Source of the DNA: an uncultured Acidobacteriota bacterium
Lineage (GTDB): Bacteria > Acidobacteriota > UBA6911
Assembly: GCA_963827655.1 (NCBI GenBank)
Contig: CAWHCF010000047.1
Location: forward strand, 46,111-110,110
DNA length: 64,000 bases
Direction: 5' to 3'
Shown one piece after another: positions 1 through 64,000 of this stretch. The notes beneath the pieces were generated by a model. It saw only the letters and a list, made by a program, of their open reading frames with translations, was not told where the DNA came from and searched no databases. A program made the position numbers and the translations under genes. The stretch's first letter is position 1, and the number at the start of each line of letters is the position of its first letter.

Positions 1-664
1 GTACCACATCGACCTCAAAACGGGCGAGCTACGCACGGGGCCAGCACCAGATTCCACCGAACCACTGCCCTGGCTTGATCGGAGGTATCAGCTTTACGGC
101 CGCGCGGGCTTTTGTCAGATCAGCGAAAACGGTCACGAGGTTCTGGTCTGGCTCAAGGGAGAGGAGGACCGATTCGTCAGCTTCACAGCGGACCAGCACA
201 TCGTGGACGTGGCCGTCGCTCGAGACAGAGCCGTTGTCGTAGCACTGGGGCTTCTTGGCCAAGTGTACGTACTCGACCTCATCCAGGGCACCTTGATCCA
301 GAAGTCTCTCCCAGCCGTATTGCCGCCATGGCTGATCTTGAAGGAAGAACTGGCGCAACTGGCCGCACCTGTGGCGGACCAGCTTCAACTCTTCGCGGGG
401 CAAGGTGAAAATAGCTCCAGGGCATTGTTGTTGGCTTCGAATGTCTTCCGTCTGGCAGTTGAATTGCTGAGCTACGGCGAGGACCATTTGGCCCCGCGCC
501 AACTGGAGACGTTGAAACAAGTCGCCGCGTTCTGGGAAAGTGCTGAGGACTCATTTTGGTCGAGACACGAGGATCCTCTGAAGGATTTCATACAGTCGGA
601 GCAGTGGGCTCAGTTACGGCGAATGGCGCAGGAGACACTGCGCACATTCGACAATGAGCGATGA
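1..664 (+). CDS. 5'-truncated protein, C-terminal WD40/beta-propeller-like blade followed by a small helical domain
   Basis: Frame 2 is open from base 2 (YHIDLKTGELR...) to TGA at 664; FTADQHIVDVAVARDRAVVVALGLLGQVYVLDL resembles a terminal WD40 blade. Confidence 0.55.
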   Translation, partial: YHIDLKTGELRTGPAPDSTEPLPWLDRRYQLYGRAGFCQISENGHEVLVWLKGEEDRFVSFTADQHIVDVAVARDRAVVVALGLLGQVYVLDLIQGTLIQKSLPAVLPPWLILKEELAQLAAPVADQLQLFAGQGENSSRALLLASNVFRLAVELLSYGEDHLAPRQLETLKQVAAFWESAEDSFWSRHEDPLKDFIQSEQWAQLRRMAQETLRTFDNER

Positions 665-865
665 GGACGAAGTTGTCTTCGCCAGCGCCCTCGTTACGTT
701 GTCGACGGGCGAGAGGCCAAGATGCGGCACAGCGTGTGCTGTGCGCCCTTGAATTCTGATTCCCGGCTGAAATCAGTCGCCCTGCTCAATACTTACTCGA
801 AGTCGATTCTGGCTTCTGACTCCTTGCTTCTGACTTCTCAAGTTCCCACGAGCCCCTTGGCTGGT

Positions 866-3800
866 TTAATGAAAATCGTGCGAGACCGTGGCGGGAGGAA
901 GGGGAAGCGGCTCAACACTCCGCGCCTTCACTGAGATTACGTTCTCCTGATTCTGCAAGATGCCCTGAATGAGCAGAAAGGGTTCGTTTACCAGCGCAAC
1001 ACGGTGGTGATCGAAAATGTCGGGGGTAACGATTATGTTCGAAATGCCGGTTTCATCTTCCAAACTTAAAAAGACAAACCCGTTGGCCGTACCCGGACGC
1101 TGGCGCACGATGACGCACCCCGCTACCCGTACAGGCTGGCCATCCGGAATTCTTTGTAAATCCAGAGCGCGCAAAACGCCTATTCTCTTCAATTCATTGC
1201 GGCGGTAAGCAAGAGGATGATGGCCAATGGTCAGCCCGGTTCCGCGAAAGTCTGCGGCCATACGCTCTTCGTCAGTCATCCTGGCCAGGGGTGAACGGCT
1301 GTTTGATTCCGGAAGCTCCTGAAACAAAGGACCGGTGGGGCGTGATGCGCGCTCGGTTTCCCAGAGAGCGTCGCGGCGATGTTTTTTTTCGCTGACTTTC
1401 GATGGGATGAAGTTAAGGGCGCCTATTTCCGCCAGCAGTGTGAGCTCATTCTTTCGCAGCTCGGGAACACGCGCTGCGAGATCGTCGATCCCCTGGATAG
1501 CGAACCGCGCGCGTTCCTGGAGTAATGCGCGGGCGGCCTCTTCGCGAAGGCCCTTGGCGTAGCAAAGTCCCAGGCGCAAGCACTTTTCACCCTGCTCTTC
1601 TTCTATGGTGCAAAGCCAGTTGGAGCGCGTGACGTCAATCGGCTTGATTCTCAAACCATGGCGTTGTCCGTCTTTGATGATGGTAGACGAGTGGTAAAAA
1701 CCCATTGGCTGGTTGTTGAGCAATGCGGCGGTGAATGCAGGAAGGTAATGGCACTTCAGGTAGGCGCTGGCGTAAGCCAGCAGGGCAAAGCTCGCCGCAT
1801 GAGATTCGGGAAAGCCATAGAGCGCGAATGATGTAATGGACTGCACGATGCGTTCCTGTGTCTCTTGATCGATTCCCTTACGATCCATGCCGCGCCGCAG
1901 TTTGATCTCAACTTCCCGCATGCGAGTTTCCGAGCGTTTGAACCCGAGAGCACGGCGCAGTTCCTCGGCTTCCCCGCCCGAGAATCCGGCGCAAATCATG
2001 GCCATTCTCAGCAACTGTTCTTGAAACAGGGGAACCCCAAGCGTGCGGCGAAGCACCGGTTCGAGCGAAGGGTGAAGACAGTCGGGGGGCTCGCGCCTCT
2101 GGCGGCGTCTGATATAAGGATGAACCATTTTGCCGACAATCGGACCGGGGCGGATGATCGCCACCTGGACCACGAGATCGTAAAAAGTTTTGGGACAGAG
2201 ACGCGGGAGAGAGGCCATTTGGGCACGGCTCTCCACCTGAAACATTCCGATCGTGTCGGCTTTTTGTAAAGCAGCGTAAACCGCCGGATCATCTTGCGGA
2301 AGGTGCGCGAGATCGACCTCTTCCCGGTATGAGTCGCGTATCAATTCAATCGTATCTTCCAGCACCGCCATCATCCCGAGACCCAGCAGATCGACCTTCA
2401 GGATGCCCATGTCGGCACAGTCCTCTTTATCCCACTGAACCACGACCCGGCCGGGCATCGTGGCGGGCTCCAGCGGAACAATGGAGTCCAGTTGCCCCTG
2501 GCAAATTACCATTCCGCCGGAATGCTGCCCCAGGTGCCGCGGGAGGTCCTGCGCCGAGACATAAAGTTGCAGAAATTTCTGAATGCGAGGATCGGCCAGG
2601 TCGAGCCCGGCATCGCGGAACTGGCGTTCCGTCGTGTCCTTGGGATCCTTCCACTCCCAGGTCCGGACCAGGCTTGAAAGGCGGCTCAGGGTCGCTTCAT
2701 CGAATCCCAGGACTTTCCCGACCTCGCGCGCGGCGGAGCGCCCGCGATAGGTAATCACATTCGCCGTCATAGCGGCGCCCAATCTCCCATAGCGCTCGTA
2801 AACGTACTGGATGGCGCGCTCGCGATGATCGCCGCTGGGAAGGTCGAGATCGATGTCCGGCCACTCGCCCCGTTCCTCGGAAAGAAACCGCTCGAAGAGT
2901 AGCTCCATGCCCACCGGGTCGACGGCGGTAATTCCCAGCGAGTAACAAACGGCGCTGTTGGCGGCCGAGCCCCGGCCTTGAATCAAAATGCCCTGATCGC
3001 GGCAAAAATTGACGATGTCCCAAACAATCAGAAAATAGCCGGGCAGATCGAGTTTTTCGATCAGCTCCAGTTCGCGCGCAATCTGGCGGTGCGCGCGGGC
3101 ATAGGTTTCAGGCGTGCGATAGCGGCGGCGGGCCCCTTCGTCCGTGCGCCGGCGCAGAAACGATATCATCGTCTCGCCGGCCGGGACCGGGTACTTAGGG
3201 AACTCGTATCCTAAATCGGCAAGCGTGAAATCGAGCCGCCCGGAGAGTTCTACCGTGTTGGCGATGGCTTCGGGCTGATCGGCGAAAAGTTCCGACATGA
3301 CGGCGGCCGGCTTCAAGTATCGTTCGGAGTTTCTGGCCAGGAGACGGCCCGCCGAATCGAGACGCGTCTTCTTGCGCACGCATGTGAGCACGTCCAATAG
3401 TTCGCGCTGCTCCGGAACGGCATGGCGCGCTTCATTGGTAGCGAGCAAGGGGAGCCGGAGTCTGCGGGCTATTTCAATCACGCCCTGGTTGCGAGCTTCT
3501 TCCTCGCGGCTGAAATGGCGTTGCAGCTCGGCATATACTCCCTTTTTTCCGAACACCTGCGACATCCATTCAGCCCGGCGGCTTGCGTCCTCGAGTCCGC
3601 TTCGAAGTGAAAAGGCCAGCGGCCCCTCCTCCCCGCCGGTCAGGCAGATCAGACCCCCGGCGTGCTCCGCAATTTCTTCCAGCGTCGCCCGGCCTTCCCC
3701 TTTTTTGGCGCGCAATTTCATCTTCGTGACCAGCCGGCAGAGATTCTGATACCCCGCGCGGTTTTGAACCAGCAAGGGCCAGCGGCTCCCCTCGAAGGTA

Positions 3801-4009
3801 GTGATTTCCGAGCCGATGTGGGCCCGGATTCCCAGTTTCTTTGCCGCTAAATGGAATCGAGGCGCGCCGTAAACGCCGTCGTGATCGAGCAGCGCCAACG
3901 CAGGGCTGCCGAGTTCGGCCGAGCGGGACGCCATCTCCTCCGGAAGCGACGCTCCTTCAAGAAAACTGAAGGCGGAGCAGGCGTGAAGCTCAACGTACGA
4001 TTCAGTCAT
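866..4009 (-). CDS. dnaE2: Error-prone DNA polymerase III alpha (DnaE2/ImuC)
   Basis: PHP N-terminus YVELHACSAFSFLEG, GRGSAANS, PDIDLD, YGFPESHAASFA, RQRPGTA, C-terminal SHDFH; ATG 4009 overlaps the imuB stop (ATGACTGA). Confidence 0.97.
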   Translation of the reverse strand: MTESYVELHACSAFSFLEGASLPEEMASRSAELGSPALALLDHDGVYGAPRFHLAAKKLGIRAHIGSEITTFEGSRWPLLVQNRAGYQNLCRLVTKMKLRAKKGEGRATLEEIAEHAGGLICLTGGEEGPLAFSLRSGLEDASRRAEWMSQVFGKKGVYAELQRHFSREEEARNQGVIEIARRLRLPLLATNEARHAVPEQRELLDVLTCVRKKTRLDSAGRLLARNSERYLKPAAVMSELFADQPEAIANTVELSGRLDFTLADLGYEFPKYPVPAGETMISFLRRRTDEGARRRYRTPETYARAHRQIARELELIEKLDLPGYFLIVWDIVNFCRDQGILIQGRGSAANSAVCYSLGITAVDPVGMELLFERFLSEERGEWPDIDLDLPSGDHRERAIQYVYERYGRLGAAMTANVITYRGRSAAREVGKVLGFDEATLSRLSSLVRTWEWKDPKDTTERQFRDAGLDLADPRIQKFLQLYVSAQDLPRHLGQHSGGMVICQGQLDSIVPLEPATMPGRVVVQWDKEDCADMGILKVDLLGLGMMAVLEDTIELIRDSYREEVDLAHLPQDDPAVYAALQKADTIGMFQVESRAQMASLPRLCPKTFYDLVVQVAIIRPGPIVGKMVHPYIRRRQRREPPDCLHPSLEPVLRRTLGVPLFQEQLLRMAMICAGFSGGEAEELRRALGFKRSETRMREVEIKLRRGMDRKGIDQETQERIVQSITSFALYGFPESHAASFALLAYASAYLKCHYLPAFTAALLNNQPMGFYHSSTIIKDGQRHGLRIKPIDVTRSNWLCTIEEEQGEKCLRLGLCYAKGLREEAARALLQERARFAIQGIDDLAARVPELRKNELTLLAEIGALNFIPSKVSEKKHRRDALWETERASRPTGPLFQELPESNSRSPLARMTDEERMAADFRGTGLTIGHHPLAYRRNELKRIGVLRALDLQRIPDGQPVRVAGCVIVRQRPGTANGFVFLSLEDETGISNIIVTPDIFDHHRVALVNEPFLLIQGILQNQENVISVKARSVEPLPLPPATVSHDFH

Positions 4010-5330
4010 ACGTTCCTTCAATGAACCAGGAGCCGCTGTCCAGATCGCGCGCGATGCGGCAGAGCGTCCCGTTATTCAGTTCGACATCCCATTCGTCCTT
4101 GGACCATCTTTCAGCAGACCACCATTCACCGGAGGTCCGCCACGGACCCGAGGATGCCACGACATCGCCCTGAACCGCCTGGAGCGATCCGGTTCTCGCC
4201 GGCGCAACGCGGACGGGAAACCCAAGAGGCGCCTCGACTTCAGCGCACAACGGGGGGCGAAACACCCGGAACCCGGCGAGACAGAGGCGCTGGGAGACGG
4301 CCGGATTAGCCTGGCCCGGGCCATTTTCCGGCCCGGTGAAATGCCGGATGCGAAAAGCTCCAGGGCGATGTGTGTCTACAAGCTCTGCTGCTCCGACGTT
4401 ATCGGATCCGACCAGCTTCGCAATCCGCGCCAGTGTCAGTTCCAGTTTTTCCGGCGCCGGCGATGGAGGCACGAAGAGTCCATTCTGAATCACCCGCGGT
4501 TTCACAGGCTCGGCCGCAAGCCAGACTGCCAGGACCGGCGCCTGAGGAGGATGACGTTCCACATCAAGCTCGAGCAGCTTCAGTAAGGTTTTGGCATCGC
4601 GCATGGCGAAAGGGAGCCGCATTCTTCGCTCATTCTCGCTCCGGTTCTCCAGTTTCAAACGAAGCCTGAGTTCGTTGGTAGCCAGCGAGCGCGTCTTGAG
4701 ATGCGCGCAGAGCCGGGTTAGCAGGCTCGCCAGAATGAAGGAGAGCGGCTCTAAAAGCGATACCGGATGCTCCAGCTCGGCCCCGGTCTCGAAATTGATC
4801 ACCGGCCGCGCGGGAACCAGTGGCCGATCGCTCGCGCCTTTTGCGAGCCTTTGCAAGCGGACGCCTTCCATTCCCAGTCGCTGGGAGAGGCCGGCCTCAG
4901 GGAGAGCCACGAGATCCCCAAAGCGGCGGATTCCCCAAATTCGGAGTGTCTGTTCAATTTCAAGCGCGCGGGAATCGTCGATTCCGGCCAGGAGAGGGGA
5001 AAGGATTTCCAGCGGCAGGCCACCCAAAAATTCCGCTTCCTGGCCGGGGGGTATGACGGAGATGCCTGGAAAACCTCGGGCGGCATGGAAAGCTGCGTCG
5101 GGATTACTCGCGATTGCGATGTTGACCTTGAGTCCCAGCTCCGCAGCGCTGCGCGCGATTTCGTGCGCGATATTCCGTGGCGAGCCAAACAGGCTGCTCG
5201 ATCCTCCGGCGTCCAGGATCACGGCGTCCAGCGCGCTATCCTCGACGTGAGGCGAGAATCGGCGGGCGCATTCGAGTAACAATGCGCGCCTGGAATCGGG
5301 CAGTTCAGCCCCATAGATACAGGCAAACAT
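4002..5330 (-). CDS. imuB: Y-family polymerase-like ImuB
   Basis: MFACIY start, FSPHVE, clamp-type QNGLF motif, C-terminal GPWRTSGEWW...WFIEGTYD; lies between imuA and dnaE2. Confidence 0.92.
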   Translation of the reverse strand: MFACIYGAELPDSRRALLLECARRFSPHVEDSALDAVILDAGGSSSLFGSPRNIAHEIARSAAELGLKVNIAIASNPDAAFHAARGFPGISVIPPGQEAEFLGGLPLEILSPLLAGIDDSRALEIEQTLRIWGIRRFGDLVALPEAGLSQRLGMEGVRLQRLAKGASDRPLVPARPVINFETGAELEHPVSLLEPLSFILASLLTRLCAHLKTRSLATNELRLRLKLENRSENERRMRLPFAMRDAKTLLKLLELDVERHPPQAPVLAVWLAAEPVKPRVIQNGLFVPPSPAPEKLELTLARIAKLVGSDNVGAAELVDTHRPGAFRIRHFTGPENGPGQANPAVSQRLCLAGFRVFRPPLCAEVEAPLGFPVRVAPARTGSLQAVQGDVVASSGPWRTSGEWWSAERWSKDEWDVELNNGTLCRIARDLDSGSWFIEGTYD

Positions 5331-6117
5331 GGATTAATTGGCAATTTCTTGTTTTTTGACAAGATTTCCTAGTGTTTCTTCGTGTCTTCGGTCTTAGTGG
5401 TATTTGTTCCGCGCTAACCACGAAGACACGAAGACGCGAAGAAACACGGAATATTCTTGGTTCCAGCGGAGACAAAACCGGCTTGGTTCGTTCGACCTGG
5501 AACCGAATCCCATGCAATAGACCGGCGGCGCCGCATCCCTTCCATTCCGGATTCCCTCGCTTCATTTTTAGTGCCAGGGCACATGATTGGGCTTGAGGCT
5601 CCTGGTCGATTACAACCAGACCGGTAGGCGTTGCCTCAATAGCATGGTGAAAACGAAACCAGAAAGGAGACGGAATTCGACTGGCATGACGGGGTGAAAC
5701 GTCCCCTAGATCCAGGATTACAATCCCGAAGCCCCCTCCCTGCAGCAAAAATTCCGTTGCCTTGAACGCATGCTCGATGTTGGCAGCGCATCGAATCCAT
5801 AGCAGGCGATTTAAATCAACCCCGGCGGCTGAAGCAGAGGTGGGATCGAGCGAATCATTGCAATCGACCAGAGCGCAGATCTCCTGGCGTGTGGTTGCTT
5901 CGGCCAGAATGCTCACGGCAAGGGTCGTCCGTCCTGACGATCGAGATCCGAAAATTTCCGTGATGGCCCCGCGTGGAATTCCTCCAATTATCGAATCGAC
6001 CGCCGGAATTCCACTGGAGATTACCTCGGGACCCGGCTTTTCACGGAAGCGGACAGCAGGTCCGAAACGACTGGTCAGCACGGACTCTAACTCCCTGAGC
6101 GCGACCTTCTCTGGCAT
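5305..6117 (-). CDS. imuA: RecA-like ImuA
   Basis: GGIPRGAITEIFGSRSSGRTT Walker-A-like, LDPTSASAAGVDLNRLLWIRC, LLQGGGFGIVILDLGD; first gene of the cassette; ATG 6117 preferred over GTG 6126. Confidence 0.88.
   Translation of the reverse strand: MPEKVALRELESVLTSRFGPAVRFREKPGPEVISSGIPAVDSIIGGIPRGAITEIFGSRSSGRTTLAVSILAEATTRQEICALVDCNDSLDPTSASAAGVDLNRLLWIRCAANIEHAFKATEFLLQGGGFGIVILDLGDVSPRHASRIPSPFWFRFHHAIEATPTGLVVIDQEPQAQSCALALKMKRGNPEWKGCGAAGLLHGIRFQVERTKPVLSPLEPRIFRVSSRLRVFVVSAEQIPLRPKTRRNTRKSCQKTRNCQLIHVCLYLWG
5372..5448. repeat. Inverted array of degenerate CACGAAGA 8-mers inside the imuA 3' end
   Basis: gtgtttcttcgtgtcttcggtcttagtggt ... accacgaagacacgaagacgcgaagaaacacg. Confidence 0.85.
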
Positions 6118-6120
6118 TAT

Positions 6121-6140
6121 ATTCACCTTTTATTCACCTT
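6121..6140 (-). promoter_or_regulatory. Candidate LexA/SOS operator, direct repeat with 11-bp period
   Basis: Minus strand AAGGTGAAT-aa-AAGGTGAAT (GAAT-N7-GAAT) immediately upstream of the imuA ATG. Confidence 0.6.
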
Positions 6141-6143
6141 GGC

Positions 6144-6173
6144 ATTTTGCATTGCCCGGCGTTTAGCTGTCAA
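6144..6173 (-). promoter_or_regulatory. sigma70-type promoter of imuA-imuB-dnaE2
   Basis: TTGACA-N18-CAAAAT on the minus strand. Confidence 0.5.
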
Positions 6174-6176
6174 CGG

Positions 6177-6260
6177 GATTGACGATTTACGATTGACGAT
6201 TTACGATCGGAAAACTGGATCCTGATTTTAATCGTCAATCGTCAATCGTAAATCGTCAAT
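6177..6260. repeat. Heptamer (GACGATT/TACGATT) tandem repeat in inverted arrangement (hairpin)
   Basis: gattgacgatttacgattgacgatttacgat ... aatcgtcaatcgtcaatcgtaaatcgtcaat. Confidence 0.95.
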
Positions 6261-6261
6261 G

Positions 6262-6575
6262 CTTATAAACGTGGTCAAGCACTTCAAGTGGAAACCGGGG
6301 AAAAGGCGCATTCATGCCAACCGATTCCGGAAATGCCGATGCAGGCCTTGGCTTGAAGCTGAAATTTCTCCAGCGATTGTATTGCCTGGGAGCTACTTCA
6401 GCTCAGGCTCTCCTGGGAGAAACAGTTCAGGGTCAGCGGTCGCGAGGGGAGTTCGTGAAATCTTCTTTGCTCCCAGGTCATGGCAACCGTTCACCCGTCA
6501 TCCATTCTGCGGGCGCCCGACGACGAGACGCCGGTCGAGCGGCAAAGGTTCATCGATGATTTGAAAAAACTGAAG
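6262..6575 (+). pseudogene. udgX: C-terminal remnant of UdgX-type (family 4) uracil-DNA glycosylase
   Basis: Pieces in three frames: NVVKHFKWKPGKRRIH, CRPWLEAEI, CLGATSAQALLG, ATVHPSSILRAPDD; N-terminal half absent. Confidence 0.85.
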
Positions 6576-6580
6576 TCGAT

Positions 6581-6656
6581 ACGACGATTGACGATTGCAT
6601 GGCTAGGCGACGCTGACTGGCCGGGTTTTCAATCGTCAATCGTCAATCGTCAATCG
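6581..6656. repeat. Heptamer GACGATT inverted repeat
   Basis: acgacgattgacgattg ... aatcgtcaatcgtcaatcgtcaatcg; supplies the stop codon of the LVIVD gene. Confidence 0.85.
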
Positions 6657-7714
6657 AAGGATGAGCAGGCCGGCTTCGCCGTCGGCCAGAAAAACGGTGA
6701 TGCTGCCGTCCGGAGCGGATTCCGCCTGAACTCCAAGCGCCGTTCCGCTGGTATGGTATTCGGCTGCAATACGAGGTTTTTGTAAATCGTCAACGTCGAG
6801 CACTGTCAGTCCCCGTTTCCAGTTGGCCACGAAGACATAACGCCCGCTCCAGGCAACCCCGTGCGCCCAACCGCCCGATTCCGGATGAGCTCGATCTTTG
6901 GGGTTCAAACCCAATGAGTGGCGGGCAATCACCCTTGGCTGTGCCGGGTCCGAGAGATCTACCAGGCTTACCCCGCCATGCCCTTCCGCAACCGCCGCCA
7001 TAGGACGTCCATCGGGTGAGTTCCCCAGAGCCAGCGCAATTGCGGTGGCCGGCGTAGGGACTACGGCGATTTCCACAGGTTTTTCCGGAGCCCGGATATC
7101 GACGATACGCAGGCCGTAGTTCCAGTCGGCAAGGAGCGCGTGCTCCCGCCAGAGCTTGACATCGTGGGACCACCCGGGTGAGGCGAGCCCCGCAATCTGG
7201 CGAATCCCGTCTTTGCCCGGCTGAGCCACGACCAGGCCGTGCAGGCCAAATGCGACGAACGCCAGGTCGCCGCGCGTCGAGACGTAGTTTGCGATCTCGT
7301 TTTCAAACGCGAGCCGGCCGAGCACCGCTCCGTCGGGAGCCATGTGAACCAGTCCTTCGAACCGCGCGGCCAGCAGCAGGCCATCAGCCCGTGGGGCAAG
7401 CGAAATGACATCTGCCACCGGGGTGAAGGTCTGAGGCGAAGTTAACCCTTGGTCCCGCCGAAATACGAGGAGTCCCGCCTGGCGATCAGAGACGTAGATC
7501 TTGTTGTCTGCCAAAGCTACGTCGTGGGCCCATCCTGGAGTGTCGAAGCGCGCGGTCTCTTCGATGCGATAACGTCTCGAGCCGTGAATACAGGCCGAAA
7601 TGCAGAAAACCAGTGCGGCGAGAAGCGCAGTAGGCAGTCGCTTTCGGCCTTCCGACGCTTAGCTGATGGTAGCGCGGCGGAACTCCCACTTTCTTTGTTG
7701 TCTTGATTCGACAT
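6636..7714 (-). CDS. LVIVD-repeat beta-propeller lipoprotein (frameshift or non-ATG start near 7640-7660)
   Basis: TPGWAHDVALADNKIYVSD, SPGWSHDV, GGWAHGVAWSGRYVFVANW repeats; in-frame upstream lipoprotein-like LLAALVFCISAC but no in-frame ATG before the TAA at ~7660. Confidence 0.7.
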
Positions 7715-7761
7715 TCAACGAAGGCAGTAGTCTACCTCGTTAATGCCCTTCTGCCTACTGC

Positions 7762-8538
7762 TTACTGCCTTACTGCTTTGCTCAAATTGCGGTAGTAAAT
7801 CAGCCCGCGTTTGTAGCCGAGCCGGAACGGTTCCTGCTCGTGGATTTCACGATAATGTTTCCGCAGGTGCGGGCGTGCTTTGCTGAAGCTTTTGCCGCGT
7901 ACCGCCGGATGCAATGCAGCCTCGAATCCCTGCCGGTAGGCCGATTCGTCGGTGGCAAAATCTCTTTCTCCAGCCCTGTAATGCTCGGCTTCAGCATCTC
8001 GCAGCCCAATCCACCACTGTTTCCGCGCCGCATCGATGCTTTCGGCCCCCACTTCCTCAAATGCCGTGCGCGCTGCATCGGCCTGTCCCTCGTCATCGGC
8101 AAGCGCAATAACGACCGTGCGCCCTCGTCGAAGAGCGTCTTCGTAAACAAAGAGCTCATCCTTCGGGAGACCGTCGGACATCGAATTCTCCAGCGCGCCA
8201 CCGGCTGCCGCCCCGGCCGCCGCCCCGCCGGCTCCCAGCAGAGCGGCCGCGTAGAGCCCGGCCGCCGCGACGGCCCCCACGCCCGGCACCGCCAGGCTGG
8301 CGAATGCGGCCCCAATCGGGCCCAGGGCCGCGCCAGTGACTCCTCCGACGACAGCTCCGATGGCTTTCCCCATTCCGGGCTGCTCAGTTTCCAAGGTTGG
8401 GACTTCTGTAAGCGCTCTCGCGGAATCGCTGGGAGTCAGGAAATTGATGTTCTCGTCGCTTATACCAAGCGCGCGCAGCTTAAGGATCGCGTGCCGCGCT
8501 TCCGAGGAAGAGTTAAAAACACCGGTAACAGCTTTCAT
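7762..8538 (-). CDS. General-stress-protein-like protein with glycine-zipper hydrophobic segment
   Basis: MKAVTGVFNSSSEARHAI..., Gly/Ala-rich hairpin, GLPKDELFVYEDALRRGRTVV; GGAGG RBS before ATG 8538. Confidence 0.75.
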   Translation of the reverse strand: MKAVTGVFNSSSEARHAILKLRALGISDENINFLTPSDSARALTEVPTLETEQPGMGKAIGAVVGGVTGAALGPIGAAFASLAVPGVGAVAAAGLYAAALLGAGGAAAGAAAGGALENSMSDGLPKDELFVYEDALRRGRTVVIALADDEGQADAARTAFEEVGAESIDAARKQWWIGLRDAEAEHYRAGERDFATDESAYRQGFEAALHPAVRGKSFSKARPHLRKHYREIHEQEPFRLGYKRGLIYYRNLSKAVRQ

Positions 8539-8560
8539 GTTCACCTCCGTGAACAAACAA

Positions 8561-8576
8561 CGCAACTCGCATTCCA
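8561..8576 (-). promoter_or_regulatory. sigma54 -24/-12 promoter
   Basis: TGGAATG-CGAG-TTGCG (GG-N10-GC) about 23 nt upstream of ATG 8538. Confidence 0.6.
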
Positions 8577-8944
8577 CAGGCAGACAGCCAACTGTTAGAG
8601 AGAGTTGAACTTGGAAATCTCCTGGCGAATGTCCCACCAGGAGGTGACCGTGAAGCAGGAAAAAATCCTCTGTGCTCCCTGAATACCACAAGACGTGAAG
8701 ACGCGAAGAAACACCAAGATCAAACAAGGCTTGAGAAGAGCACGGTGGAAGCGTAAAGTAGATCCATAATCTCAATCGGGCTGCTCGTGGGACTCACCGA
8801 CACTTGGAGCCCAGGCGTGACAAGGGAAGTCAGACCGGTCCGAAAAGCGCAGGTGGTTGTTTTTTCTGATTCGCCGAAGTTTCCCAATGATCAGGAATCT
8901 TCACGGTATAAATCGGTCCAAGGGTGTGATCCAGCAGGTTCCAT

Positions 8945-9310
8945 GTGAAAATCCTCGTCGTTGATGATGATCCGGCGATGCGTCTCGTCGCCTCGATTGC
9001 CCTCGAACAGGTTGGCGGGTTCGAGGTTCTGCTCGCGCAGGGAGGCCTCGAGGCGATTGAATGCGCCAGACAAAACAAGCCTGACGCTATCTTGATGGAT
9101 CTGGTCATGCCCGACGTTGATGGGCCCGACGTTCTTCAAACACTGCGGAAGCACGAGTCTACCGACAAGATACCCATAATCTTCCATACAGCGAAGACGG
9201 ATCCTTCAGAAGTCAGAGGGATGCTTGCTCTCGGCGCAAAAGGAGTTATTGGAAAACCCTTTGATCCGGCGGCGCTGGCAGAAGAAATCGAGCGAATTCT
9301 GGAGTCCTGA
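8945..9310 (+). CDS. Single-domain response regulator (CheY-like)
   Basis: ILVVDDD, ILMDLVMPDVDG, IPIIFHTA, GKPFD. Confidence 0.93.
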   Translation: MKILVVDDDPAMRLVASIALEQVGGFEVLLAQGGLEAIECARQNKPDAILMDLVMPDVDGPDVLQTLRKHESTDKIPIIFHTAKTDPSEVRGMLALGAKGVIGKPFDPAALAEEIERILES

Positions 9311-9334
9311 AGAAGTCTTCAAAGCACCTGGCCT

Positions 9335-9802
9335 ATGGGTAAGAATCAGTCGCGCAAGTTGAGCCAGGTCTTAGAGCGCTTCTCGCACAACGTCACCCAG
9401 TGGGCCGGCAGTTCCATGGCTTTTAGCGCCGCTCTGGCGGTGATCGTGGTCTGGGCGGTTACGGGACCAATCTTCGGGTTCTCCGACACCTGGCAGCTTG
9501 TCATCAACACAGGGACGACAATTGTCACGTTCCTGATGGTCTTTCTGATACAGCGCACCCAAAACAAAGAATCCAGGGCCATCCACGTAAAGCTCAACGA
9601 AATCGTAGCCGCGCTGGAAGGGGCCAGTAATCGCTTGATCGACGTCGAAGATTTGACGGAGGACGAGATCGAGACTCTTCACCAGCATTACCGCAGACTG
9701 GTTGCGATGGCCAAAAAGGACTCGTCCTTGACCAAATCTCACTCCATTGAAGAGGCAGAAACGCGGCATCGCTCCAAGATCGAGAAGAGACCTGCCGGTT
9801 GA
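9335..9802 (+). CDS. Low-affinity iron permease family protein
   Basis: FSDTWQLVINTGTTIVTFLMVFLIQRTQN signature. Confidence 0.92.
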   Translation: MGKNQSRKLSQVLERFSHNVTQWAGSSMAFSAALAVIVVWAVTGPIFGFSDTWQLVINTGTTIVTFLMVFLIQRTQNKESRAIHVKLNEIVAALEGASNRLIDVEDLTEDEIETLHQHYRRLVAMAKKDSSLTKSHSIEEAETRHRSKIEKRPAG

Positions 9803-9835
9803 CCACTTTCGGTCTTCGCGCTAAAAAAACGAAGG

Positions 9836-12800
9836 CTACGATGACCGCGAAGACGCCAGGACCCGATCGTTCCGCTTCGCCAGCAGTCTCCAGGGAAGCT
9901 CCAGAATTATGAAGCTCAGGAGCGCGATCAGCTCCAGGGACAAGATGTACCAGGGCCAGGGCCCCAGGTAGTCGATCAAGGAAGGCTGCGAAGGCGGGTG
10001 CCGCAGATAGCCGTAGTTCCAGCCGAAGGCCAGGTCGAGCGCGCCCACAGCCAGCGCATACAAATTGACCGCGAGAAGCATGCGAGGAACGCTGGCGGCG
10101 CGGGGTCGAAGTTTGCGGACCGCGATCAGATAAACGATCGCCAGCAGAATGGTTCCGTGAGACCAAAAGAATTGGATGAAATCCCAGGATGGGAAACCTA
10201 GCCCGAGGTCAGGCGTAACGACCGCGTGCAGGGTTCCGCCCAGCCCCCAGAAATAAGCAATTTCAAAGGCAAGACGATCAGGCCTGAAAAGCGCGATGAT
10301 GCAAGCCAGCAAGACGCAGTGGCATAGTTCGAGCGGAAGTGAGTTCTCCCAGCTCAGTTCGCCTGCCAGCCCTTTTTGCATGTAAGCCGCTACGACATAG
10401 GCTGCAAGCGAGACGCCAAGAGCTCTACCCAGCCCGTCCCTCTGCGCGGGGGAAAACCGCTCCGCGGACCACGCGATGAGGCCGCACAGCCCCACGATGA
10501 TCCCCAGTGTGACCAGGTGTTCGACGCTGAACGGTTCGAAGCTAGCCGGCTCTGGCACGTCAATCGTCAATAAATCGTCAATCGTCAATCGTAAATCGTC
10601 AATTGCGCGGCCTGTATTCAGGTGATCGAAATTCAAAATTGCATTGAAGACCAGGAAGTAGGTCCCCTGGGTTTGACCGCGCCAGATTGGATTGATCGAA
10701 AACAGGAGCACATGACCGCGCTCAACGGGCACATCGATTACGGCTGGATGCTGCGCGATCTCGCTGCCGGCTTCGAGGAGCCCCGAGATGAGCAGGTCCT
10801 TGGCTTCGGCATAGCGCAGCACGATACGCGGCCGGTACTCGGGAGGAATGACGTAGATCCCGTTGCGCTTTTGCTCGTCGGTGAGCGGAAGCGCCTCCCA
10901 CGGCTCCGCCTCGGGTTCTTCGGGAAGCTCACCGGCGCGCCGGTCCTGCGGAGTATCAGGATCATCTGCCGTGCCCCGTCCGGTCGGCCGCTCACGTTCC
11001 TCGGGCCGCCTTCGCCCGGCCCTGCCGCCGGCCATGTTGCTGATATTGAAGATTGGACCGTCGAAGCAATAAACGGACATCGAGTCCCCATAGCCGTAAG
11101 CGATCGGACTCGCTCGATCGACGAACTTCGAGCGCAGCACACTTCCGGCCACTTTCAGACGTTGCGGGCGGGCGATCTGGACCCCGGGTGTGAACCCGTA
11201 GGCGACGGCCAGATCGGCGGTGTCCATCACCCCTATAAGAAGGCCTCCCTGGCGAACGAAATTCTGTAGATTCTCGAGTCCCCGCCAACCCAGGCCCGGT
11301 CTTATATCGTCAGTGGCATCGATCTTTCCGAGGTTTGGAGTTTCAGGGGTTGTCTTCCAGGGGAGCGGGTTTCCCCACATCGGCATGCCTGCGACAATCG
11401 CCTGCGGTCCGCCCCGGCCGACCGGTGGAAAGAGAATGACGTCATACTTCGAAACCAGCGACTCGTCTTTCGCGACATCTTGAGTACTCAAGTACTGGTA
11501 CGGGATTTTCAGTTGATCGAAGGCCAGGCGCCACCATCCCTCATTTTGCGTGCTCAACCAGGAGTGCAGGATTGCAATACGCGCCGCCTTGACCGGATGC
11601 GTTTTCGCCGCGGGAGCGGCATTCAACGCCCGGATTCTCAGGCCCAGCTCGGACGCAGCGCGCTCAATTTCGGCGGCTTGGACGTTACGAACCAGAAAAG
11701 AACCTCGTGAGAATTTCTCCCCGTCAGCCTCGAACGGCTCCTCGACAGCCTCGAACGCCGCATCCTTAAAACGATAGCGCAACGTCATGAGCGCATTATC
11801 GGCATTATGATTCACGGCAAATACCGATCCGCTGCCTTTCAGGCTGCCCGGCGCGCGCACCTCGCCGGAGACCCTTTCCATCGGAGTCTCCAGAATGTTG
11901 GCGCCGGTTACCCGCACCACTTGCGCACCGAACAGCTCCCCCAGAGTCCAGCCCGTATCGTCATAGGGATTCTTCTGGGGATCGTTGGGGCTCCAGTACT
12001 GAGTATCGAGCAGCGCGTCAGCTACCCTGCTGTAAGGTTGATCCATCCGCACGATGTAACTGCCGGCCGCGAACTGACGCGTTTCGGGAGTGGATTCCTT
12101 TCTGACTTCGCCTGCCGCGCCGTCGCTCGACGACCTCCGGGGCTTCTTCTTCGGTTCCAAGGTCACGGAAAACTGGCCGGTGGCCCTGGAAATCTCGCAT
12201 CCCTGGAGCTGGATCAGCCGAAGAAGCTCGGCCTGGCCGCCGGGTCGCGGATCGTCGGCCGGAAAGATATAGGCGGATGGTCCCGCCTCTTTCGGCTTCA
12301 GGATCGAACGCTTGCTCTTGAGATAGAAGTTGCGCAAGAAGAGTTTTGAATTGGCTGCGAAGTGAGACAGCGACACCAGTAATCCCGTCTGCTGGTAGTT
12401 ATTGTTGTTGCGCTGCGACCATCTGGCTTTGGGCAACGGCGGGTTCTGGCGGTACCAGGTTCTTGCATACTGCTGGGGTTCCAGGGTGCGTTCCAGCGTA
12501 TCAGCGCCGCCATTACCAAACGTCTCATAGAGCCGGCTGATTCCGTTGTGAGTGGCCGCAAGAAACATGAGGTAGCCCGGCGACCATGTGTCGAAGGTGC
12601 CGTGGGCAAAGACGCCCGGCATGCCAAACTTGGTCATCTCCGAGACGTTGTGCCAGCCGATCATCTGCCATTCGTCGGCCAGGATAGGATCAATCCACGC
12701 ATTGTAGGGGCCGTCGCCAATGGTGTTGTCGTACAGGTAGGGTACGGATTCGTGCAGGTCATGCAGGACCTGAGCTTTCCAGTGGAGAAAAGTCTTCAAC

Positions 12801-13597
12801 ACATTCTGGGTGAGCTTAAGGGATAGACCAATGGCGTCGCGGTTGTTATCGTGCCCGACATACTTTCCCCAGTAGACCAGCGGCGGCCAGTTCAGGTCTG
12901 GATTGGCCAGGTGCCAGTTGTAGATATCGACCTGGCGGTCGCGTCCGTCCACTTCGACAATGGGAGTGATCAACGTGATCATGCCGTCGCGGATTGACTT
13001 GACGTAGGGACTGTCGTCTACGGCCAGACGGTAGGCTAGCTCCATAAGAGCCGTCGGCGATCCGGTCTCAGGTGAGTGTATCGCGCCGGTGATGTAGTAC
13101 ACCGGCACCGAATCAGCCAGAATCCGCTCGGCCTCACCGTCGTTCATGTTGATCGTGCGCGGATCGGCAAGCCGTGCGAGACGTTCGCGATTCTCCTGGA
13201 GGCGTGCCAGAAGTTGCTCCGACGCGACCGCGACCGCGATCATCTCGCGCCCTTCTTCGGTTGAGCCGATTGAATAGACCTTCACTCGAGGGCTCGCCTT
13301 TTCGAGCATCCGCATGTAACGGTACACGTCGGCTGAGTAAGGCAGTTTCCCAGGAGCGCCGGCAATGTCCCCAAGCACAGCCCTCGGTGTGGGCACGCTC
13401 TTCGATGCCGGAAGATAGTCGACCAGAGGCGAGCTGAAGAAGGGCTCGGTCGTATACTCACGGATCTTGTTCGTATACTCTTCGTCGATCGGCTGCGACG
13501 GGTGACGTCCGGGTCGTGGCGGGTCGGCGGCGACCAGCGCGGTGGCGAAGCAGAGAGCGGTCAAAGCGATGGGTCGCGTCATTTCAGAGAAGGTCAT
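9836..13597 (-). CDS. M14 zinc carboxypeptidase-family protein fused in frame to a YwaF-like (TIGR02206) integral membrane domain
   Basis: Signal peptide, HSPE, HDNNRD, HDLHE zinc motifs; after the linker AIDDLRLTIDDLLTID: LPLELC, FFWSHG, NYGYL, LGPWPWY; possible own GTG start at 10558. Confidence 0.85.
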   Translation of the reverse strand: MTFSEMTRPIALTALCFATALVAADPPRPGRHPSQPIDEEYTNKIREYTTEPFFSSPLVDYLPASKSVPTPRAVLGDIAGAPGKLPYSADVYRYMRMLEKASPRVKVYSIGSTEEGREMIAVAVASEQLLARLQENRERLARLADPRTINMNDGEAERILADSVPVYYITGAIHSPETGSPTALMELAYRLAVDDSPYVKSIRDGMITLITPIVEVDGRDRQVDIYNWHLANPDLNWPPLVYWGKYVGHDNNRDAIGLSLKLTQNVLKTFLHWKAQVLHDLHESVPYLYDNTIGDGPYNAWIDPILADEWQMIGWHNVSEMTKFGMPGVFAHGTFDTWSPGYLMFLAATHNGISRLYETFGNGGADTLERTLEPQQYARTWYRQNPPLPKARWSQRNNNNYQQTGLLVSLSHFAANSKLFLRNFYLKSKRSILKPKEAGPSAYIFPADDPRPGGQAELLRLIQLQGCEISRATGQFSVTLEPKKKPRRSSSDGAAGEVRKESTPETRQFAAGSYIVRMDQPYSRVADALLDTQYWSPNDPQKNPYDDTGWTLGELFGAQVVRVTGANILETPMERVSGEVRAPGSLKGSGSVFAVNHNADNALMTLRYRFKDAAFEAVEEPFEADGEKFSRGSFLVRNVQAAEIERAASELGLRIRALNAAPAAKTHPVKAARIAILHSWLSTQNEGWWRLAFDQLKIPYQYLSTQDVAKDESLVSKYDVILFPPVGRGGPQAIVAGMPMWGNPLPWKTTPETPNLGKIDATDDIRPGLGWRGLENLQNFVRQGGLLIGVMDTADLAVAYGFTPGVQIARPQRLKVAGSVLRSKFVDRASPIAYGYGDSMSVYCFDGPIFNISNMAGGRAGRRRPEERERPTGRGTADDPDTPQDRRAGELPEEPEAEPWEALPLTDEQKRNGIYVIPPEYRPRIVLRYAEAKDLLISGLLEAGSEIAQHPAVIDVPVERGHVLLFSINPIWRGQTQGTYFLVFNAILNFDHLNTGRAIDDLRLTIDDLLTIDVPEPASFEPFSVEHLVTLGIIVGLCGLIAWSAERFSPAQRDGLGRALGVSLAAYVVAAYMQKGLAGELSWENSLPLELCHCVLLACIIALFRPDRLAFEIAYFWGLGGTLHAVVTPDLGLGFPSWDFIQFFWSHGTILLAIVYLIAVRKLRPRAASVPRMLLAVNLYALAVGALDLAFGWNYGYLRHPPSQPSLIDYLGPWPWYILSLELIALLSFIILELPWRLLAKRNDRVLASSRSS
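10559..10603. repeat. Heptamer GACGATT array forming the inter-domain linker
   Basis: gtcaatcgtcaataaatcgtcaatcgtcaatcgtaaatcgtcaat. Confidence 0.93.
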
Positions 13598-13779
13598 GCC
13601 TGTCCTCCGGTCTCGATTGCGGATTTCGGATTGTAAAAGGGGCGTTAGCAGACGTTAATTAAATCCGAAGCCGGCATCCGGATATTCTACACCGGAGGCC
13701 GAAGATTCGTGACATTCGCGCCTGGCCCGGCTGTCAGAAGTTGTGAAGAGATTCAGCCGAATGGACGCTCGGATTGACA

Positions 13780-13936
13780 CTTTCCGAAGCCTTATGTGCC
13801 GACGGGTCCGATCAGACCCGTCGCAAGTAACGTGATCAGTGAGACTTGAGCCTTAAAAAGTTCATTTGTGCTACCAGGTGGGCCGGACGGGCTTGATAGC
13901 CCGTCCGCACATGTATCGGGTTTTTGCGACAGTCTC
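13780..13936 (+). mobile_element. REPIN/MITE-like double-hairpin element, family B copy 1
   Basis: Hairpins GACGGGTC-cgatca-GACCCGTC and CGGACGGGCT-tgat-AGCCCGTCCG; inverted homologous copy at 59401-59566. Confidence 0.75.
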
Positions 13937-14069
13937 ATCAGACCGTGCCTTTCACGTCAGTTGATCTGCCGATCAATCGCGTAAAGAGATCGCTGAGAAG
14001 AACTTTCGAGAAGCATACCGGCTACTGTCTCGATCTCAGATCTTGTTGCAACCCCTCCCGAGTATCGGC

Positions 14070-14078
14070 TGCTATAAT
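14070..14078 (+). promoter_or_regulatory. Extended -10 element upstream of the glucan synthase
   Basis: TGcTATAAT about 75 nt before TTG 14154. Confidence 0.45.
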
Positions 14079-14153
14079 CGTAGAGCCTTCGCGTCTCGGC
14101 GGTGAGCGGGCAACAAGGGCCGCGAAACGCGGGGAAACACCGAGGGATTTGCG

Positions 14154-17100
14154 TTGAAGAATAGCCATTCCTCCGTCGTTATTCTCGGAGAACTCGAGGA
14201 GCCGATCCGCGCCGAACTCTTCAGCGTCGAACGACTCGAGCAGCACGCCGAGAGCCTGGCCGCCGCGCAGCATGTCACCCCCGACCCGCGCAAAGGCCGC
14301 CCGCTCGCGGGGCGTGTCCGGGAAAACGGGCGGGTTTTGCTCGACTGTTATCGCGTGATCGCCGCGGCAATCCGCGAAGAGCGCGCCATCACCCCGGCTG
14401 CCGAATGGCTGGTAGATAACTTCCACATCGTGGATGAGCAGCTGCGCGAGATCCGCGAGGACCTGCCCCTGAGTTATTACCGCGAGCTGCCCAAGCTCGC
14501 CGGCGGACACCTGGAGGGATATCCGCGCGTTTATGGAATCGCCTGGGCATTCGTCGCCCACTCCGATAGCCGCTTCGATCCTGAAGCGCTGCGGCGCTTC
14601 GTCCGCGCCTACCAGCGCGTCCAGCCGTTGTCGATCGGAGAACTATGGGCGATCGCAATCAATCTCAGGGTGATGCTGGTGGAGAACCTGCGGCGCCTGG
14701 CGGAAGGCATCGTGGAGCGGCGCGCCGCGCGCCAGGAAGCCGACGCGCTGGCGGACAGGCTGCTCGGCCTGATCGACAAACCCGCCGAGCGCGCCGACGC
14801 GGTGCTGCGCAAGTATGAAGGTGAGGCGCTGTCAATGGCCTTTGCCGTGCAGCTGGTCCAGCGTTTGCGCGATCAGGATCCCGACGTGATTCCCGCTCTG
14901 CTTTGGCTGGACGAGCGTCTTGCGGAGAGCGGCACGACCGCCGACGAGATCGTGCGGCTTGAACATCAGCGGCAGGCGGCCATGAATGTAACGGTCCGCA
15001 ACATCATCACAAGCATGCGTGAGATGTCGGCGTTCGACTGGTCGGAGTTTTTCGAAAGCGTCAGCCTGGTCGATGAAATCCTCCGCGACGGCAGCGACTT
15101 TGCCGCGATGAACTTCGCCACACGCGACCGATACCGCCACGCCATCGAGGATCTGGCTCGAGGCTCGAAGCTGTCGGAACTCGAAATTGCGCGGCGCGCC
15201 GTCGAGCGGGCGCAGCGGGCCCGCCGAGACACCGGCCAGGCTCCCGACGCGCGTCGGGAAGACCCGGGCTATTACCTCATCTCGAAAGGGCGCGTGTCGT
15301 TTGAGAAAGAGACGGGGTTCCGAGTCTCATGGAGGCATCGGCTCATCCGGGCCTATGTCGGCATGGCGACGCCCGCCTACCTGGGAACGATCGCAATCTT
15401 GACCGGATTGATTCTGACGCTACCCCTTCTAACCGGCATCGAGCCCTGGTCAAGCCGTTCCGGTCTTCTCTTGTTCGCGTTTCTCGCGCTGATTCCCGCC
15501 TCGGAGCTGGCGATTGCGCTGGTGAATCGATTCCTGCTCGAGTTGTTCGCGCCCCGCCCGCTGCCGAAGCTGGAACTTCGCGACGGAATTCCGCCCGGTC
15601 TGCGGACGATGGTCGTAGTACCGACCATTTTCACGAGTGAAGCCCAGGCGCGCGAGTTGATAGAACGCCTGGAGGTTCATTATCTAGCCAACCCGCAAGG
15701 GGACCTCCGTTTCGCGCTTCTGTCGGACTGGGCGGATGCGCATAACGAGACCATGCCCGGGGACGAGGAGTTGCTTGCGGCGGCAATCGAGGGCATCGAG
15801 CAACTGAACCTGCATCACGGGCCTGCCCCGGAGGGAGGTGAGCGATTTCTGCTGTTTCATCGCAAGCGCGTCTGGAATGCGCGCGAGGGGAAGTGGATCG
15901 GTTGGGAGCGCAAGCGCGGGAAGTTGCACGAGCTTAACCGGCTGCTCCGGGGCGCCACCGACACGACCTTCCTTCCTGTCGGTGATCAGCCGGCCGAAGC
16001 ACCCTCCGGAGTCCGGTACGTGATCACGCTCGACTCCGACACGAAGTTTCCCAGGGAGACCGCCAGACGTCTGGTCTCAACAATGGCGCATCCCCTGAAT
16101 CGGCCGAGGTTTGATGCTCGCAGAGGGCGGGTGGTCGAAGGGTATGGCGTGATGCAGCCACGAGTCATGCCGGCTCTTCCCGGCGATCGAGAGGAATCCG
16201 TTTTCCACCTGATCTTCGCGGGCCCGTGCGGCGTCGATCCTTACGCCGCGGCGGTTTCTGACATCTACCAGGACCTCTTTGGAGAGGGAAGTTACACCGG
16301 CAAAGGAATCTATGATGTAGACGCGTTCGAGACCGCGCTGACGGGACGCGTGCCTGAGAACGCTTTGCTCAGCCACGATCTGTTCGAGGGACTCTTCGCG
16401 CGCGCCGGGCTGGTTACCGACATCGAGCTCTTCGAAGATTTTCCCTCCCACTACCAGCTCGCGGCGCTCCGCCAGCATCGCTGGGCTCGAGGCGACTGGC
16501 AATTGTTGCCCTGGATCTTTGGCCGGGCGTCCCGCTCGATCTCCTGGATCGGACGATGGAAGATGCTCGACAACCTGCGACGAAGTCTATTCGCTCCCGC
16601 CGCACTCCTCACCCTGATTGCCGGTTGGACGCTCCCGTTTGCTTCTTCGGCTGTCTGGACACACTTTATCGTGGGCACGATCGCTTTCCCCCCCCTTTTT
16701 CATTTCGTCACCGGGCTGCTGCCACCGCGCCGCGGAATCTCGAAGCGAAGTCACCTTCGCACCCTGATGACCGACCTTACGATCGCGGCTTCTCAGCTCG
16801 CCCTCACCGTGGCCTTTCTCGCTCACCAGGCATGGCTGATGGCCGATGCCATTCTGCGAACGCTCGCTCGCCTGTTCTGGACGCGCCGGAGACTGCTCGA
16901 GTGGGTCACGGCGGCGCGAGCCAAGGCCGGTCTTAGCCTGGACCTCGCCGCCTTTTATCGGCACATGGCCGCAGCCGTAGCAATCTCGGGAGGGGTGGCA
17001 ACAGTCGTGGCCCTGAATAGACTGGACGCCTGGCAAGAGGCAGCTCCGATGCTCCTGCTCTGGGCGTTCTCTCCCGCGGTGGCCCGCTGGGTGAGCCTTC

Positions 17101-20100
17101 CCCCGCGCCTGATAGGCCCCGAGCCCCTCTCGGACGCGGACGCGCGTGTCTTGCGACTCACCTCGCGCCAGACCTGGCGCTTCTTCGAAGTCTTTGCGGG
17201 TTCGGAAGACCACGGCTTGCCTCCGGACAATCTGCAGGAAGATCCCCGGCCGGTAGTGGCCCACCGGACCTCTCCTACCAATATTGGCCTGTATCTGCTC
17301 TCGATCTCGGCGGCCCGCGATTTCGGATGGGTCGGGACCGCGGAATGCGTCGATCGTCTCGACGCTACGCTCGCCACCATGGGAACGCTGGAGCGATTCC
17401 GGGGACATTTCTACAACTGGTACGAGACTCGAGATCTCAGGCCACTCGAGCCCAAATATGTTTCAACGGTCGACAGCGGGAACCTGGCAGGCCACCTGAT
17501 CACCCTGCAGAACGCCTGTCGGGAAATGATGGACCAGCCATTGCTGGGGCGCCGCGCTCTCTCGGGAATCGAGGATGCGCTCCTGCTCGTGCGCCAGGCC
17601 GAGTCCGCCATCAAGGACCATCACCGAACTCAAACCGTGACGCGCAAGGATTTGGACGATGCCCTGGAAGGACTCCACGAGCTTCTTGGCGCGCTCCCGG
17701 TGACACCGTCCGACTGGGCGGAGCGCTTCGCGCAACTGGAAACGCGGGCCAACACCCTGGTCGACATCGCGCGCACTCTGACGGAGGAACGGGGCGAGAG
17801 CGGGAATCTCGAGGTTTTGAACTGGGCCGAGGCTGCGCGAGCCTGCATCGCCAGCCATGGGCGCGACCTCGATCTGATGTTTCCGTGGGCAAAACTTCTC
17901 CGGGAAGGCGCCGGCCCCGAGTTGCCAGCGGAAGTCCGGCAAATGCTCGCTTCCGTGACCACGCCGGCCGAAACGCCCGATCACTGTGTGGCGGCCCTGC
18001 GCGAGCTGGAAGTTTTTCGCGAGCAAGTGGGCAACATGAATCCGGTGGGGGCCCGCGTTATCCCGTATCTCGACGAACTTGCGCGCGGCCTCGAAAACTC
18101 CGCCGCGGCCAGCAAGGTGCTCGCCCATCGGCTGGCAGCCCACGCCCGGCTCTGCGGAGAAATGGCCGACGCGATGGAGTTCGACTTTCTCTTTGACGAA
18201 GAGCGCAAGCTCTTTTCCATAGGCTTCCGCGTATCGGACGGCCGTCTCGACTCGGGGCATTACGACTTGCTGGCTTCGGAAGCCCGGCTGGCCAGTTTCA
18301 TCGCCATCGCCAAAGGCGACGTTCCTTCGTCTCACTGGTTCCAGCTTAGCCGTCCCTTGACGCCGGTCGGCAAGGGGTCAGCGCTGATCTCCTGGTCAGG
18401 GTCCATGTTTGAATACTTGATGCCCTTGTTAGTCATGCGCTCTCACACCCGCAGCATGCTGGATCAGACTTACCGGCTGGTAGTGCGACGCCAGATAAAG
18501 TATGGCGCCGAGCGGGGAGTCCCGTGGGGCGTGTCGGAATCAGCTTTCAGCGCGCGCGATCTGGCACTGACCTATCAGTACTCGAATTTCGGCGTACCAG
18601 GCCTCGGGCTCAAACGCGGCCTGAGCGAAGACATCGTCATTGCCCCCTATGCGACAGCGCTGGCAGCGATGGTCGATCCTGCAGCGGCGGTGCGCAACTT
18701 TACCCGGCTTGCCGAAGAGGGCGCCGCCGGACGGTATGGATTCTACGAAGCGCTGGATTACACGGCATCGCGGCTGCCAGAGGGGAAAAAGGTGGTCGTG
18801 GTGCGCGCTTATATGGCGCACCATCAGGGCATGTCGATCGTCGCAATCGCTAACGTGCTGCGCGATGGGGTGATGCGCGAGCGCTTTCATGCGGAGCCTA
18901 TGATTCAGGCAACGGAGCTGCTGCTTCAGGAAACCACGCCGCGAGGGGTTGCCGTTGCCAGGCCTCGGGCCGAAGAAGTGAAGGCCGCCGTCGATGTGCG
19001 CGATCTGGTGCCGCCGGTGCTGCGCCGCTTCAGATCTCCGCACGATCTGATTCCGCGTACCCATCTTCTTACCAACGGCCAGTATGTCGTCATGATGACT
19101 GCGGCCGGCTCGGGATACAGCCGCTGGCGCGACCTTGCGATCACGCGGTGGCGCGAGGACGTCACTCGTGATTGCTGGGGATCCTACGTCTTTCTGCGCG
19201 ATGCCGAAAGCGGCGAAGTCTGGTCTGCGGGATACCACCCGAGCGGCGCCGAACCGGATCACTATGAAGTGGTCTTTTCCGAGGATCGTGCGGAAATTCA
19301 CCGGAGGGATGGAGCGCTTTCTACAACACTCGAGGTGCTGGTCTCACCCGAAGATGATGCCGAAGTCCGGCGTGTGTCCATCAGGAACTTCGGGTCGCGC
19401 CCCCGCATCGTTGAGCTGACGTCGTACGCTGAGGTCGTGCTGGCGCCTCCGGCCGGCGACGCCGCGCACCCGGCGTTCTCGAATCTCTTTGTACAAACCG
19501 AGTTCGTTCCCGATCTTGCGGCATTGCTCGCTACGCGGCGCCCGCGTTCGCCCAGCGAGACGCGCGTCTGGGCGGGTCACGTAGTTATCGTCGAAGGGGA
19601 GACCCTTGCCGGCGTTCAATACGAGACCGATCGGGCCCGCTTTTTGGGCCGGGGCCGCGAAATACGCAATCCGGTTTCCGTGATAGACGGCAGGCCTCTC
19701 TCGAACACCGCAGGGTCCGTGCTCGATCCAATTCTGAGCCTCCGACGGCGGGTTCGGATTGCGCCCGGCTCCACGGCGCGAGTGGTCTTTTCGACTTTCA
19801 TCGCGCCGTCACGCGAGGTCGCGCTCGACCTGGCCGATAAATACAGGGATCTGGCGACGTTCGAACGGGCTGCCACGCTGGCCTGGACTCAGGCCCAGGT
19901 CCAGCTTCGTCATCTTCGCATCGGCACCGACGAAGCCCACCTCTTCCAGCGGATCGCCAATCGCATTCTCTACTCAGATCCATCATTGAGACCTTCGTCC
20001 GAAGTTCTCCGGCGCAATGAGCGCGGGCCCTCGGCCCTCTGGCAGCACGGAATCTCGGGCGACCTCCCGATTGTTCTGGTGCACATCGATGAGTCCGGCG

Positions 20101-22895
20101 ATCGGGAGATTGTTCGCCAGTTGCTCCATGCCCATGAATACTGGCGGATGAAGCGGCTCGCCGTCGACCTGGTCATACTGAACGAGCAACCGACATCATA
20201 CGCCCAGGAACTGCAGGCTGCGCTCGAAGCTCTGAAGCGAGCCAGCCAGTCAGCTTCTCGCCACGAGGAGCACGAACCGCACGGGAAGGTATTCATTCTG
20301 AGAGCGGACCTTCTTTCCGCGGCTGACCGCGACCTGCTCCGAACCGTGGCCCGCGCCGTCCTCCTGGGACGTCAGGGAAGCCTCGCCGAGCAGGTCGTCC
20401 GGCTGATCCGGGCTCCCAATACGCCTCTGCCTCCACCCCGCGTCGCTGCGGCGAGGCCCCTTGCTGAAGTTCCCCCGCCGCGGCCGGAACTGGAGTTTTT
20501 TAACGGCCTGGGCGGTTTCGCGTCTGGAGGGCGCGAGTACGTTACCATCCTGGGAGAGGGGCAATGGACGCCGGCGCCCTGGATCAATGTCATTGCGAAT
20601 GAGTCATTCGGCTTCCAGGTCTCCGAGCTGGGCTCGGGTTACACGTGGTCTCTGAACAGCCGGGAAAACCAGATCACGCCGTGGTCGAACGATCCGGTCA
20701 CCGATCCTCCTGGAGAGGCCATCTATATTAAAGATGAAGAAACCGGGGAGATCTGGGGACCCACAGCGCTTCCGATCCGCGAAGACGCATGGCCCTATGT
20801 TGCGCGGCATGGCCAGGGCTATAGCCGGTTCGAACACGTGTCCCACGGCATCGCCCTCGAACTGCTGCAGTTCGTTCCGCTGCAAGATCCAATCAAGATT
20901 TCCCGGCTCGTCGTGGAAAATCGCACCCCTCGCCCAAGACGGCTATCCGTGACCGCATATGTAGAGTGGGTCCTCGGCGTTTCCCGGCCTGCGTCGGCCC
21001 CCTTGATCGTGACCGAGATCGACCAGGACACGGGCGCAATGTTCGCCCGCAACGCCTGGAATAGCGAATTCGGCGAGCGGGTCGCTTTCGCCGATCTCGG
21101 CGGGCGCCAGACTTCCTGGACCAGCGACCGGACAGAGTTTCTGGGTCGAAACGGAACGCTGGACTATCCTGCGGCGCTGGTTCGACGAGAACCTCTGTCG
21201 CAAAAAACCGGCGCCGGTTTTGATCCGTGCGGGGTGCTCCAGACCATGCTGGAGCTGCGTCCGAACGCCAGGATCGAGATTCTCTTTTTGCTGGGCCAGG
21301 CTGCCACCAGCCAGGAAGCGCAGCAGTTGATCGTGCGTTACCGGGACCAGGCGGTTGAGACCAGCCTGCGCCCCGTCATCGATCGATGGGATGACATCCT
21401 GGGCGCGCTCGAGGTCAAGACCCCCGACCGATCGCTCGACATCATGTTGAACCGGTGGCTGCTCTACCAGACGCTCGCGTGCAGGGTTTGGGCCCGATCG
21501 GCCTTTTATCAGGCGAGCGGCGCCTACGGTTTCCGCGACCAGTTGCAGGATGTCATCGCGCTGACGGTCGCGACACGGCAAATCACGCGCGAACACTTGC
21601 TGCGAGCCGCAGCGCGGCAGTTCGTCGAGGGTGACGTTCAGCACTGGTGGCATCCACCTTCGGGCCGCGGAGTCCGAACCCGGATTTCGGACGACCTTCT
21701 CTGGCTTCCTTATGCGGTGGCTCACTACATCGAGGTCACCGGCGATAAGGCCATTCTCGATGAATTTGTTTCCTTTCTGGAAGGCGCGCCTCTGGCTGCC
21801 GATCAGCACGAATTGTATTTCGAACCCCGGACGGCCGAGATGCCGGGCACTCTGTTCGAGCACTGCGCTCGCGCTCTGGACCGCAGCCTCTCGGTCGGCA
21901 GTCATGGCCTCCCTCTGATGGGCTCGGGAGACTGGAATGACGGCATGAATCGAGTAGGACACCAGGGAAAGGGCGAGAGCGTGTGGCTCGGCTGGTTCCT
22001 GTACGCGACGCTACAAAAATTCATACCGCTGGCCGAGGCCGCGCGCGAGTCTCGGCGGGCGGAAAGCTGGCGTCGCCACGTCGCCTCGCTCAAACAGGCG
22101 CTCGAGAGGGCCTGGGATGGCGACTGGTACCGCCGTGCCTACTTCGACGATGGCACGCCGCTAGGCTCGGCCACCAATTCCGAATGCCGGATTGATTCGA
22201 TTGCCCAATCCTGGGGCATCATCTCGGCCGCGGCGGACCGGGCGCGGGGCGCGCGGGCCATGGCCGCGGTCGAGGAATATCTGGTTCGCCGCGGTGACGG
22301 CCTGGTGCTGCTCTTCACTCCCCCCTTTGATCGAATCCCGCTCGATCCGGGTTACATCAAAGGCTACCTTCCGGGAGTCCGTGAAAACGGCGGGCAATAT
22401 ACCCATGCGGCGATCTGGTCGACCGTCGCGTTTGCCATGCTGGGCGACGGCGACAAGGCCGGAGAACTCTTTACGATCTTGAACCCTATCAATCATGCAA
22501 GCACTCGCGCGGGCGTCCATCGTTACAAGGTCGAACCTTACGTGGTTGCCGGCGATATCTACGCCGAGCCGCCGCATGTCGGCCGCGGCGGATGGACCTG
22601 GTATACAGGGTCGGCGGGTTGGATGTACCAGGCTGGAATTCAGTGGATCCTCGGGTTTCGTCTGAAGGGGGCCCGGCTCCTCATCGATCCCTGCATTCCA
22701 CGCGCATGGCGGGACTTCGAGATCAAATTCGCGTACCACTCCGCCAGATACGAAATTCTAGTGGAAAACCCTCGCGGCGCGACGCGCGGAATCTCCTCGA
22801 TCGAGATTGACGGAAAAACACTCGCGAGCGGCGTGAACGAGATTGAGCTGGCTGACGACGGCGTGACGCATCAGGTGCGCGTGATTCTCGGGTGA
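14154..22895 (+). CDS. ndvB: Cyclic beta-1,2-glucan synthase (GT84 + glucoamylase-like + GH94 phosphorylase; Cgs/NdvB/ChvB type)
   Basis: WERKRGKL, ITLDSDT, SHDLFEG, RWARGDW, YDLLASEARLASF, QASGAYGFRDQLQD, GDWNDGMN, ENGGQYTH, GGWTWYTGSAGW. Confidence 0.95.
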   Translation: MKNSHSSVVILGELEEPIRAELFSVERLEQHAESLAAAQHVTPDPRKGRPLAGRVRENGRVLLDCYRVIAAAIREERAITPAAEWLVDNFHIVDEQLREIREDLPLSYYRELPKLAGGHLEGYPRVYGIAWAFVAHSDSRFDPEALRRFVRAYQRVQPLSIGELWAIAINLRVMLVENLRRLAEGIVERRAARQEADALADRLLGLIDKPAERADAVLRKYEGEALSMAFAVQLVQRLRDQDPDVIPALLWLDERLAESGTTADEIVRLEHQRQAAMNVTVRNIITSMREMSAFDWSEFFESVSLVDEILRDGSDFAAMNFATRDRYRHAIEDLARGSKLSELEIARRAVERAQRARRDTGQAPDARREDPGYYLISKGRVSFEKETGFRVSWRHRLIRAYVGMATPAYLGTIAILTGLILTLPLLTGIEPWSSRSGLLLFAFLALIPASELAIALVNRFLLELFAPRPLPKLELRDGIPPGLRTMVVVPTIFTSEAQARELIERLEVHYLANPQGDLRFALLSDWADAHNETMPGDEELLAAAIEGIEQLNLHHGPAPEGGERFLLFHRKRVWNAREGKWIGWERKRGKLHELNRLLRGATDTTFLPVGDQPAEAPSGVRYVITLDSDTKFPRETARRLVSTMAHPLNRPRFDARRGRVVEGYGVMQPRVMPALPGDREESVFHLIFAGPCGVDPYAAAVSDIYQDLFGEGSYTGKGIYDVDAFETALTGRVPENALLSHDLFEGLFARAGLVTDIELFEDFPSHYQLAALRQHRWARGDWQLLPWIFGRASRSISWIGRWKMLDNLRRSLFAPAALLTLIAGWTLPFASSAVWTHFIVGTIAFPPLFHFVTGLLPPRRGISKRSHLRTLMTDLTIAASQLALTVAFLAHQAWLMADAILRTLARLFWTRRRLLEWVTAARAKAGLSLDLAAFYRHMAAAVAISGGVATVVALNRLDAWQEAAPMLLLWAFSPAVARWVSLPPRLIGPEPLSDADARVLRLTSRQTWRFFEVFAGSEDHGLPPDNLQEDPRPVVAHRTSPTNIGLYLLSISAARDFGWVGTAECVDRLDATLATMGTLERFRGHFYNWYETRDLRPLEPKYVSTVDSGNLAGHLITLQNACREMMDQPLLGRRALSGIEDALLLVRQAESAIKDHHRTQTVTRKDLDDALEGLHELLGALPVTPSDWAERFAQLETRANTLVDIARTLTEERGESGNLEVLNWAEAARACIASHGRDLDLMFPWAKLLREGAGPELPAEVRQMLASVTTPAETPDHCVAALRELEVFREQVGNMNPVGARVIPYLDELARGLENSAAASKVLAHRLAAHARLCGEMADAMEFDFLFDEERKLFSIGFRVSDGRLDSGHYDLLASEARLASFIAIAKGDVPSSHWFQLSRPLTPVGKGSALISWSGSMFEYLMPLLVMRSHTRSMLDQTYRLVVRRQIKYGAERGVPWGVSESAFSARDLALTYQYSNFGVPGLGLKRGLSEDIVIAPYATALAAMVDPAAAVRNFTRLAEEGAAGRYGFYEALDYTASRLPEGKKVVVVRAYMAHHQGMSIVAIANVLRDGVMRERFHAEPMIQATELLLQETTPRGVAVARPRAEEVKAAVDVRDLVPPVLRRFRSPHDLIPRTHLLTNGQYVVMMTAAGSGYSRWRDLAITRWREDVTRDCWGSYVFLRDAESGEVWSAGYHPSGAEPDHYEVVFSEDRAEIHRRDGALSTTLEVLVSPEDDAEVRRVSIRNFGSRPRIVELTSYAEVVLAPPAGDAAHPAFSNLFVQTEFVPDLAALLATRRPRSPSETRVWAGHVVIVEGETLAGVQYETDRARFLGRGREIRNPVSVIDGRPLSNTAGSVLDPILSLRRRVRIAPGSTARVVFSTFIAPSREVALDLADKYRDLATFERAATLAWTQAQVQLRHLRIGTDEAHLFQRIANRILYSDPSLRPSSEVLRRNERGPSALWQHGISGDLPIVLVHIDESGDREIVRQLLHAHEYWRMKRLAVDLVILNEQPTSYAQELQAALEALKRASQSASRHEEHEPHGKVFILRADLLSAADRDLLRTVARAVLLGRQGSLAEQVVRLIRAPNTPLPPPRVAAARPLAEVPPPRPELEFFNGLGGFASGGREYVTILGEGQWTPAPWINVIANESFGFQVSELGSGYTWSLNSRENQITPWSNDPVTDPPGEAIYIKDEETGEIWGPTALPIREDAWPYVARHGQGYSRFEHVSHGIALELLQFVPLQDPIKISRLVVENRTPRPRRLSVTAYVEWVLGVSRPASAPLIVTEIDQDTGAMFARNAWNSEFGERVAFADLGGRQTSWTSDRTEFLGRNGTLDYPAALVRREPLSQKTGAGFDPCGVLQTMLELRPNARIEILFLLGQAATSQEAQQLIVRYRDQAVETSLRPVIDRWDDILGALEVKTPDRSLDIMLNRWLLYQTLACRVWARSAFYQASGAYGFRDQLQDVIALTVATRQITREHLLRAAARQFVEGDVQHWWHPPSGRGVRTRISDDLLWLPYAVAHYIEVTGDKAILDEFVSFLEGAPLAADQHELYFEPRTAEMPGTLFEHCARALDRSLSVGSHGLPLMGSGDWNDGMNRVGHQGKGESVWLGWFLYATLQKFIPLAEAARESRRAESWRRHVASLKQALERAWDGDWYRRAYFDDGTPLGSATNSECRIDSIAQSWGIISAAADRARGARAMAAVEEYLVRRGDGLVLLFTPPFDRIPLDPGYIKGYLPGVRENGGQYTHAAIWSTVAFAMLGDGDKAGELFTILNPINHASTRAGVHRYKVEPYVVAGDIYAEPPHVGRGGWTWYTGSAGWMYQAGIQWILGFRLKGARLLIDPCIPRAWRDFEIKFAYHSARYEILVENPRGATRGISSIEIDGKTLASGVNEIELADDGVTHQVRVILG

Positions 22896-23008
22896 CCGTA
22901 GCACGCGGCGTTGGGGCATCCGCGACGTGGTTGATTTCCAGATGTCGCCTGCGAGGTTGCCACCGTGCATCGAAAAACTAATTGAGGCGCAACCGACGCG
23001 ACAGCTCT

Positions 23009-23128
23009 TCACAGCACTTCAAATTTCCGGTTCCGCGCCCACTTGTAAACGCTGAAGTCCCTGTCGAACGTGACGATTCGGGGCTCCGGTGGATCTCGGC
23101 GCACCGGATGAGACATGCGTCAGCGAAG
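23009..23128 (-). pseudogene. C-terminal remnant of a PIN-domain (VapC-like) toxin
   Basis: Minus strand FADACLIRCAEIH / frameshift / ARIVTFDRDFSVYKWARNRKFEVL*; no N-terminus or antitoxin. Confidence 0.7.
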
Positions 23129-23500
23129 ACTCGAAGAAACGCTAAAAGGAAGGGTGATGACTTTCGTTCAGTGGGTAGTCGGCAGTTGGCAGTGAAGGGT
23201 TGTCAGATTAGATGCTTGCCTAACCCTATCCCCCTTTGGCGCGCTTTCTTTCACTGCCAACAGCGGACCACCCATTGCCGCGTGTCACGCCAATGAGCTA
23301 TGGATTTCTTTACATCCTGGCGTCTTCGTGTCCTTGGCAGTTAGGAAAAGGCAACAGCCGTGCCAGGTAGTCGAGATCAACAAAAAGGCCAAGTAATTGC
23401 AATTACAAGAGGAATAAGAGAGTTTCGAGTGTCCGACAACAGCGAAAAGCCAGGACGCCCGACGGATGCCGGGCTCAAGGACGCGAAGAAAGGTTCTGCT

Positions 23501-24643
23501 TTACCCGCCTCTCTTGATGGTAATGTTTCCGTTGATCGTCTCGATACGGATACGATGCTTCCCCCCACCGGACACGCCCGTGCCGTAAATGAATTTCCTG
23601 GGCGATCCCTTGGAATAATCCCAATTAGGAGTATCTCGAATCTGGAGTGGAAAATCGCTGGCGATCGTGTAGTTCTGTTTGCTGTTCCGGGTATACGCCA
23701 GCTCGAGGTCAAACTGGACCGAAAGGCCGGCAGGCAAGGTCAAAGTAATCTCCCCTCCCTTGGAAGAAATATTCGCACTCCGCCGCGTCCCGTTCTCGGC
23801 GCCGGTCATGTTCACCGAAACATTTCCTCCCATGGTCTCGGCCTCGACCCAGCCATCGATGGCCTGGATCCTGATGTCGCCGCCCATCGTCTTTGCTTTA
23901 ACAAATCTCCCGGCGCGCCCGACGTTGACGTCGCCACCCATGGTCGACACGTTGGCGCCCAGAGGAGCATCGTCCACCCGAATCTCGCCCCCCATGGTAG
24001 AAATATTCACTTCCTCCCCCACCGAGTCCGGCGGGCCCGAAGACCGCGACGAAGCCAGTCTGCGCACGTTCCTGTAGACTACATTCCCGCCCATGGACGA
24101 GCCTTTCACATTTCCAATCACGTCCTCGAACACCACCTTGCCCCCCATGGTGCTGAGCGTGCCATCCACTTCCGAGTTGGTGAGGTTGATCTCCCCCCCC
24201 ATGGTTGAAAGGTCCAAATCTCCCTTGATGTTTGACAGCCGCAGCTCTCCTCCCATGGTTTTGCCGCTCAAGCGTCCGTCGATTTCCGTGATCCGGATGG
24301 CTCCGCCCATCGAGTCGATCGCTACGTCAAACCGTTTTGGAACGCTGACATCGAATTCCAGACTCGCGCTGTTGTCTTGCTGGTGGATGTACCGGGAGGT
24401 CACCTGCACCCCGGCGCTTGTCTGTTCGAACTCGACCGTCGCGTTTTTGCCGTCCCTTCCCTTTAATAGACCATCAACGGAAACAACCGGTCGGTCCCAT
24501 CCGGTTATTCGGATCTCCCCCCCCGTTTTAAGCGTAAGGGTTAGCTTCTGACCTGGCGAGACATTGAAGGACCGCCGGATCGTCTCCTGAGCAAGAGCCA
24601 GGCTCCATGAAAGTGCCATCAGGCACAGAAGCATTCTTTTCAT
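23501..24643 (-). CDS. Secreted DUF4097 beta-strand repeat protein
   Basis: Signal peptide MKRMLLCLMALSWSLALA; repeated (S/K/E)TMGG motifs. Confidence 0.88.
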   Translation of the reverse strand: MKRMLLCLMALSWSLALAQETIRRSFNVSPGQKLTLTLKTGGEIRITGWDRPVVSVDGLLKGRDGKNATVEFEQTSAGVQVTSRYIHQQDNSASLEFDVSVPKRFDVAIDSMGGAIRITEIDGRLSGKTMGGELRLSNIKGDLDLSTMGGEINLTNSEVDGTLSTMGGKVVFEDVIGNVKGSSMGGNVVYRNVRRLASSRSSGPPDSVGEEVNISTMGGEIRVDDAPLGANVSTMGGDVNVGRAGRFVKAKTMGGDIRIQAIDGWVEAETMGGNVSVNMTGAENGTRRSANISSKGGEITLTLPAGLSVQFDLELAYTRNSKQNYTIASDFPLQIRDTPNWDYSKGSPRKFIYGTGVSGGGKHRIRIETINGNITIKRGG

Positions 24644-24784
24644 CGTTGGACTCCGTTCTGTTGCACCTTTGATTACTCCGGGCCGAAAGATCGGCGAAAC
24701 GATTCCTCGGTGTTCCGTCGCGGTCAGCGCTACGAAACAAATGCCACCAGGACCCAAAGACACCAAGGGCCCTTGGGTGGCCTC

Positions 24785-25684
24785 TTACTGCACGTACGCA
24801 GCCGCCCGCGCGCGAAGCGGCGCGTCCTCTCCGGAGCGAAGCTCCTGAATGACACCTTTCAGAGTCTCCGGCTGGAGCTGATCAACCAGGTAATCCAGGG
24901 CTGCGAGGCGCATCTGAACCGATTCTTCTTGCCGTAAGACCTTCAAGAAGGCGCCCTGAATCTCCGGATCCTTCTTCTGGGGCGCCAGGATCGATTGGGC
25001 TTTAAGCCGGACAGCCACGCTCGGATCGTTGAGCATCGAAAAGAGCAAGGCTTCTTTCAGCTCGGGTCCCATGAGGTTTTCGGCGAAGGAGATCGCCTTG
25101 AGACGGGTGCCCACCGAAGACGGGTTCAGCAAAGCCTGAATCAGTGTCTCCTTGACCAGTGGATCGTCCTTCGCGGCGGTCAGATCCACTCGCGTGGTAA
25201 CGTCGAAGCTTAATGCAACCGTGCCTTCGCCCATATTTCTGAAGGAGATATTGGAGTACGTGTAGGGGGACGCTTCCACATCGGCCAGCTGCTTGTTTTC
25301 GCGCGCTTCACGACGAATCTGGGCGAGTAGGACGCTCTCTTTCGCTGATTGCCAGAAGTAGCCGATCGCGAATCCTGCGACAAGCAACGAAGCAGCAATG
25401 CCAAGGCCCAATGCCGGTGCGGACGTGAGACGCGCCCACATTCCGGGCCTCGGGCTACTCTCCCGCGGTGGCAGGGCGCGAAGAACGGAGCGCCGCAGGT
25501 CGTTGAAGTCAAGCTCACCGGGGACCACCAGCTCGCACCCCGTCAGAGAGGCGTTCAGGGTGATCAGCTCCCGGCAATCTTTACAGTGCCGGCCGTGGTC
25601 CAGCAAAGCCTCCTTCTCGTGGAGTGCCAACTCGCCGGCCAGCAACTTCTTAACTAACGGTTCGTATTCTGTGCACTGGTTCAT
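24785..25684 (-). CDS. Zinc-finger anti-sigma factor with TM helix and HEAT repeats
   Basis: HGRHCKDC (HxxxCxxC), one TM segment, NPSSVGTRLKAI / DPSVAVRLKA repeats; directly downstream of the ECF sigma. Confidence 0.88.
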   Translation of the reverse strand: MNQCTEYEPLVKKLLAGELALHEKEALLDHGRHCKDCRELITLNASLTGCELVVPGELDFNDLRRSVLRALPPRESSPRPGMWARLTSAPALGLGIAASLLVAGFAIGYFWQSAKESVLLAQIRREARENKQLADVEASPYTYSNISFRNMGEGTVALSFDVTTRVDLTAAKDDPLVKETLIQALLNPSSVGTRLKAISFAENLMGPELKEALLFSMLNDPSVAVRLKAQSILAPQKKDPEIQGAFLKVLRQEESVQMRLAALDYLVDQLQPETLKGVIQELRSGEDAPLRARAAAYVQ

Positions 25685-26237
25685 TGAAGATTCCCGCCGA
25701 ATGTCGGCCCAGGTTTTCCCTCAGCCGACGCACGCTTCTGAATAGGATGTTCTTGACCAGACCCTCACTGCATTTCAGGACTGAAGCGATTTCCTGGATT
25801 GACATACCGTTAAAGTATCGGAGTATGACAACCAGCCGTTGTTTGCGACTGAGGTGGAAGAGGCTCTTGACCAGCATCGTCCGGCTCTCCTTGCCGAGTA
25901 ATTCACCCTCCTGGTCGCCGGCGCTCGAGACCAGGATGCAGTCGTCAACCTGTTCATAATTCAAATGCTTTCGATGCTTGCGGATCCAGTTCAAACTTTC
26001 GTGGTAAGTGATCCGGGTAAGCCAGGTCTTGAACCTATCGCTTGCCCGCAAGGATCCGAGGTTCTCGTAGACCTTCAGAAAGACGTTCTGCGAAATATCG
26101 AGGGCGTGCTCGCGACCCCACCCATAGCCAAGGGCAATCTTGTAGACTAGCTTCTGGTGGCGCACCATCAGCTCGTCGAAAGCCTGGAGCGAACCCGAGA
26201 GGGATTCCTCTATTAGCGCACGGTCACTTCTCTCCAA
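25650..26237 (-). CDS. ECF RNA polymerase sigma factor
   Basis: AFDELMVRHQ, ALDISQNVFLKVY, FKTWLTRI, MSIQEIASVLKCSEGLVKNILFR; TTG start at 26237 inferred. Confidence 0.92.
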   Translation of the reverse strand: MERSDRALIEESLSGSLQAFDELMVRHQKLVYKIALGYGWGREHALDISQNVFLKVYENLGSLRASDRFKTWLTRITYHESLNWIRKHRKHLNYEQVDDCILVSSAGDQEGELLGKESRTMLVKSLFHLSRKQRLVVILRYFNGMSIQEIASVLKCSEGLVKNILFRSVRRLRENLGRHSAGIFNEPVHRIRTVS

Positions 26238-26259
26238 AGGTAACCCCTTCCTACCTCTA

Positions 26260-26286
26260 TCAGACAATGAAGACCGCAAGAAGTTA
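26260..26286 (-). promoter_or_regulatory. RpoE-type ECF promoter (probable autoregulation)
   Basis: tAACTT-N16-TCTGA about 23 nt upstream of the sigma start. Confidence 0.6.
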
Positions 26287-26660
26287 GCATACTGGTCGGT
26301 CTTGAGTCGCCCGGGGACCTCATGCCGAGAGCTGCGGGCAGCGTGGCCGCTTGGTTCCCCAAAAAGACGGGGCCCGGTGGGAACAAAGTAACTCAAGATT
26401 TGTCTAAACTGTTCCGAATACACCTGGCGATGTTGTTTATAAAACCCATGATTCTCAGTGCATAGAGATCGGACCGGGAAGAAAGGCAAGCCGCGTTGCG
26501 TCTCAGGTAAAGTCCGGTGTTCAAGAGGGCTTCGCAAAGACACCAGCCACCAAAAACGCGAAGATTTTCCGGGCAACGTAACGCGTATTAGCTATAATTA
26601 GAGGTTTTGGCGAGCCGCAGCCCGCTCCCGCTTTAACCGGAAGCTTGCGCTGGACATTCG

Positions 26661-26688
26661 TGAAACTTTCTAGTCTTTTTACTCGTAC
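26661..26688 (+). promoter_or_regulatory. ECF (SigW/SigM-like) promoter
   Basis: TGAAAC-N17-CGTAC about 40 nt upstream of ATG 26728. Confidence 0.55.
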
Positions 26689-26727
26689 TTATCTACCCGT
26701 ACTTATCGGCAGTGTGGAGGGTATTTA

Positions 26728-28211
26728 ATGAGCAAGAGGAAGAAAATCTGGATTGCTCTGGGTGGCGTGGCCCTGCTCGGGGTAGTCGCGTTCTTCAGCA
26801 TCCGGGCTAACCGCAAGGACACCACGTCCGTCCAGACCTCACGAGCGGAGCGCCGGGAAACACTGAAGTCCAAGGTGGCCGCGAGCGGTGAAATCCGCGC
26901 CAAAGAGTTCGTCGACCTTCAGTCCGAGATCGCCGGCGTAATTATCGATCTGCCTGTGCGCGAAGGGGATCGCGTCAAAAAGGGCGACATCCTGTTGCGC
27001 ATCGATCCCATCTCGACCGAAGCCGAGACCTCGGCCACTCGGTCGCAGTACGAAGCGACGGTCTCCGATGTTCGGGGACAGGAGTTCCAGATCCTCAATG
27101 CCGAGGCGAATCTGGCCCGCGACGAAGCCTCCCTCAGGTCGGCGCGCGCGGAACTGGAGCAGGCTGAGAATAACTTCAACCGAGTCGAGACCAGTTACAA
27201 GCGCAAGCAGCAATTGCACGAAGAGGGCTTGATCTCGCGCGAAGACTACGAAATGGCCCAGAATGATGCCAAGACAGCAAGAACTCAGCTGGAAGTGGCC
27301 AGAGCACGCTTGGCTCAGATGGAAACGCAGATGCAGGTGGCCCGGAACAACGATTCAGCAGATGAAGTCCTCACACCAGGGCTCGGTGAACCGTTCGAAA
27401 GCGATGGCCGCCAACCTGACGCGGGCCAAGGACCAGTCTTCAAAGACAACGCTGTATTCTCCCCTCACCGGAGTGATCACGCAGCTCCTGGTTGAAAAGG
27501 GGGAGCGAGCCGTACCGGGCATTCTGAGCAATCCTCAGGCCACTCTGATGACCATCGCCGACTTGAGCGTGATTCAGGCTGAACTGAAGGTCGACGAAAC
27601 TGATATCGTGAACCTCGCGCTCAGCAATCAGGCACAGGTCAAGGTAGACGCTTTGCCCGATGCGGTTTTCGAGGGCGTGGTTACCGAAATCGGCAACAGC
27701 CCTCTCAAAACCACTCAGGGAGCCAACCAGCAGCAGGAGGCCAAGGACTTCAAAGTGATTGTGACGCTGAAGGATCCGTCGCTGAAATTGAGACCCGGGA
27801 TGTCCTGCACCGGTGATATAATCACCGACACCAAGCAAAACGTGCTCGTGGTTCCTATCCAGGCGCTGACGGTTCGTGAAGTGGAGGTCGATAAAGAAGG
27901 TGTGTATCACGAACCCGATCTCAAGAAGTCAAAGGAGACATCGAGCGCGGTAGCGCAAGCAGACTCTTCGAAAAAGAAGCCGAAGAAGGAGCTCGAGGGT
28001 GTATTTGTCGTAAACAAGGAAAAAATAGCCAGGTTCCGTCCCAGTCAAGACCGGTATCACAGGGGATTCGGAAATGGAGATTCTCACTAATCTCAAGGAA
28101 GGCGACGAGGTCATCTCCGGCAGCTTTCAAACGCTCCGAAGCATCAAGGATGGGACGGCAGTAAAAATCGACAACAGCATCAAGACAACACAAAACGAAA
28201 AGAAGAGCTGA
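26728..28211 (+). CDS. Efflux periplasmic adaptor (MacA/YknX-like), frameshifted at ~27350 and ~28043
   Basis: [17 protein letters not shown], long coiled coil, SPLTGVI, VDETDI, LRPGMS; last frame [13 protein letters not shown]...* ends at 28211. Confidence 0.88.
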
Positions 28212-28287
28212 GCCGTTTCTCGCGCCTTCTGTCGTGGGCTTGCTTGACGGCATTCACCACGCAGACACGAGACGCCAGGCCGATGTC

Positions 28288-29001
28288 ATGAGCGGAAGCA
28301 ACCACGACAATAACATTCTTATCAAGACCGAAGATCTCTGGAAAACCTACCACATGGGGGCGGAAGAGATCCATGCGCTGAGGGGAGTCTCTTTCGAAAT
28401 TCGGAGGGGTGAATATGTGGCGATCATGGGACCTTCCGGCTCCGGCAAATCAACCATGATGAACCTCATCGGCTGCCTGGACACCCCCAGCAAGGGGAAG
28501 TATTTCCTGAACAAGCGACTGGTTTCGGAAATGGACGATGATGAACTTGCCCATATCCGGAACAAAGAAATCGGATTCGTTTTCCAGACCTTCAATCTTC
28601 TGGCTCGTGCCACAGCCTTGCACAACGTCGAGCTTCCCCTGATTTATAACGGAACGCCCGCCGCGGAGCGGAAAGAACGAGCTATGAAAGCGCTGAAGTC
28701 CGTAGAACTGGGGGAGCGCATGTATCACAAGCCGAATGAGCTCTCGGGGGGGCAGCGACAGCGGGTGGCCGTCGCGCGCGCGCTGGTTAACAATCCTTCC
28801 ATCATTCTTGCCGACGAACCGACCGGGAATCTCGACTCTGCCACCAGCGCAGAGATAATGAACCTGTTAGACACACTCCATAAGCGCGGCAACACTATTG
28901 TCCTGGTCACGCATGAGCCGGACATTGCCGCCCACGCCCACCGGGTCATCCGGCTACTCGACGGACAGGTAGCCAGCGATGAAATCCTCCGCACAGCCTG
29001 A
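28288..29001 (+). CDS. ABC ATP-binding protein (MacB/LolD/YknY-like)
   Basis: [28 protein letters not shown]. Confidence 0.95.
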
Positions 29002-29076
29002 TCTTTCGAGGCTTCGCCCCTCTGCGGTGGGAACAAATCCCGCCGCCACGACGCGGGGATGCGCGCAAGCTGCGCA

Positions 29077-29842
29077 TCAGGCCATCAATACGGAAATCCC
29101 TACTCGTATCACCACGTAGACGCCCCACAGAACCAAGACCACGGCGGCTGCTTTTCCAAGCTTTGTTCCCGCGACGGTAGAAAATCCGAGGGCAAGGAGG
29201 TAAATCGTCCAGAAGGAGAAGAGGTCGATTCTGGCCAGGAGGCTGTGAAGAAGGGGATTCGTCTTCTCGTCCACCGCCACCGCCGGATTACTCGCGACAT
29301 TCCTGCTGATGTCGATCACATCGAGCGAATCGGGTTCCTTGACCAGCATGAGAACAATGGCGAGAAGCGTCAGGATAATCGCCGGGCGGCGCCATCGCCC
29401 AGAACGTTACGGCCAGGGCTTTCTTGTACGTGAGCGACGCCCCCATCAAAACGAAAGCGAGCAGAAATACACCGGCCAGAAAAAGAAAGGCAATCAACAG
29501 GTTAACGGGGGCCAGGGCCACCTGCATATATTGCTGAAACGCACTTCGAGGCTGGGACAGAATCTTCTGGATCTGCTCCTCCGCCATGTTTTTCGTCAAC
29601 GGATTCCATGTGAGCGCCTGTCTCATATAGGTCTCGTAGTCGACGCGTGTCACCGCCACGTACTGCCCTGCTATCACCACGAGGGCCAGCACCACGAAGA
29701 TTCCAAGCCAGGTGGGGCGTCGCTTGATTTCCTCGAAGACTTTCCCCGGTTCGAAGAAGATGGCGCTCAATCTCCCGAAGAGACCACTCGTCGGAACCTC
29801 CGGTGTTTCGTTGGGCGCCGCAGTTGCGGTGTCGACACTCAT
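29077..29842 (-). CDS. Yip1 family membrane protein (YknW-like), frameshift ~29385
   Basis: LSAIFFEPGKVFEEIKRRPTW N-terminus; IDLFSFWTIYLLALG C-terminus in the adjacent frame. Confidence 0.82.
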
Positions 29843-29851
29843 GAGCACCTC

Positions 29852-30820
29852 TCAAAGAGTTTCCTGAGTATACAGGAAACAGGCAACCTTCGCATTCTCC
29901 GCGCACGCGCTGAGTGACGGGTATTCCTCACGGCAGCGGGGCATCACGCACGGGCAACGCGGATGAAAACGGCACCCGGGCGGAGGATCCGCAGCCGAGG
30001 GAATCTCCCCGGCCAGGACCGGTCTGGTCGCCTGCAACGGGTGGGTGAGAGCCGGCATACTCTGAACCAAAGCTTGACTGTAAGGGTGCCTGGGAGCCGT
30101 GAAAAACGAATCGGCCGGGGCGTCCTCTACGATTCGCCCGAGGTACATCACCGCAACTCGGGAGGAAAGGTAGTGGATCACGGGTAGCGAATGAGAGATC
30201 AAGAGAATCGTGAGATCGTAGCGTTTCTGAAGCTCGGACAGCAGATTCAGGATCTGGGCCTGAACAGAGGCGTCCAGAGCCGAGACCGGCTCGTCGGCCA
30301 CAAGAAGACGCGGTTTGAGTGCCAGGGCGCGAGCGATGACGATTCGCTGTTGCTGCCCGCCGCTCAGCGAACGGGGCAGACGTCCAGCAAGCGAGCCGTC
30401 CAGGGCCACGGCATCCATCAGCTCGCCGATCCACTTCTTTCTCTCGCGGCGCGTTCCCAACCCCTGCAGTTCGTATGGTTCCGAAAGAATGGCTTCAACC
30501 GTCATTCGAGGATCCAGGGAGGCAAGCGGATGCTGGAATATCATTTGAAACTCGCGTCGTTTCTGCCGGAGCGATCTCGACGACAAGGAGCGCAGGTCAA
30601 TGCCGTCGAAGACTATCGATCCCGAGGTGGGTTCGATCAGCTTGCAGGCGCACCGCGCCAGCGTAGACTTCCCACAGCCCGATTCTCCGACCAACCCGAG
30701 GACTTCGCCGGGATATAGCTGGAGATTGACGCAGTCCACGGCCCTTATGACGCCGGACCTTGCGAACGCACCTGCCGGAAACTCTCTGGACAAGTCTCGA
30801 ATTTCAAGAAGAGGTCGCAT
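29852..30820 (-). CDS. Oligopeptide/dipeptide ABC ATP-binding protein (OppF/DppF-like)
   Basis: GESGCGKST, LSGGQQQR, HPY, GCRFHPRC. Confidence 0.93.
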   Translation of the reverse strand: MRPLLEIRDLSREFPAGAFARSGVIRAVDCVNLQLYPGEVLGLVGESGCGKSTLARCACKLIEPTSGSIVFDGIDLRSLSSRSLRQKRREFQMIFQHPLASLDPRMTVEAILSEPYELQGLGTRRERKKWIGELMDAVALDGSLAGRLPRSLSGGQQQRIVIARALALKPRLLVADEPVSALDASVQAQILNLLSELQKRYDLTILLISHSLPVIHYLSSRVAVMYLGRIVEDAPADSFFTAPRHPYSQALVQSMPALTHPLQATRPVLAGEIPSAADPPPGCRFHPRCPCVMPRCREEYPSLSACAENAKVACFLYTQETL

Positions 30821-30880
30821 TCCGCGTACTGTACACACTCCCCTCATTAACCACGAAGCAGCCCAGAAACACCTGTTCCG

Positions 30881-31855
30881 CTATTCGGCTTTGATGCAGG
30901 CCGCCCAATGAGTTTCCGAGAGCGCCCGCGGGGGAGGGAAAGAGCGCGTGCATCGCTCCTCGGCGAGAGGGCACCGCGGCTCGAAAGCGCACCCCGGGAA
31001 CTCTTGTGCCGAGACTGGCGGAGTCCCGAAGATTTGAGGCAGAGGACCGCGATCGGCTCGGTGTTGAAGCGTCGGAAGACACTCCAGAAGCGCCCGCGTG
31101 TAGGGATGAGCCGGGTTGTCGAAGGTGTCTGCGGCCGTGCCGGTTTCGATCAGGCGTCCGTGATACATGACGGCCACGCGATCGGCCAGACCCGCGACCA
31201 TGGGAAGATCGTGACTGATCAAGAGCAGGGCCAGATGGTACCGGTGGGTCATTTCCCTCAGTAACGCCAGGATCTGAGCCTGAATGCTTGGGTCCAGCCC
31301 GCTGGTCGGTTCATCGGCAATCAGGAGGGCCGGCCGGTTGCAAATCCCAAGGGCGATTCCGAGTCGCCGGCACATCCCGCCCGAAAGTTGAAATGGGTAG
31401 CGTCCCATGTTCAATTCAGGGTCGGGAAATCCAACTTCAGCGAGAAGCTCGAGCGACTTTCGCCAGGCTTGTCGTTTTGCCAGATCCTGGTGGGCCCGGA
31501 GCGATTCCACCAGGTGCTCTCCGACGGTGAGCACCGGATTCAGCGCGCTCCGCGGGTCCTGGAAAACTATGCCAATCTTCCGGCCTCGGATGCTCTTCCA
31601 TTGCCGAGCTCCAAGCGAGCGAAGATTGAGTCCCTCGAACAAGATATCGCCGGATTCTATCCGCCGGCCACGATCCATGAGACCGAGCAGAGAGAGCGCG
31701 AGCGTCGACTTGCCGCAGCCGGTTTCACCGACCAGGGCGAGGATCTCACCCGCTGTTATCTGAAACGATATCTCGCGAACCGCGTAGACCGGCTCCTGAG
31801 CTGTCTGGTAGGAGACCTCCAGGCGTCGAACATCAAGCAGCGGCGAGACTCGCAC
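30881..31855 (-). CDS. Oligopeptide/dipeptide ABC ATP-binding protein (OppD/DppD-like)
   Basis: GETGCGKST, YPFQLSGGM, HPYT, GCAFEPRC; GTG start inferred. Confidence 0.92.
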   Translation of the reverse strand: MRVSPLLDVRRLEVSYQTAQEPVYAVREISFQITAGEILALVGETGCGKSTLALSLLGLMDRGRRIESGDILFEGLNLRSLGARQWKSIRGRKIGIVFQDPRSALNPVLTVGEHLVESLRAHQDLAKRQAWRKSLELLAEVGFPDPELNMGRYPFQLSGGMCRRLGIALGICNRPALLIADEPTSGLDPSIQAQILALLREMTHRYHLALLLISHDLPMVAGLADRVAVMYHGRLIETGTAADTFDNPAHPYTRALLECLPTLQHRADRGPLPQIFGTPPVSAQEFPGCAFEPRCPLAEERCTRSFPPPRALSETHWAACIKAE

Positions 31856-31958
31856 GGCCTTTTGATTAGCGTTTCTTGGAGTCTTCGTGTCTTGGAGGTT
31901 CGTTTTTGTGCCCAACCACACAGACTCGAAGCGGTTGCGGCCGCAGGCCGCGCTGTGC

Positions 31959-33432
<1,474 letters not shown>

Positions 33433-33462
33433 TCTCCCTTCGTTTGCATCCTGGAGGAGCGG

Positions 33463-33804
33463 ATGAAGTTCTCGTCGCGGAAGGTAGGCGGGGTTATCAT
33501 AATCGACATCGAAGGCAAGATCCTCATGGGAGAAGGTGATATCGAAATCAAGAAGTCAGTGGACGAGCTCCTTGCCCGCGGCGAGCGCAATATTGTGTTG
33601 AACCTCGCGAAAGTTCCTTACATTGATAGCGCAGGCCTCGGCGAAATCATTCGCTGCTTTACGTCGATTCGCAAGAGCGGCGGAAGTTTAAAACTGCTAT
33701 CGCCCAACCAGCGACTTATCGATCTCCTCAGCATCACCAAACTGGTGAACGTCTTTGATTGGTACAACGATGAAGCCTCGGTTGTGAACAGCTTTTCCTC
33801 TTAA
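33463..33804 (+). CDS. STAS-domain anti-sigma factor antagonist
   Basis: LNLAKVPYIDSAGLGE motif; GGAGG RBS. Confidence 0.93.
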   Translation: MKFSSRKVGGVIIIDIEGKILMGEGDIEIKKSVDELLARGERNIVLNLAKVPYIDSAGLGEIIRCFTSIRKSGGSLKLLSPNQRLIDLLSITKLVNVFDWYNDEASVVNSFSS

Positions 33805-33924
33805 CGCCGCTTTGCGAGTTGCTGCTTGGCGCTTTCGCCCTGAACGGCGAACAGCGGAAGGACGCCACCAGAAGGGCGAGAGTTTTGTGTGACGGGGGTA
33901 ATACAGCCCGGGCGGGTTTCGTAA

Positions 33925-35007
33925 ATGCACTGGTTCCAAGCCATCTTTTTTCTTCTTTCTCTGTCGCCTCCTTCAGTTCAGTCTTCCGAAGGAAGGTTTG
34001 TGTCCGAACACTTGCGGCTCAGAATCCCGGCGGACCGTGAATGGCTGGGAAGAGAGACGATCAACGATTTGGAGCGATGCTGGCGCTTCATCGACGGCAT
34101 TACCGGAGAACTGCCGCGCAGAATCATAGTCGAAGTCGCGTGGGACCGGCTCGAGAGTTCCGCGAACGTTTCCGAAGGAAGCATCACGATCGGGATGGGG
34201 CATCCTGCCGCTCGCGCTCAGCTGAAAGCTTATCTTCTGCATAGCGCCGCGCGCGAAATGGCGCGGCTTGCGCTCGCGGAGCAGTCCCGCGGCGGCGCTT
34301 TGCGTGAAGATGTGCAGTTCCTGACAGAAGGAATGGTCGAGATCATCGCTCGCGAGTATCTCGGGCTGGGGAAATCGCTAGTCAGCGCATGGGTTCTTGC
34401 CCATTTCCTGGACCGGACCAAGCCGCTGGGTCTGGCCACGCAATCTTCCGCCGCCTCAGCCTCGCGCGGCCGCCCCGATCTGCGCGCGGCGGCGCCTGGC
34501 ATTACTTTTCTCCTGAGCTGCCGCGAGCTACACGGGCGCGAAAGAGTCGTAAAACTCTTTGAGGCTCTCAAGAAGGGAAACCTGGAGGAAGCGCTCACGT
34601 CAACTTTTAGAACCCCGGCCAGCGTACTGGAAGAGGCCTGGCTCAAGAAGCTGCGCAGTTATCCGGCGGTTGACGATCTCATTGTAACTTCCGCAGAGGA
34701 CAGTCCGGTACTGCGTCAGACAACCTTCGTCCCTCCCTCGGGACGAAGGGGTAGCAACCTGGAGATGAGACTCCTGATTCAGGATAAAACCAATGATCTC
34801 TCTCCCGGCTCGGTCTTTGTGGTGGACGAGGGTTCCAGCCGAGTGATTCAGGGTCGCGGGAGCGGGCAAAAAGAGGGAGAGTTCACGATCTTCCAGATTG
34901 CTGTTGACGAGAAGCGCCAACCTGGCAAGTATGGTTTCAGAGCATCTGCCGTAGATGACGCGGGTAACATCCGCCACTGGGATGGCGCGTACACGATTGA
35001 CGATTGA
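33925..35007 (+). CDS. Secreted protein with degenerate peptidase-MA-like domain and Ig-like C-terminus
   Basis: Signal peptide; AREMAR...FLTEGMVE; LEEAWLKKL. Confidence 0.7.
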   Translation: MHWFQAIFFLLSLSPPSVQSSEGRFVSEHLRLRIPADREWLGRETINDLERCWRFIDGITGELPRRIIVEVAWDRLESSANVSEGSITIGMGHPAARAQLKAYLLHSAAREMARLALAEQSRGGALREDVQFLTEGMVEIIAREYLGLGKSLVSAWVLAHFLDRTKPLGLATQSSAASASRGRPDLRAAAPGITFLLSCRELHGRERVVKLFEALKKGNLEEALTSTFRTPASVLEEAWLKKLRSYPAVDDLIVTSAEDSPVLRQTTFVPPSGRRGSNLEMRLLIQDKTNDLSPGSVFVVDEGSSRVIQGRGSGQKEGEFTIFQIAVDEKRQPGKYGFRASAVDDAGNIRHWDGAYTIDD

Positions 35008-35122
35008 CGATTTACGATTGACGATTTCAAAGAGGGGATGAAGTAGTCCGATTGGCTAATGCCAATGGACGATTTACAAGAGTGAAAGTCTGTATTTGAC
35101 AATCGTCAATCGTCAATCGTCA
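34993..35122. repeat. Heptamer GACGATT inverted arrays between convergent genes
   Basis: acgattgacgattgacgatttacgattgacgatt ... aatcgtcaatcgtcaatcgtca; provides the TGA for both genes. Confidence 0.93.
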
Positions 35123-36088
35123 ACGCTTCTTATTCTCCGTGACCCGGTCGATAGACTCTTTCAGTCCCGGTGAAGCCTTGAGGTCGTAGGCTTTCTTGTA
35201 GGCGTTGAGCGCAAGGTCCCACTTCTTCTGTTTCTCATAGACCAGGCCTATGCGCTGGAAGACCTCGGCGCTTTTGGGCATGAGCTCCAGCGCCTTGACT
35301 GAGAGCTTTTTCCGCTTCCGCTGTGTTGTTCTTGAAAAGGTAGGCCTCACCAAGGTTGTAGTAGATGAACCCGTCCTTGGGATTGTTTTCCCTGGCCTTG
35401 CCGAACAGGTCGATGGCCTGGTCATACTGCTTGGCCGACAGCGCCGCCACACCTTTCTTGAAATAAGATTTCGCTATGAATTCCGTGGTCGCGGTATGTC
35501 CCGGTTTTAGCGCCAGGGCTTTCTGCAGTGCCTGGATCGCGTCATCGTGGCGATTGAGGTGGTAGTTGGCGATCCCTAGCTGCGAGAAATCGGTCCAGTC
35601 GTTCCCCTTGATTCGGATCGCATTCGTAAGTTCGCTCGGCGGCCTCGCTGTATTTCTCCATCCGATGGTAGGCAGATCCTCGCAGGTGATGCAGCTTGTA
35701 CTTGTCATCGTCGGACTTTGCGAATTGTTCCCCTTGATTAAGGGTCTGGATGCAATTGTCGAAGCGCTGCATGTTGAAGTGGGCCTGTCCCAGCCCCTGG
35801 TAGGTCGAAAATGAAGTCGATTTGAGTTGTACCGCGCGCGTGAGCGATGAAACCGCCAGCGCATTGTTCTTCAGACTCAGATAACTCAGCCCCACCAGCC
35901 GATGACCGAACTCCCAATCGGGATTCTGATCCAGGTCGGGCTTGAGCTCTTGGATCGCCTTATCGAAATTCCCCTGGTTATACAACGCGACCGCCTGCTT
36001 GTAGTCTGCAAGCCCGACTCCGGTGGCGAAAGCCCAAGAGCCGCCGCGCCGACAGACCCAGTCTGCGCAGATGAAAAAACCTCTTCAT
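35120..36088 (-). CDS. Tetratricopeptide repeat protein, frameshifted (~36075, ~35635, ~35290)
   Basis: Consecutive TPR segments across ORFs 35542-35985, 35235-35864 and 35120-35452; GGAGG RBS before ATG 36088. Confidence 0.8.
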
Positions 36089-36314
36089 TTGCCGATTCCT
36101 CCAGCAAGGCCGCCCCGGTCGCAACCCCGCGGTCATGAGTAGTGACGGCTTTTGCCAACTTCATGAATTAAATAGAGTCCGCCTCCACGCCGAAGGTTTC
36201 AGGAAACACTTCAATCGGGGAGGGACGAAAACTGTTCCCGATGCCAGTTGTTAACTGTATCGACAAGCAGGCAGGCGAGTCAATATGGGGTGTCCGCGGG
36301 GTTACGGTGACCCC

Positions 36315-37691
36315 CTATGAGCGAGTCTTGATCTTCAGGCGCTTCAGCTTTTCGCTGAGGGTGGTGGCGTTTACGGAGAGCAGTTGCGAGGCCTTCTTCT
36401 GGTTCCAGTCGGTTTTTTCGAGCGCGGCCAGAATCAGCGACCGCTCGAAATTCCCTACCCGCTCCTTGAGGGGAAGGCCGTCTTCGGGAAAATCAACGGC
36501 CGAGTTGCTACTGCTGGTTGTGATGCTCTTGGGAAAGAGGTCGGCGGTGATAACGTCCCCGGGAGCCAGAACAACCGCGCGCTCAATCGCATTCTCCAGC
36601 TCCCGGACATTGCCCGGCCAGTCATAGTCCATCAGGACTCTCATGGCTGCCGGTTCCATGACGCAATGTTCCTTCTGGTTCTCTTCGCAATATTTCTTTG
36701 TGAAGTGCTCGACGAGCAGCGGGATATCCTCGGCACGCTCGCGCAGGCGCGGCAGTTTCACGACGATGACATTCAGACGGTAGAAGAGGTCGTCCCGGAA
36801 AGTTCCACGATCCACTGCCGATTGCAGATCTGTGTTGGTCGCGGCGATGATCCGAACATCGACCTTGATGTTTTCTAGACCGCCCAGCCGGCGAAACTCC
36901 CGTTCCTGTATGACCCGAAGGAGTTTTGTCTGCATTTCCATTGAAATGGTAGCGACCTCATCCAGGAATAGGGTTCCGCCATCGGCCACTTCGAACAGTC
37001 CCTTCTTGGCGCTGGTAGCTCCCGTGTAGGCACCTCGAACATGGCCGAACATTTCGCTCTCAAGCAGTTCGGACGGTATGTTGCCGCAGTTTATCGCAAC
37101 GAACGGCGCCTCGGCCCTCCCGCTGGCAGCATGGATCGCCTTGGCCACGAGCTCTTTCCCGGTTCCACTTTCACCCTGCACCAGGATCGTACTGCGCCGG
37201 GGAGCGACCTGAGTGATAAGATCGAAAACCTGCTGCATCGGGGCGCCTTTGCCGATGATATTCTTGAAGTTATAGCGCTCCTGCAGCGATATCTTGAGCC
37301 GTATGTTCTCCTCGAGCAGTCTGTGATGCTCCGCCGCGTTCTTCACGGCGAGGACAATCTCATCGTTCTTGAAGGGCTTGGTTATGAAATCAAAAGCCCC
37401 GAGTTTGGTCGCCCTGACGGCCTTTTCGATCGACGCAAAGGCCGTGAGCACAAGGGTCACCGGGTTGTTTTCCATCTTCTTGAACTCTTCCAACACCCGG
37501 AAGCCATCGATGTCGGGCATCATCAAGTCCAGCAGCACAACGCTGTAGTCCTTCTCACGCACTTTCTCGAGCGCCTGGTTTCCCGTATGCGCGAAGTCGA
37601 CCGAGTAGCTTTCGCCGGTCAGCAGAGTTGAAAGCACATCCCGTACGACCTCTTCATCGTCGACTATCAGTATCCGTCCGTTCTTACTCAT
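36315..37691 (-). CDS. sigma54-dependent response regulator (NtrC family)
   Basis: REC domain, GESGTGKE, GAYTGA, FLDEV, WPGNVRELEN, Fis-type HTH. Confidence 0.96.
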   Translation of the reverse strand: MSKNGRILIVDDEEVVRDVLSTLLTGESYSVDFAHTGNQALEKVREKDYSVVLLDLMMPDIDGFRVLEEFKKMENNPVTLVLTAFASIEKAVRATKLGAFDFITKPFKNDEIVLAVKNAAEHHRLLEENIRLKISLQERYNFKNIIGKGAPMQQVFDLITQVAPRRSTILVQGESGTGKELVAKAIHAASGRAEAPFVAINCGNIPSELLESEMFGHVRGAYTGATSAKKGLFEVADGGTLFLDEVATISMEMQTKLLRVIQEREFRRLGGLENIKVDVRIIAATNTDLQSAVDRGTFRDDLFYRLNVIVVKLPRLRERAEDIPLLVEHFTKKYCEENQKEHCVMEPAAMRVLMDYDWPGNVRELENAIERAVVLAPGDVITADLFPKSITTSSSNSAVDFPEDGLPLKERVGNFERSLILAALEKTDWNQKKASQLLSVNATTLSEKLKRLKIKTRS

Positions 37692-40534
37692 GACGCCGCT
37701 TGTGAGGCCTCCACGATGGGCAATTTGATTTTGAAATGAGTCCCCTTACCTGGAGCGCTATCCACGAAGATTCTCCCTCCGTGTTCCTGAAGGATTCCGT
37801 AAGTCACGGCCAAGCCCAAGCCGGTTCCCTTCCCGGTCGTCTTGGTGGTAAAGAATGGATCGTAGATCCGCTTGATGTTTTCCTGAGAGATCCCGACTCC
37901 GGTGTCCCAGATGTCAATCATCACCATTGAATCATTCATGCCCGTCTTGACGTTTAAGGCGCCGCCTGCGGGCATCGCATCCTGTGCGTTCAGGAACAGG
38001 TTGACGAAAACCTGCTGCAGCTTACCGCCATTCCCGTAAACGCGTGGCAGCGCTCGATCGTATTCGGGTTCTACCGTGATGTGATTCTGGCGAAGCTGGT
38101 GCTCCAGCAGCGACAAACTCTCATGTATGAGCGTATTGATGTCGAGCTCCTTGAATTCACTTCCATTCATGCGCGCGAAATTCAGTAGTCCGTTCACGAT
38201 CTCGGCCGCCCGGAAGGTCTGCTTCTCGATTTTCTCCAGTATGCGCTTGCGCCGGTCGGACTCGGGTGTTTCCTTGAGCAGCATCTGCGTATAGCTTGAG
38301 ATTCCGGTGATCGGAGTGTTCACTTCGTGAGCAATGCCGGCCGCAAGAAGCCCGATGGAAGAGAGTTTCTCTACCTGCAACAGCTGGTCTTCCAGCTGCA
38401 CCTTCCGAGTGATGTCGTCCATGACAATGAGGCAGCCGGTAGTCTGATCGGTACTATCCATAATGGGAACAATACTGAGATTGACGATGAGCTTTTCGTC
38501 ACGACGATTCTCCAGGTACAGTTTGAAAATATTGCTGGAGGTTTTCAGTTCCCACCCCTGCGTTCCCGTAACCTTCGCGATGGACGCAATGACGTCCGGC
38601 GCAAGAAGATCTTCCACGCTGCGGCGATCTAACTGGTCGCGCCGTACCTGATATAGCTCCTCGAAGGCCCGATTGCAGGAAGTGATCCTTCCGCTCAGAT
38701 CCAGGACCAGCACGGCAACGTTGATGCTTTCGATAATGTTCTCGGTGTAGATCTTGAGATGCTCGAGTTCGAGAGCTTTTACCTCGACCGAACGGTAGAG
38801 CCGGGCATTCTCCAGCGCGATGGCCGCATACCTGGCCAGCGCGGCCAGGAGATCCAGGTCCTCCGTCGAGAAATGCCCCTCGCGTGGAAGTTGCCCGAGG
38901 CCGATCAAGCCTATGCGGCGCCCGTGCAGGTTCAGATCCTGCATGTACTGCAGGCCAAAACACGCCATGCTCGCGTGGGCGCGATGCAAGTGGTCAGTTT
39001 CGCCGCTGTAATCCACGCTGAATGGCTGCCCTCGATCCAACAACTCCTCTTCGCGGAATGAAATGGGATCGTTGTCGCCTGATACGTCCAATCCAAATTC
39101 GTCGGTAAGGCGAAAACATCCCGGCTGATATGGATCCGCCAGGAAGAGGGCCGCCCTGCGGATCTGAAATGTCTTCGACACGCGCTCGAGAATGCTGCGT
39201 GCCAACCGTCCCAGACTGATCTCGGTGTTGAGCGTCCGGGCGAATTCCAACAGGCTCGCCCGATCATCAAATTGTTCCTTGTAGAAAAATCGATCGAGAC
39301 GGGCCTGAATTGCATGGCGAACCGGCGCGAACAGCAGGGCGATGGCCAACGCCGCAACGCAGATCGCGATGAAATTAGCTTCCGGAGCCACCCACTCGAG
39401 GGTTCTGCTCAAAACCAGGACAAACAATATATAGAGAGCAAGCAGGAGAGAGCTTGCTATGAAATAGGCGGCGCCGCGGCGAACGATAATTTCCACGTCA
39501 AGCAGACGATACCGGATGACGGCATAGGCAAAAGAAAGCGGAATGAAGCAAAGAAAAAGCATCGACGCTTCCATGGCGAAGGTCGGACGAACCCCGAGCA
39601 GCCAGGGAATCGCGTAAATCAGGCTGAAAAGCGCCATGCCGGCCAGAGTGCCGTAGCTGACCCATTTCATTTGCTGGCGCGTAGTCCAGTCGCGCGCTCC
39701 GGCTTGCCGCCTCCAGAGCAAGATGGCGCCGATGAGAAAGGACGCGCAAAAGTACACAAGCTGGACTCGCTCAAGGATTTCGCCGAACGGGCATCACGAG
39801 GCAGACCCACATCGACGAGCCGGCCCAACATCCAAAGCACCTGCACCACGCCCATGGCGATGGCCGGCGCATACAGCAGGGGCGCCCGGCTAGTTCCCTG
39901 ACTTAACTCAACCGGGAATCTCATACAAAAATGGATGAACAGTGCGGGGAGCGCGAGAAAAGCGGCGACCGAAACGAAGTAGACCGTCCAGTCCAGAGCA
40001 TCCAGCCTGGTCGTGAAGTGATAGAGATAGACGATGAAGGCGCAAAGGCAGATCAGGTAGAAGTGGAAGGCTCGCGGTACCCGGCCACGCCGTAAGATCA
40101 CAAAAAGGCCGATTGCCAGGTGCACGAATGCGAGCACAACCCGCAGGCCATCGGTGGGGGTAATGAAGGCCTTGGAACGAATCTGGAGCACGGCGTCGCG
40201 TTGGGAACCCGAAATCGGATCTTTGACACGGTAGACTGCTGCGCGTGTTCGCCCCCATTCGGTCCAGGATCTCATAGAACTCGCCAAGGTTGGCTATTTC
40301 ATGGCCCTCCACCGCAACCAGGAAGTCCCCGGCTCGTATCCCCGCCACCTCTCCGGGTCCCTCTCGGGAAATCTCCGTTGCTCGAAGCGACCCCCCATCC
40401 TCTTGCCAGAAAACGCCATCCCACGGCTCAACCCAGGAAGCCCGCGCGCGCAAGTTGAGGGCGCCGACAATCACCACAAGGGTGCTTATCAGGATAGTCG
40501 CCAACACTTTGAAGGGTACTGGAAACCTGTTCAT
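37688..40534 (-). CDS. Membrane sensor histidine kinase (PDZ + multi-TM + GAF + PAS + HisKA/HATPase), frameshifted ~40245 and ~39770
   Basis: GPGEVAGIRAGD (PDZ), TM helices, AIALENARLY, AHEVNTP, PFFTTK, GTGLGL across three adjoining ORFs. Confidence 0.9.
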
Positions 40535-40575
40535 CCGACGTTCTACCCGCAGAGAGGAAAATACCGAACAGCCAA

Positions 40576-40591
40576 CGCAATTAGCATGCCA
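40576..40591 (-). promoter_or_regulatory. sigma54 -24/-12 promoter
   Basis: TGGCATG-CTAA-TTGCG, near consensus, about 42 nt upstream of the kinase ATG. Confidence 0.75.
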
Positions 40592-41035
40592 CGAGCGCTG
40601 TTCCTAATCAGGACTTTTGAATCTCTTTAATCCTTGAATCTTAACGCATTCTGATTCTTGCGCGCGAGCAGACGACGAAATTTTAATCCGAGTTCAACGA
40701 CTTGCACAGTGCCATCCAACATTTTGAACTCAGCGAGCGTCCGGATCAACCCGAAACTGGCCGCGGAATCGCGACCCACGAAGTGCCGTCCTGACGGAAC
40801 TGTCGCTATTGCGGTCGAGAGAGGACGCGCCGCTGCAGCTTCTACGAATCGGTACATAGACGACGGTAGCGCAGTCGACGTTCCTCCAATTTCGTTCAGG
40901 GCAAGCGGCAAGACATGCGTTCGAGGCGCACCCTGCGATTTCTCAGGGTGATAATCGTCATCTGATGACCAACTCTCATCTCGTAGAAAACCATCGCTAG
41001 GTACTGTTCGAGGCGTGGTACTGGACGCGGGGCGC

Positions 41036-41088
41036 CGGCAGCAAGCTGCCGCGGCACAAGGCGCAAGCAAGCTTGCACACTCCCAAAA
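41036..41088. repeat. REP-like palindrome pair
   Basis: cggcagcaagctgccg and gcaagcaagcttgc-acactcc. Confidence 0.55.
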
Positions 41089-41332
41089 GGCACGCCCCTA
41101 CTTCGACGGGCCAGAAGGCCTCGTGGCGCGACCCGCGCATTTACCTGGGGCCTGTAGAACTGCGCCGCTTGGTCAGGCGCTACATGGGTCAGGAACGTCC
41201 GGTCACAAGCTGCGAACAGCGGCACCGACGACCGAGGCCCCTGTGGCCCCGGCCGTCATCCGGTCAGAAGGGTAAGCCGCATTGCGCAAGGGGCGGACTG
41301 AAGCGCCCGCGCAGATGCTATTTTCACGCCAG

Positions 41333-41632
41333 TTAGCGGCGGTAGATCTCGTAAATCGCCCCATGCGTGAGAGAAACCACAAAGAGATTGCCGTTCGGTC
41401 CGGTCAGGACACCCGTGCCCACGCCAAAGTCGCGGCCAATAAGCAGGGTCTCGCTCTCGGTAATCTCGTGCTTGGCAATATTGTCGGCCACCCGGTCGTC
41501 CAACCGTGGATCGTCCACCGCGATTGTCCGTCGATTCCCGGTCAGCCTGAAGCGGAACAGGTAGCCGCCGGCCAAGAGAGGCGTCGCCGCCCCGACGAAC
41601 AAGTTACCTTCGAACTGGCGGCCTAATGCCCG
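41333..41632 (-). pseudogene. C-terminal remnant of a PQQ-dependent sugar (glucose/sorbosone) dehydrogenase
   Basis: ALGRQFEGNLFVG...GRDFGVGTGVLTGPNGNLFVVSLTHGAIYEI; upstream sequence is a MITE half rather than the N-terminus. Confidence 0.75.
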
Positions 41633-41644
41633 GCTGCACGCTTG

Positions 41645-41775
41645 CGAAGCGCAAGCGACGAGCAACAAAGCAGGCTGCAGCCCGAAGGCGCGCGATCCCG
41701 AGAACGCCAGAGTGCGCGGCTTAAAACTGCCCGGCGAATCTCGGGCCACAATGTGAAGTATTTCTGCGCGAGCCC
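41645..41775 (+). mobile_element. MITE family A, partial copy (right part)
   Basis: gcgcaagcgacgagcaacaaagc ... aatgtgaagtatttctgcgcgagccc matches 46906-47136. Confidence 0.8.
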
Positions 41776-41840
41776 TGAGTGGCAGAGGTGCACCATTGCG
41801 GGCAGGGTGTGCCGGACGCGGGTAGCGTTGAACGAGGAGA

Positions 41841-43631
41841 CTAGAAAAGGTTGAGATTGAGGCCGAAGCGAACCGAGCGGGGATTTCGAGTCAGTATGAG
41901 CTCTCCATCGGTAGTTTGGAGCCGGTCTTTCCCCTGATCGAGCAGGTTGCGCACGTCGACGAGGGCCTCCCAGCGGCCAGGTGTTCCGATGAATTCAGGA
42001 ACGGGAATCGCCTGCCGGATAAAGAAGCTCATTCCCTTACTCGCGCTATCCTTTCGGTCCGAGAAAACGTCGATCGGACTCAAGGTAGTTCCAGGATACC
42101 AGCGAACGATTGTCGTCAGGTGCGTCCTGGTCCGGGGGAAGACCGCATCGAGCTGGCTGGTAAACGAATGGTAATAGGACTTTTGAATATGATTCAGAAG
42201 ATTGCGCGCCAGAAGGTCGCTCGTAACTGCATCGTCTGGAAGCGTTACGGCCGTCCCGGTACCGTAGACGTAAGCGATGGAGCCACGCAGAAAATCCAGT
42301 ATGCTCCGGTTCATGGCGACTCGCACTCCATGCTGGTCGCTCTGGTCTTCTCTTAGTTGAGCCAGTTTTGTCTGCTCGTCCTTCTTGCTCACGCTACGCA
42401 CAAGGAAGGGAGTCCCCGGACCATCCAAGCGATCCTCGTATATCGCAACTTCAACCGTGGTGTCATCCGGCAGTGCCTTTGCCACCGAAATCTCTTTATG
42501 CTGGTACCGGCTCACATAAAGCTCGCCATCGAGTTGAGCGATATACGTAGGCTCCATCATGCTCAGTACTTCGCCGTCCGGTAGCAACACGCTATTGTTG
42601 TCGCTGATGCGCCGGGATGCCAGCCCGGCTTTGATTGCCCAGGTGTCGGCCGGAGTCACAGTGAGCTGGAAGAAGGGGCTGAAAACGCTCTTGGTTTCTC
42701 CATAGGAGATTCTCGACAAGTCAAACCCGTACTCGGCCTTTACAGGGTCGAGAATATTCGCGCTGGCTTCAAAACCAAGCCCCACGGTCTGAACTCCCGA
42801 ATCCCGCAGGTAAGTCGAATCCCCGGTGAAGAACTGCGTTGGGCGTCCCAGGCTACTCATGCTGGGACCGTTCGAACCGAGGCGGCCATAGGCAAGCGAC
42901 AGTTTATAGTCCCGCCCGTCCTCGGGTCTGTAGTTGTAAGTGTTCCGTACCCGCCAGAACGAGTCGTAGCCCGAGTTTACCTGACCCGAAAAGATCACGC
43001 GCCCATGTTCGCCAACCGGCTCCGCAAAAGCAAAATTCGAGACGATGCCGTTGCGGCCCTCGCTGGGAAACACCGAGTAGTTTTCGCTGCTCAGGCCGGC
43101 GCTGGAAGCAACATTCACAGTAGCGCTGCGGACGAAGCTGCTCGATTCACTCAAATTAGAGTCCGCGGCGGAAGACGCTTCGTTGGCTCCTTCGAGATGG
43201 CGGAAGATCAGCCGGCGGCTGGAGATGGTCCGCAATACAGTGTTGAAATCCCAGTTACGCGGATCGTCATCGGTAATCAGGTCGAGGAATTGCTGGAGGA
43301 CGATGTCTAGATTCGTAGTTTTCCCGGAAGTAATTTCAACGTCGGATCGTGTAAGGGGTTGATAGCCCTCGCGACTGACCTGCAGCTGGTAAGATCCCGG
43401 AGTCAGGTTAGCAAGAACGTAGGCGCCCTGCCGGTCCGATCGTGTAAAGGAGATTATCCCCCCTCTATAGTCTTCCTTGAAAATAGTGATGATGGCCCCG
43501 AGTAAGCCTGTGCCATCCTGCGTAGTAACCTTGCCCGTAACACGGCCTCCGGGCTTCCCCCATAAAGCGCCCGGAAGGGAGAGGATCACCAGGGAACAGA
43601 TGACAGCAAGCACTCGAGCACGTAGTTTCAT
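41841..43631 (-). CDS. Outer-membrane TonB-dependent-receptor-like protein with N-terminal carboxypeptidase-regulatory-like domain
   Basis: Signal peptide, GRVTGKV...LANLTPGSYQLQVSREGY, C-terminal VRNLLD...PRSVRFGLNLNLF. Confidence 0.75.
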   Translation of the reverse strand: MKLRARVLAVICSLVILSLPGALWGKPGGRVTGKVTTQDGTGLLGAIITIFKEDYRGGIISFTRSDRQGAYVLANLTPGSYQLQVSREGYQPLTRSDVEITSGKTTNLDIVLQQFLDLITDDDPRNWDFNTVLRTISSRRLIFRHLEGANEASSAADSNLSESSSFVRSATVNVASSAGLSSENYSVFPSEGRNGIVSNFAFAEPVGEHGRVIFSGQVNSGYDSFWRVRNTYNYRPEDGRDYKLSLAYGRLGSNGPSMSSLGRPTQFFTGDSTYLRDSGVQTVGLGFEASANILDPVKAEYGFDLSRISYGETKSVFSPFFQLTVTPADTWAIKAGLASRRISDNNSVLLPDGEVLSMMEPTYIAQLDGELYVSRYQHKEISVAKALPDDTTVEVAIYEDRLDGPGTPFLVRSVSKKDEQTKLAQLREDQSDQHGVRVAMNRSILDFLRGSIAYVYGTGTAVTLPDDAVTSDLLARNLLNHIQKSYYHSFTSQLDAVFPRTRTHLTTIVRWYPGTTLSPIDVFSDRKDSASKGMSFFIRQAIPVPEFIGTPGRWEALVDVRNLLDQGKDRLQTTDGELILTRNPRSVRFGLNLNLF

Positions 43632-43840
43632 AGACACAGGTCTTTCTGTGGGCAAACCTTCAGGGCCCGAATTGTAAAGATTTACCACACCAACCCCGAT
43701 AGTGTCAACACGATGAAGAGAACGCTTTATCTTCGCGTCTTAGCGGTTAGCGACTAAAAAGAAAAGCCACCGCTAAGACGCAAAGAATGCGGAGAAGCGC
43801 ACGAAGAGGAAGATGCGCTTCGGGCAAAAAAGGTTCACGA

Positions 43841-44704
43841 CTAAGGCAGCAGCCGACCGGCAAAGCCATCGACATGAATCCCGACTCGCCCTGGCATCAC
43901 TTCTCGGGCCACCATGACGATGCGATCACGGTAGTTCACGCTGACCGAATCATTATCGACGCGGCTCATTGCTCCTGGGAGGGCGGTGTCAAACGTGCGC
44001 CGGCCATCGGGCGTCCCGTCTCCCTGGATGAAATGATCGATCACCACAGCATCGGCAACCTCAGAGATGCGTTTGAAAAAAGCGCGAGGCTGATCGATCG
44101 GAAAGAGAGGAGATACGGTGACCACTACCTTCAAGCCCACTCTGTGCAGCTCCGCGGCGGCTGCGAGCCGTTTTGCTACCGAACTCGCCGGAGGCGGCAA
44201 GCCGGGCAGCCGGTCGCGATCGCTCTCGACCGAGATATGAATCCGCAGCTCGCACCTCTCGGCAAGCAAACGATAGAGATCCGTGCAGGCAGTCACGCGG
44301 TGCGTGTGGGTCTGCAGGATCAAGAGGTCGGGCGGAAGTTCCCGCATGGTTTCCAGAACCTGTCGCGTGATTCGGAATCGGTCTTCCTGCGGAAGAAAAG
44401 GATCGGTAGAGCTCGACATAAAGATCCCGAATCGTCCGCGGCTCGCGCGCGCCCAGCTCCGCTCGGTCTCAAAGCGCTCGCGATACGAATCCGCAGCGTT
44501 CGTCCGAACCTCCAGGAAGCTGCCCCAGCGATGGCCGCGAGTGAGAAAACTGTTGTGCTGCACATAGCAGCCGACCCCGCAGAGCGCGTTGCCGAAGGTG
44601 CAGCCACGATATGGCTGCAAAGAATGGGAGGATACGGTCGTCAGAAACCCGGTCGTGCGAGTCAGGATGCTGCGCACGGCGGTCTGGCTGATTTGAACAC
44701 CCAT
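43841..44704 (-). CDS. SplB/Rv2578c-like radical SAM protein
   Basis: SLQPYRGCTFGNALCGVGCYV, FMSSSTDPF, TVSPLFP. Confidence 0.85.
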   Translation of the reverse strand: MGVQISQTAVRSILTRTTGFLTTVSSHSLQPYRGCTFGNALCGVGCYVQHNSFLTRGHRWGSFLEVRTNAADSYRERFETERSWARASRGRFGIFMSSSTDPFLPQEDRFRITRQVLETMRELPPDLLILQTHTHRVTACTDLYRLLAERCELRIHISVESDRDRLPGLPPPASSVAKRLAAAAELHRVGLKVVVTVSPLFPIDQPRAFFKRISEVADAVVIDHFIQGDGTPDGRRTFDTALPGAMSRVDNDSVSVNYRDRIVMVAREVMPGRVGIHVDGFAGRLLP

Positions 44705-44771
44705 GTCCGTTCGCGTTTTACGCCTTCGCGATGGTTCTCATTTTTTCAGGAAACCGCCAGGACGCGAGTAA

Positions 44772-45260
44772 TCACTTCGTCGGCGGCGCCGCTGGCGCGC
44801 CGGCAGGCTCGATGTCGGCATGGAGGACTGTCGGTGTGCATGTCGATGTACCCCTCGGAAGGGCCTTCATCACGACCTGTTGCACTGAAACGGTCTTTCC
44901 CGGCAACAGTGGATCGGAGATCAAGTGGGTCCTGGTTTCCAACGCCTTCCCTTCCTTTGTGAGGTAAGCGAACGCGAGCGTGATGTTCCGGTAAGCCGGC
45001 TCGCCATCATTTCGGACCACAACAAAGTGACTGGCATCAACGGTCCCGTCACTTGAAGATTGCGACAGTTCCATGGTCGCATCCACGATCTGGAGGTCTT
45101 TTGGACGAAGAACCCTCGTCAGTGTGGGTTTCGACTTCCGAACGTCTTCAACCGAAGGCGGCGCCGTTGAAGGAGTCTTTTCGGGGGCTCTGACGATCAT
45201 CCAACCGAGCGCGAGCGCCAGGACCGCTGTCAATGTCAGGAAAATCAAGCGTCGGCGCAC
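44772..45260 (-). CDS. Hypothetical membrane-anchored Ig-like (FxLYD-like) protein
   Basis: N-terminal TM, VRNDGEPAYRNITLAFAYL, LLPGKT. Confidence 0.6.
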   Translation of the reverse strand: MRRRLIFLTLTAVLALALGWMIVRAPEKTPSTAPPSVEDVRKSKPTLTRVLRPKDLQIVDATMELSQSSSDGTVDASHFVVVRNDGEPAYRNITLAFAYLTKEGKALETRTHLISDPLLPGKTVSVQQVVMKALPRGTSTCTPTVLHADIEPAGAPAAPPTK

Positions 45261-45349
45261 AACAAATCACTCAGTCTGGTGTCAGGCCTTGAAAGTTTAT
45301 TTCTCACGTTTCTTCTGGCATTCGATCCGCGTCAACAGGATCTGAATTC

Positions 45350-46609
45350 TCAAGGCGTGACGCTATCATCGCGCCTCCACGCAATATTACCTCCAATCAC
45401 GGTCGCTTCGCACTCGCCTGCCCCTTCCAGAATTTGAGACACCAGGTTCTTGGGCCCGGGATCATCCGTCAGCCGAAGGATCGTCATGTCGGCCCAATAA
45501 CCCCGCCGGAGCCGTCCCAAAGCGCTGCCGAAACCGAGAGCAGCCGCGCCGTTGAGCGTAGCCATACGAAAGATTTCCACGGCCTTCAAGTCCTTTCGAG
45601 ATCCGAAGAGAAACCTCATCTCGTCCAGGACGCTGAGCGAGTCGTTGCTCGCGAGAGAATCCGTCCCCAGAGCTACATTGACGCCGAGATCGAGCAGCTC
45701 ACGAACAGGGTGATCCTTGTGGCCAAAGAAATCGTGACTGCGCGGGCAATACACTACACTGCTTCGACTGCGCAGTATCTTCCTCATCGAATCACTATCG
45801 AGGTAATTGCAGTGGATCAAGAGAACAGGGGTTTCCAGAATACCTGATTGCTCAAGATAACTCACGGGATCGACGCCTGGAGGAGTCCAGTCTTTCGGCC
45901 ACGCATTCACACTCTTGAGAAAGGTCTTGATCGGCCCTGTTCCCGACCGGAGAAACTCCAGCTCCTCTCTGGTTTCGGCGAGATGGGTAGCCAGAGGGAG
46001 CTCCTTCTCCCGAGCCAGGCCGGCAATCGCGCGGTACAATTCCGGAGACACGGAATAGGGTGCATGCGGCGAGACGCCAATTCTCAAGAGTTTGTCGCGG
46101 CGTCCTCGCTTCAGGCGCGCTTGCAGTGACGCCAGGCTCTGGTTGACGTTTTCCGGCAAGAACGAAAGGGCTTCTTCGAAAACGACCTTGCGTAGAGTCA
46201 GCGGCTTCAGGGCCTCCCAGCTGACGCCGCTCGCGGAAATATCCGCGACCAGAGTGGTGCCCGAGGACAGGCACATCTGAGCGCCGACGCGCGCGGACTC
46301 AACGTATTCTTTCGCGGTCCATTCACGGCGCCGTTCGATAAGCTGCGAAATCCAATCGAAAAAGGAAGAGAAGCGGACAAGTTGTCCGTGCAGGCACGTG
46401 AGTTCCAGATGCGTGTGGGCGTTTACCAGGCCCGGGATCAACACGGCGGAGCCCCAATCGACGATCTCAGCTTCCAGAGTGGTCGGCGGGCCGTGCCACG
46501 GCTCGACCCGGGAAATGCGCCCGGGATCCGAAACATGCACCGTGGCATCCTGCAGAAGCAGATCGGCTTCAGCCAGGACGTACTTCGCTCGGTGAATCGT
46601 ACGAATCAT
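45350..46609 (-). CDS. Metal-dependent amidohydrolase (SsnA/adenosine-derivative deaminase-like)
   Basis: PGLVNAHTHLE, SPHAPYSV, THLAET, LGTDSLASN. Confidence 0.9.
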   Translation of the reverse strand: MIRTIHRAKYVLAEADLLLQDATVHVSDPGRISRVEPWHGPPTTLEAEIVDWGSAVLIPGLVNAHTHLELTCLHGQLVRFSSFFDWISQLIERRREWTAKEYVESARVGAQMCLSSGTTLVADISASGVSWEALKPLTLRKVVFEEALSFLPENVNQSLASLQARLKRGRRDKLLRIGVSPHAPYSVSPELYRAIAGLAREKELPLATHLAETREELEFLRSGTGPIKTFLKSVNAWPKDWTPPGVDPVSYLEQSGILETPVLLIHCNYLDSDSMRKILRSRSSVVYCPRSHDFFGHKDHPVRELLDLGVNVALGTDSLASNDSLSVLDEMRFLFGSRKDLKAVEIFRMATLNGAAALGFGSALGRLRRGYWADMTILRLTDDPGPKNLVSQILEGAGECEATVIGGNIAWRRDDSVTP

Positions 46610-46644
46610 AAGTTTCAGTATTAGTAGCGATCGCGGGGAGGCTC

Positions 46645-46785
46645 AAAAGAAAAGGGCCCGAGTGAGGGAGTCTAAAGGAGACAGGCGCTCCAGCAAACTG
46701 GATTCTTGCCGTTGGCAGTCCTGACGCCCCCGCCTGAAAGTCTCGTAACGGGTACTTGGACCCAGACTTCCCACTCTCGGGCCTT
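46645..46785 (-). ncRNA. Candidate ~140-nt structured RNA (unassigned)
   Basis: 5' and 3' ends pair (GGCCCGAG/CUCGGGCC), nested internal stems, 3' UUUUCUUUU, promoter placed directly upstream. Confidence 0.6.
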
Positions 46786-46790
46786 TTTGA

Positions 46791-46819
46791 AATATAAGCC
46801 GCTGCTCCTTGGGGTGCAA
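46791..46819 (-). promoter_or_regulatory. sigma70 promoter for the candidate RNA
   Basis: TTGCAC-N17-TATATT, predicted +1 at ~46784. Confidence 0.6.
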
Positions 46820-46905
46820 CAAGATTTTTGATCCGTGGGTTTCGAAGTGTCTTCGAGTCTTTGTGGTTAGCGCAGCCAAACAAAACCCGGCCTCTGAGAC
46901 GCTCA

Positions 46906-47136
46906 GGGTTCGCGCAGAAATAAGTTTGCATTCTGCTGCAGGCCCCCAGGCCCGCTGGCGAGGCGCAAGCGACGATGCGTACCCGGTGCGGTACGTGAGG
47001 AGCGAGCAACAAAGCCAGCGGGCCTGCGGGCCGCAGCCCAAGGGGCGCGATTCCGAGCGTGCGCAGCTAAGGGAAACGGTTCATGATTGACTACCGAGTC
47101 TCGCGCCAGAATGTGAAGTTATTTCTGCGCGAGCCC
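46906..47136 (+). mobile_element. MITE family A, complete 231-bp copy
   Basis: ~30-bp imperfect TIRs GGGTTCGCGCAGAAATAAGTTTGCATTCTG / CAGAATGTGAAGTTATTTCTGCGCGAGCCC, flanks cTCA|TAAg, internal hairpins, no transposase. Confidence 0.85.
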
Positions 47137-47241
47137 TAAGATACCGAGGAACTCATTCGTGCTTGGTCGCAAAGCCGGGCTTCAGTATATTGGGTGGCTG
47201 TTGGTTTTCCTTGTTCAAGACACGGATGGTGGAGGAGGTTC

Positions 47242-48192
47242 ATGGCACTCTTTTTGCGCGAAGCCGATGTAGAGAAACTGGCGACGATGACGATGGCGCT
47301 CGAATCAGTGGAGGAGGCATTTCATCTTCAGGGCGAAAACAAGGCGGAGAATGCCCCGAGGCGACGCCATCGAGTGGAGAAGGGATTGCTGCACGTGATG
47401 AGCGCGTCCCTTCCTACGTTGGGTCTGGCGGGACTCAAGAGTTATGCGACGGTCGCTGGAAAGGCTCGCTTTGAAGTCCTCTTGTACAACGAGGACGGGA
47501 GTCTGCTGGCGGTTATGGAAGGAAACAAACTAGGCCAGCTGCGGACCGGCGCTGCCAGCGGCGTTGCCACAAAGTACATGGCGCGAAAGGAGGCCTCGCG
47601 CATCGGCATCTTAGGCACAGGCTGGCAGGCGCGCGCACAGCTTGAAGCCCTTTGCGCTGTCAGGCCGGCACAAACGATCGTGGCCTACGGCCGCGACTCC
47701 GGGCGCCGTGAGACATTCTGTAAAGAAATGACCGAAAAACTGGGCGTGGGAGTGTATCCGGCTGAAACGCCCGAAGAAGCCGTCAAGGAAATGGATATCG
47801 TCGTTACCGCGACCACGTCAAAAGAACCGGTGTTTCAGGGGAGTTGGCTTTCCCCTGGGACTCACGTGAACGCCATCGGCTCAAACTTCATGTCCAAGCA
47901 AGAAATCGATGTGGAAACGGTTCGACGCAGCGCGTGCGTAGTTGTGGATTCCCTCGAGCAGTCCAGAATCGAATCAGGCGACCTGGCCCGCGCCGCCGAG
48001 GCAGGGGCATTCTATTGGGAAGACGCGCGCGAGTTGGGCCTGGTCGTTACCGGCGAATTCCCCGGGCGTGAAGACGACAAAGAAGTAACCCTGTTCAAAT
48101 CCCACGGAATCGCGCTCGAAGACGTCGCGCTCGCCGGGCGAATCTACCGCGCCGCCTTGAGCGCGCGCATCGGCGAAACACTCCCGCTTTGA
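47242..48192 (+). CDS. Ornithine cyclodeaminase/mu-crystallin family protein
   Basis: LRTGAASGVATKY, GILGTGWQA, GTHVNAIGS, LFKSHGIALED. Confidence 0.93.
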   Translation: MALFLREADVEKLATMTMALESVEEAFHLQGENKAENAPRRRHRVEKGLLHVMSASLPTLGLAGLKSYATVAGKARFEVLLYNEDGSLLAVMEGNKLGQLRTGAASGVATKYMARKEASRIGILGTGWQARAQLEALCAVRPAQTIVAYGRDSGRRETFCKEMTEKLGVGVYPAETPEEAVKEMDIVVTATTSKEPVFQGSWLSPGTHVNAIGSNFMSKQEIDVETVRRSACVVVDSLEQSRIESGDLARAAEAGAFYWEDARELGLVVTGEFPGREDDKEVTLFKSHGIALEDVALAGRIYRAALSARIGETLPL

Positions 48193-48273
48193 TTGCAGAT
48201 TGCGGATTCGGATTGCGGATTGAAGCGGACTGGATTTTGAAATCTGCAATCCGCAATCGGAAAATCCGCAATT
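48190..48273. repeat. Heptamer (GATTGCG) inverted array
   Basis: gattgcagattgcggattcggattgcggattg ... aatctgcaatccgcaatcggaaaatccgcaat. Confidence 0.88.
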
Positions 48274-48278
48274 GGACC

Positions 48279-48338
48279 ATGATCATAATGAAGTTTGGCG
48301 GCACGTCTGTCGAAGATGCCCCGTCAATCGAGCGCCTA
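48279..48338 (+). pseudogene. lysC: N-terminal ~20 codons of aspartate kinase
   Basis: MIIMKFGGTSVEDAPSIER contains the aspartokinase KFGGTSV signature, then runs into the antisense of the next gene. Confidence 0.8.
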
Positions 48339-48998
48339 AGAAAGCTTGGATGCCTCGGTTATTTTCGCCGCCGCTTCCTGTTCCAGACGATCCCTGGCAG
48401 CCGAGTCGAGCCCGAGATGGTGCGCCAGCTGGGCAAGATAGATTCTCTCGGCGCCGGACACACCCTCATCGGCCCGCACAATCGTGAATGCCAGCGTGTA
48501 CAGATCCGCCCTGACCTGCGGATCGCTCACCCCCGAAACGATTTCAGCCAGGGACTGTGGATTCAGCAACTCCCGTTCGACCAGAGCCTCCGCGCCTATT
48601 TCGCGCGCATGACTCAGAATTCGTGCGGTCTCCTCGGCCGATAGCTCTCCATCCGCGCGCGCCGCGGAAATCGTCAAGCGAACCAGCCGGAGCACCGGGT
48701 CTGGAATCCCGGGAGGTTGGGAAGGCTCCACGCCGGCTGCGGCGCCGCCCGGCAAAGGTGGAGGAGAGGTTGGAGCCGGCGCGCCAGTCCCGCCGGCCGG
48801 AGCGGGGGCGGGAGGCGTGGTCTGGGCAGCGCTGGATTCGACCAGACCCCAGACAACGCCAACCGCCGTCAGCAAAGTGCTGGCATTCAAAAAGGAATTG
48901 CGCCCGCCGGTCAGAAACCGCGCCGCCCCGCGCCGGCGCTTTTTCCTGCTGAACAGGGCGTCTTGAATCAACGATCCAATCAGCTGTTCTGCGTCCAA
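48336..48998 (-). CDS. DUF533 / TerB-like protein
   Basis: LVRLTISAARADG, LNPQSLAEIV, ERIYLAQLAHHLGLD. Confidence 0.85.
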   Translation of the reverse strand: MDAEQLIGSLIQDALFSRKKRRRGAARFLTGGRNSFLNASTLLTAVGVVWGLVESSAAQTTPPAPAPAGGTGAPAPTSPPPLPGGAAAGVEPSQPPGIPDPVLRLVRLTISAARADGELSAEETARILSHAREIGAEALVERELLNPQSLAEIVSGVSDPQVRADLYTLAFTIVRADEGVSGAERIYLAQLAHHLGLDSAARDRLEQEAAAKITEASKLS

Positions 48999-49058
48999 AT
49001 GGCCCCCCGTTTCACAGGAGCGATGCCACCTTCCTTAATTAACGCTTGTGGTGGCCCC

Positions 49059-50970
49059 CTAGTTGGTAACGCTCACGGGCTTGTCCGGAGTCACCGGAGT
49101 TGCCGTCAACAGCCCCTGGTACTGAATCAATGCCGTGGCGACAAACCTCCTGCCTCCTTGCGCCAGCAGGACAATGGATCCCCTGAAAGTTGTCCTGGCC
49201 GGCAGGTACTCGTGCAGGAACTTTGAAATCTGCCGCTGCGGACCGAGCGGATTCAGCTCCGGTGGACTGATCGTGTCCGTGGGGTGGCCCTCGGCATTCA
49301 GGACCACAATCCTGATGTTGATACCCTCATTGCTCGGGTTCGCGATCGAGAACCCGGTGAATCGACTCTGCGAAGAGCTATTGTCGACCCCGATAGTGGC
49401 GAATTCAACCGGTTGAGTGGCGAAAACTCCCGCAACGGATCGCAGAGCGCCTCCGTCCGACAATTGAAAAGTGCTGACGCCCGACAACCCGCTGCTGGCG
49501 CTCTCGAAGCGGGCCCAGCCGGTCCTGACTTGAAGAGGGGTCAGGCTCGTGGCAAGAAACACCCTGGTCCCTCCGGCTGGAACCGAAATGCCGAACGAAG
49601 AGCCATCGATGTTCGACGGGTTCTTCGGAAGGCTGAAGGCTGGAAGGAGCCTCGTTCAGGCTGACTACAAATGGATTCCCCAAACTATCGGTGAGGGCCA
49701 GGGTGCCGGTCGCCGCCGACGCGCCGAGATTATTAAGCGCAACAACCGTGGAATACCCCACGCCAGTGACGACCTGGGGAAAGTACAGAGAGGAAAACAC
49801 CGTGATGGTAAAGTTCACAGAGTTCGAGTTGGCCGTCCCGGTCGCCACCCGCACCGTGGCCGTTCCCGGCTGCGCGATGTCCGGCGCCAGAATGGCCGCT
49901 GTGAGACGCGTGCTGTCTACAAAGGTGGTCGTGCGATTGGATCCGTTCCACTGCACCACCGACGTCGAGGTGAAATTAGTGCCGTTGACCGTAAGGGTAA
50001 ATGCCGCGCCTCCCGCTACTGCCGAACTCGGGCTGATGCTCGTAACGGTCGGTGTCTGACCGCTAATCGTGAACGTGAAGGAATTCGAAGTTTGTCCACC
50101 CCCGGGTCCGGGATTGAAAACAGTTATCTCGGCCGTTCCCGGAGCGGCTATGTCCAGCGCCGTGATCGCGGCCTCCAGCGTTGTCGTTGACAGGGGATTT
50201 AACAGCATAGTGACCCGGTCGTTTCCGTTCCAGCGAACCACGGACGTGCGATCGAAGTTGGTTCCGGTAACCGTGAGGCTGAATGCCGCACCACCGGCAG
50301 GTCTGGAACTAGGTAACAAGGTAGTTATTGTGGGCGCTTGGAAGTTCGCCGCAATAAAGTTCACGGAGTTCGAGTTGGCCGTCCCGGTCACCACCCGCAC
50401 TGTAGCCGTCCCCGGCTGGGCGATATCCGCTGCTGGAATGGCCGCGGTGAGACGCGTGCTGTCTACAAAGGTGGTCGTGCGATTGGATCCGTTCCACTGC
50501 ACGACCGAGGTCGAGGTGAAATTCGTGCCGTTGACCGTAAGGGTAAATGCCGGGCCTCCAACTACCGCCGAACTCGGGCTGATGCTTGTAACGCGTGAGT
50601 GCTGGTCACCAGTGATCGTGAACGTGACGGCATTCGAAGTTTGTCCGCCCGCGGGTCCGGGATTGAAAACAGTTATCTGGGCCGTTCCCGGAGCGGCTAT
50701 GTCCAGCGCCGTGATCGCGGCCTCCAGCGTCGCGGGAGGGATCAGGGTAGTGACCCGGGCGCTTCCGTTCCAGCGAACCACGGACGAAGAATTGAGGTTG
50801 GTTCCGGTGACCGTGAGGCTGAATGCCGGACCGCCGGCAGGTCTGGAACTAGGAGCGACGCTAGCTATGGTGGGCGCTTGCGCGTTCGCTGCAGCTACGT
50901 TGAATAACAGAAATCCGGCGACTACCACAAACCATCCCCGGCTGAAGACTGAAACCACTCGAGATTTCAT
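49059..50970 (-). CDS. Secreted IPT/TIG-domain protein (four Ig-like domains plus acidobacterial C-terminal region), frameshift ~49605
   Basis: Repeated SISPSS...FTLTVNGTNF...VQWNG; LYFPQVVTG; continuation GWARFES...TGFSIANP in another frame; AAGGAG RBS. Confidence 0.85.
49800..50882. repeat. Intragenic tandem duplication, two ~540-bp units
   Basis: Long identical stretches, e.g. gtgagacgcgtgctgtctacaaaggtggtcgtgcgattggatccgttccactgcac at ~49901 and ~50447. Confidence 0.9.
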
Positions 50971-51289
50971 ACTTGATTCTCCTTGTTGGGGACTCGGCGC
51001 GAGGTCCACCTGGTAAGGTGCATTACAACATTGCCCGATCATATCGCGGCAGAGGTCATACCTCATAAGACGTGACGAGGCCCACATATTAGCCTTGGTC
51101 GCAGGCTTCCCGCAAGAATCGTAAGTACGCGGTTTCATAACACGGTAACGTATTCGCGCTGGCTCTAGGGCGGGCAAGCCGCGTTCGCATCAGGCGAAGT
51201 AAGCTTCGCCAGTCAGTTTCTGTCGTCCACGGAACCTTCGAAAGCGCTTCAGGTGGTTAGAGCTGTCTAACGAAATACCGCGTGAACGA

Positions 51290-52300
51290 CTACATATGAT
51301 ATGAAGAAACGCCAAGAATCGAGCGCCGATCACTGACCAGCAGAGCCTTTACTTCATCGGGAGTCGGAAAGGCCGGAATGGCGCCGCGTTTCATGGTTGC
51401 CAGAGCGCCGACGGCATTGGCGTAGCGCACCCATTCCGAAACAAGGGCCGCCTCAGGTTTCAGTTTCCGCAAATCATCCGGCACCGCAGCGAGGCAACGA
51501 AGAAACCCGGCGACAAACCCGTCCCCCGCTCCCGTGCCGTCTATCGCCGGCACCGAGAACCCCGGGACTTCCCCCTCCTCCTGATGCCAGCGGAAAATCG
51601 CACCCCTGGGCCCGCGGGTCACGATAATCGCGGCTTTTGTGAATCGTGAGAGAGCCTTGATACCCCGAATCACGTCCGAGAATCCCGTCAAGAATTGCAA
51701 TTCGCCCTCATTGACCTTTACCAGGTGCACCTTCTTGATCGTCTCCAGCACGGTCCTTTTCGCCGCGGCGCGCGACGGCCATAGATCAAGGCGCAGGTTC
51801 GGATCGCAGGAAACGAAAGTCCTTGGGCCGCTCAAGGCGGCGTTCAAGGCATGATGAGTAGCCGACCGGGTAGCCGGATGGATCAAGCTGATGCTGCCGT
51901 AGTGAAAAATCCTGCTCGAGCGCACCAGCCGCGCGGGAATGTCTCGTGTGCTCATGAAATGGTCCGCGGTGCGATCCCAGTAAAACAGGAAATCGCGCTC
52001 CGCATTTTCAGTAACGGAAACAAAAGCCAGAGGTGTCGCTCCCCGTGACGAGAGTCGCAAACCCGTTACGTCGACCCGGTTCTCCCTCAACGTATCCAGT
52101 AGAAACCGGCCGAATTCGTCGTCGCCGACCTTTCCGACGAAGCCCGCTTTAAGGCCCAGGCGGGAGGCCGCCACGGCAACATTCGCGGGAGCGCCGCCCG
52201 CGGCTTTCACGAAACCTGGAGCTGCTCGGAGGGATCCGGGAGTCGTCGCCACGAAATCGATCAGCAGTTCTCCCAGACAGACGAGATCGAATGATTCCAT
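51290..52300 (-). CDS. PfkB family carbohydrate kinase (fructokinase-like)
   Basis: GGAPANVA, GKVGDDEFG, DPNLR, DGTGAGDGF. Confidence 0.93.
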   Translation of the reverse strand: MESFDLVCLGELLIDFVATTPGSLRAAPGFVKAAGGAPANVAVAASRLGLKAGFVGKVGDDEFGRFLLDTLRENRVDVTGLRLSSRGATPLAFVSVTENAERDFLFYWDRTADHFMSTRDIPARLVRSSRIFHYGSISLIHPATRSATHHALNAALSGPRTFVSCDPNLRLDLWPSRAAAKRTVLETIKKVHLVKVNEGELQFLTGFSDVIRGIKALSRFTKAAIIVTRGPRGAIFRWHQEEGEVPGFSVPAIDGTGAGDGFVAGFLRCLAAVPDDLRKLKPEAALVSEWVRYANAVGALATMKRGAIPAFPTPDEVKALLVSDRRSILGVSSYHM

Positions 52301-52304
52301 CTCT

Positions 52305-52393
52305 TTCAGGATTCAGGATTCAGGAGCAAGCCTGGTCTCCCCGCCAGATCACCAGATCGATCCCTAGATCCTGAATCCTGGATCCTGAATCCT
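52305..52393. repeat. Heptamer (TTCAGGA) inverted array
   Basis: ttcaggattcaggattcagg ... gatcctgaatcctggatcctgaatcct. Confidence 0.88.
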
Positions 52394-53681
52394 AGCTCGG
52401 CCTCAGATCCAGACAGGTCAAGACATTCTCGCTGCGGACGTAGAGTAGTCCGTGAGAGAGAATCGGAGGACTCCAGCAGGGATAGTCGAGTACGCGAGCC
52501 CGCGCTTTCTCGATGTATCTGTCGACGTTCACTTCTATGAGGGCCAGATCGCCTCGCTCCCCCAGCGCAATCAGGTGCCCGTCCGCCATGATGAAGGAAG
52601 CCCGGCCGAGACCCTGGTCCGCAGCCCACTTCACAGTTCCGGTCTTGAATTCGATGCAGCGGAGATTCGAGCCGGACTCGTGCCTCCCGTCCATCCCGAA
52701 GAGAAAACCTTGCCAATAGATGCTGGTCGCCCAATGATTCTGCATGGCGGTCCGGTTCTGCCATAGAGTCTTCAGCCCACCGGGCTCCATCCGAAGCGCC
52801 ACCGCCCCCACGCCATAGGTCGCGGAAAGAAACACGGTGTCGTCCACCACAACAGGCGAAGCAGCATTGACCGATTCGTACATCCTGGACCTGAATGGGA
52901 AGCGGTAGGCTTCGGCGCCGGTCGTGACCTCCAGGGCGAGCAATCCCGCCTGGGTGAAGAAGATCGCCAGGCGTTTGCCGTTGATTGTCCGGGTGACAGG
53001 GGTTGAGTAGCTGGCGCCGTCGCTGCTCATCTTCCAGGCAGTCTTGCCGGTAAGCTTGTCGAAGGCAACCACGCCTGCCCCGTCCGGACCTCCCAGGTTC
53101 AGCAGCACGAGCCCTCCCTCGACTAGCGGCGCTGTTCCCGCGCCGAAAAAACCCTGTGGCACGCGGAATTCCTGGTTTGCCGGACGCTGCCACACGAGGC
53201 GGCCGGTTTCAAAATCGAGGCAGGTCAATGTCCCCTCCGCGCCATAGGCGTAGACGCGGTTTCCATCAATGGCAGGCGACGAACGCGGCCCGTTGTTGTA
53301 GCCGTAGCGATCTTCATACTGCGTCGGATACGCATAGCTCCACAGAGGCTTCCCGGTTTTGGCATCCAGGCAGTCGAGAGTCTCGCTGTCCTTCACGCGG
53401 TGAAAAACAATCAGCCGCCCCCGCGCGGTGACCGGGGCGCTATAGGCGTTCCCGACACGACGGCTCCAGAGCTTGGGAGGACCCGCGGCAGGCCATTTCT
53501 TCAGGATTCCGGTCTCGCGAGAGATTCCGTCCTGACGCGGTCCAAGAAAGCAGGGCCAGTCTTCGCCGGAAACCAATCGATCATCGGAACCTGCAGCGGC
53601 CAGGGCCCCCAAAAGCGCCATGAGGACAAGGGAACTACCGCCATGCGAAATCAATTTCCCAACTCCCTCGGAAAACGGCAC
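52392..53681 (-). CDS. PQQ-binding-like beta-propeller protein (BamB-like family)
   Basis: DWPCFLGP, GPPKLW, GPRSSP, CLDAKTGKPLW, WSPPILSHGLLYVR. Confidence 0.88.
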   Translation of the reverse strand: MPFSEGVGKLISHGGSSLVLMALLGALAAAGSDDRLVSGEDWPCFLGPRQDGISRETGILKKWPAAGPPKLWSRRVGNAYSAPVTARGRLIVFHRVKDSETLDCLDAKTGKPLWSYAYPTQYEDRYGYNNGPRSSPAIDGNRVYAYGAEGTLTCLDFETGRLVWQRPANQEFRVPQGFFGAGTAPLVEGGLVLLNLGGPDGAGVVAFDKLTGKTAWKMSSDGASYSTPVTRTINGKRLAIFFTQAGLLALEVTTGAEAYRFPFRSRMYESVNAASPVVVDDTVFLSATYGVGAVALRMEPGGLKTLWQNRTAMQNHWATSIYWQGFLFGMDGRHESGSNLRCIEFKTGTVKWAADQGLGRASFIMADGHLIALGERGDLALIEVNVDRYIEKARARVLDYPCWSPPILSHGLLYVRSENVLTCLDLRPS

Positions 53682-53884
53682 TCCGCCGAAAAGCTGTGGT
53701 GCGCGGCGCTCAGTGTAGGTCGCCTACCCCGGATTTGCAACCGAGCGGCGCTGTCTCGAGTTCAGGCGTGCGAAGTTATCGGGCGGGATGCTTGGGTCAG
53801 GGAAACAAATAATTACACAGGCCTAATGCGCAACCAGACTATGGTTGTGTTTCTTTGAGTCTCAGAGTCTTCGTGGTTAGCGTC

Positions 53885-54451
53885 TCAGTTCGCCGGCTTG
53901 ACATCGACCGACCAGCTTCGGTCTCCCCACAACATCGTCAGGACGCCGCCGGGATCCAGCGTGATTGTGAAGAGCTCGACGGGAGTGGCAACCGTGCCGG
54001 ACTTCATCGGCACTCGGGCAATTTCTTTATCGGCGATGTTCTTCTGATAGCCATCCAGGCGCGGGAAGATCAGCTTGGCTGCCTCCGGAGGCGCCGCAGG
54101 CCACAGTTTGATCAGCTCGATTCCAGGATCGGTATTGACCGCGAGGGACCAGTCGCCCGACTCCGGAATATGCACGTAGAGCGTATATTTCCCAGCCGGA
54201 ACTTTTTTGCCTCCAATCAGAATGTCCCCTTCGGTCGTCAGAGTGGTGACCCGGTCCGAGCCGGCACGCCACATACGATCCGGGGGAAGTTGGGCGGTGA
54301 GGTCCTTGACGGCGCGTCCCTTCAGCGCAGGCCGGCCGTACTCGATCGTGATCTGCTTTCCTTTGAGGCTGGCCGTGGCGGTTCCCCGCGGGGCGGGAGC
54401 CTGAGCCAGGACGGCGCTCGAAACAAGCAACGGTATCCATCGAATCCACAT
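53885..54451 (-). CDS. DUF2911 domain protein
   Basis: ITIEYGRPALKGR, WRAGSD, VPAGKYTLY. Confidence 0.88.
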   Translation of the reverse strand: MWIRWIPLLVSSAVLAQAPAPRGTATASLKGKQITIEYGRPALKGRAVKDLTAQLPPDRMWRAGSDRVTTLTTEGDILIGGKKVPAGKYTLYVHIPESGDWSLAVNTDPGIELIKLWPAAPPEAAKLIFPRLDGYQKNIADKEIARVPMKSGTVATPVELFTITLDPGGVLTMLWGDRSWSVDVKPAN

Positions 54452-54487
54452 AGGAGAAGCTCCTTGTTAAGTCGAAGTAACGCTGGA

Positions 54488-54516
54488 AACGTAGGCCGCT
54501 GGAGAAAAAATGTCAA
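54488..54516 (-). promoter_or_regulatory. sigma70 promoter of the DUF2911 gene
   Basis: TTGACA-N17-TACGTT. Confidence 0.55.
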
Positions 54517-54580
54517 TCCCGGTGTTAGTATCTTCGGGGTTCTTTGCGCCTTCGCGTCCTGGCGGTGAAAAAGATTCCTT

Positions 54581-56078
54581 ATGAGCCAGCCCTACCTGGT
54601 AATGCGCGGGATATCAAAGTCCTTCCCGGGAGTTAAAGCTCTCGATGAGGCTTCTCTCGAGGTTCGTTCGGGCGAGTGTCACGCCCTGGTAGGGGAGAAT
54701 GGCGCCGGCAAGTCGACATTGATGAAAGTACTCGCCGGAGCCGTGCCTCCCGATGGCGGAGACATTTTCCTGGATGGACGGCGGGCCGGAATCGCGTCTC
54801 CCCTGGTGGCGCGCCGGTACGGAATCAGCATGATCTACCAGGAACTCAATCTGCTTCCCCAACTCACGGCGGCGGAGAATATCTTCCTCGGACGCGAGCC
54901 GCGGCGCGGGTTCGGATTGCTCAATCGACCCCAAATGATCGACGACAGCAGGGCATGGCTCAATCGGCTGCACCAGAAAATCGATCCCCGGTCCCTGGCG
55001 CGCAATCTCACTCTGGCCCAGCAACAGATGGTGGAAATTGTAAAAGCGGTGTCGATGCAGGTCCGCATCCTGGTCATGGATGAGCCGTCATCCATTTTGA
55101 CCGACCGGGAATTGGAAGAGCTCTTTCGGCTCATCGCCAGACTGAAAGCGGACGGCCTGGGGATCATTTACATTTCACATCGGCTCGACGAAGTCTTTCG
55201 CGCTTGCGATCGTGTCACTGTGATGCGCGACGGTCGCACAATCAAGACCCACGAGGTATCCGGAGTTTCACAGGAACAGCTGGTCAGGGAAATGGTGGGG
55301 CGCGAGCTGGAACGCATTTTCCCTGCCCGGCAAGACCCGCGTGACGAAGTCGTGCTTGAAACCAGAACCCTGACGCGCCGCCCACGATTTCACAAGGTTT
55401 CGCTCCGTATTCGACGCGGCGAAATTGTAGGTCTGGCCGGCCTGGTGGGCTCGGGCCGCAGCGACCTGGCCCGCGCCATCTTTGGCGCCGATGGAGTCGA
55501 AGAAGGTGAGATATGGTTCGAAAACCAGCGGCTCCATCACCACACGCCCGATCAGGCGATACGCCGGGGAATGGGCCTGCTCACCGAAGATCGCAAATCC
55601 CTGGGGCTCCTCTTGAACATGACGGTTCGGGAGAACATAACACTGGCCGGGCTGGCCCGGGTCTCTACAACGGTCTTCATCTCCCGAAGCAAGGAAAGGA
55701 AGCAGGTTCTTCCATTGGTCCAGAATCTGCGCATCAAGGCTCCGTCACTCGAACAACGCGTGAGCACGCCTTTCGGGAGGGAACCAGCAGAAAACGATAC
55801 TGGCTCGCTGGCTCTTCACCGAGAGCCGATTCCTGATCTTCGATGAGCCCACGCGCGGTGTCGATGTGGGGGCCAAAGCCGAAATCTATCAGCTCATAGT
55901 CAACCTCGCGGCGCAGGGTCGCAGCATTCTGGTTATCTCCTCGGAGTTGCCCGAAATTCTTGGTCTCTGCCATCGCATCTATGTCATGCGCGAGGGAGAA
56001 ATTGCCGGGGAGTTCGCGGCTCCTGATGCGTCTCAGGAATCGCTGCTGGCCACGGCGATGGGGATCGGGATGGAATAG
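54581..56078 (+). CDS. Monosaccharide ABC ATP-binding protein (RbsA-like), frameshift ~55770
   Basis: GENGAGKST, tandem ATPase domains; LSGGNQQK...[17 protein letters not shown] in the shifted frame. Confidence 0.92.
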
Positions 56079-56125
56079 CCTCATGCTTCGCGTCCCGGCG
56101 TCCTGGTTGATTACGCGGTGAGAAA

Positions 56126-57070
56126 ATGGGCATTCCCGAACGGTTGCGCACGACGGAATTCATCATCTTTCTAACGGTCGTGGCTGAATGCGCGGTCTTC
56201 GCTTTCTTGTCTCCCAGTTTTCTTACGTTGAACAATTTCATCAACGTCACTCTTCAAATCGCAATCTACGGCATTCTGGCCGTGGGGATGACCGTCGTGA
56301 TGATCAGCGGCGGCATCGACTTGTCGATCGGATCGATCGTCGCCCTGGCCGGAGTGATAGCCGCGATCTCTTCGAAAGCCTCGTTCGTGCCTTCGATAGC
56401 CGTTGCGACAGCCATTCTGGCCGGCGTCGGCATAGGAACCTTGGCCGGAGCCACGTCCGGCATTTTCATTGCCCGCTTCGGCATCCCCCCATTTATTGTG
56501 ACGCTCGCGATGATGACCATTTGCCGCGGAGTTGTGTTTACCATAACGGGCGGGTTCACCGAGGGTGAGCTGCCTGACAGCTTCGGCTGGCTTGGGCGAG
56601 GGCATCTCTGGCACGTTCCTGTGCCTGTGGCTGTGATGGCTCTGCTCTTCGCTGCCGGTTACGTAGTGCTTGAACAGACCGCCTTCGGCCGCCACATCTA
56701 TGCGCTGGGCGGAAATGAGGAAGCCAGCCGCCTGTCGGGAATTCGGGTGCGACGGGCCAAGGTTCTGGTCTATTCCCTCAACGGACTGCTCGCGGGACTG
56801 GCCGGCGTTACTCTGGCCGCGCGCCTGGGAGCCGGGGCGCCGAATTCGGGCTTACAATACGAGCTCGACGTGATTGCGGCCGTGGTCGTCGGCGGGACGA
56901 GCCTCAGTGGGGGCCGCGGCAGAATTCTGGGGACTCTGGCTGGAACGGTCTTCATCGGCGTGTTGAACAACGGTCTGAACCTGGCGAATGTCGATCCCTA
57001 CACGCAGAAAATCGCATTGGGAATCGTGATTCTCGCCGCGGTCTGGTTCGACATGGCTCAAAGACGGTGA
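56126..57070 (+). CDS. Monosaccharide ABC permease (RbsC-like)
   Basis: GGIDLSIGS, FGRHIYALGGNEEASRLSGI, YELDVIAAVVVGGTSL. Confidence 0.94.
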   Translation: MGIPERLRTTEFIIFLTVVAECAVFAFLSPSFLTLNNFINVTLQIAIYGILAVGMTVVMISGGIDLSIGSIVALAGVIAAISSKASFVPSIAVATAILAGVGIGTLAGATSGIFIARFGIPPFIVTLAMMTICRGVVFTITGGFTEGELPDSFGWLGRGHLWHVPVPVAVMALLFAAGYVVLEQTAFGRHIYALGGNEEASRLSGIRVRRAKVLVYSLNGLLAGLAGVTLAARLGAGAPNSGLQYELDVIAAVVVGGTSLSGGRGRILGTLAGTVFIGVLNNGLNLANVDPYTQKIALGIVILAAVWFDMAQRR

Positions 57071-57106
57071 GGATCCAGGATTCAGGGACTACCTTTTCCC
57101 CTCGGG

Positions 57107-57922
57107 CTAATTCTTGAATCCTGAATCCGAACCCATTTGAGCCGCCAGCCACGCGGCGGCATCGGCGATAGCCACCGGCGGCAGCACGTGTCCCGAATCC
57201 CACCAGCGGATCTCCTTGGGCTCGCGCGCCGCCTGAAACAAGCGCTCCGCCTGAGCAGGGGGGATCGTGTGGTCTCCACGGCCGTGCACCATGAGAAGAG
57301 GACGACCGCCCAGACGGGCTACCAGTTTCAGCGGATCTGCAATCGAGCGCGCAATCGTCGCGAAGGGAATGTAATCGGGCAGGTCCCCCGCCGCCGCCAG
57401 TAGAACAGCGCGCACCGAAGGCTCGCGCGTCGCGACTTTGAGTCCGAGAAAAGCGCCCAGCGAATAACCTACGAGCGAAAGTCGCTTGGAGTCCAGGTCG
57501 GCTCGCTGGCCAAGGTAACGCAGGGCGAGCGCAGATTGGTCGAGCGCAGCCCGCCACTGCCGGACCGCCTCGAAAGGCGTGCGTATCGAAAGCGCGCTGA
57601 TCGCCCCTGAGCGCTCGCCGTGAAGAGGAAGATCGATCGCGAGACTGGCAATCCCTCGGGCGAGGAGCTCGGTGCCCACGTGATCCGCCATGCGTTCCTT
57701 GTCGAGCATGAAGCCATGGAGCAGGAGGGCTGCGGGAGCGGGCCCGGTGGCAGGGAGAAGGAGGACGCCGGGAAGCGGGTCGCCATTCGACTCCAGGTAG
57801 AGGGTAAGCCTCCGCCCGCCGGGAACCTCCCTTTCGTTTCGAATCGAGTGGTTCACCCTGTCGGACACGGACGGCTCAAAAAAAATGTCAAACTCTCCTG
57901 CGCGACTTTCGACATGATGCAA
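57107..57922 (-). CDS. Alpha/beta hydrolase
   Basis: LLLHG, GYSLG nucleophile motif, HGRGDHTIP, DSGH; start uncertain. Confidence 0.85.
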   Translation of the reverse strand: MHHVESRAGEFDIFFEPSVSDRVNHSIRNEREVPGGRRLTLYLESNGDPLPGVLLLPATGPAPAALLLHGFMLDKERMADHVGTELLARGIASLAIDLPLHGERSGAISALSIRTPFEAVRQWRAALDQSALALRYLGQRADLDSKRLSLVGYSLGAFLGLKVATREPSVRAVLLAAAGDLPDYIPFATIARSIADPLKLVARLGGRPLLMVHGRGDHTIPPAQAERLFQAAREPKEIRWWDSGHVLPPVAIADAAAWLAAQMGSDSGFKN

Positions 57923-57969
57923 GAATCATGGACAAGTTTCTTCGACCGTAGCCCTGAAGATGACAATCC

Positions 57970-59268
57970 TTAGTGTTTCTTCGTGTCTTCGCGTCTCGGT
58001 GGTATCTGTTCGGGAGCGTGGGCTTCCGAAGGTCCCCTTTCCTTCTGAAGCTCTCGAGAGATCTTCTCTACCTGGGCCATGACCCGCAGGAGATTCCGCC
58101 CGAGAATCTTGAGTATCTCGTCGTCCCGGTAACCTCGGCGAACCAGTTCCGCGGTCAAGGCGGGATACTTTGAGACATCCTCCAGGCCTTCCGGAACGCT
58201 GGTGATGCCATCAAAGTCAGAGCCCAGGCCAATGTGATCGATTCCGGCAACCTTTCGAATGTGATCGATATGGTCGGCGATCTCGCTCAATTGCGCCCGG
58301 GGCGCAGGATTAATCTGGTCCCATCGGGCCAGCCCGGCGTCCACCGATTTTTGCGTACTGCCCGGCATTCTTTTCAACCGGTTAGTTTCGTCGTCTCGCC
58401 TTTGCTCGTAAATCCGGACTGGATTCGATATGAACGAGGGAACGAACGTCACCATTACCAGGCCTCCGTTCCCGGGCAGCCGCTTGAGCACGTCGTCGGG
58501 CACGTTACGGGCGTGATCGCAAAGAGCGCGCGCCGACGAATGACTGAAGATTACCGGCGCCTGCGTGACTTCGAGCGCGTCTTTCATAGTCTCTGGTGAA
58601 ACATGGGAAAGATCGACCAGCATTCCGAGCCAGTTCATCTCACGGACGATTTCCTCGCCAAACCTGGTTAAGCCATTCGCCTGAGGCGGGGCACAGCAGG
58701 CATCGGCCCAGGGGGTGTTGGCGCTGTGGGTCAGGGTCATGTATCGCGCCCCGAGCCTGAAGAACATACGCAGGACAGCGAGTGAGTTGTCGATCGAGTG
58801 CCCTCCCTCCATGCCAATCAGTGAGGCGATCTTGCCCGCCCGGAAGCTTTGCTCGATTTCCTGCGAAGTAAGGGCTAACTGGAAGACTTCGGGATACCGA
58901 CGGACCATCCGGTGAACCACGTCGATCTGTTCCAGAGTTGCGCGAATGGCTTCGTTCCCCTGCATCGTCGCGGGCACATAAACCGACCAGAACTGCGCGC
59001 CCACGCCTCCGGCGCGCAGTCGCGGGATATCGGTGTGCAAGTCAGGTTGAGCTTTGCTGATGTCGATTCTTGACAAATCTCGATTCGCCTTCTGCCGGTA
59101 TTGCCACGGAAGGTCGTTGTGCCCGTCAACCAGCAGCGCAGGCGTTCGCTGATCCGGGTCCGCCGGAGGGCCTCCTCTGGGTTGTGAGCAGGAGAGAGCA
59201 AGGCAGAGGCTCGTCAAAGCGAGCGCAGGAAGCAAGCTCTTGAGTGGGCTGGACCGAAGACAATTCAT
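57970..59268 (-). CDS. Membrane dipeptidase (peptidase M19), probable lipoprotein
   Basis: [30 protein letters not shown]; LALSC lipobox. Confidence 0.93.
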
Positions 59269-59279
59269 ACCATCCTCTG

Positions 59280-59403
59280 AGTTTTACATTCTGCTTCAGG
59301 CCCTCGGACCCGCTGGCGAGGCGCGAGCGACCATGCACACCCAGCGCCGTACGTGACGAGCGAGCAACAAAGCCAGCGGGCCTGCGGGACGCAGCCGAAG
59401 GGG
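59280..59403 (+). mobile_element. MITE family A, partial copy (left part)
   Basis: agttttacattctg...cccgctggcgaggcgc...gagcgagcaacaaagccagcgggcctgcggg matches 46923-47043. Confidence 0.82.
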
Positions 59404-59566
59404 CTGTAGCACAACGACCCGATACATGTGCGGACGGGCTCTCGATAGCCCGTCCGGCCCCCTAGTGGCACAGAAGAACTTTTAAGGCTAAATCCTCCCG
59501 ATCACGCTACTTGCGACGGTCTCTGATTGACCCGTCGCCACTTAAGGCTTCGGAAATTTCTTCACA
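59401..59566 (-). mobile_element. REPIN/MITE-like element, family B copy 2
   Basis: Reverse complement aligns with 13780-13936; stems conserved, loops differ. Confidence 0.78.
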
Positions 59567-59590
59567 TCTCACTCACGGGCCCGGGGGGAG

Positions 59591-59619
59591 TTTACAGTGT
59601 GCGACCGTTGATGTATATT
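59591..59619 (+). promoter_or_regulatory. sigma70 promoter of the dksA-like gene
   Basis: TTTACA-N17-TATATT. Confidence 0.55.
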
Positions 59620-59675
59620 TACTGTTTTTTTCAGAACATCGGTTACATCCGGTAGAGAGGTGGTTGCGACCATTT

Positions 59676-60017
59676 ATGAAGAAAGCAGACCTTAGGCGGT
59701 TCAGATCGATACTCGAGGAGAAGCGCGACTCGGTCGTCAGCTCGACAGGAAAGAAGACCCACTGGGAGAACATGGAAAACACCCGGCATGGTGATTTCGT
59801 GGACCAGGCGAGCGACGACAATGAAGTCCACGTTAATATACGGTTGCGCCAGACCGATGCAAAGCTGCTGCGCGCTATCGAAGCCGCGATCAGCCGCATC
59901 GAGAATGGAATCTTCGGAATCTGCACGATTTGCGAGGAAGAAATCAGCCTGGCGCGGCTGAATGCAGTTCCATGGACCTCGGTCTGCATCGTGTGCAAGG
60001 AGAAGAAGACGGCCTGA
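59676..60017 (+). CDS. TraR/DksA family C4 zinc-finger protein
   Basis: GDFVDQA coiled-coil tip, FGICTICEEEI...RLNAVPWTSVCIVC. Confidence 0.92.
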   Translation: MKKADLRRFRSILEEKRDSVVSSTGKKTHWENMENTRHGDFVDQASDDNEVHVNIRLRQTDAKLLRAIEAAISRIENGIFGICTICEEEISLARLNAVPWTSVCIVCKEKKTA

Positions 60018-60040
60018 TTTTCAGCCGTTCCGGCTTGTGG

Positions 60041-60070
60041 AAAGGCGTCCGATCGAGGACGCCTTTTTTT
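60041..60070 (+). terminator. Intrinsic terminator
   Basis: AAAGGCGTCC-gatcga-GGACGCCTTT followed by further Ts. Confidence 0.8.
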
Positions 60071-60155
60071 GGCAACCTGCACCGCGAGGACCGGTCGCGA
60101 TTCCTTGCGTCTTCGGGGCTTCGTGGTGAGAGCTTCTCGAGACAGACCCTGAGGA

Positions 60156-61034
60156 TCAAGCCTGCGAGCCCCGCCGCGTCGCAATGTAGATGCCCAGCAA
60201 GATAATGCCGCCTCCGGCTATTTTCGACCCGGTGAGCGACTCATTGAGAAAGAGATAAGCCAGGAGACTCGCTCCCACCGGTTCCGCCAGGCTGATAAGG
60301 GCAACCTTCGCCGGTGAAAGCCAGCGGAGAGCCCAGTTGTACGACGTATGTCCGATACATTGAGGGACGAGGGCTAGAAGAAAAAGATAAAGGTAGGTTG
60401 AAGGCTGGAAACCCCAAAGCGGCGTACCCGAGACGATACCGGCCAGGATCAGCACAGCGGCAGAAGTGCCATACACGGGCCAGACAAAAGCGAGAAGCGA
60501 GAGTCGTTGCCGGGCCTGGCCGCCGACAAAAAAATAAACAGCCATCGCGATGGCACCCCCGATCGCCAGAGCATTACCCCTCAAGCTCCCGGGCGCTCCC
60601 AACCAATCGCCCTGAAAAATCACCACGCATCCGGAAAAGGCTATTGTCAGACCGGTCCAAAATGAGCGACCGCACGGCTGGTTGAAAAACCAATGACTCA
60701 CCAGGCCTATGAAAAAAGGGGTCGTGTCCACCAGGACAACCGAGCTGGCGACCGACGTGTAGGAAAGCGAAGCAATCCAGAGAGCGAAATGGCATGCGAG
60801 AGCCAGACCCGCAAGAAATATGCGCATCAAGTCGCCGCGAGATAGTGCAAGGAGCTCGCGGGCAGGTCCGGACGCCACAACAGGAATGAATACAATGGTG
60901 GCCAGCAATACTCTATAGGCCGCGGCCGCAAGAGCCGGAGCCGATGCCAGCCGGATAAAGAGCGATCCGCAGGAGACAGACAGGATCCCGATCGTTAACA
61001 GCACGACCAGGCGCGCGCTACTGGGCCGTTCCAT
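60156..61034 (-). CDS. DMT/EamA family transporter
   Basis: About 10 TM segments, HFALWIASLSYTSVASS, GHTSYNWAL, EPVGA. Confidence 0.92.
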   Translation of the reverse strand: MERPSSARLVVLLTIGILSVSCGSLFIRLASAPALAAAAYRVLLATIVFIPVVASGPARELLALSRGDLMRIFLAGLALACHFALWIASLSYTSVASSVVLVDTTPFFIGLVSHWFFNQPCGRSFWTGLTIAFSGCVVIFQGDWLGAPGSLRGNALAIGGAIAMAVYFFVGGQARQRLSLLAFVWPVYGTSAAVLILAGIVSGTPLWGFQPSTYLYLFLLALVPQCIGHTSYNWALRWLSPAKVALISLAEPVGASLLAYLFLNESLTGSKIAGGGIILLGIYIATRRGSQA

Positions 61035-61128
61035 GGAGTTCCTCGAATCCAACCTATGCTAGTATGTTCATCCGGTTATCCGAAGTATCTTCGTACTTTC
61101 TTCATGCGGTCGACCCCAGGAGGATCCT

Positions 61129-61689
61129 TTGCCGAAGATCTATACCCGGACCGGCGACGACGGGACCACAGGGCTCATAGGAGGAAAGCGGCTTTCGAAG
61201 GATGCTCCGCGAATACAGGCCTACGGTTCCATCGATGAACTGAACGCGCTCATTGGAGTGGTTCGCAGCCACGACCTGCCGGAGCGCGTAGACGCAGTGT
61301 TGCGCGGTATCCAGGATGAATTGTTCACTGTTGGCGCTCACCTGGCCCTTCCGGAGGGAGCGGACATGCAGCGCTGGAGGATTCCGGTCCTCACGGAGGC
61401 GAGTGTTGAGACACTCGAAAGAGAAATCGATGAGTGCGAGGCACTCGTCGAGCCCTTGCGCCAATTCATTCTGCCTGGTGGTACGCCTGCCGGAGCCCTG
61501 TTACACATGGCGCGCACCGTTGCGCGGCGCGCCGAGCGCTGCTGCGTTTCCCTGGCGGCCTGTGAAAAAGTAGACCCGCTCGTTCTCAGTTACCTCAATC
61601 GGCTCTCCGACCTTTGTTTCGTACTTGCGCGTTATGTCAATTCATTGGGCGGACGCTCCGAGTCTCATCCGACCTTCGGACGAGGGTGA
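61129..61689 (+). CDS. pduO: ATP:cob(I)alamin adenosyltransferase (PduO type)
   Basis: KIYTRTGDDG, YGSIDELN, FILPGG, RRAER, YLNRLSD; AGGAGG RBS. Confidence 0.95.
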   Translation: MPKIYTRTGDDGTTGLIGGKRLSKDAPRIQAYGSIDELNALIGVVRSHDLPERVDAVLRGIQDELFTVGAHLALPEGADMQRWRIPVLTEASVETLEREIDECEALVEPLRQFILPGGTPAGALLHMARTVARRAERCCVSLAACEKVDPLVLSYLNRLSDLCFVLARYVNSLGGRSESHPTFGRG

Positions 61690-61780
61690 GCTTTGCCCGG
61701 GCAGCACATACCAACAAGACTTGAAGGATCGCAAAGACCTCGCTGGCGAAGCTGCTATATTAAGGATCCGGAGGTGGAGT

Positions 61781-62251
61781 ATGCATTATTGCCCGAACTG
61801 TCAGGCGGAATACAGCGTGGGATCGGCTCGCTGCGCGCAATGCGGCGAAGACCTGGCCGCGGGATCCTCTACGAAAGAGCCCTCCAGCGAGGACACTCAA
61901 AAACTGGTCCTGCTTGCGACCTTTCCCTCCGTGGTTGAAGCCGAAATGATCAAGGAGCTGCTCGAAACCAATGGCATCGAAACCATGATACGCGGAGAAA
62001 CCGATCCTATCGGGACCAAGAGCGGCGCAGCTCCCTCGCAACTGCTGGTGTTGGAACAAGACCTTGACCGTGCCCAGGCGTTGTACCAGGCGTTTTTCGC
62101 CGGCAAGCCGGAAGGGAAGTTTCACAGAATTCGACGAATGATGATTGGGACGCCCTTGCTTGGCTCGCCAGGGAAAGGGAGGGCTGGGCCCAATCTCAAA
62201 AGAACCCCTGAACCCACCTTCATCATCGGCAGGACTTCCTTGGGTAAATGA
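61781..62251 (+). CDS. Zinc-ribbon + DUF2007 (putative signal-transducing) protein; C-terminal extent uncertain
   Basis: YCPNC..CAQC, EAEMIKELLETNGIE; GGAG RBS. Confidence 0.75.
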   Translation: MHYCPNCQAEYSVGSARCAQCGEDLAAGSSTKEPSSEDTQKLVLLATFPSVVEAEMIKELLETNGIETMIRGETDPIGTKSGAAPSQLLVLEQDLDRAQALYQAFFAGKPEGKFHRIRRMMIGTPLLGSPGKGRAGPNLKRTPEPTFIIGRTSLGK

Positions 62252-62601
62252 GTTGGCGCAGGAGACCGCGGCTGACGAAGACGCGTCGGTGAGGGCAATC
62301 GAAATCAGGTCGGGATGGCGTTGACACGCTGAAGCCCAGAAAGAACCGCCGATCGTGTCGCAACAGCCAGCGTCGGATTCGCGGAAGGTGGAGCGCGGAG
62401 AAGAATCCCGGCTGTGATCCCAATCGAGAGATCCAAGCGCCACTCGACTAGAGGGTCGCGGAGCACTTCCGGCGCAGCCGTTAACAAGAAAAAACGGCGA
62501 AGACCCAAATGATACATTGGGATTGTCAGGCTTCAGACGCTTGGCTAAAATACATTTTCTGCGAATCGTTCGGCTTTCTTTCGACGCTATCTGGAGTTCC
62601 G

Positions 62602-62802
62602 ATGTTTTATTGTGTTTGCACGGAATGCGGTCGCAGCCAGGCTTATGACGGACCCGAGGACAATCGTTGTCCGGCGTGCTGGGGCCAGACCATCATTTAT
62701 TGTCCGAATTGCAGCACTTATCTAAAAGACAAACCATCGAAGGCCTGCCCGTATTGCAGCAAGCCGTTTGTCAAGCCTGCCGCTGCAAAAGCCTCCCCCT
62801 AG
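62602..62802 (+). CDS. 66-aa double zinc-ribbon protein
   Basis: Four CxxC pairs (CTEC, CPAC, CPNC, CPYC); GGAG RBS. Confidence 0.7.
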   Translation: MFYCVCTECGRSQAYDGPEDNRCPACWGQTIIYCPNCSTYLKDKPSKACPYCSKPFVKPAAAKASP

Positions 62803-62877
62803 ACCGCCAAAACGCAAAGACACCAAGAACGCATTCATTTCACGTCCTGGCGTCTTCGTGGTTGGTTTGGTCGGTGG

Positions 62878-63918
62878 CTACTTGGCCGGTTTGCGCGCGT
62901 TGTAGCCCTTCTTGGTGCGAGCGATCAGTCCGGGTTTCTTGAGCTTGACCTCCACCTTGCGGAACTTTCCGTCAGACTTGGTATTCTTGGAGTAATAGCC
63001 GATGCTGTACTGGCTGGCCAGTTCGCGCGCAATCTGGTCGAAAGCCGGCCCGATATCGTCGATCGCCAGCGCATCCAGAACAGTGCCGCCACTGTTTTCC
63101 GCCAGTTTTGCCATATAATCGCGGCCGACTGCAGCTTCGTGGTACCGTCCGGAGCCATAAATCGGTGGATTAACGACGGTCGGGCCTCCCGGCACGGGAT
63201 AGCCGCCCACCGTCGGTCCCGGACCCTGAAGCACGCCGCCGCGGCGGGCGTCCCGGCTGGTGTCGTAATAGACGCCGTAGATCGTCGCGCGAGTTTCTCT
63301 CGCCTGTTCCAGGGTCTCCTTCATCGAAACCTTGCGGCTCGCGGTGTCGACGCCATCGCTGAAAAGCACGAGCGCCTTTCGCTCCTGGACCGGTTTTAGC
63401 ACTTCTTCCAGAGACAGCCAGACCGCTTCATAAATTACTGTGCTCCCTCCCGGGCGCGTCTCTTTCACTCCGCGGGCATTGCGGTCGCGGTCTATGCTGA
63501 AGTCTTCATGGAGACTGACGTCGTTTGCGAACGAGAGAACGGCGACAGAATCGTCGGGGTGCAGAAGCTTCACGAAGCGAATTGCCTCGTTCTGAATACG
63601 CGCCAGTCTCTGTTCGGTGCTCCCGCTGGTATCCAGGAGCAGGGCGACTGAAATCGGTTCGTCGGTCGGGGAAAATCCGGCAATCTCCTGAGGAACTCCG
63701 TCCTCGAAAACTTCGAAATCCTCCTGGACCAGATCCGTTACGCGCTTGCCTTCCCGGGTCGTTACCACCACCGGAAGAGAAACCATTTCGACGTTGACGC
63801 GAATTCTCGTTTCCTGATCAGGTTCTTTCTTCTTTTGCGCCTTGCCCGGCGAAACGAGCGACAGACCACCCAGGAGCAAAGTCACAGCAAAAGGGATGAA
63901 CCGACGAGTCCAAGCCAT
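62878..63918 (-). CDS. Acidobacterial-type VWA domain protein
   Basis: IRVNVEMVSLPVVV, DFEVFEDGVPQEI, MIDAS DTSGS, SDGVD, QYSIGY, FRKVEV. Confidence 0.92.
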   Translation of the reverse strand: MAWTRRFIPFAVTLLLGGLSLVSPGKAQKKKEPDQETRIRVNVEMVSLPVVVTTREGKRVTDLVQEDFEVFEDGVPQEIAGFSPTDEPISVALLLDTSGSTEQRLARIQNEAIRFVKLLHPDDSVAVLSFANDVSLHEDFSIDRDRNARGVKETRPGGSTVIYEAVWLSLEEVLKPVQERKALVLFSDGVDTASRKVSMKETLEQARETRATIYGVYYDTSRDARRGGVLQGPGPTVGGYPVPGGPTVVNPPIYGSGRYHEAAVGRDYMAKLAENSGGTVLDALAIDDIGPAFDQIARELASQYSIGYYSKNTKSDGKFRKVEVKLKKPGLIARTKKGYNARKPAK

Positions 63919-64000
63919 ACTTTCCTGACCTTCAATGTTCTTCATGATACCCCAGCCGGGGAACGTCTGCCATCGATAGATCGAGCGCCCGCCCGAATAC

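Follow-up and report, generated by a model that had tools for sequence, protein, structure and literature searches.

A conserved small RNA with two predicted pseudoknots, absent from Rfam 15 and scattered over several phyla, in an uncultured Acidobacteriota bacterium

As judged from comparison with its relatives, the minus strand of a 64,000-nucleotide stretch of an uncultured Acidobacteriota genome (the window; contig CAWHCF010000047.1, positions 46,111 to 110,110) encodes a strongly conserved RNA of about 130 nt with two pseudoknots. The RNA family is absent from Rfam 15 and thus not catalogued there, and it is found sporadically across several phyla, with up to three copies per genome. It is not a general 5' leader. 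On balance, the element is probably a free-standing structured small RNA gene of about 130-140 nt that acts in trans, and in this lineage perhaps also as an attenuator. The original prediction had offered two options, an independent small RNA or a riboswitch for the neighbouring amidohydrolase, and the family-wide evidence favors the first.

Boundaries, predicted fold and covariation

The RNA element spans window positions 46655-46783 on the minus strand, a core of 129 nt, and sequence matching returned one copy in the window, as originally described, and one in the whole 8.18-Mb assembly. The order of parts given in the original prediction, TTGCAC-N17-TATATT followed by a closing stem and a tail, is present exactly as stated, with the stem starting at G46783, seven bases after TATATT, and its partner strand ending at 46655. 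The features of the locus are as follows.

46814-46819, minus strand: -35-like hexamer TTGCAC, read in the sequence; relatives have TTGAAA, TTGAAT, TTGCAG or TTGCAT at the same place
46791-46796, minus strand: -10-like hexamer TATATT, spaced 17 nt from the -35 and 7 nt from P1
46776-46783, minus strand: P1 5' strand GGCCCGAG, pairing with 46655-46662
46769-46774, minus strand: P1a, pairing with 46664-46669 apart from a single U.U mismatch; A46768 bulges out
46764-46767, minus strand: P1b GUCU, pairing with 46670-46673; compensatory change in all four pairs
46758-46761, minus strand: 5' strand GUCC of pseudoknot S2, pairing with GGAC at 46718-46721
46753-46757, minus strand: unpaired AAGUA between S2 and S3; AAnUA at least 88% conserved in 25 members
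46748-46752, minus strand: 5' strand CCCGU of pseudoknot S3, pairing with GCGGG at 46729-46733
46740-46744, minus strand: P3 5' strand GAGAC, pairing with GUCUC at 46678-46682; 5/5 pairs compensatory
46724-46728, minus strand: P4 5' strand GGCGU, pairing with GCGCC at 46684-46688; runs on directly from the S3 3' strand
46707-46717, minus strand: P5 hairpin UGCC-AAC-GGCA, variable in length and missing in some members
46689-46702, minus strand: P6 hairpin UCCAG-UUUG-CUGGA, immediately next to the P4 3' strand; loop length varies
46655-46673, minus strand: 3' strands of P1b, P1a and P1, AGAC UCCCUC A CUCGGGCC, partners of 46764-46783
46645-46653, minus strand: U-rich tail TTTTCTTTT (DNA) / UUUUCUUUU, with one C between P1 and the tail
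45350-46609, minus strand: 419-aa amidohydrolase of the TRZ/ATZ-type deaminase superfamily (Pfam Amidohydro_1, 148.6 bits)

The window sequence alone folds only modestly better than its shuffles (z = -2.21; 5/200 shuffles fold as well), so the case for an RNA rests on comparative data. Relatives were found, and their pairs covary. Among 14 family members, 95.1% of cells are paired and 17/37 pairs show compensatory changes; none of 500 shuffles scored as high, and slid controls gave 30-49%. The 25 genome-derived members found by the covariance model, with both pseudoknots included, gave 93.4% paired cells and 36/46 compensatory pairs (0/500 shuffles as high; slid controls 37-47%). In addition, 76 distinct metagenome members are 94.8% paired with 33/46 pairs compensatory, in a set gathered with a fixed motif that inflates the conservation of the core and biases the sampling of members.

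This variation extends to both pseudoknots. In S2, the pairing is kept through GUCC/GGAC, AUCC/GGAU, UUCC/GGAA, CUCC/GGAG, GCCC/GGGC and UACC/GGUA, and its first pair in the metagenome alignment is GC in 53, AU in 9, UA in 7 and CG in 1. All five pairs of S3 changed on both sides among the 25 members, with variants such as CCGGG/CCCGG, CUGGG/CCCAG, CCGGA/UCCGG and UCCGC/GCGGA. P1 carries an A-U to G-C compensatory change in one relative, and in other families it is wholly different yet complementary (GGAGCGG/CCGCUCC). The inner helix of P5 is 94.6% paired with 4/4 pairs compensatory, and the fourth pair of P6 is UA in 12, AU in 9, CG in 3 and GC in 1 of the 25 members. P4 is nearly invariant, with C-G replaced by G-C in 2/25 members and U.G by U-A in 1/25; as the search pattern fixed P4 in one alignment (A9), the evidence for this helix comes from alignments A7 and A11 only. 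Overall, 36 alignment columns are at least 88% conserved in the 25 members. S3, P4 and P6 are contiguous in strand and probably stack coaxially.

Most of the helices originally proposed reappear in this fold. The long closing stem (P1/P1a/P1b), the GAGAC/GUCUC stem (P3) and the hairpins P5 and P6 all covary in relatives, and the pairing GGUCC/GGACU, at first only tentative, proves by covariation to be the pseudoknot S2. Two pairings were replaced. The hairpin GGGU-ccaagu-ACCC is lost in close relatives, which read GAAU...ACCC, and ACCCG pairs instead with GCGGG to form S3; similarly, compensatory GGGGU/GCCCC variants fit GGCGU/GCGCC (P4) rather than the register CAGGCG/CGCCUG. RNAalifold on six sequences found S3 and P4 and missed P3 and S2. 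In the MAFFT alignments A3 and A4, the register was wrong around P6 and P3, and the first covariance model was seeded from four near-identical sequences instead.

The ends of the element are also marked in relatives. All family members examined have the -10 site, aligned, as TATAAT, TATATT, TATACT or TAGATT. A consensus promoter scan of the window called no promoter at the TTGCAC/TATATT of the RNA, since TTGCAC agrees with TTGACA at only 3/6 positions by our own count. Across 98 members, a promoter-like TAnnnT with a -35 (at least 4/6 matches) was present in 29, against a shuffled mean of 4.3 and a maximum of 9. A T-rich tail (at least five T in the eight positions directly after P1) was present in 58/98, against 6/98 in a control window placed 40 nt beyond, and 40/98 had no clear T-rich tail. 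Both the promoter-like site and the T-rich tract after the closing stem therefore exceed their controls, as looked for in a free-standing small RNA, and the promoter-to-U-tract layout originally proposed is supported. However, a stem that closes a 110-nt interior, to which the terminator scan is blind, is not a textbook intrinsic terminator, and this counts against an intrinsic end.

The statement that no credible open reading frame (ORF) covers the element stands in part. Two mechanical ORFs overlap it on the minus strand (46569-47012 and 46643-47041), but a coding role is argued against by the compensatory changes in pairs and by P5 and loops that vary in length.

Distribution and comparison with catalogued RNAs

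With the covariance model, the RNA was detected in 15/51 genomes of the window's family, in 20/137 genomes of the class and in 3/151 genomes of the phylum sample. None of the 30 genomes of the family's largest genus carries it, and an order-level search covered the same 51 family genomes and added nothing. Matches were also obtained in samples centred on Chloroflexota (Chloroflexales-titled genome; 4/151), Gemmatimonadota (Gemmatimonadales-titled genome; 4/151) and Nitrospirota (Nitrospiraceae-titled genome; 1/151), which contradicts the suggestion of an Acidobacteria-specific motif; in a Pseudomonadota-centred sample, the RNA was found in 0/151 genomes searched. A motif scan of metagenomes returned at least 120 stretches; of the 80 listed, the covariance model confirmed 78. 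By flank inspection, 9 of the 60 listed matches to a first genome-contig pattern were real and 51 were GC-rich coding look-alikes; as at least one genome with a known exact match is missing from this list, the pattern probably has further matches. The RNA was present in 0/5 single genomes behind chance motif loci. Collections of plasmids and phages (blastn, distant mode) and of viral contigs (motif) held no match at those sensitivities.

No Rfam 15 family reached its gathering threshold on the RNA, including the models for 6S, SRP, Acido-1, Acido-Lenti-1, riboswitches and ribozymes. The whole window returned 0 matches. With E up to 10, the interval 46500-47150 gave two weak matches on the plus strand and none on the strand of the RNA, and with E up to 1, 18 diverse members gave no match on the RNA. 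The sole Acido-1 signal was sub-threshold and lay elsewhere in its locus, L135. A full-text literature search covering part of PMC found no description of the RNA, and listings in supplements alone (e.g., those of PMC5737381, PMC8632094 and PMC11109978) could be missed by it.

Like 6S, Acido-1, Acido-Lenti-1 and SRP RNA, the element is small and non-coding and has its own transcription unit, but none of their models matches it. 6S RNA is a rod of about 180 nt with a central bubble, kept as one copy in essentially every genome. The original label of "6S-like" therefore does not fit: the RNA has a pseudoknotted junction rather than a long rod, and unlike the universal 6S and SRP RNAs it occurs in 15/51 genomes of the family.

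Gene neighbourhood and the rival readings

The ATG of the amidohydrolase lies at 46609, downstream of the RNA as originally described. The best NCBIfam match of the enzyme is to the aminofutalosine deaminase family (195 bits, below the cut-off of 320), and its nearest solved chains are those of DR_0824, of an aminofutalosine deaminase and of an MTA/SAH deaminase. An orthologue follows the RNA at 37-55 nt in 13/15 loci of the window's family, and the same deaminase-type gene follows it in L176, the sole family-like metagenome locus. This synteny is what a riboswitch or attenuator would give, in which the pseudoknotted core would be the aptamer and a ligand would stabilize P1, which with the U tail would stop transcription before the gene. 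Such a reading also draws on the information-rich core, covarying helices and variable P5, as in aptamers, on a promoter directly before P1 and a U tail directly after it, and on the spacer to the amidohydrolase, in which no promoter was recognized or seen to recur by eye in a few relatives. A spacer candidate, TTGAGC ... TAATAC, was absent from the few relatives viewed by eye.

Four soil and rhizosphere metatranscriptome sets each placed 2 to 12 single-read-sized contigs on 45900-47100, with a depth of 2-5 over the RNA; these are assembled contigs that carry no starts, ends or strand and may stem from DNA carry-over, so that they decide nothing about expression. One of them (46590-46740) bridges the coding region, the U tail and the RNA, which a riboswitch would also give and which fits read-through or DNA carry-over. 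Another (46771-46902) lies upstream of the presumed start.

The synteny of 13/15 loci, although reminiscent of a cis-regulator, may reflect kinship alone, as the loci are relatives. Furthermore, RNA and enzyme are separable: one genome (G016) has the RNA and no enzyme orthologue that could be found, two (G002 and G006) lack the RNA and keep the orthologue, and in a fourth (G013) the orthologue stands behind a decayed remnant that kept the promoter, P1 and the tail and lost the core. No conserved anti-terminator pairing was seen by eye among relatives; they lack both a possible competitor found 3' of the copy in the window and a 7-bp complement to GCGGGGG that occurs in its spacer.

Outside the window's family the RNA never adjoins the enzyme and the downstream gene is variable; it is largely constant only inside that family. 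Where 500 nt or more of downstream sequence was available (67 loci), the next ORF within 500 nt was co-directional in 31, convergent in 29 and lacking in 7, as counted by crude ORF picking rather than with a gene caller. No neighbour family recurs, with blastp clusters holding at most five related loci and the top Pfam families reaching 5/122 downstream and 2/67 upstream ORFs. The element thus has a covarying, aptamer-like structure as riboswitches do and does not consistently lead co-directional, related genes. A switch dedicated to the amidohydrolase, as originally proposed, is not upheld, since the class of the downstream gene does not recur and the next gene is about equally often convergent. 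Elsewhere, a riboswitch would have to be a portable promoter-plus-switch module placed before whatever gene lies downstream. Taken over the whole family, a riboswitch or attenuator is unlikely; in this lineage, the RNA may still attenuate the amidohydrolase locally.

Toxin-antitoxin genes, IS110 transposases and cassette arrays occur near the RNA. In five loci, the convergent ORF was confirmed as an IS110-family transposase that ends within the RNA match; this transposase accounts for 5/122 downstream ORFs scanned, and more than 90% of members have none nearby. One genome (G132) carries three RNA copies within 18 kb of its contig 9, inside an array of two attC-like repeat families with 13 and 10 copies. 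There, the RNA sits in short ORF-less cassettes between attC-like sites, oriented like the cassette ORFs. An attC-like site stands between it and the following ORF, which is a different one for each of the three copies; this again speaks against a riboswitch. The flanks in G133 and G136 are similar to those in G132. An integron integrase scored over the cut-off in G132 and G133, and none did in G000, the window's genome. The attC consensus is RYYYAAC ... GTTRRRY (PMC8632094). Crude motif tests for attC at metagenome loci gave 0/69, 2/69 against 1.45 in shuffles and 2/63 against 0.32, and the window's locus had no attC-like flanks in a crude test. As the metagenome tests were negative or equal to shuffles, an integron context is claimed for G132 only. 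From these settings, its sporadic spread and its up to three copies per genome, the RNA gene is judged to be horizontally mobile.

Mobility of this kind brings in a self-cleaving ribozyme or other catalytic RNA travelling with mobile DNA, as the twister, hammerhead, pistol and hatchet motifs do. The compact multi-pseudoknot fold with near-invariant junction nucleotides, the lack of gene association, the sporadic spread across phyla with several copies in some genomes, and neighbours such as toxin-antitoxin genes, IS110 transposases and cassette arrays would all suit a ribozyme. However, no Rfam 15 ribozyme model matched, the promoter and the tail lie so close to the two ends that hardly any flanking RNA is left to process, the sequence points to no conserved position as a candidate cleavage site, and nothing was found in the plasmid, phage and viral collections. 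A ribozyme is accordingly rated as quite unlikely.

An element acting as DNA, such as a single-stranded structure for recombination, be it an attC-like site of unusual form or a target of an IS, could account for the copies in the integron-like array and the five members that abut IS110 transposases, and covariation cannot separate single-stranded DNA from RNA (PMC5737381). Nevertheless, it is highly improbable, given that promoter-like sites and T tails are enriched and tied to one strand, that the modelled strand contains G.U pairs (among them the nearly invariant U.G closing P4 in 23/25), that the window's and most metagenome loci lack attC-like flanks in crude tests, and that the array RNA sits between attC-like sites rather than in their place.

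Proposed mode of action and significance

For the free-standing small RNA preferred here, transcription would begin from a sigma-70-type promoter located some 7 nt ahead of P1. The transcript is predicted to form two helical stacks tied by two pseudoknots, with S3 and P3 making an H-type knot and S2 clamping the strand after P4 onto the 5' region. P1 would close the fold and, with the U-rich tail behind it, end most transcripts. The core is the probable functional site, because the 36 positions with almost no variation are concentrated around S2, S3, P4 and P6, and it may bind a protein, RNA or small ligand encoded elsewhere. Structured bacterial RNAs with such conserved tertiary architecture have mostly proved to be riboswitches, ribozymes or partners of core machinery. 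Action in trans appears most likely and is reached by elimination. The gene would move horizontally, in one genome as ORF-less cassettes of an integron-like array, and in the window's lineage it seems to have become fixed 37-55 nt before the amidohydrolase. Since no promoter was recognized in the spacer, read-through past P1 and the U tail may supply the enzyme mRNA there, and the RNA would then serve secondarily as a leader or attenuator.

Several known systems resemble parts of this picture. As in orphan bacterial ncRNA motifs found by comparative genomics (PMC5737381 and PMC2864571, and raiA), the helices covary, junctions are conserved, metagenomic members are many and no function is assigned, while the double pseudoknot, own promoter and P1-plus-U-tail end are particular to this RNA. 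Transcription-terminating riboswitches share the P1-closed, aptamer-like core, the U-run and, in one lineage, a metabolic gene 37-55 nt on; they differ in that here P1 must itself be the terminator stem, no separate platform being seen. IS110-family guide RNAs are encoded within the IS on the strand of their transposase and have programmable loops. At five related loci, the element is a structured ncRNA beside an IS110 transposase, as are the IS110/IS1111 bridge or seek RNAs (PMC11187229). It is convergent on the transposase, however, and has no variable guide-like loops, its variable parts being paired stems. The ORF-less integron cassettes of PMC11014356 and PMC6557892 compare with the attC-flanked, ORF-less cassettes of G132; in the parts seen of those papers, such cassettes carry promoter activity and a conserved structured RNA is not described. 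Most members here, including the window's copy, lie outside a recognizable array.

With more than 100 representatives in samples centred on at least four phyla, the family has no Rfam 15 entry. For annotation, a spurious gene-specific riboswitch assignment is removed, and a structure and model-ready alignments are supplied. Because the RNA is fixed before the amidohydrolase in one clade, its core has decayed in one relative, and further relatives are without the RNA or without the enzyme, action in cis or in trans can be tested directly. More tentatively, and with the balance tilting against it, the family may represent a portable class of functional RNA gene, made of a promoter, a double-pseudoknot RNA and a built-in end, that crosses phyla and is sometimes an ORF-less cassette. 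Its core would be catalytic or ligand-sensing and adaptive without a protein, and in one lineage it would have been domesticated before a deaminase-type enzyme. Array cassettes that hold the RNA alone bear on what ORF-less cassettes do and, if general, would clearly exemplify an adaptive cassette made of RNA only.

Locus and conserved structure of the RNA

On the minus strand of the window, a 129-nt segment is preceded by two hexamers and followed by a short tail and an open reading frame (ORF) of 419 amino acids.

46819-46814 (-): TTGCAC hexamer, read in the sequence
46796-46791 (-): TATATT hexamer, 17 nt past TTGCAC and then 7 nt to the 129-nt segment
46783-46655 (-): 129-nt RNA segment, read in the sequence
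46653-46645 (-): UUUUCUUUU tail, with one C between it and the RNA segment
46609 (-): ATG of the 419-aa ORF, 35 nt past the tail
47194 (divergent): start of an ornithine cyclodeaminase/mu-crystallin gene, from profile matches

The segment occurs once in the 8.18-Mb assembly. In minimum free energy, its fold improves only slightly on shuffled sequences (z = -2.21), and a simple promoter and terminator scanner made no call at its hexamers or tail, so that the sequence alone is insufficient for the claim of a structured RNA. A blastn search over 40 relatives returned five homologues with 68-77% identity; when aligned, they share invariant blocks, the -10 box is conserved, and the downstream start is the same in each. 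A first covariance model, seeded on four sequences, found one copy apiece in 15 of the 51 genomes of the window's family, with carriers in genera g10 (2/2), g8 (1/1), g6 (3/3) and g9 (8/9), none in g2 (0/30) and none in five genera with one genome each (0/1). In an alignment of the 14 family members of full length, pairing holds in 95.1% of cells and 17 of 37 pairs have changed on both sides; 0 of 500 shuffles scored as high, and slid controls gave 30-49%.

Extending the search with a second model gave hits in 20 of 137 genomes of the class and brought in other families, in which helix P1 is wholly different in sequence yet complementary, P6 reads UCCUG/CAGGA instead of UCCAG/CUGGA, and the block after ACC co-varies with the one before GGCGU. 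This coupled change establishes a pseudoknot, S3. A further pseudoknot, S2, was exposed by 80 metagenome members, in which NUCC just 5' of AAGUA pairs with GGAN' after P4 as GUCC/GGAC, AUCC/GGAU, UUCC/GGAA or CUCC/GGAG. The GGUCC/GGACU pairing tentatively proposed in the original prediction is S2, as these covarying variants confirm, and the GGGU/ACCC hairpin and CAGGCG/CGCCUG stem of that prediction are superseded by S2, S3 and P4. With both pseudoknots included, a set gathered by pattern is 94.8% paired with 33 of 46 pairs compensatory, and an unbiased set of 25 genome-derived members is 93.4% paired with 36 of 46 compensatory (0/500 shuffles; slid controls, 37-47%). The alignments were made against the model's nested helices, a procedure that is biased towards nested pairing. 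Because the pseudoknots lie outside the model, their counts in the 25-member set (5/5 S3 pairs and 2/4 S2 pairs altered on both sides) are free of this bias. P4 is nearly invariant in the same set, with two flips from C-G to G-C. Conservation reaches at least 88% in 36 columns, just 6 of which are unpaired.

The strand would run P1, P1a, P1b, S2-5', AAGUA, S3-5', P3-5', S3-3', P4-5', CA, S2-3', P5, P6, P4-3', P3-3', P1b-3', P1a-3', P1-3'. As S3-3' is contiguous with P4-5', and P6-3' with P4-3', S3, P4 and P6 can stack into a column of about 15 bp. S3 and P3 would form an H-type knot, S2 may tie the strand leaving P4 back onto the 5' region, and the conserved nucleotides would encircle this junction.

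Several repeats lie elsewhere in the window. A 122-nt direct repeat (46925-47046 and 59283-59404, 88% identity) has one copy close to the RNA, immediately upstream of the promoter region. In metatranscriptome contigs from soil or rhizosphere (four sets), summed depth is highest over this stretch and loose ends are numerous, the pattern expected of a multi-copy element. These assembled contigs are too thin and ambiguous to be usable as expression data for the RNA. Three blocks at 49809-50893 are duplicated at a spacing of about 540-549 nt (82-93% identity) within ORF 49405-51177 (-), a pattern that points to long repeats inside the encoded protein, and the heptamer AATCGTC forms short arrays (repeat family D4) at 6229-6264, 6623-6672, 10572-10607 and 35093-35128.

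Flanking signals and neighbouring genes

A promoter-like hexamer pair lies within 25 nt upstream of 29 of 98 members (shuffled mean 4.3, maximum 9), and P1 is trailed by a T-rich tail in 58 of 98, compared with 6 of 98 for a control window. Visual inspection shows TTGACA-17 nt-CAnnnT in many of the GC-rich members, a form that the strict promoter test left uncounted. Sufficient sequence follows the RNA at 67 loci, where, by a crude choice of ORFs, the next ORF within 500 nt is co-directional in 31, convergent in 29 and absent in 7. Five of the convergent ORFs, at related metagenome loci (L132, L158, L164, L183 and L195), encode IS110-family transposases, and their stop codons fall 4-5 nt within the RNA match. 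This would mean that the RNA's end serves as a target for the IS, or else that RNA and IS move as a unit. All-against-all blastp of 782 flanking ORFs gave no cluster larger than 5 closely related loci, and the most frequent Pfam families account for 5 of 122 ORFs on the downstream side and 2 of 67 on the upstream side. Single ParE, PemK, HipA and HepT toxin domains occur among the downstream ORFs.

The 419-aa ORF matches Amidohydro_1 (148.6 bits). Its top NCBIfam match is the aminofutalosine deaminase family (195 bits, under the cut-off of 320), and its closest solved structures are DR_0824, aminofutalosine deaminase and MTA/SAH deaminase, so "deaminase-like amidohydrolase", as it was originally called, is a fair label. 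Two ORFs further downstream, at 43841-44704 (-), is a weak radical-SAM-like ORF (PA0069/Rv2578c-type families, 47-67 bits, far under cut-offs).

At 13 of the 15 loci of the window's family, an amidohydrolase orthologue (60-67% identity) begins 37-55 nt past the model match; one of the other two stops at a contig edge and the second (L105) is without the orthologue. An 8-kb locus with a family-type RNA (L081) is also without it; the divergent gene of the cyclodeaminase family is still present there. Genome G016 (88% complete), which bears the RNA, yielded no orthologue. The orthologue is present in genomes G002 (55%) and G006 (61%), preceded by unrelated DNA, and in G013 it follows a 105-nt remnant (L249:2784-2888 (-), 24 bits, E 0.0011) that retains the promoter, P1 and T-rich tail and has lost the pseudoknot core. 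RNA and enzyme are thus separable both ways. Within the clade, synteny among relatives is indistinguishable from functional coupling.

The main rival explanation, a ligand-controlled terminator (riboswitch), fits this local arrangement but neither the orientations across the RNA family nor the absence of gene association, and we consider it unlikely. Outside the window's family, one arrangement is possibly a true leader: at locus L110, about 15 nt past an RNA copy (1501-1630), AGGAGG precedes a short ORF that begins with GTG and shows CxxC-like spacing. For the RNA family we lean towards a free-standing, horizontally mobile structured-RNA gene whose product would act by way of the conserved pseudoknotted core.

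Distribution and place among bacterial RNAs

In the phylum sample the RNA is present in 3 of 151 genomes, the window's own among them; samples centred on Nitrospiraceae, Gemmatimonadales and Chloroflexales genomes hold 1/151, 4/151 and 4/151 carriers, and one centred on a Microbulbifer genome holds 0/151. A metagenome motif scan yielded at least 120 stretches, and among the matches listed the model confirmed 78 of 80 loci. Plasmid, phage and viral collections returned no match to it. Most genomes have one copy, two have two (G035 and G433) and G132 has three. Each of these three occupies a short unit devoid of ORFs and bounded by attC-like repeats, and the same repeats lie between ORFs of about 150 amino acids.

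L114 (G132 contig 9, 8000-27000) and L115: array of ~150-aa ORFs with attC-like repeats CCGCCTAAC ... GCCGTTAGGCGG, two families of 13 and 10 copies

By its sequence, this reads as an integron cassette array. An integron integrase scores above the curated cut-off in G132, on contig 24 with the array on contig 9, and in G133. Crude attC motif tests did not extend an integron context to the metagenome loci, and the window itself is not an array.

A catalytic RNA would fit the mobile, association-free distribution; we hold it to be rather improbable. A role at the DNA level is very improbable because the promoter and tail signals are strand-specific and G.U pairs are conserved. The remaining probability is assigned to functions beyond these four readings.

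As the original prediction had asked, Rfam 15 was searched: there was no match at gathering thresholds in the whole window, none on the RNA strand of 46500-47150 when E was relaxed to 10, and none at E up to 1 on the RNA in 18 diverse members. About 1 kb from the RNA at another locus, an unrelated stretch (L135:1234-1292 (-)) has a sub-threshold match to Acido-1 (25.8 bits against a gathering threshold of 50, E 0.53). No description of the RNA was found in the full-text literature, although supplements or articles outside the search could hold one. We file it with the orphan structured bacterial non-coding RNAs, as a member previously unmodelled in Rfam 15; a bolder possibility is that it would function as an RNA-only mobile cassette.
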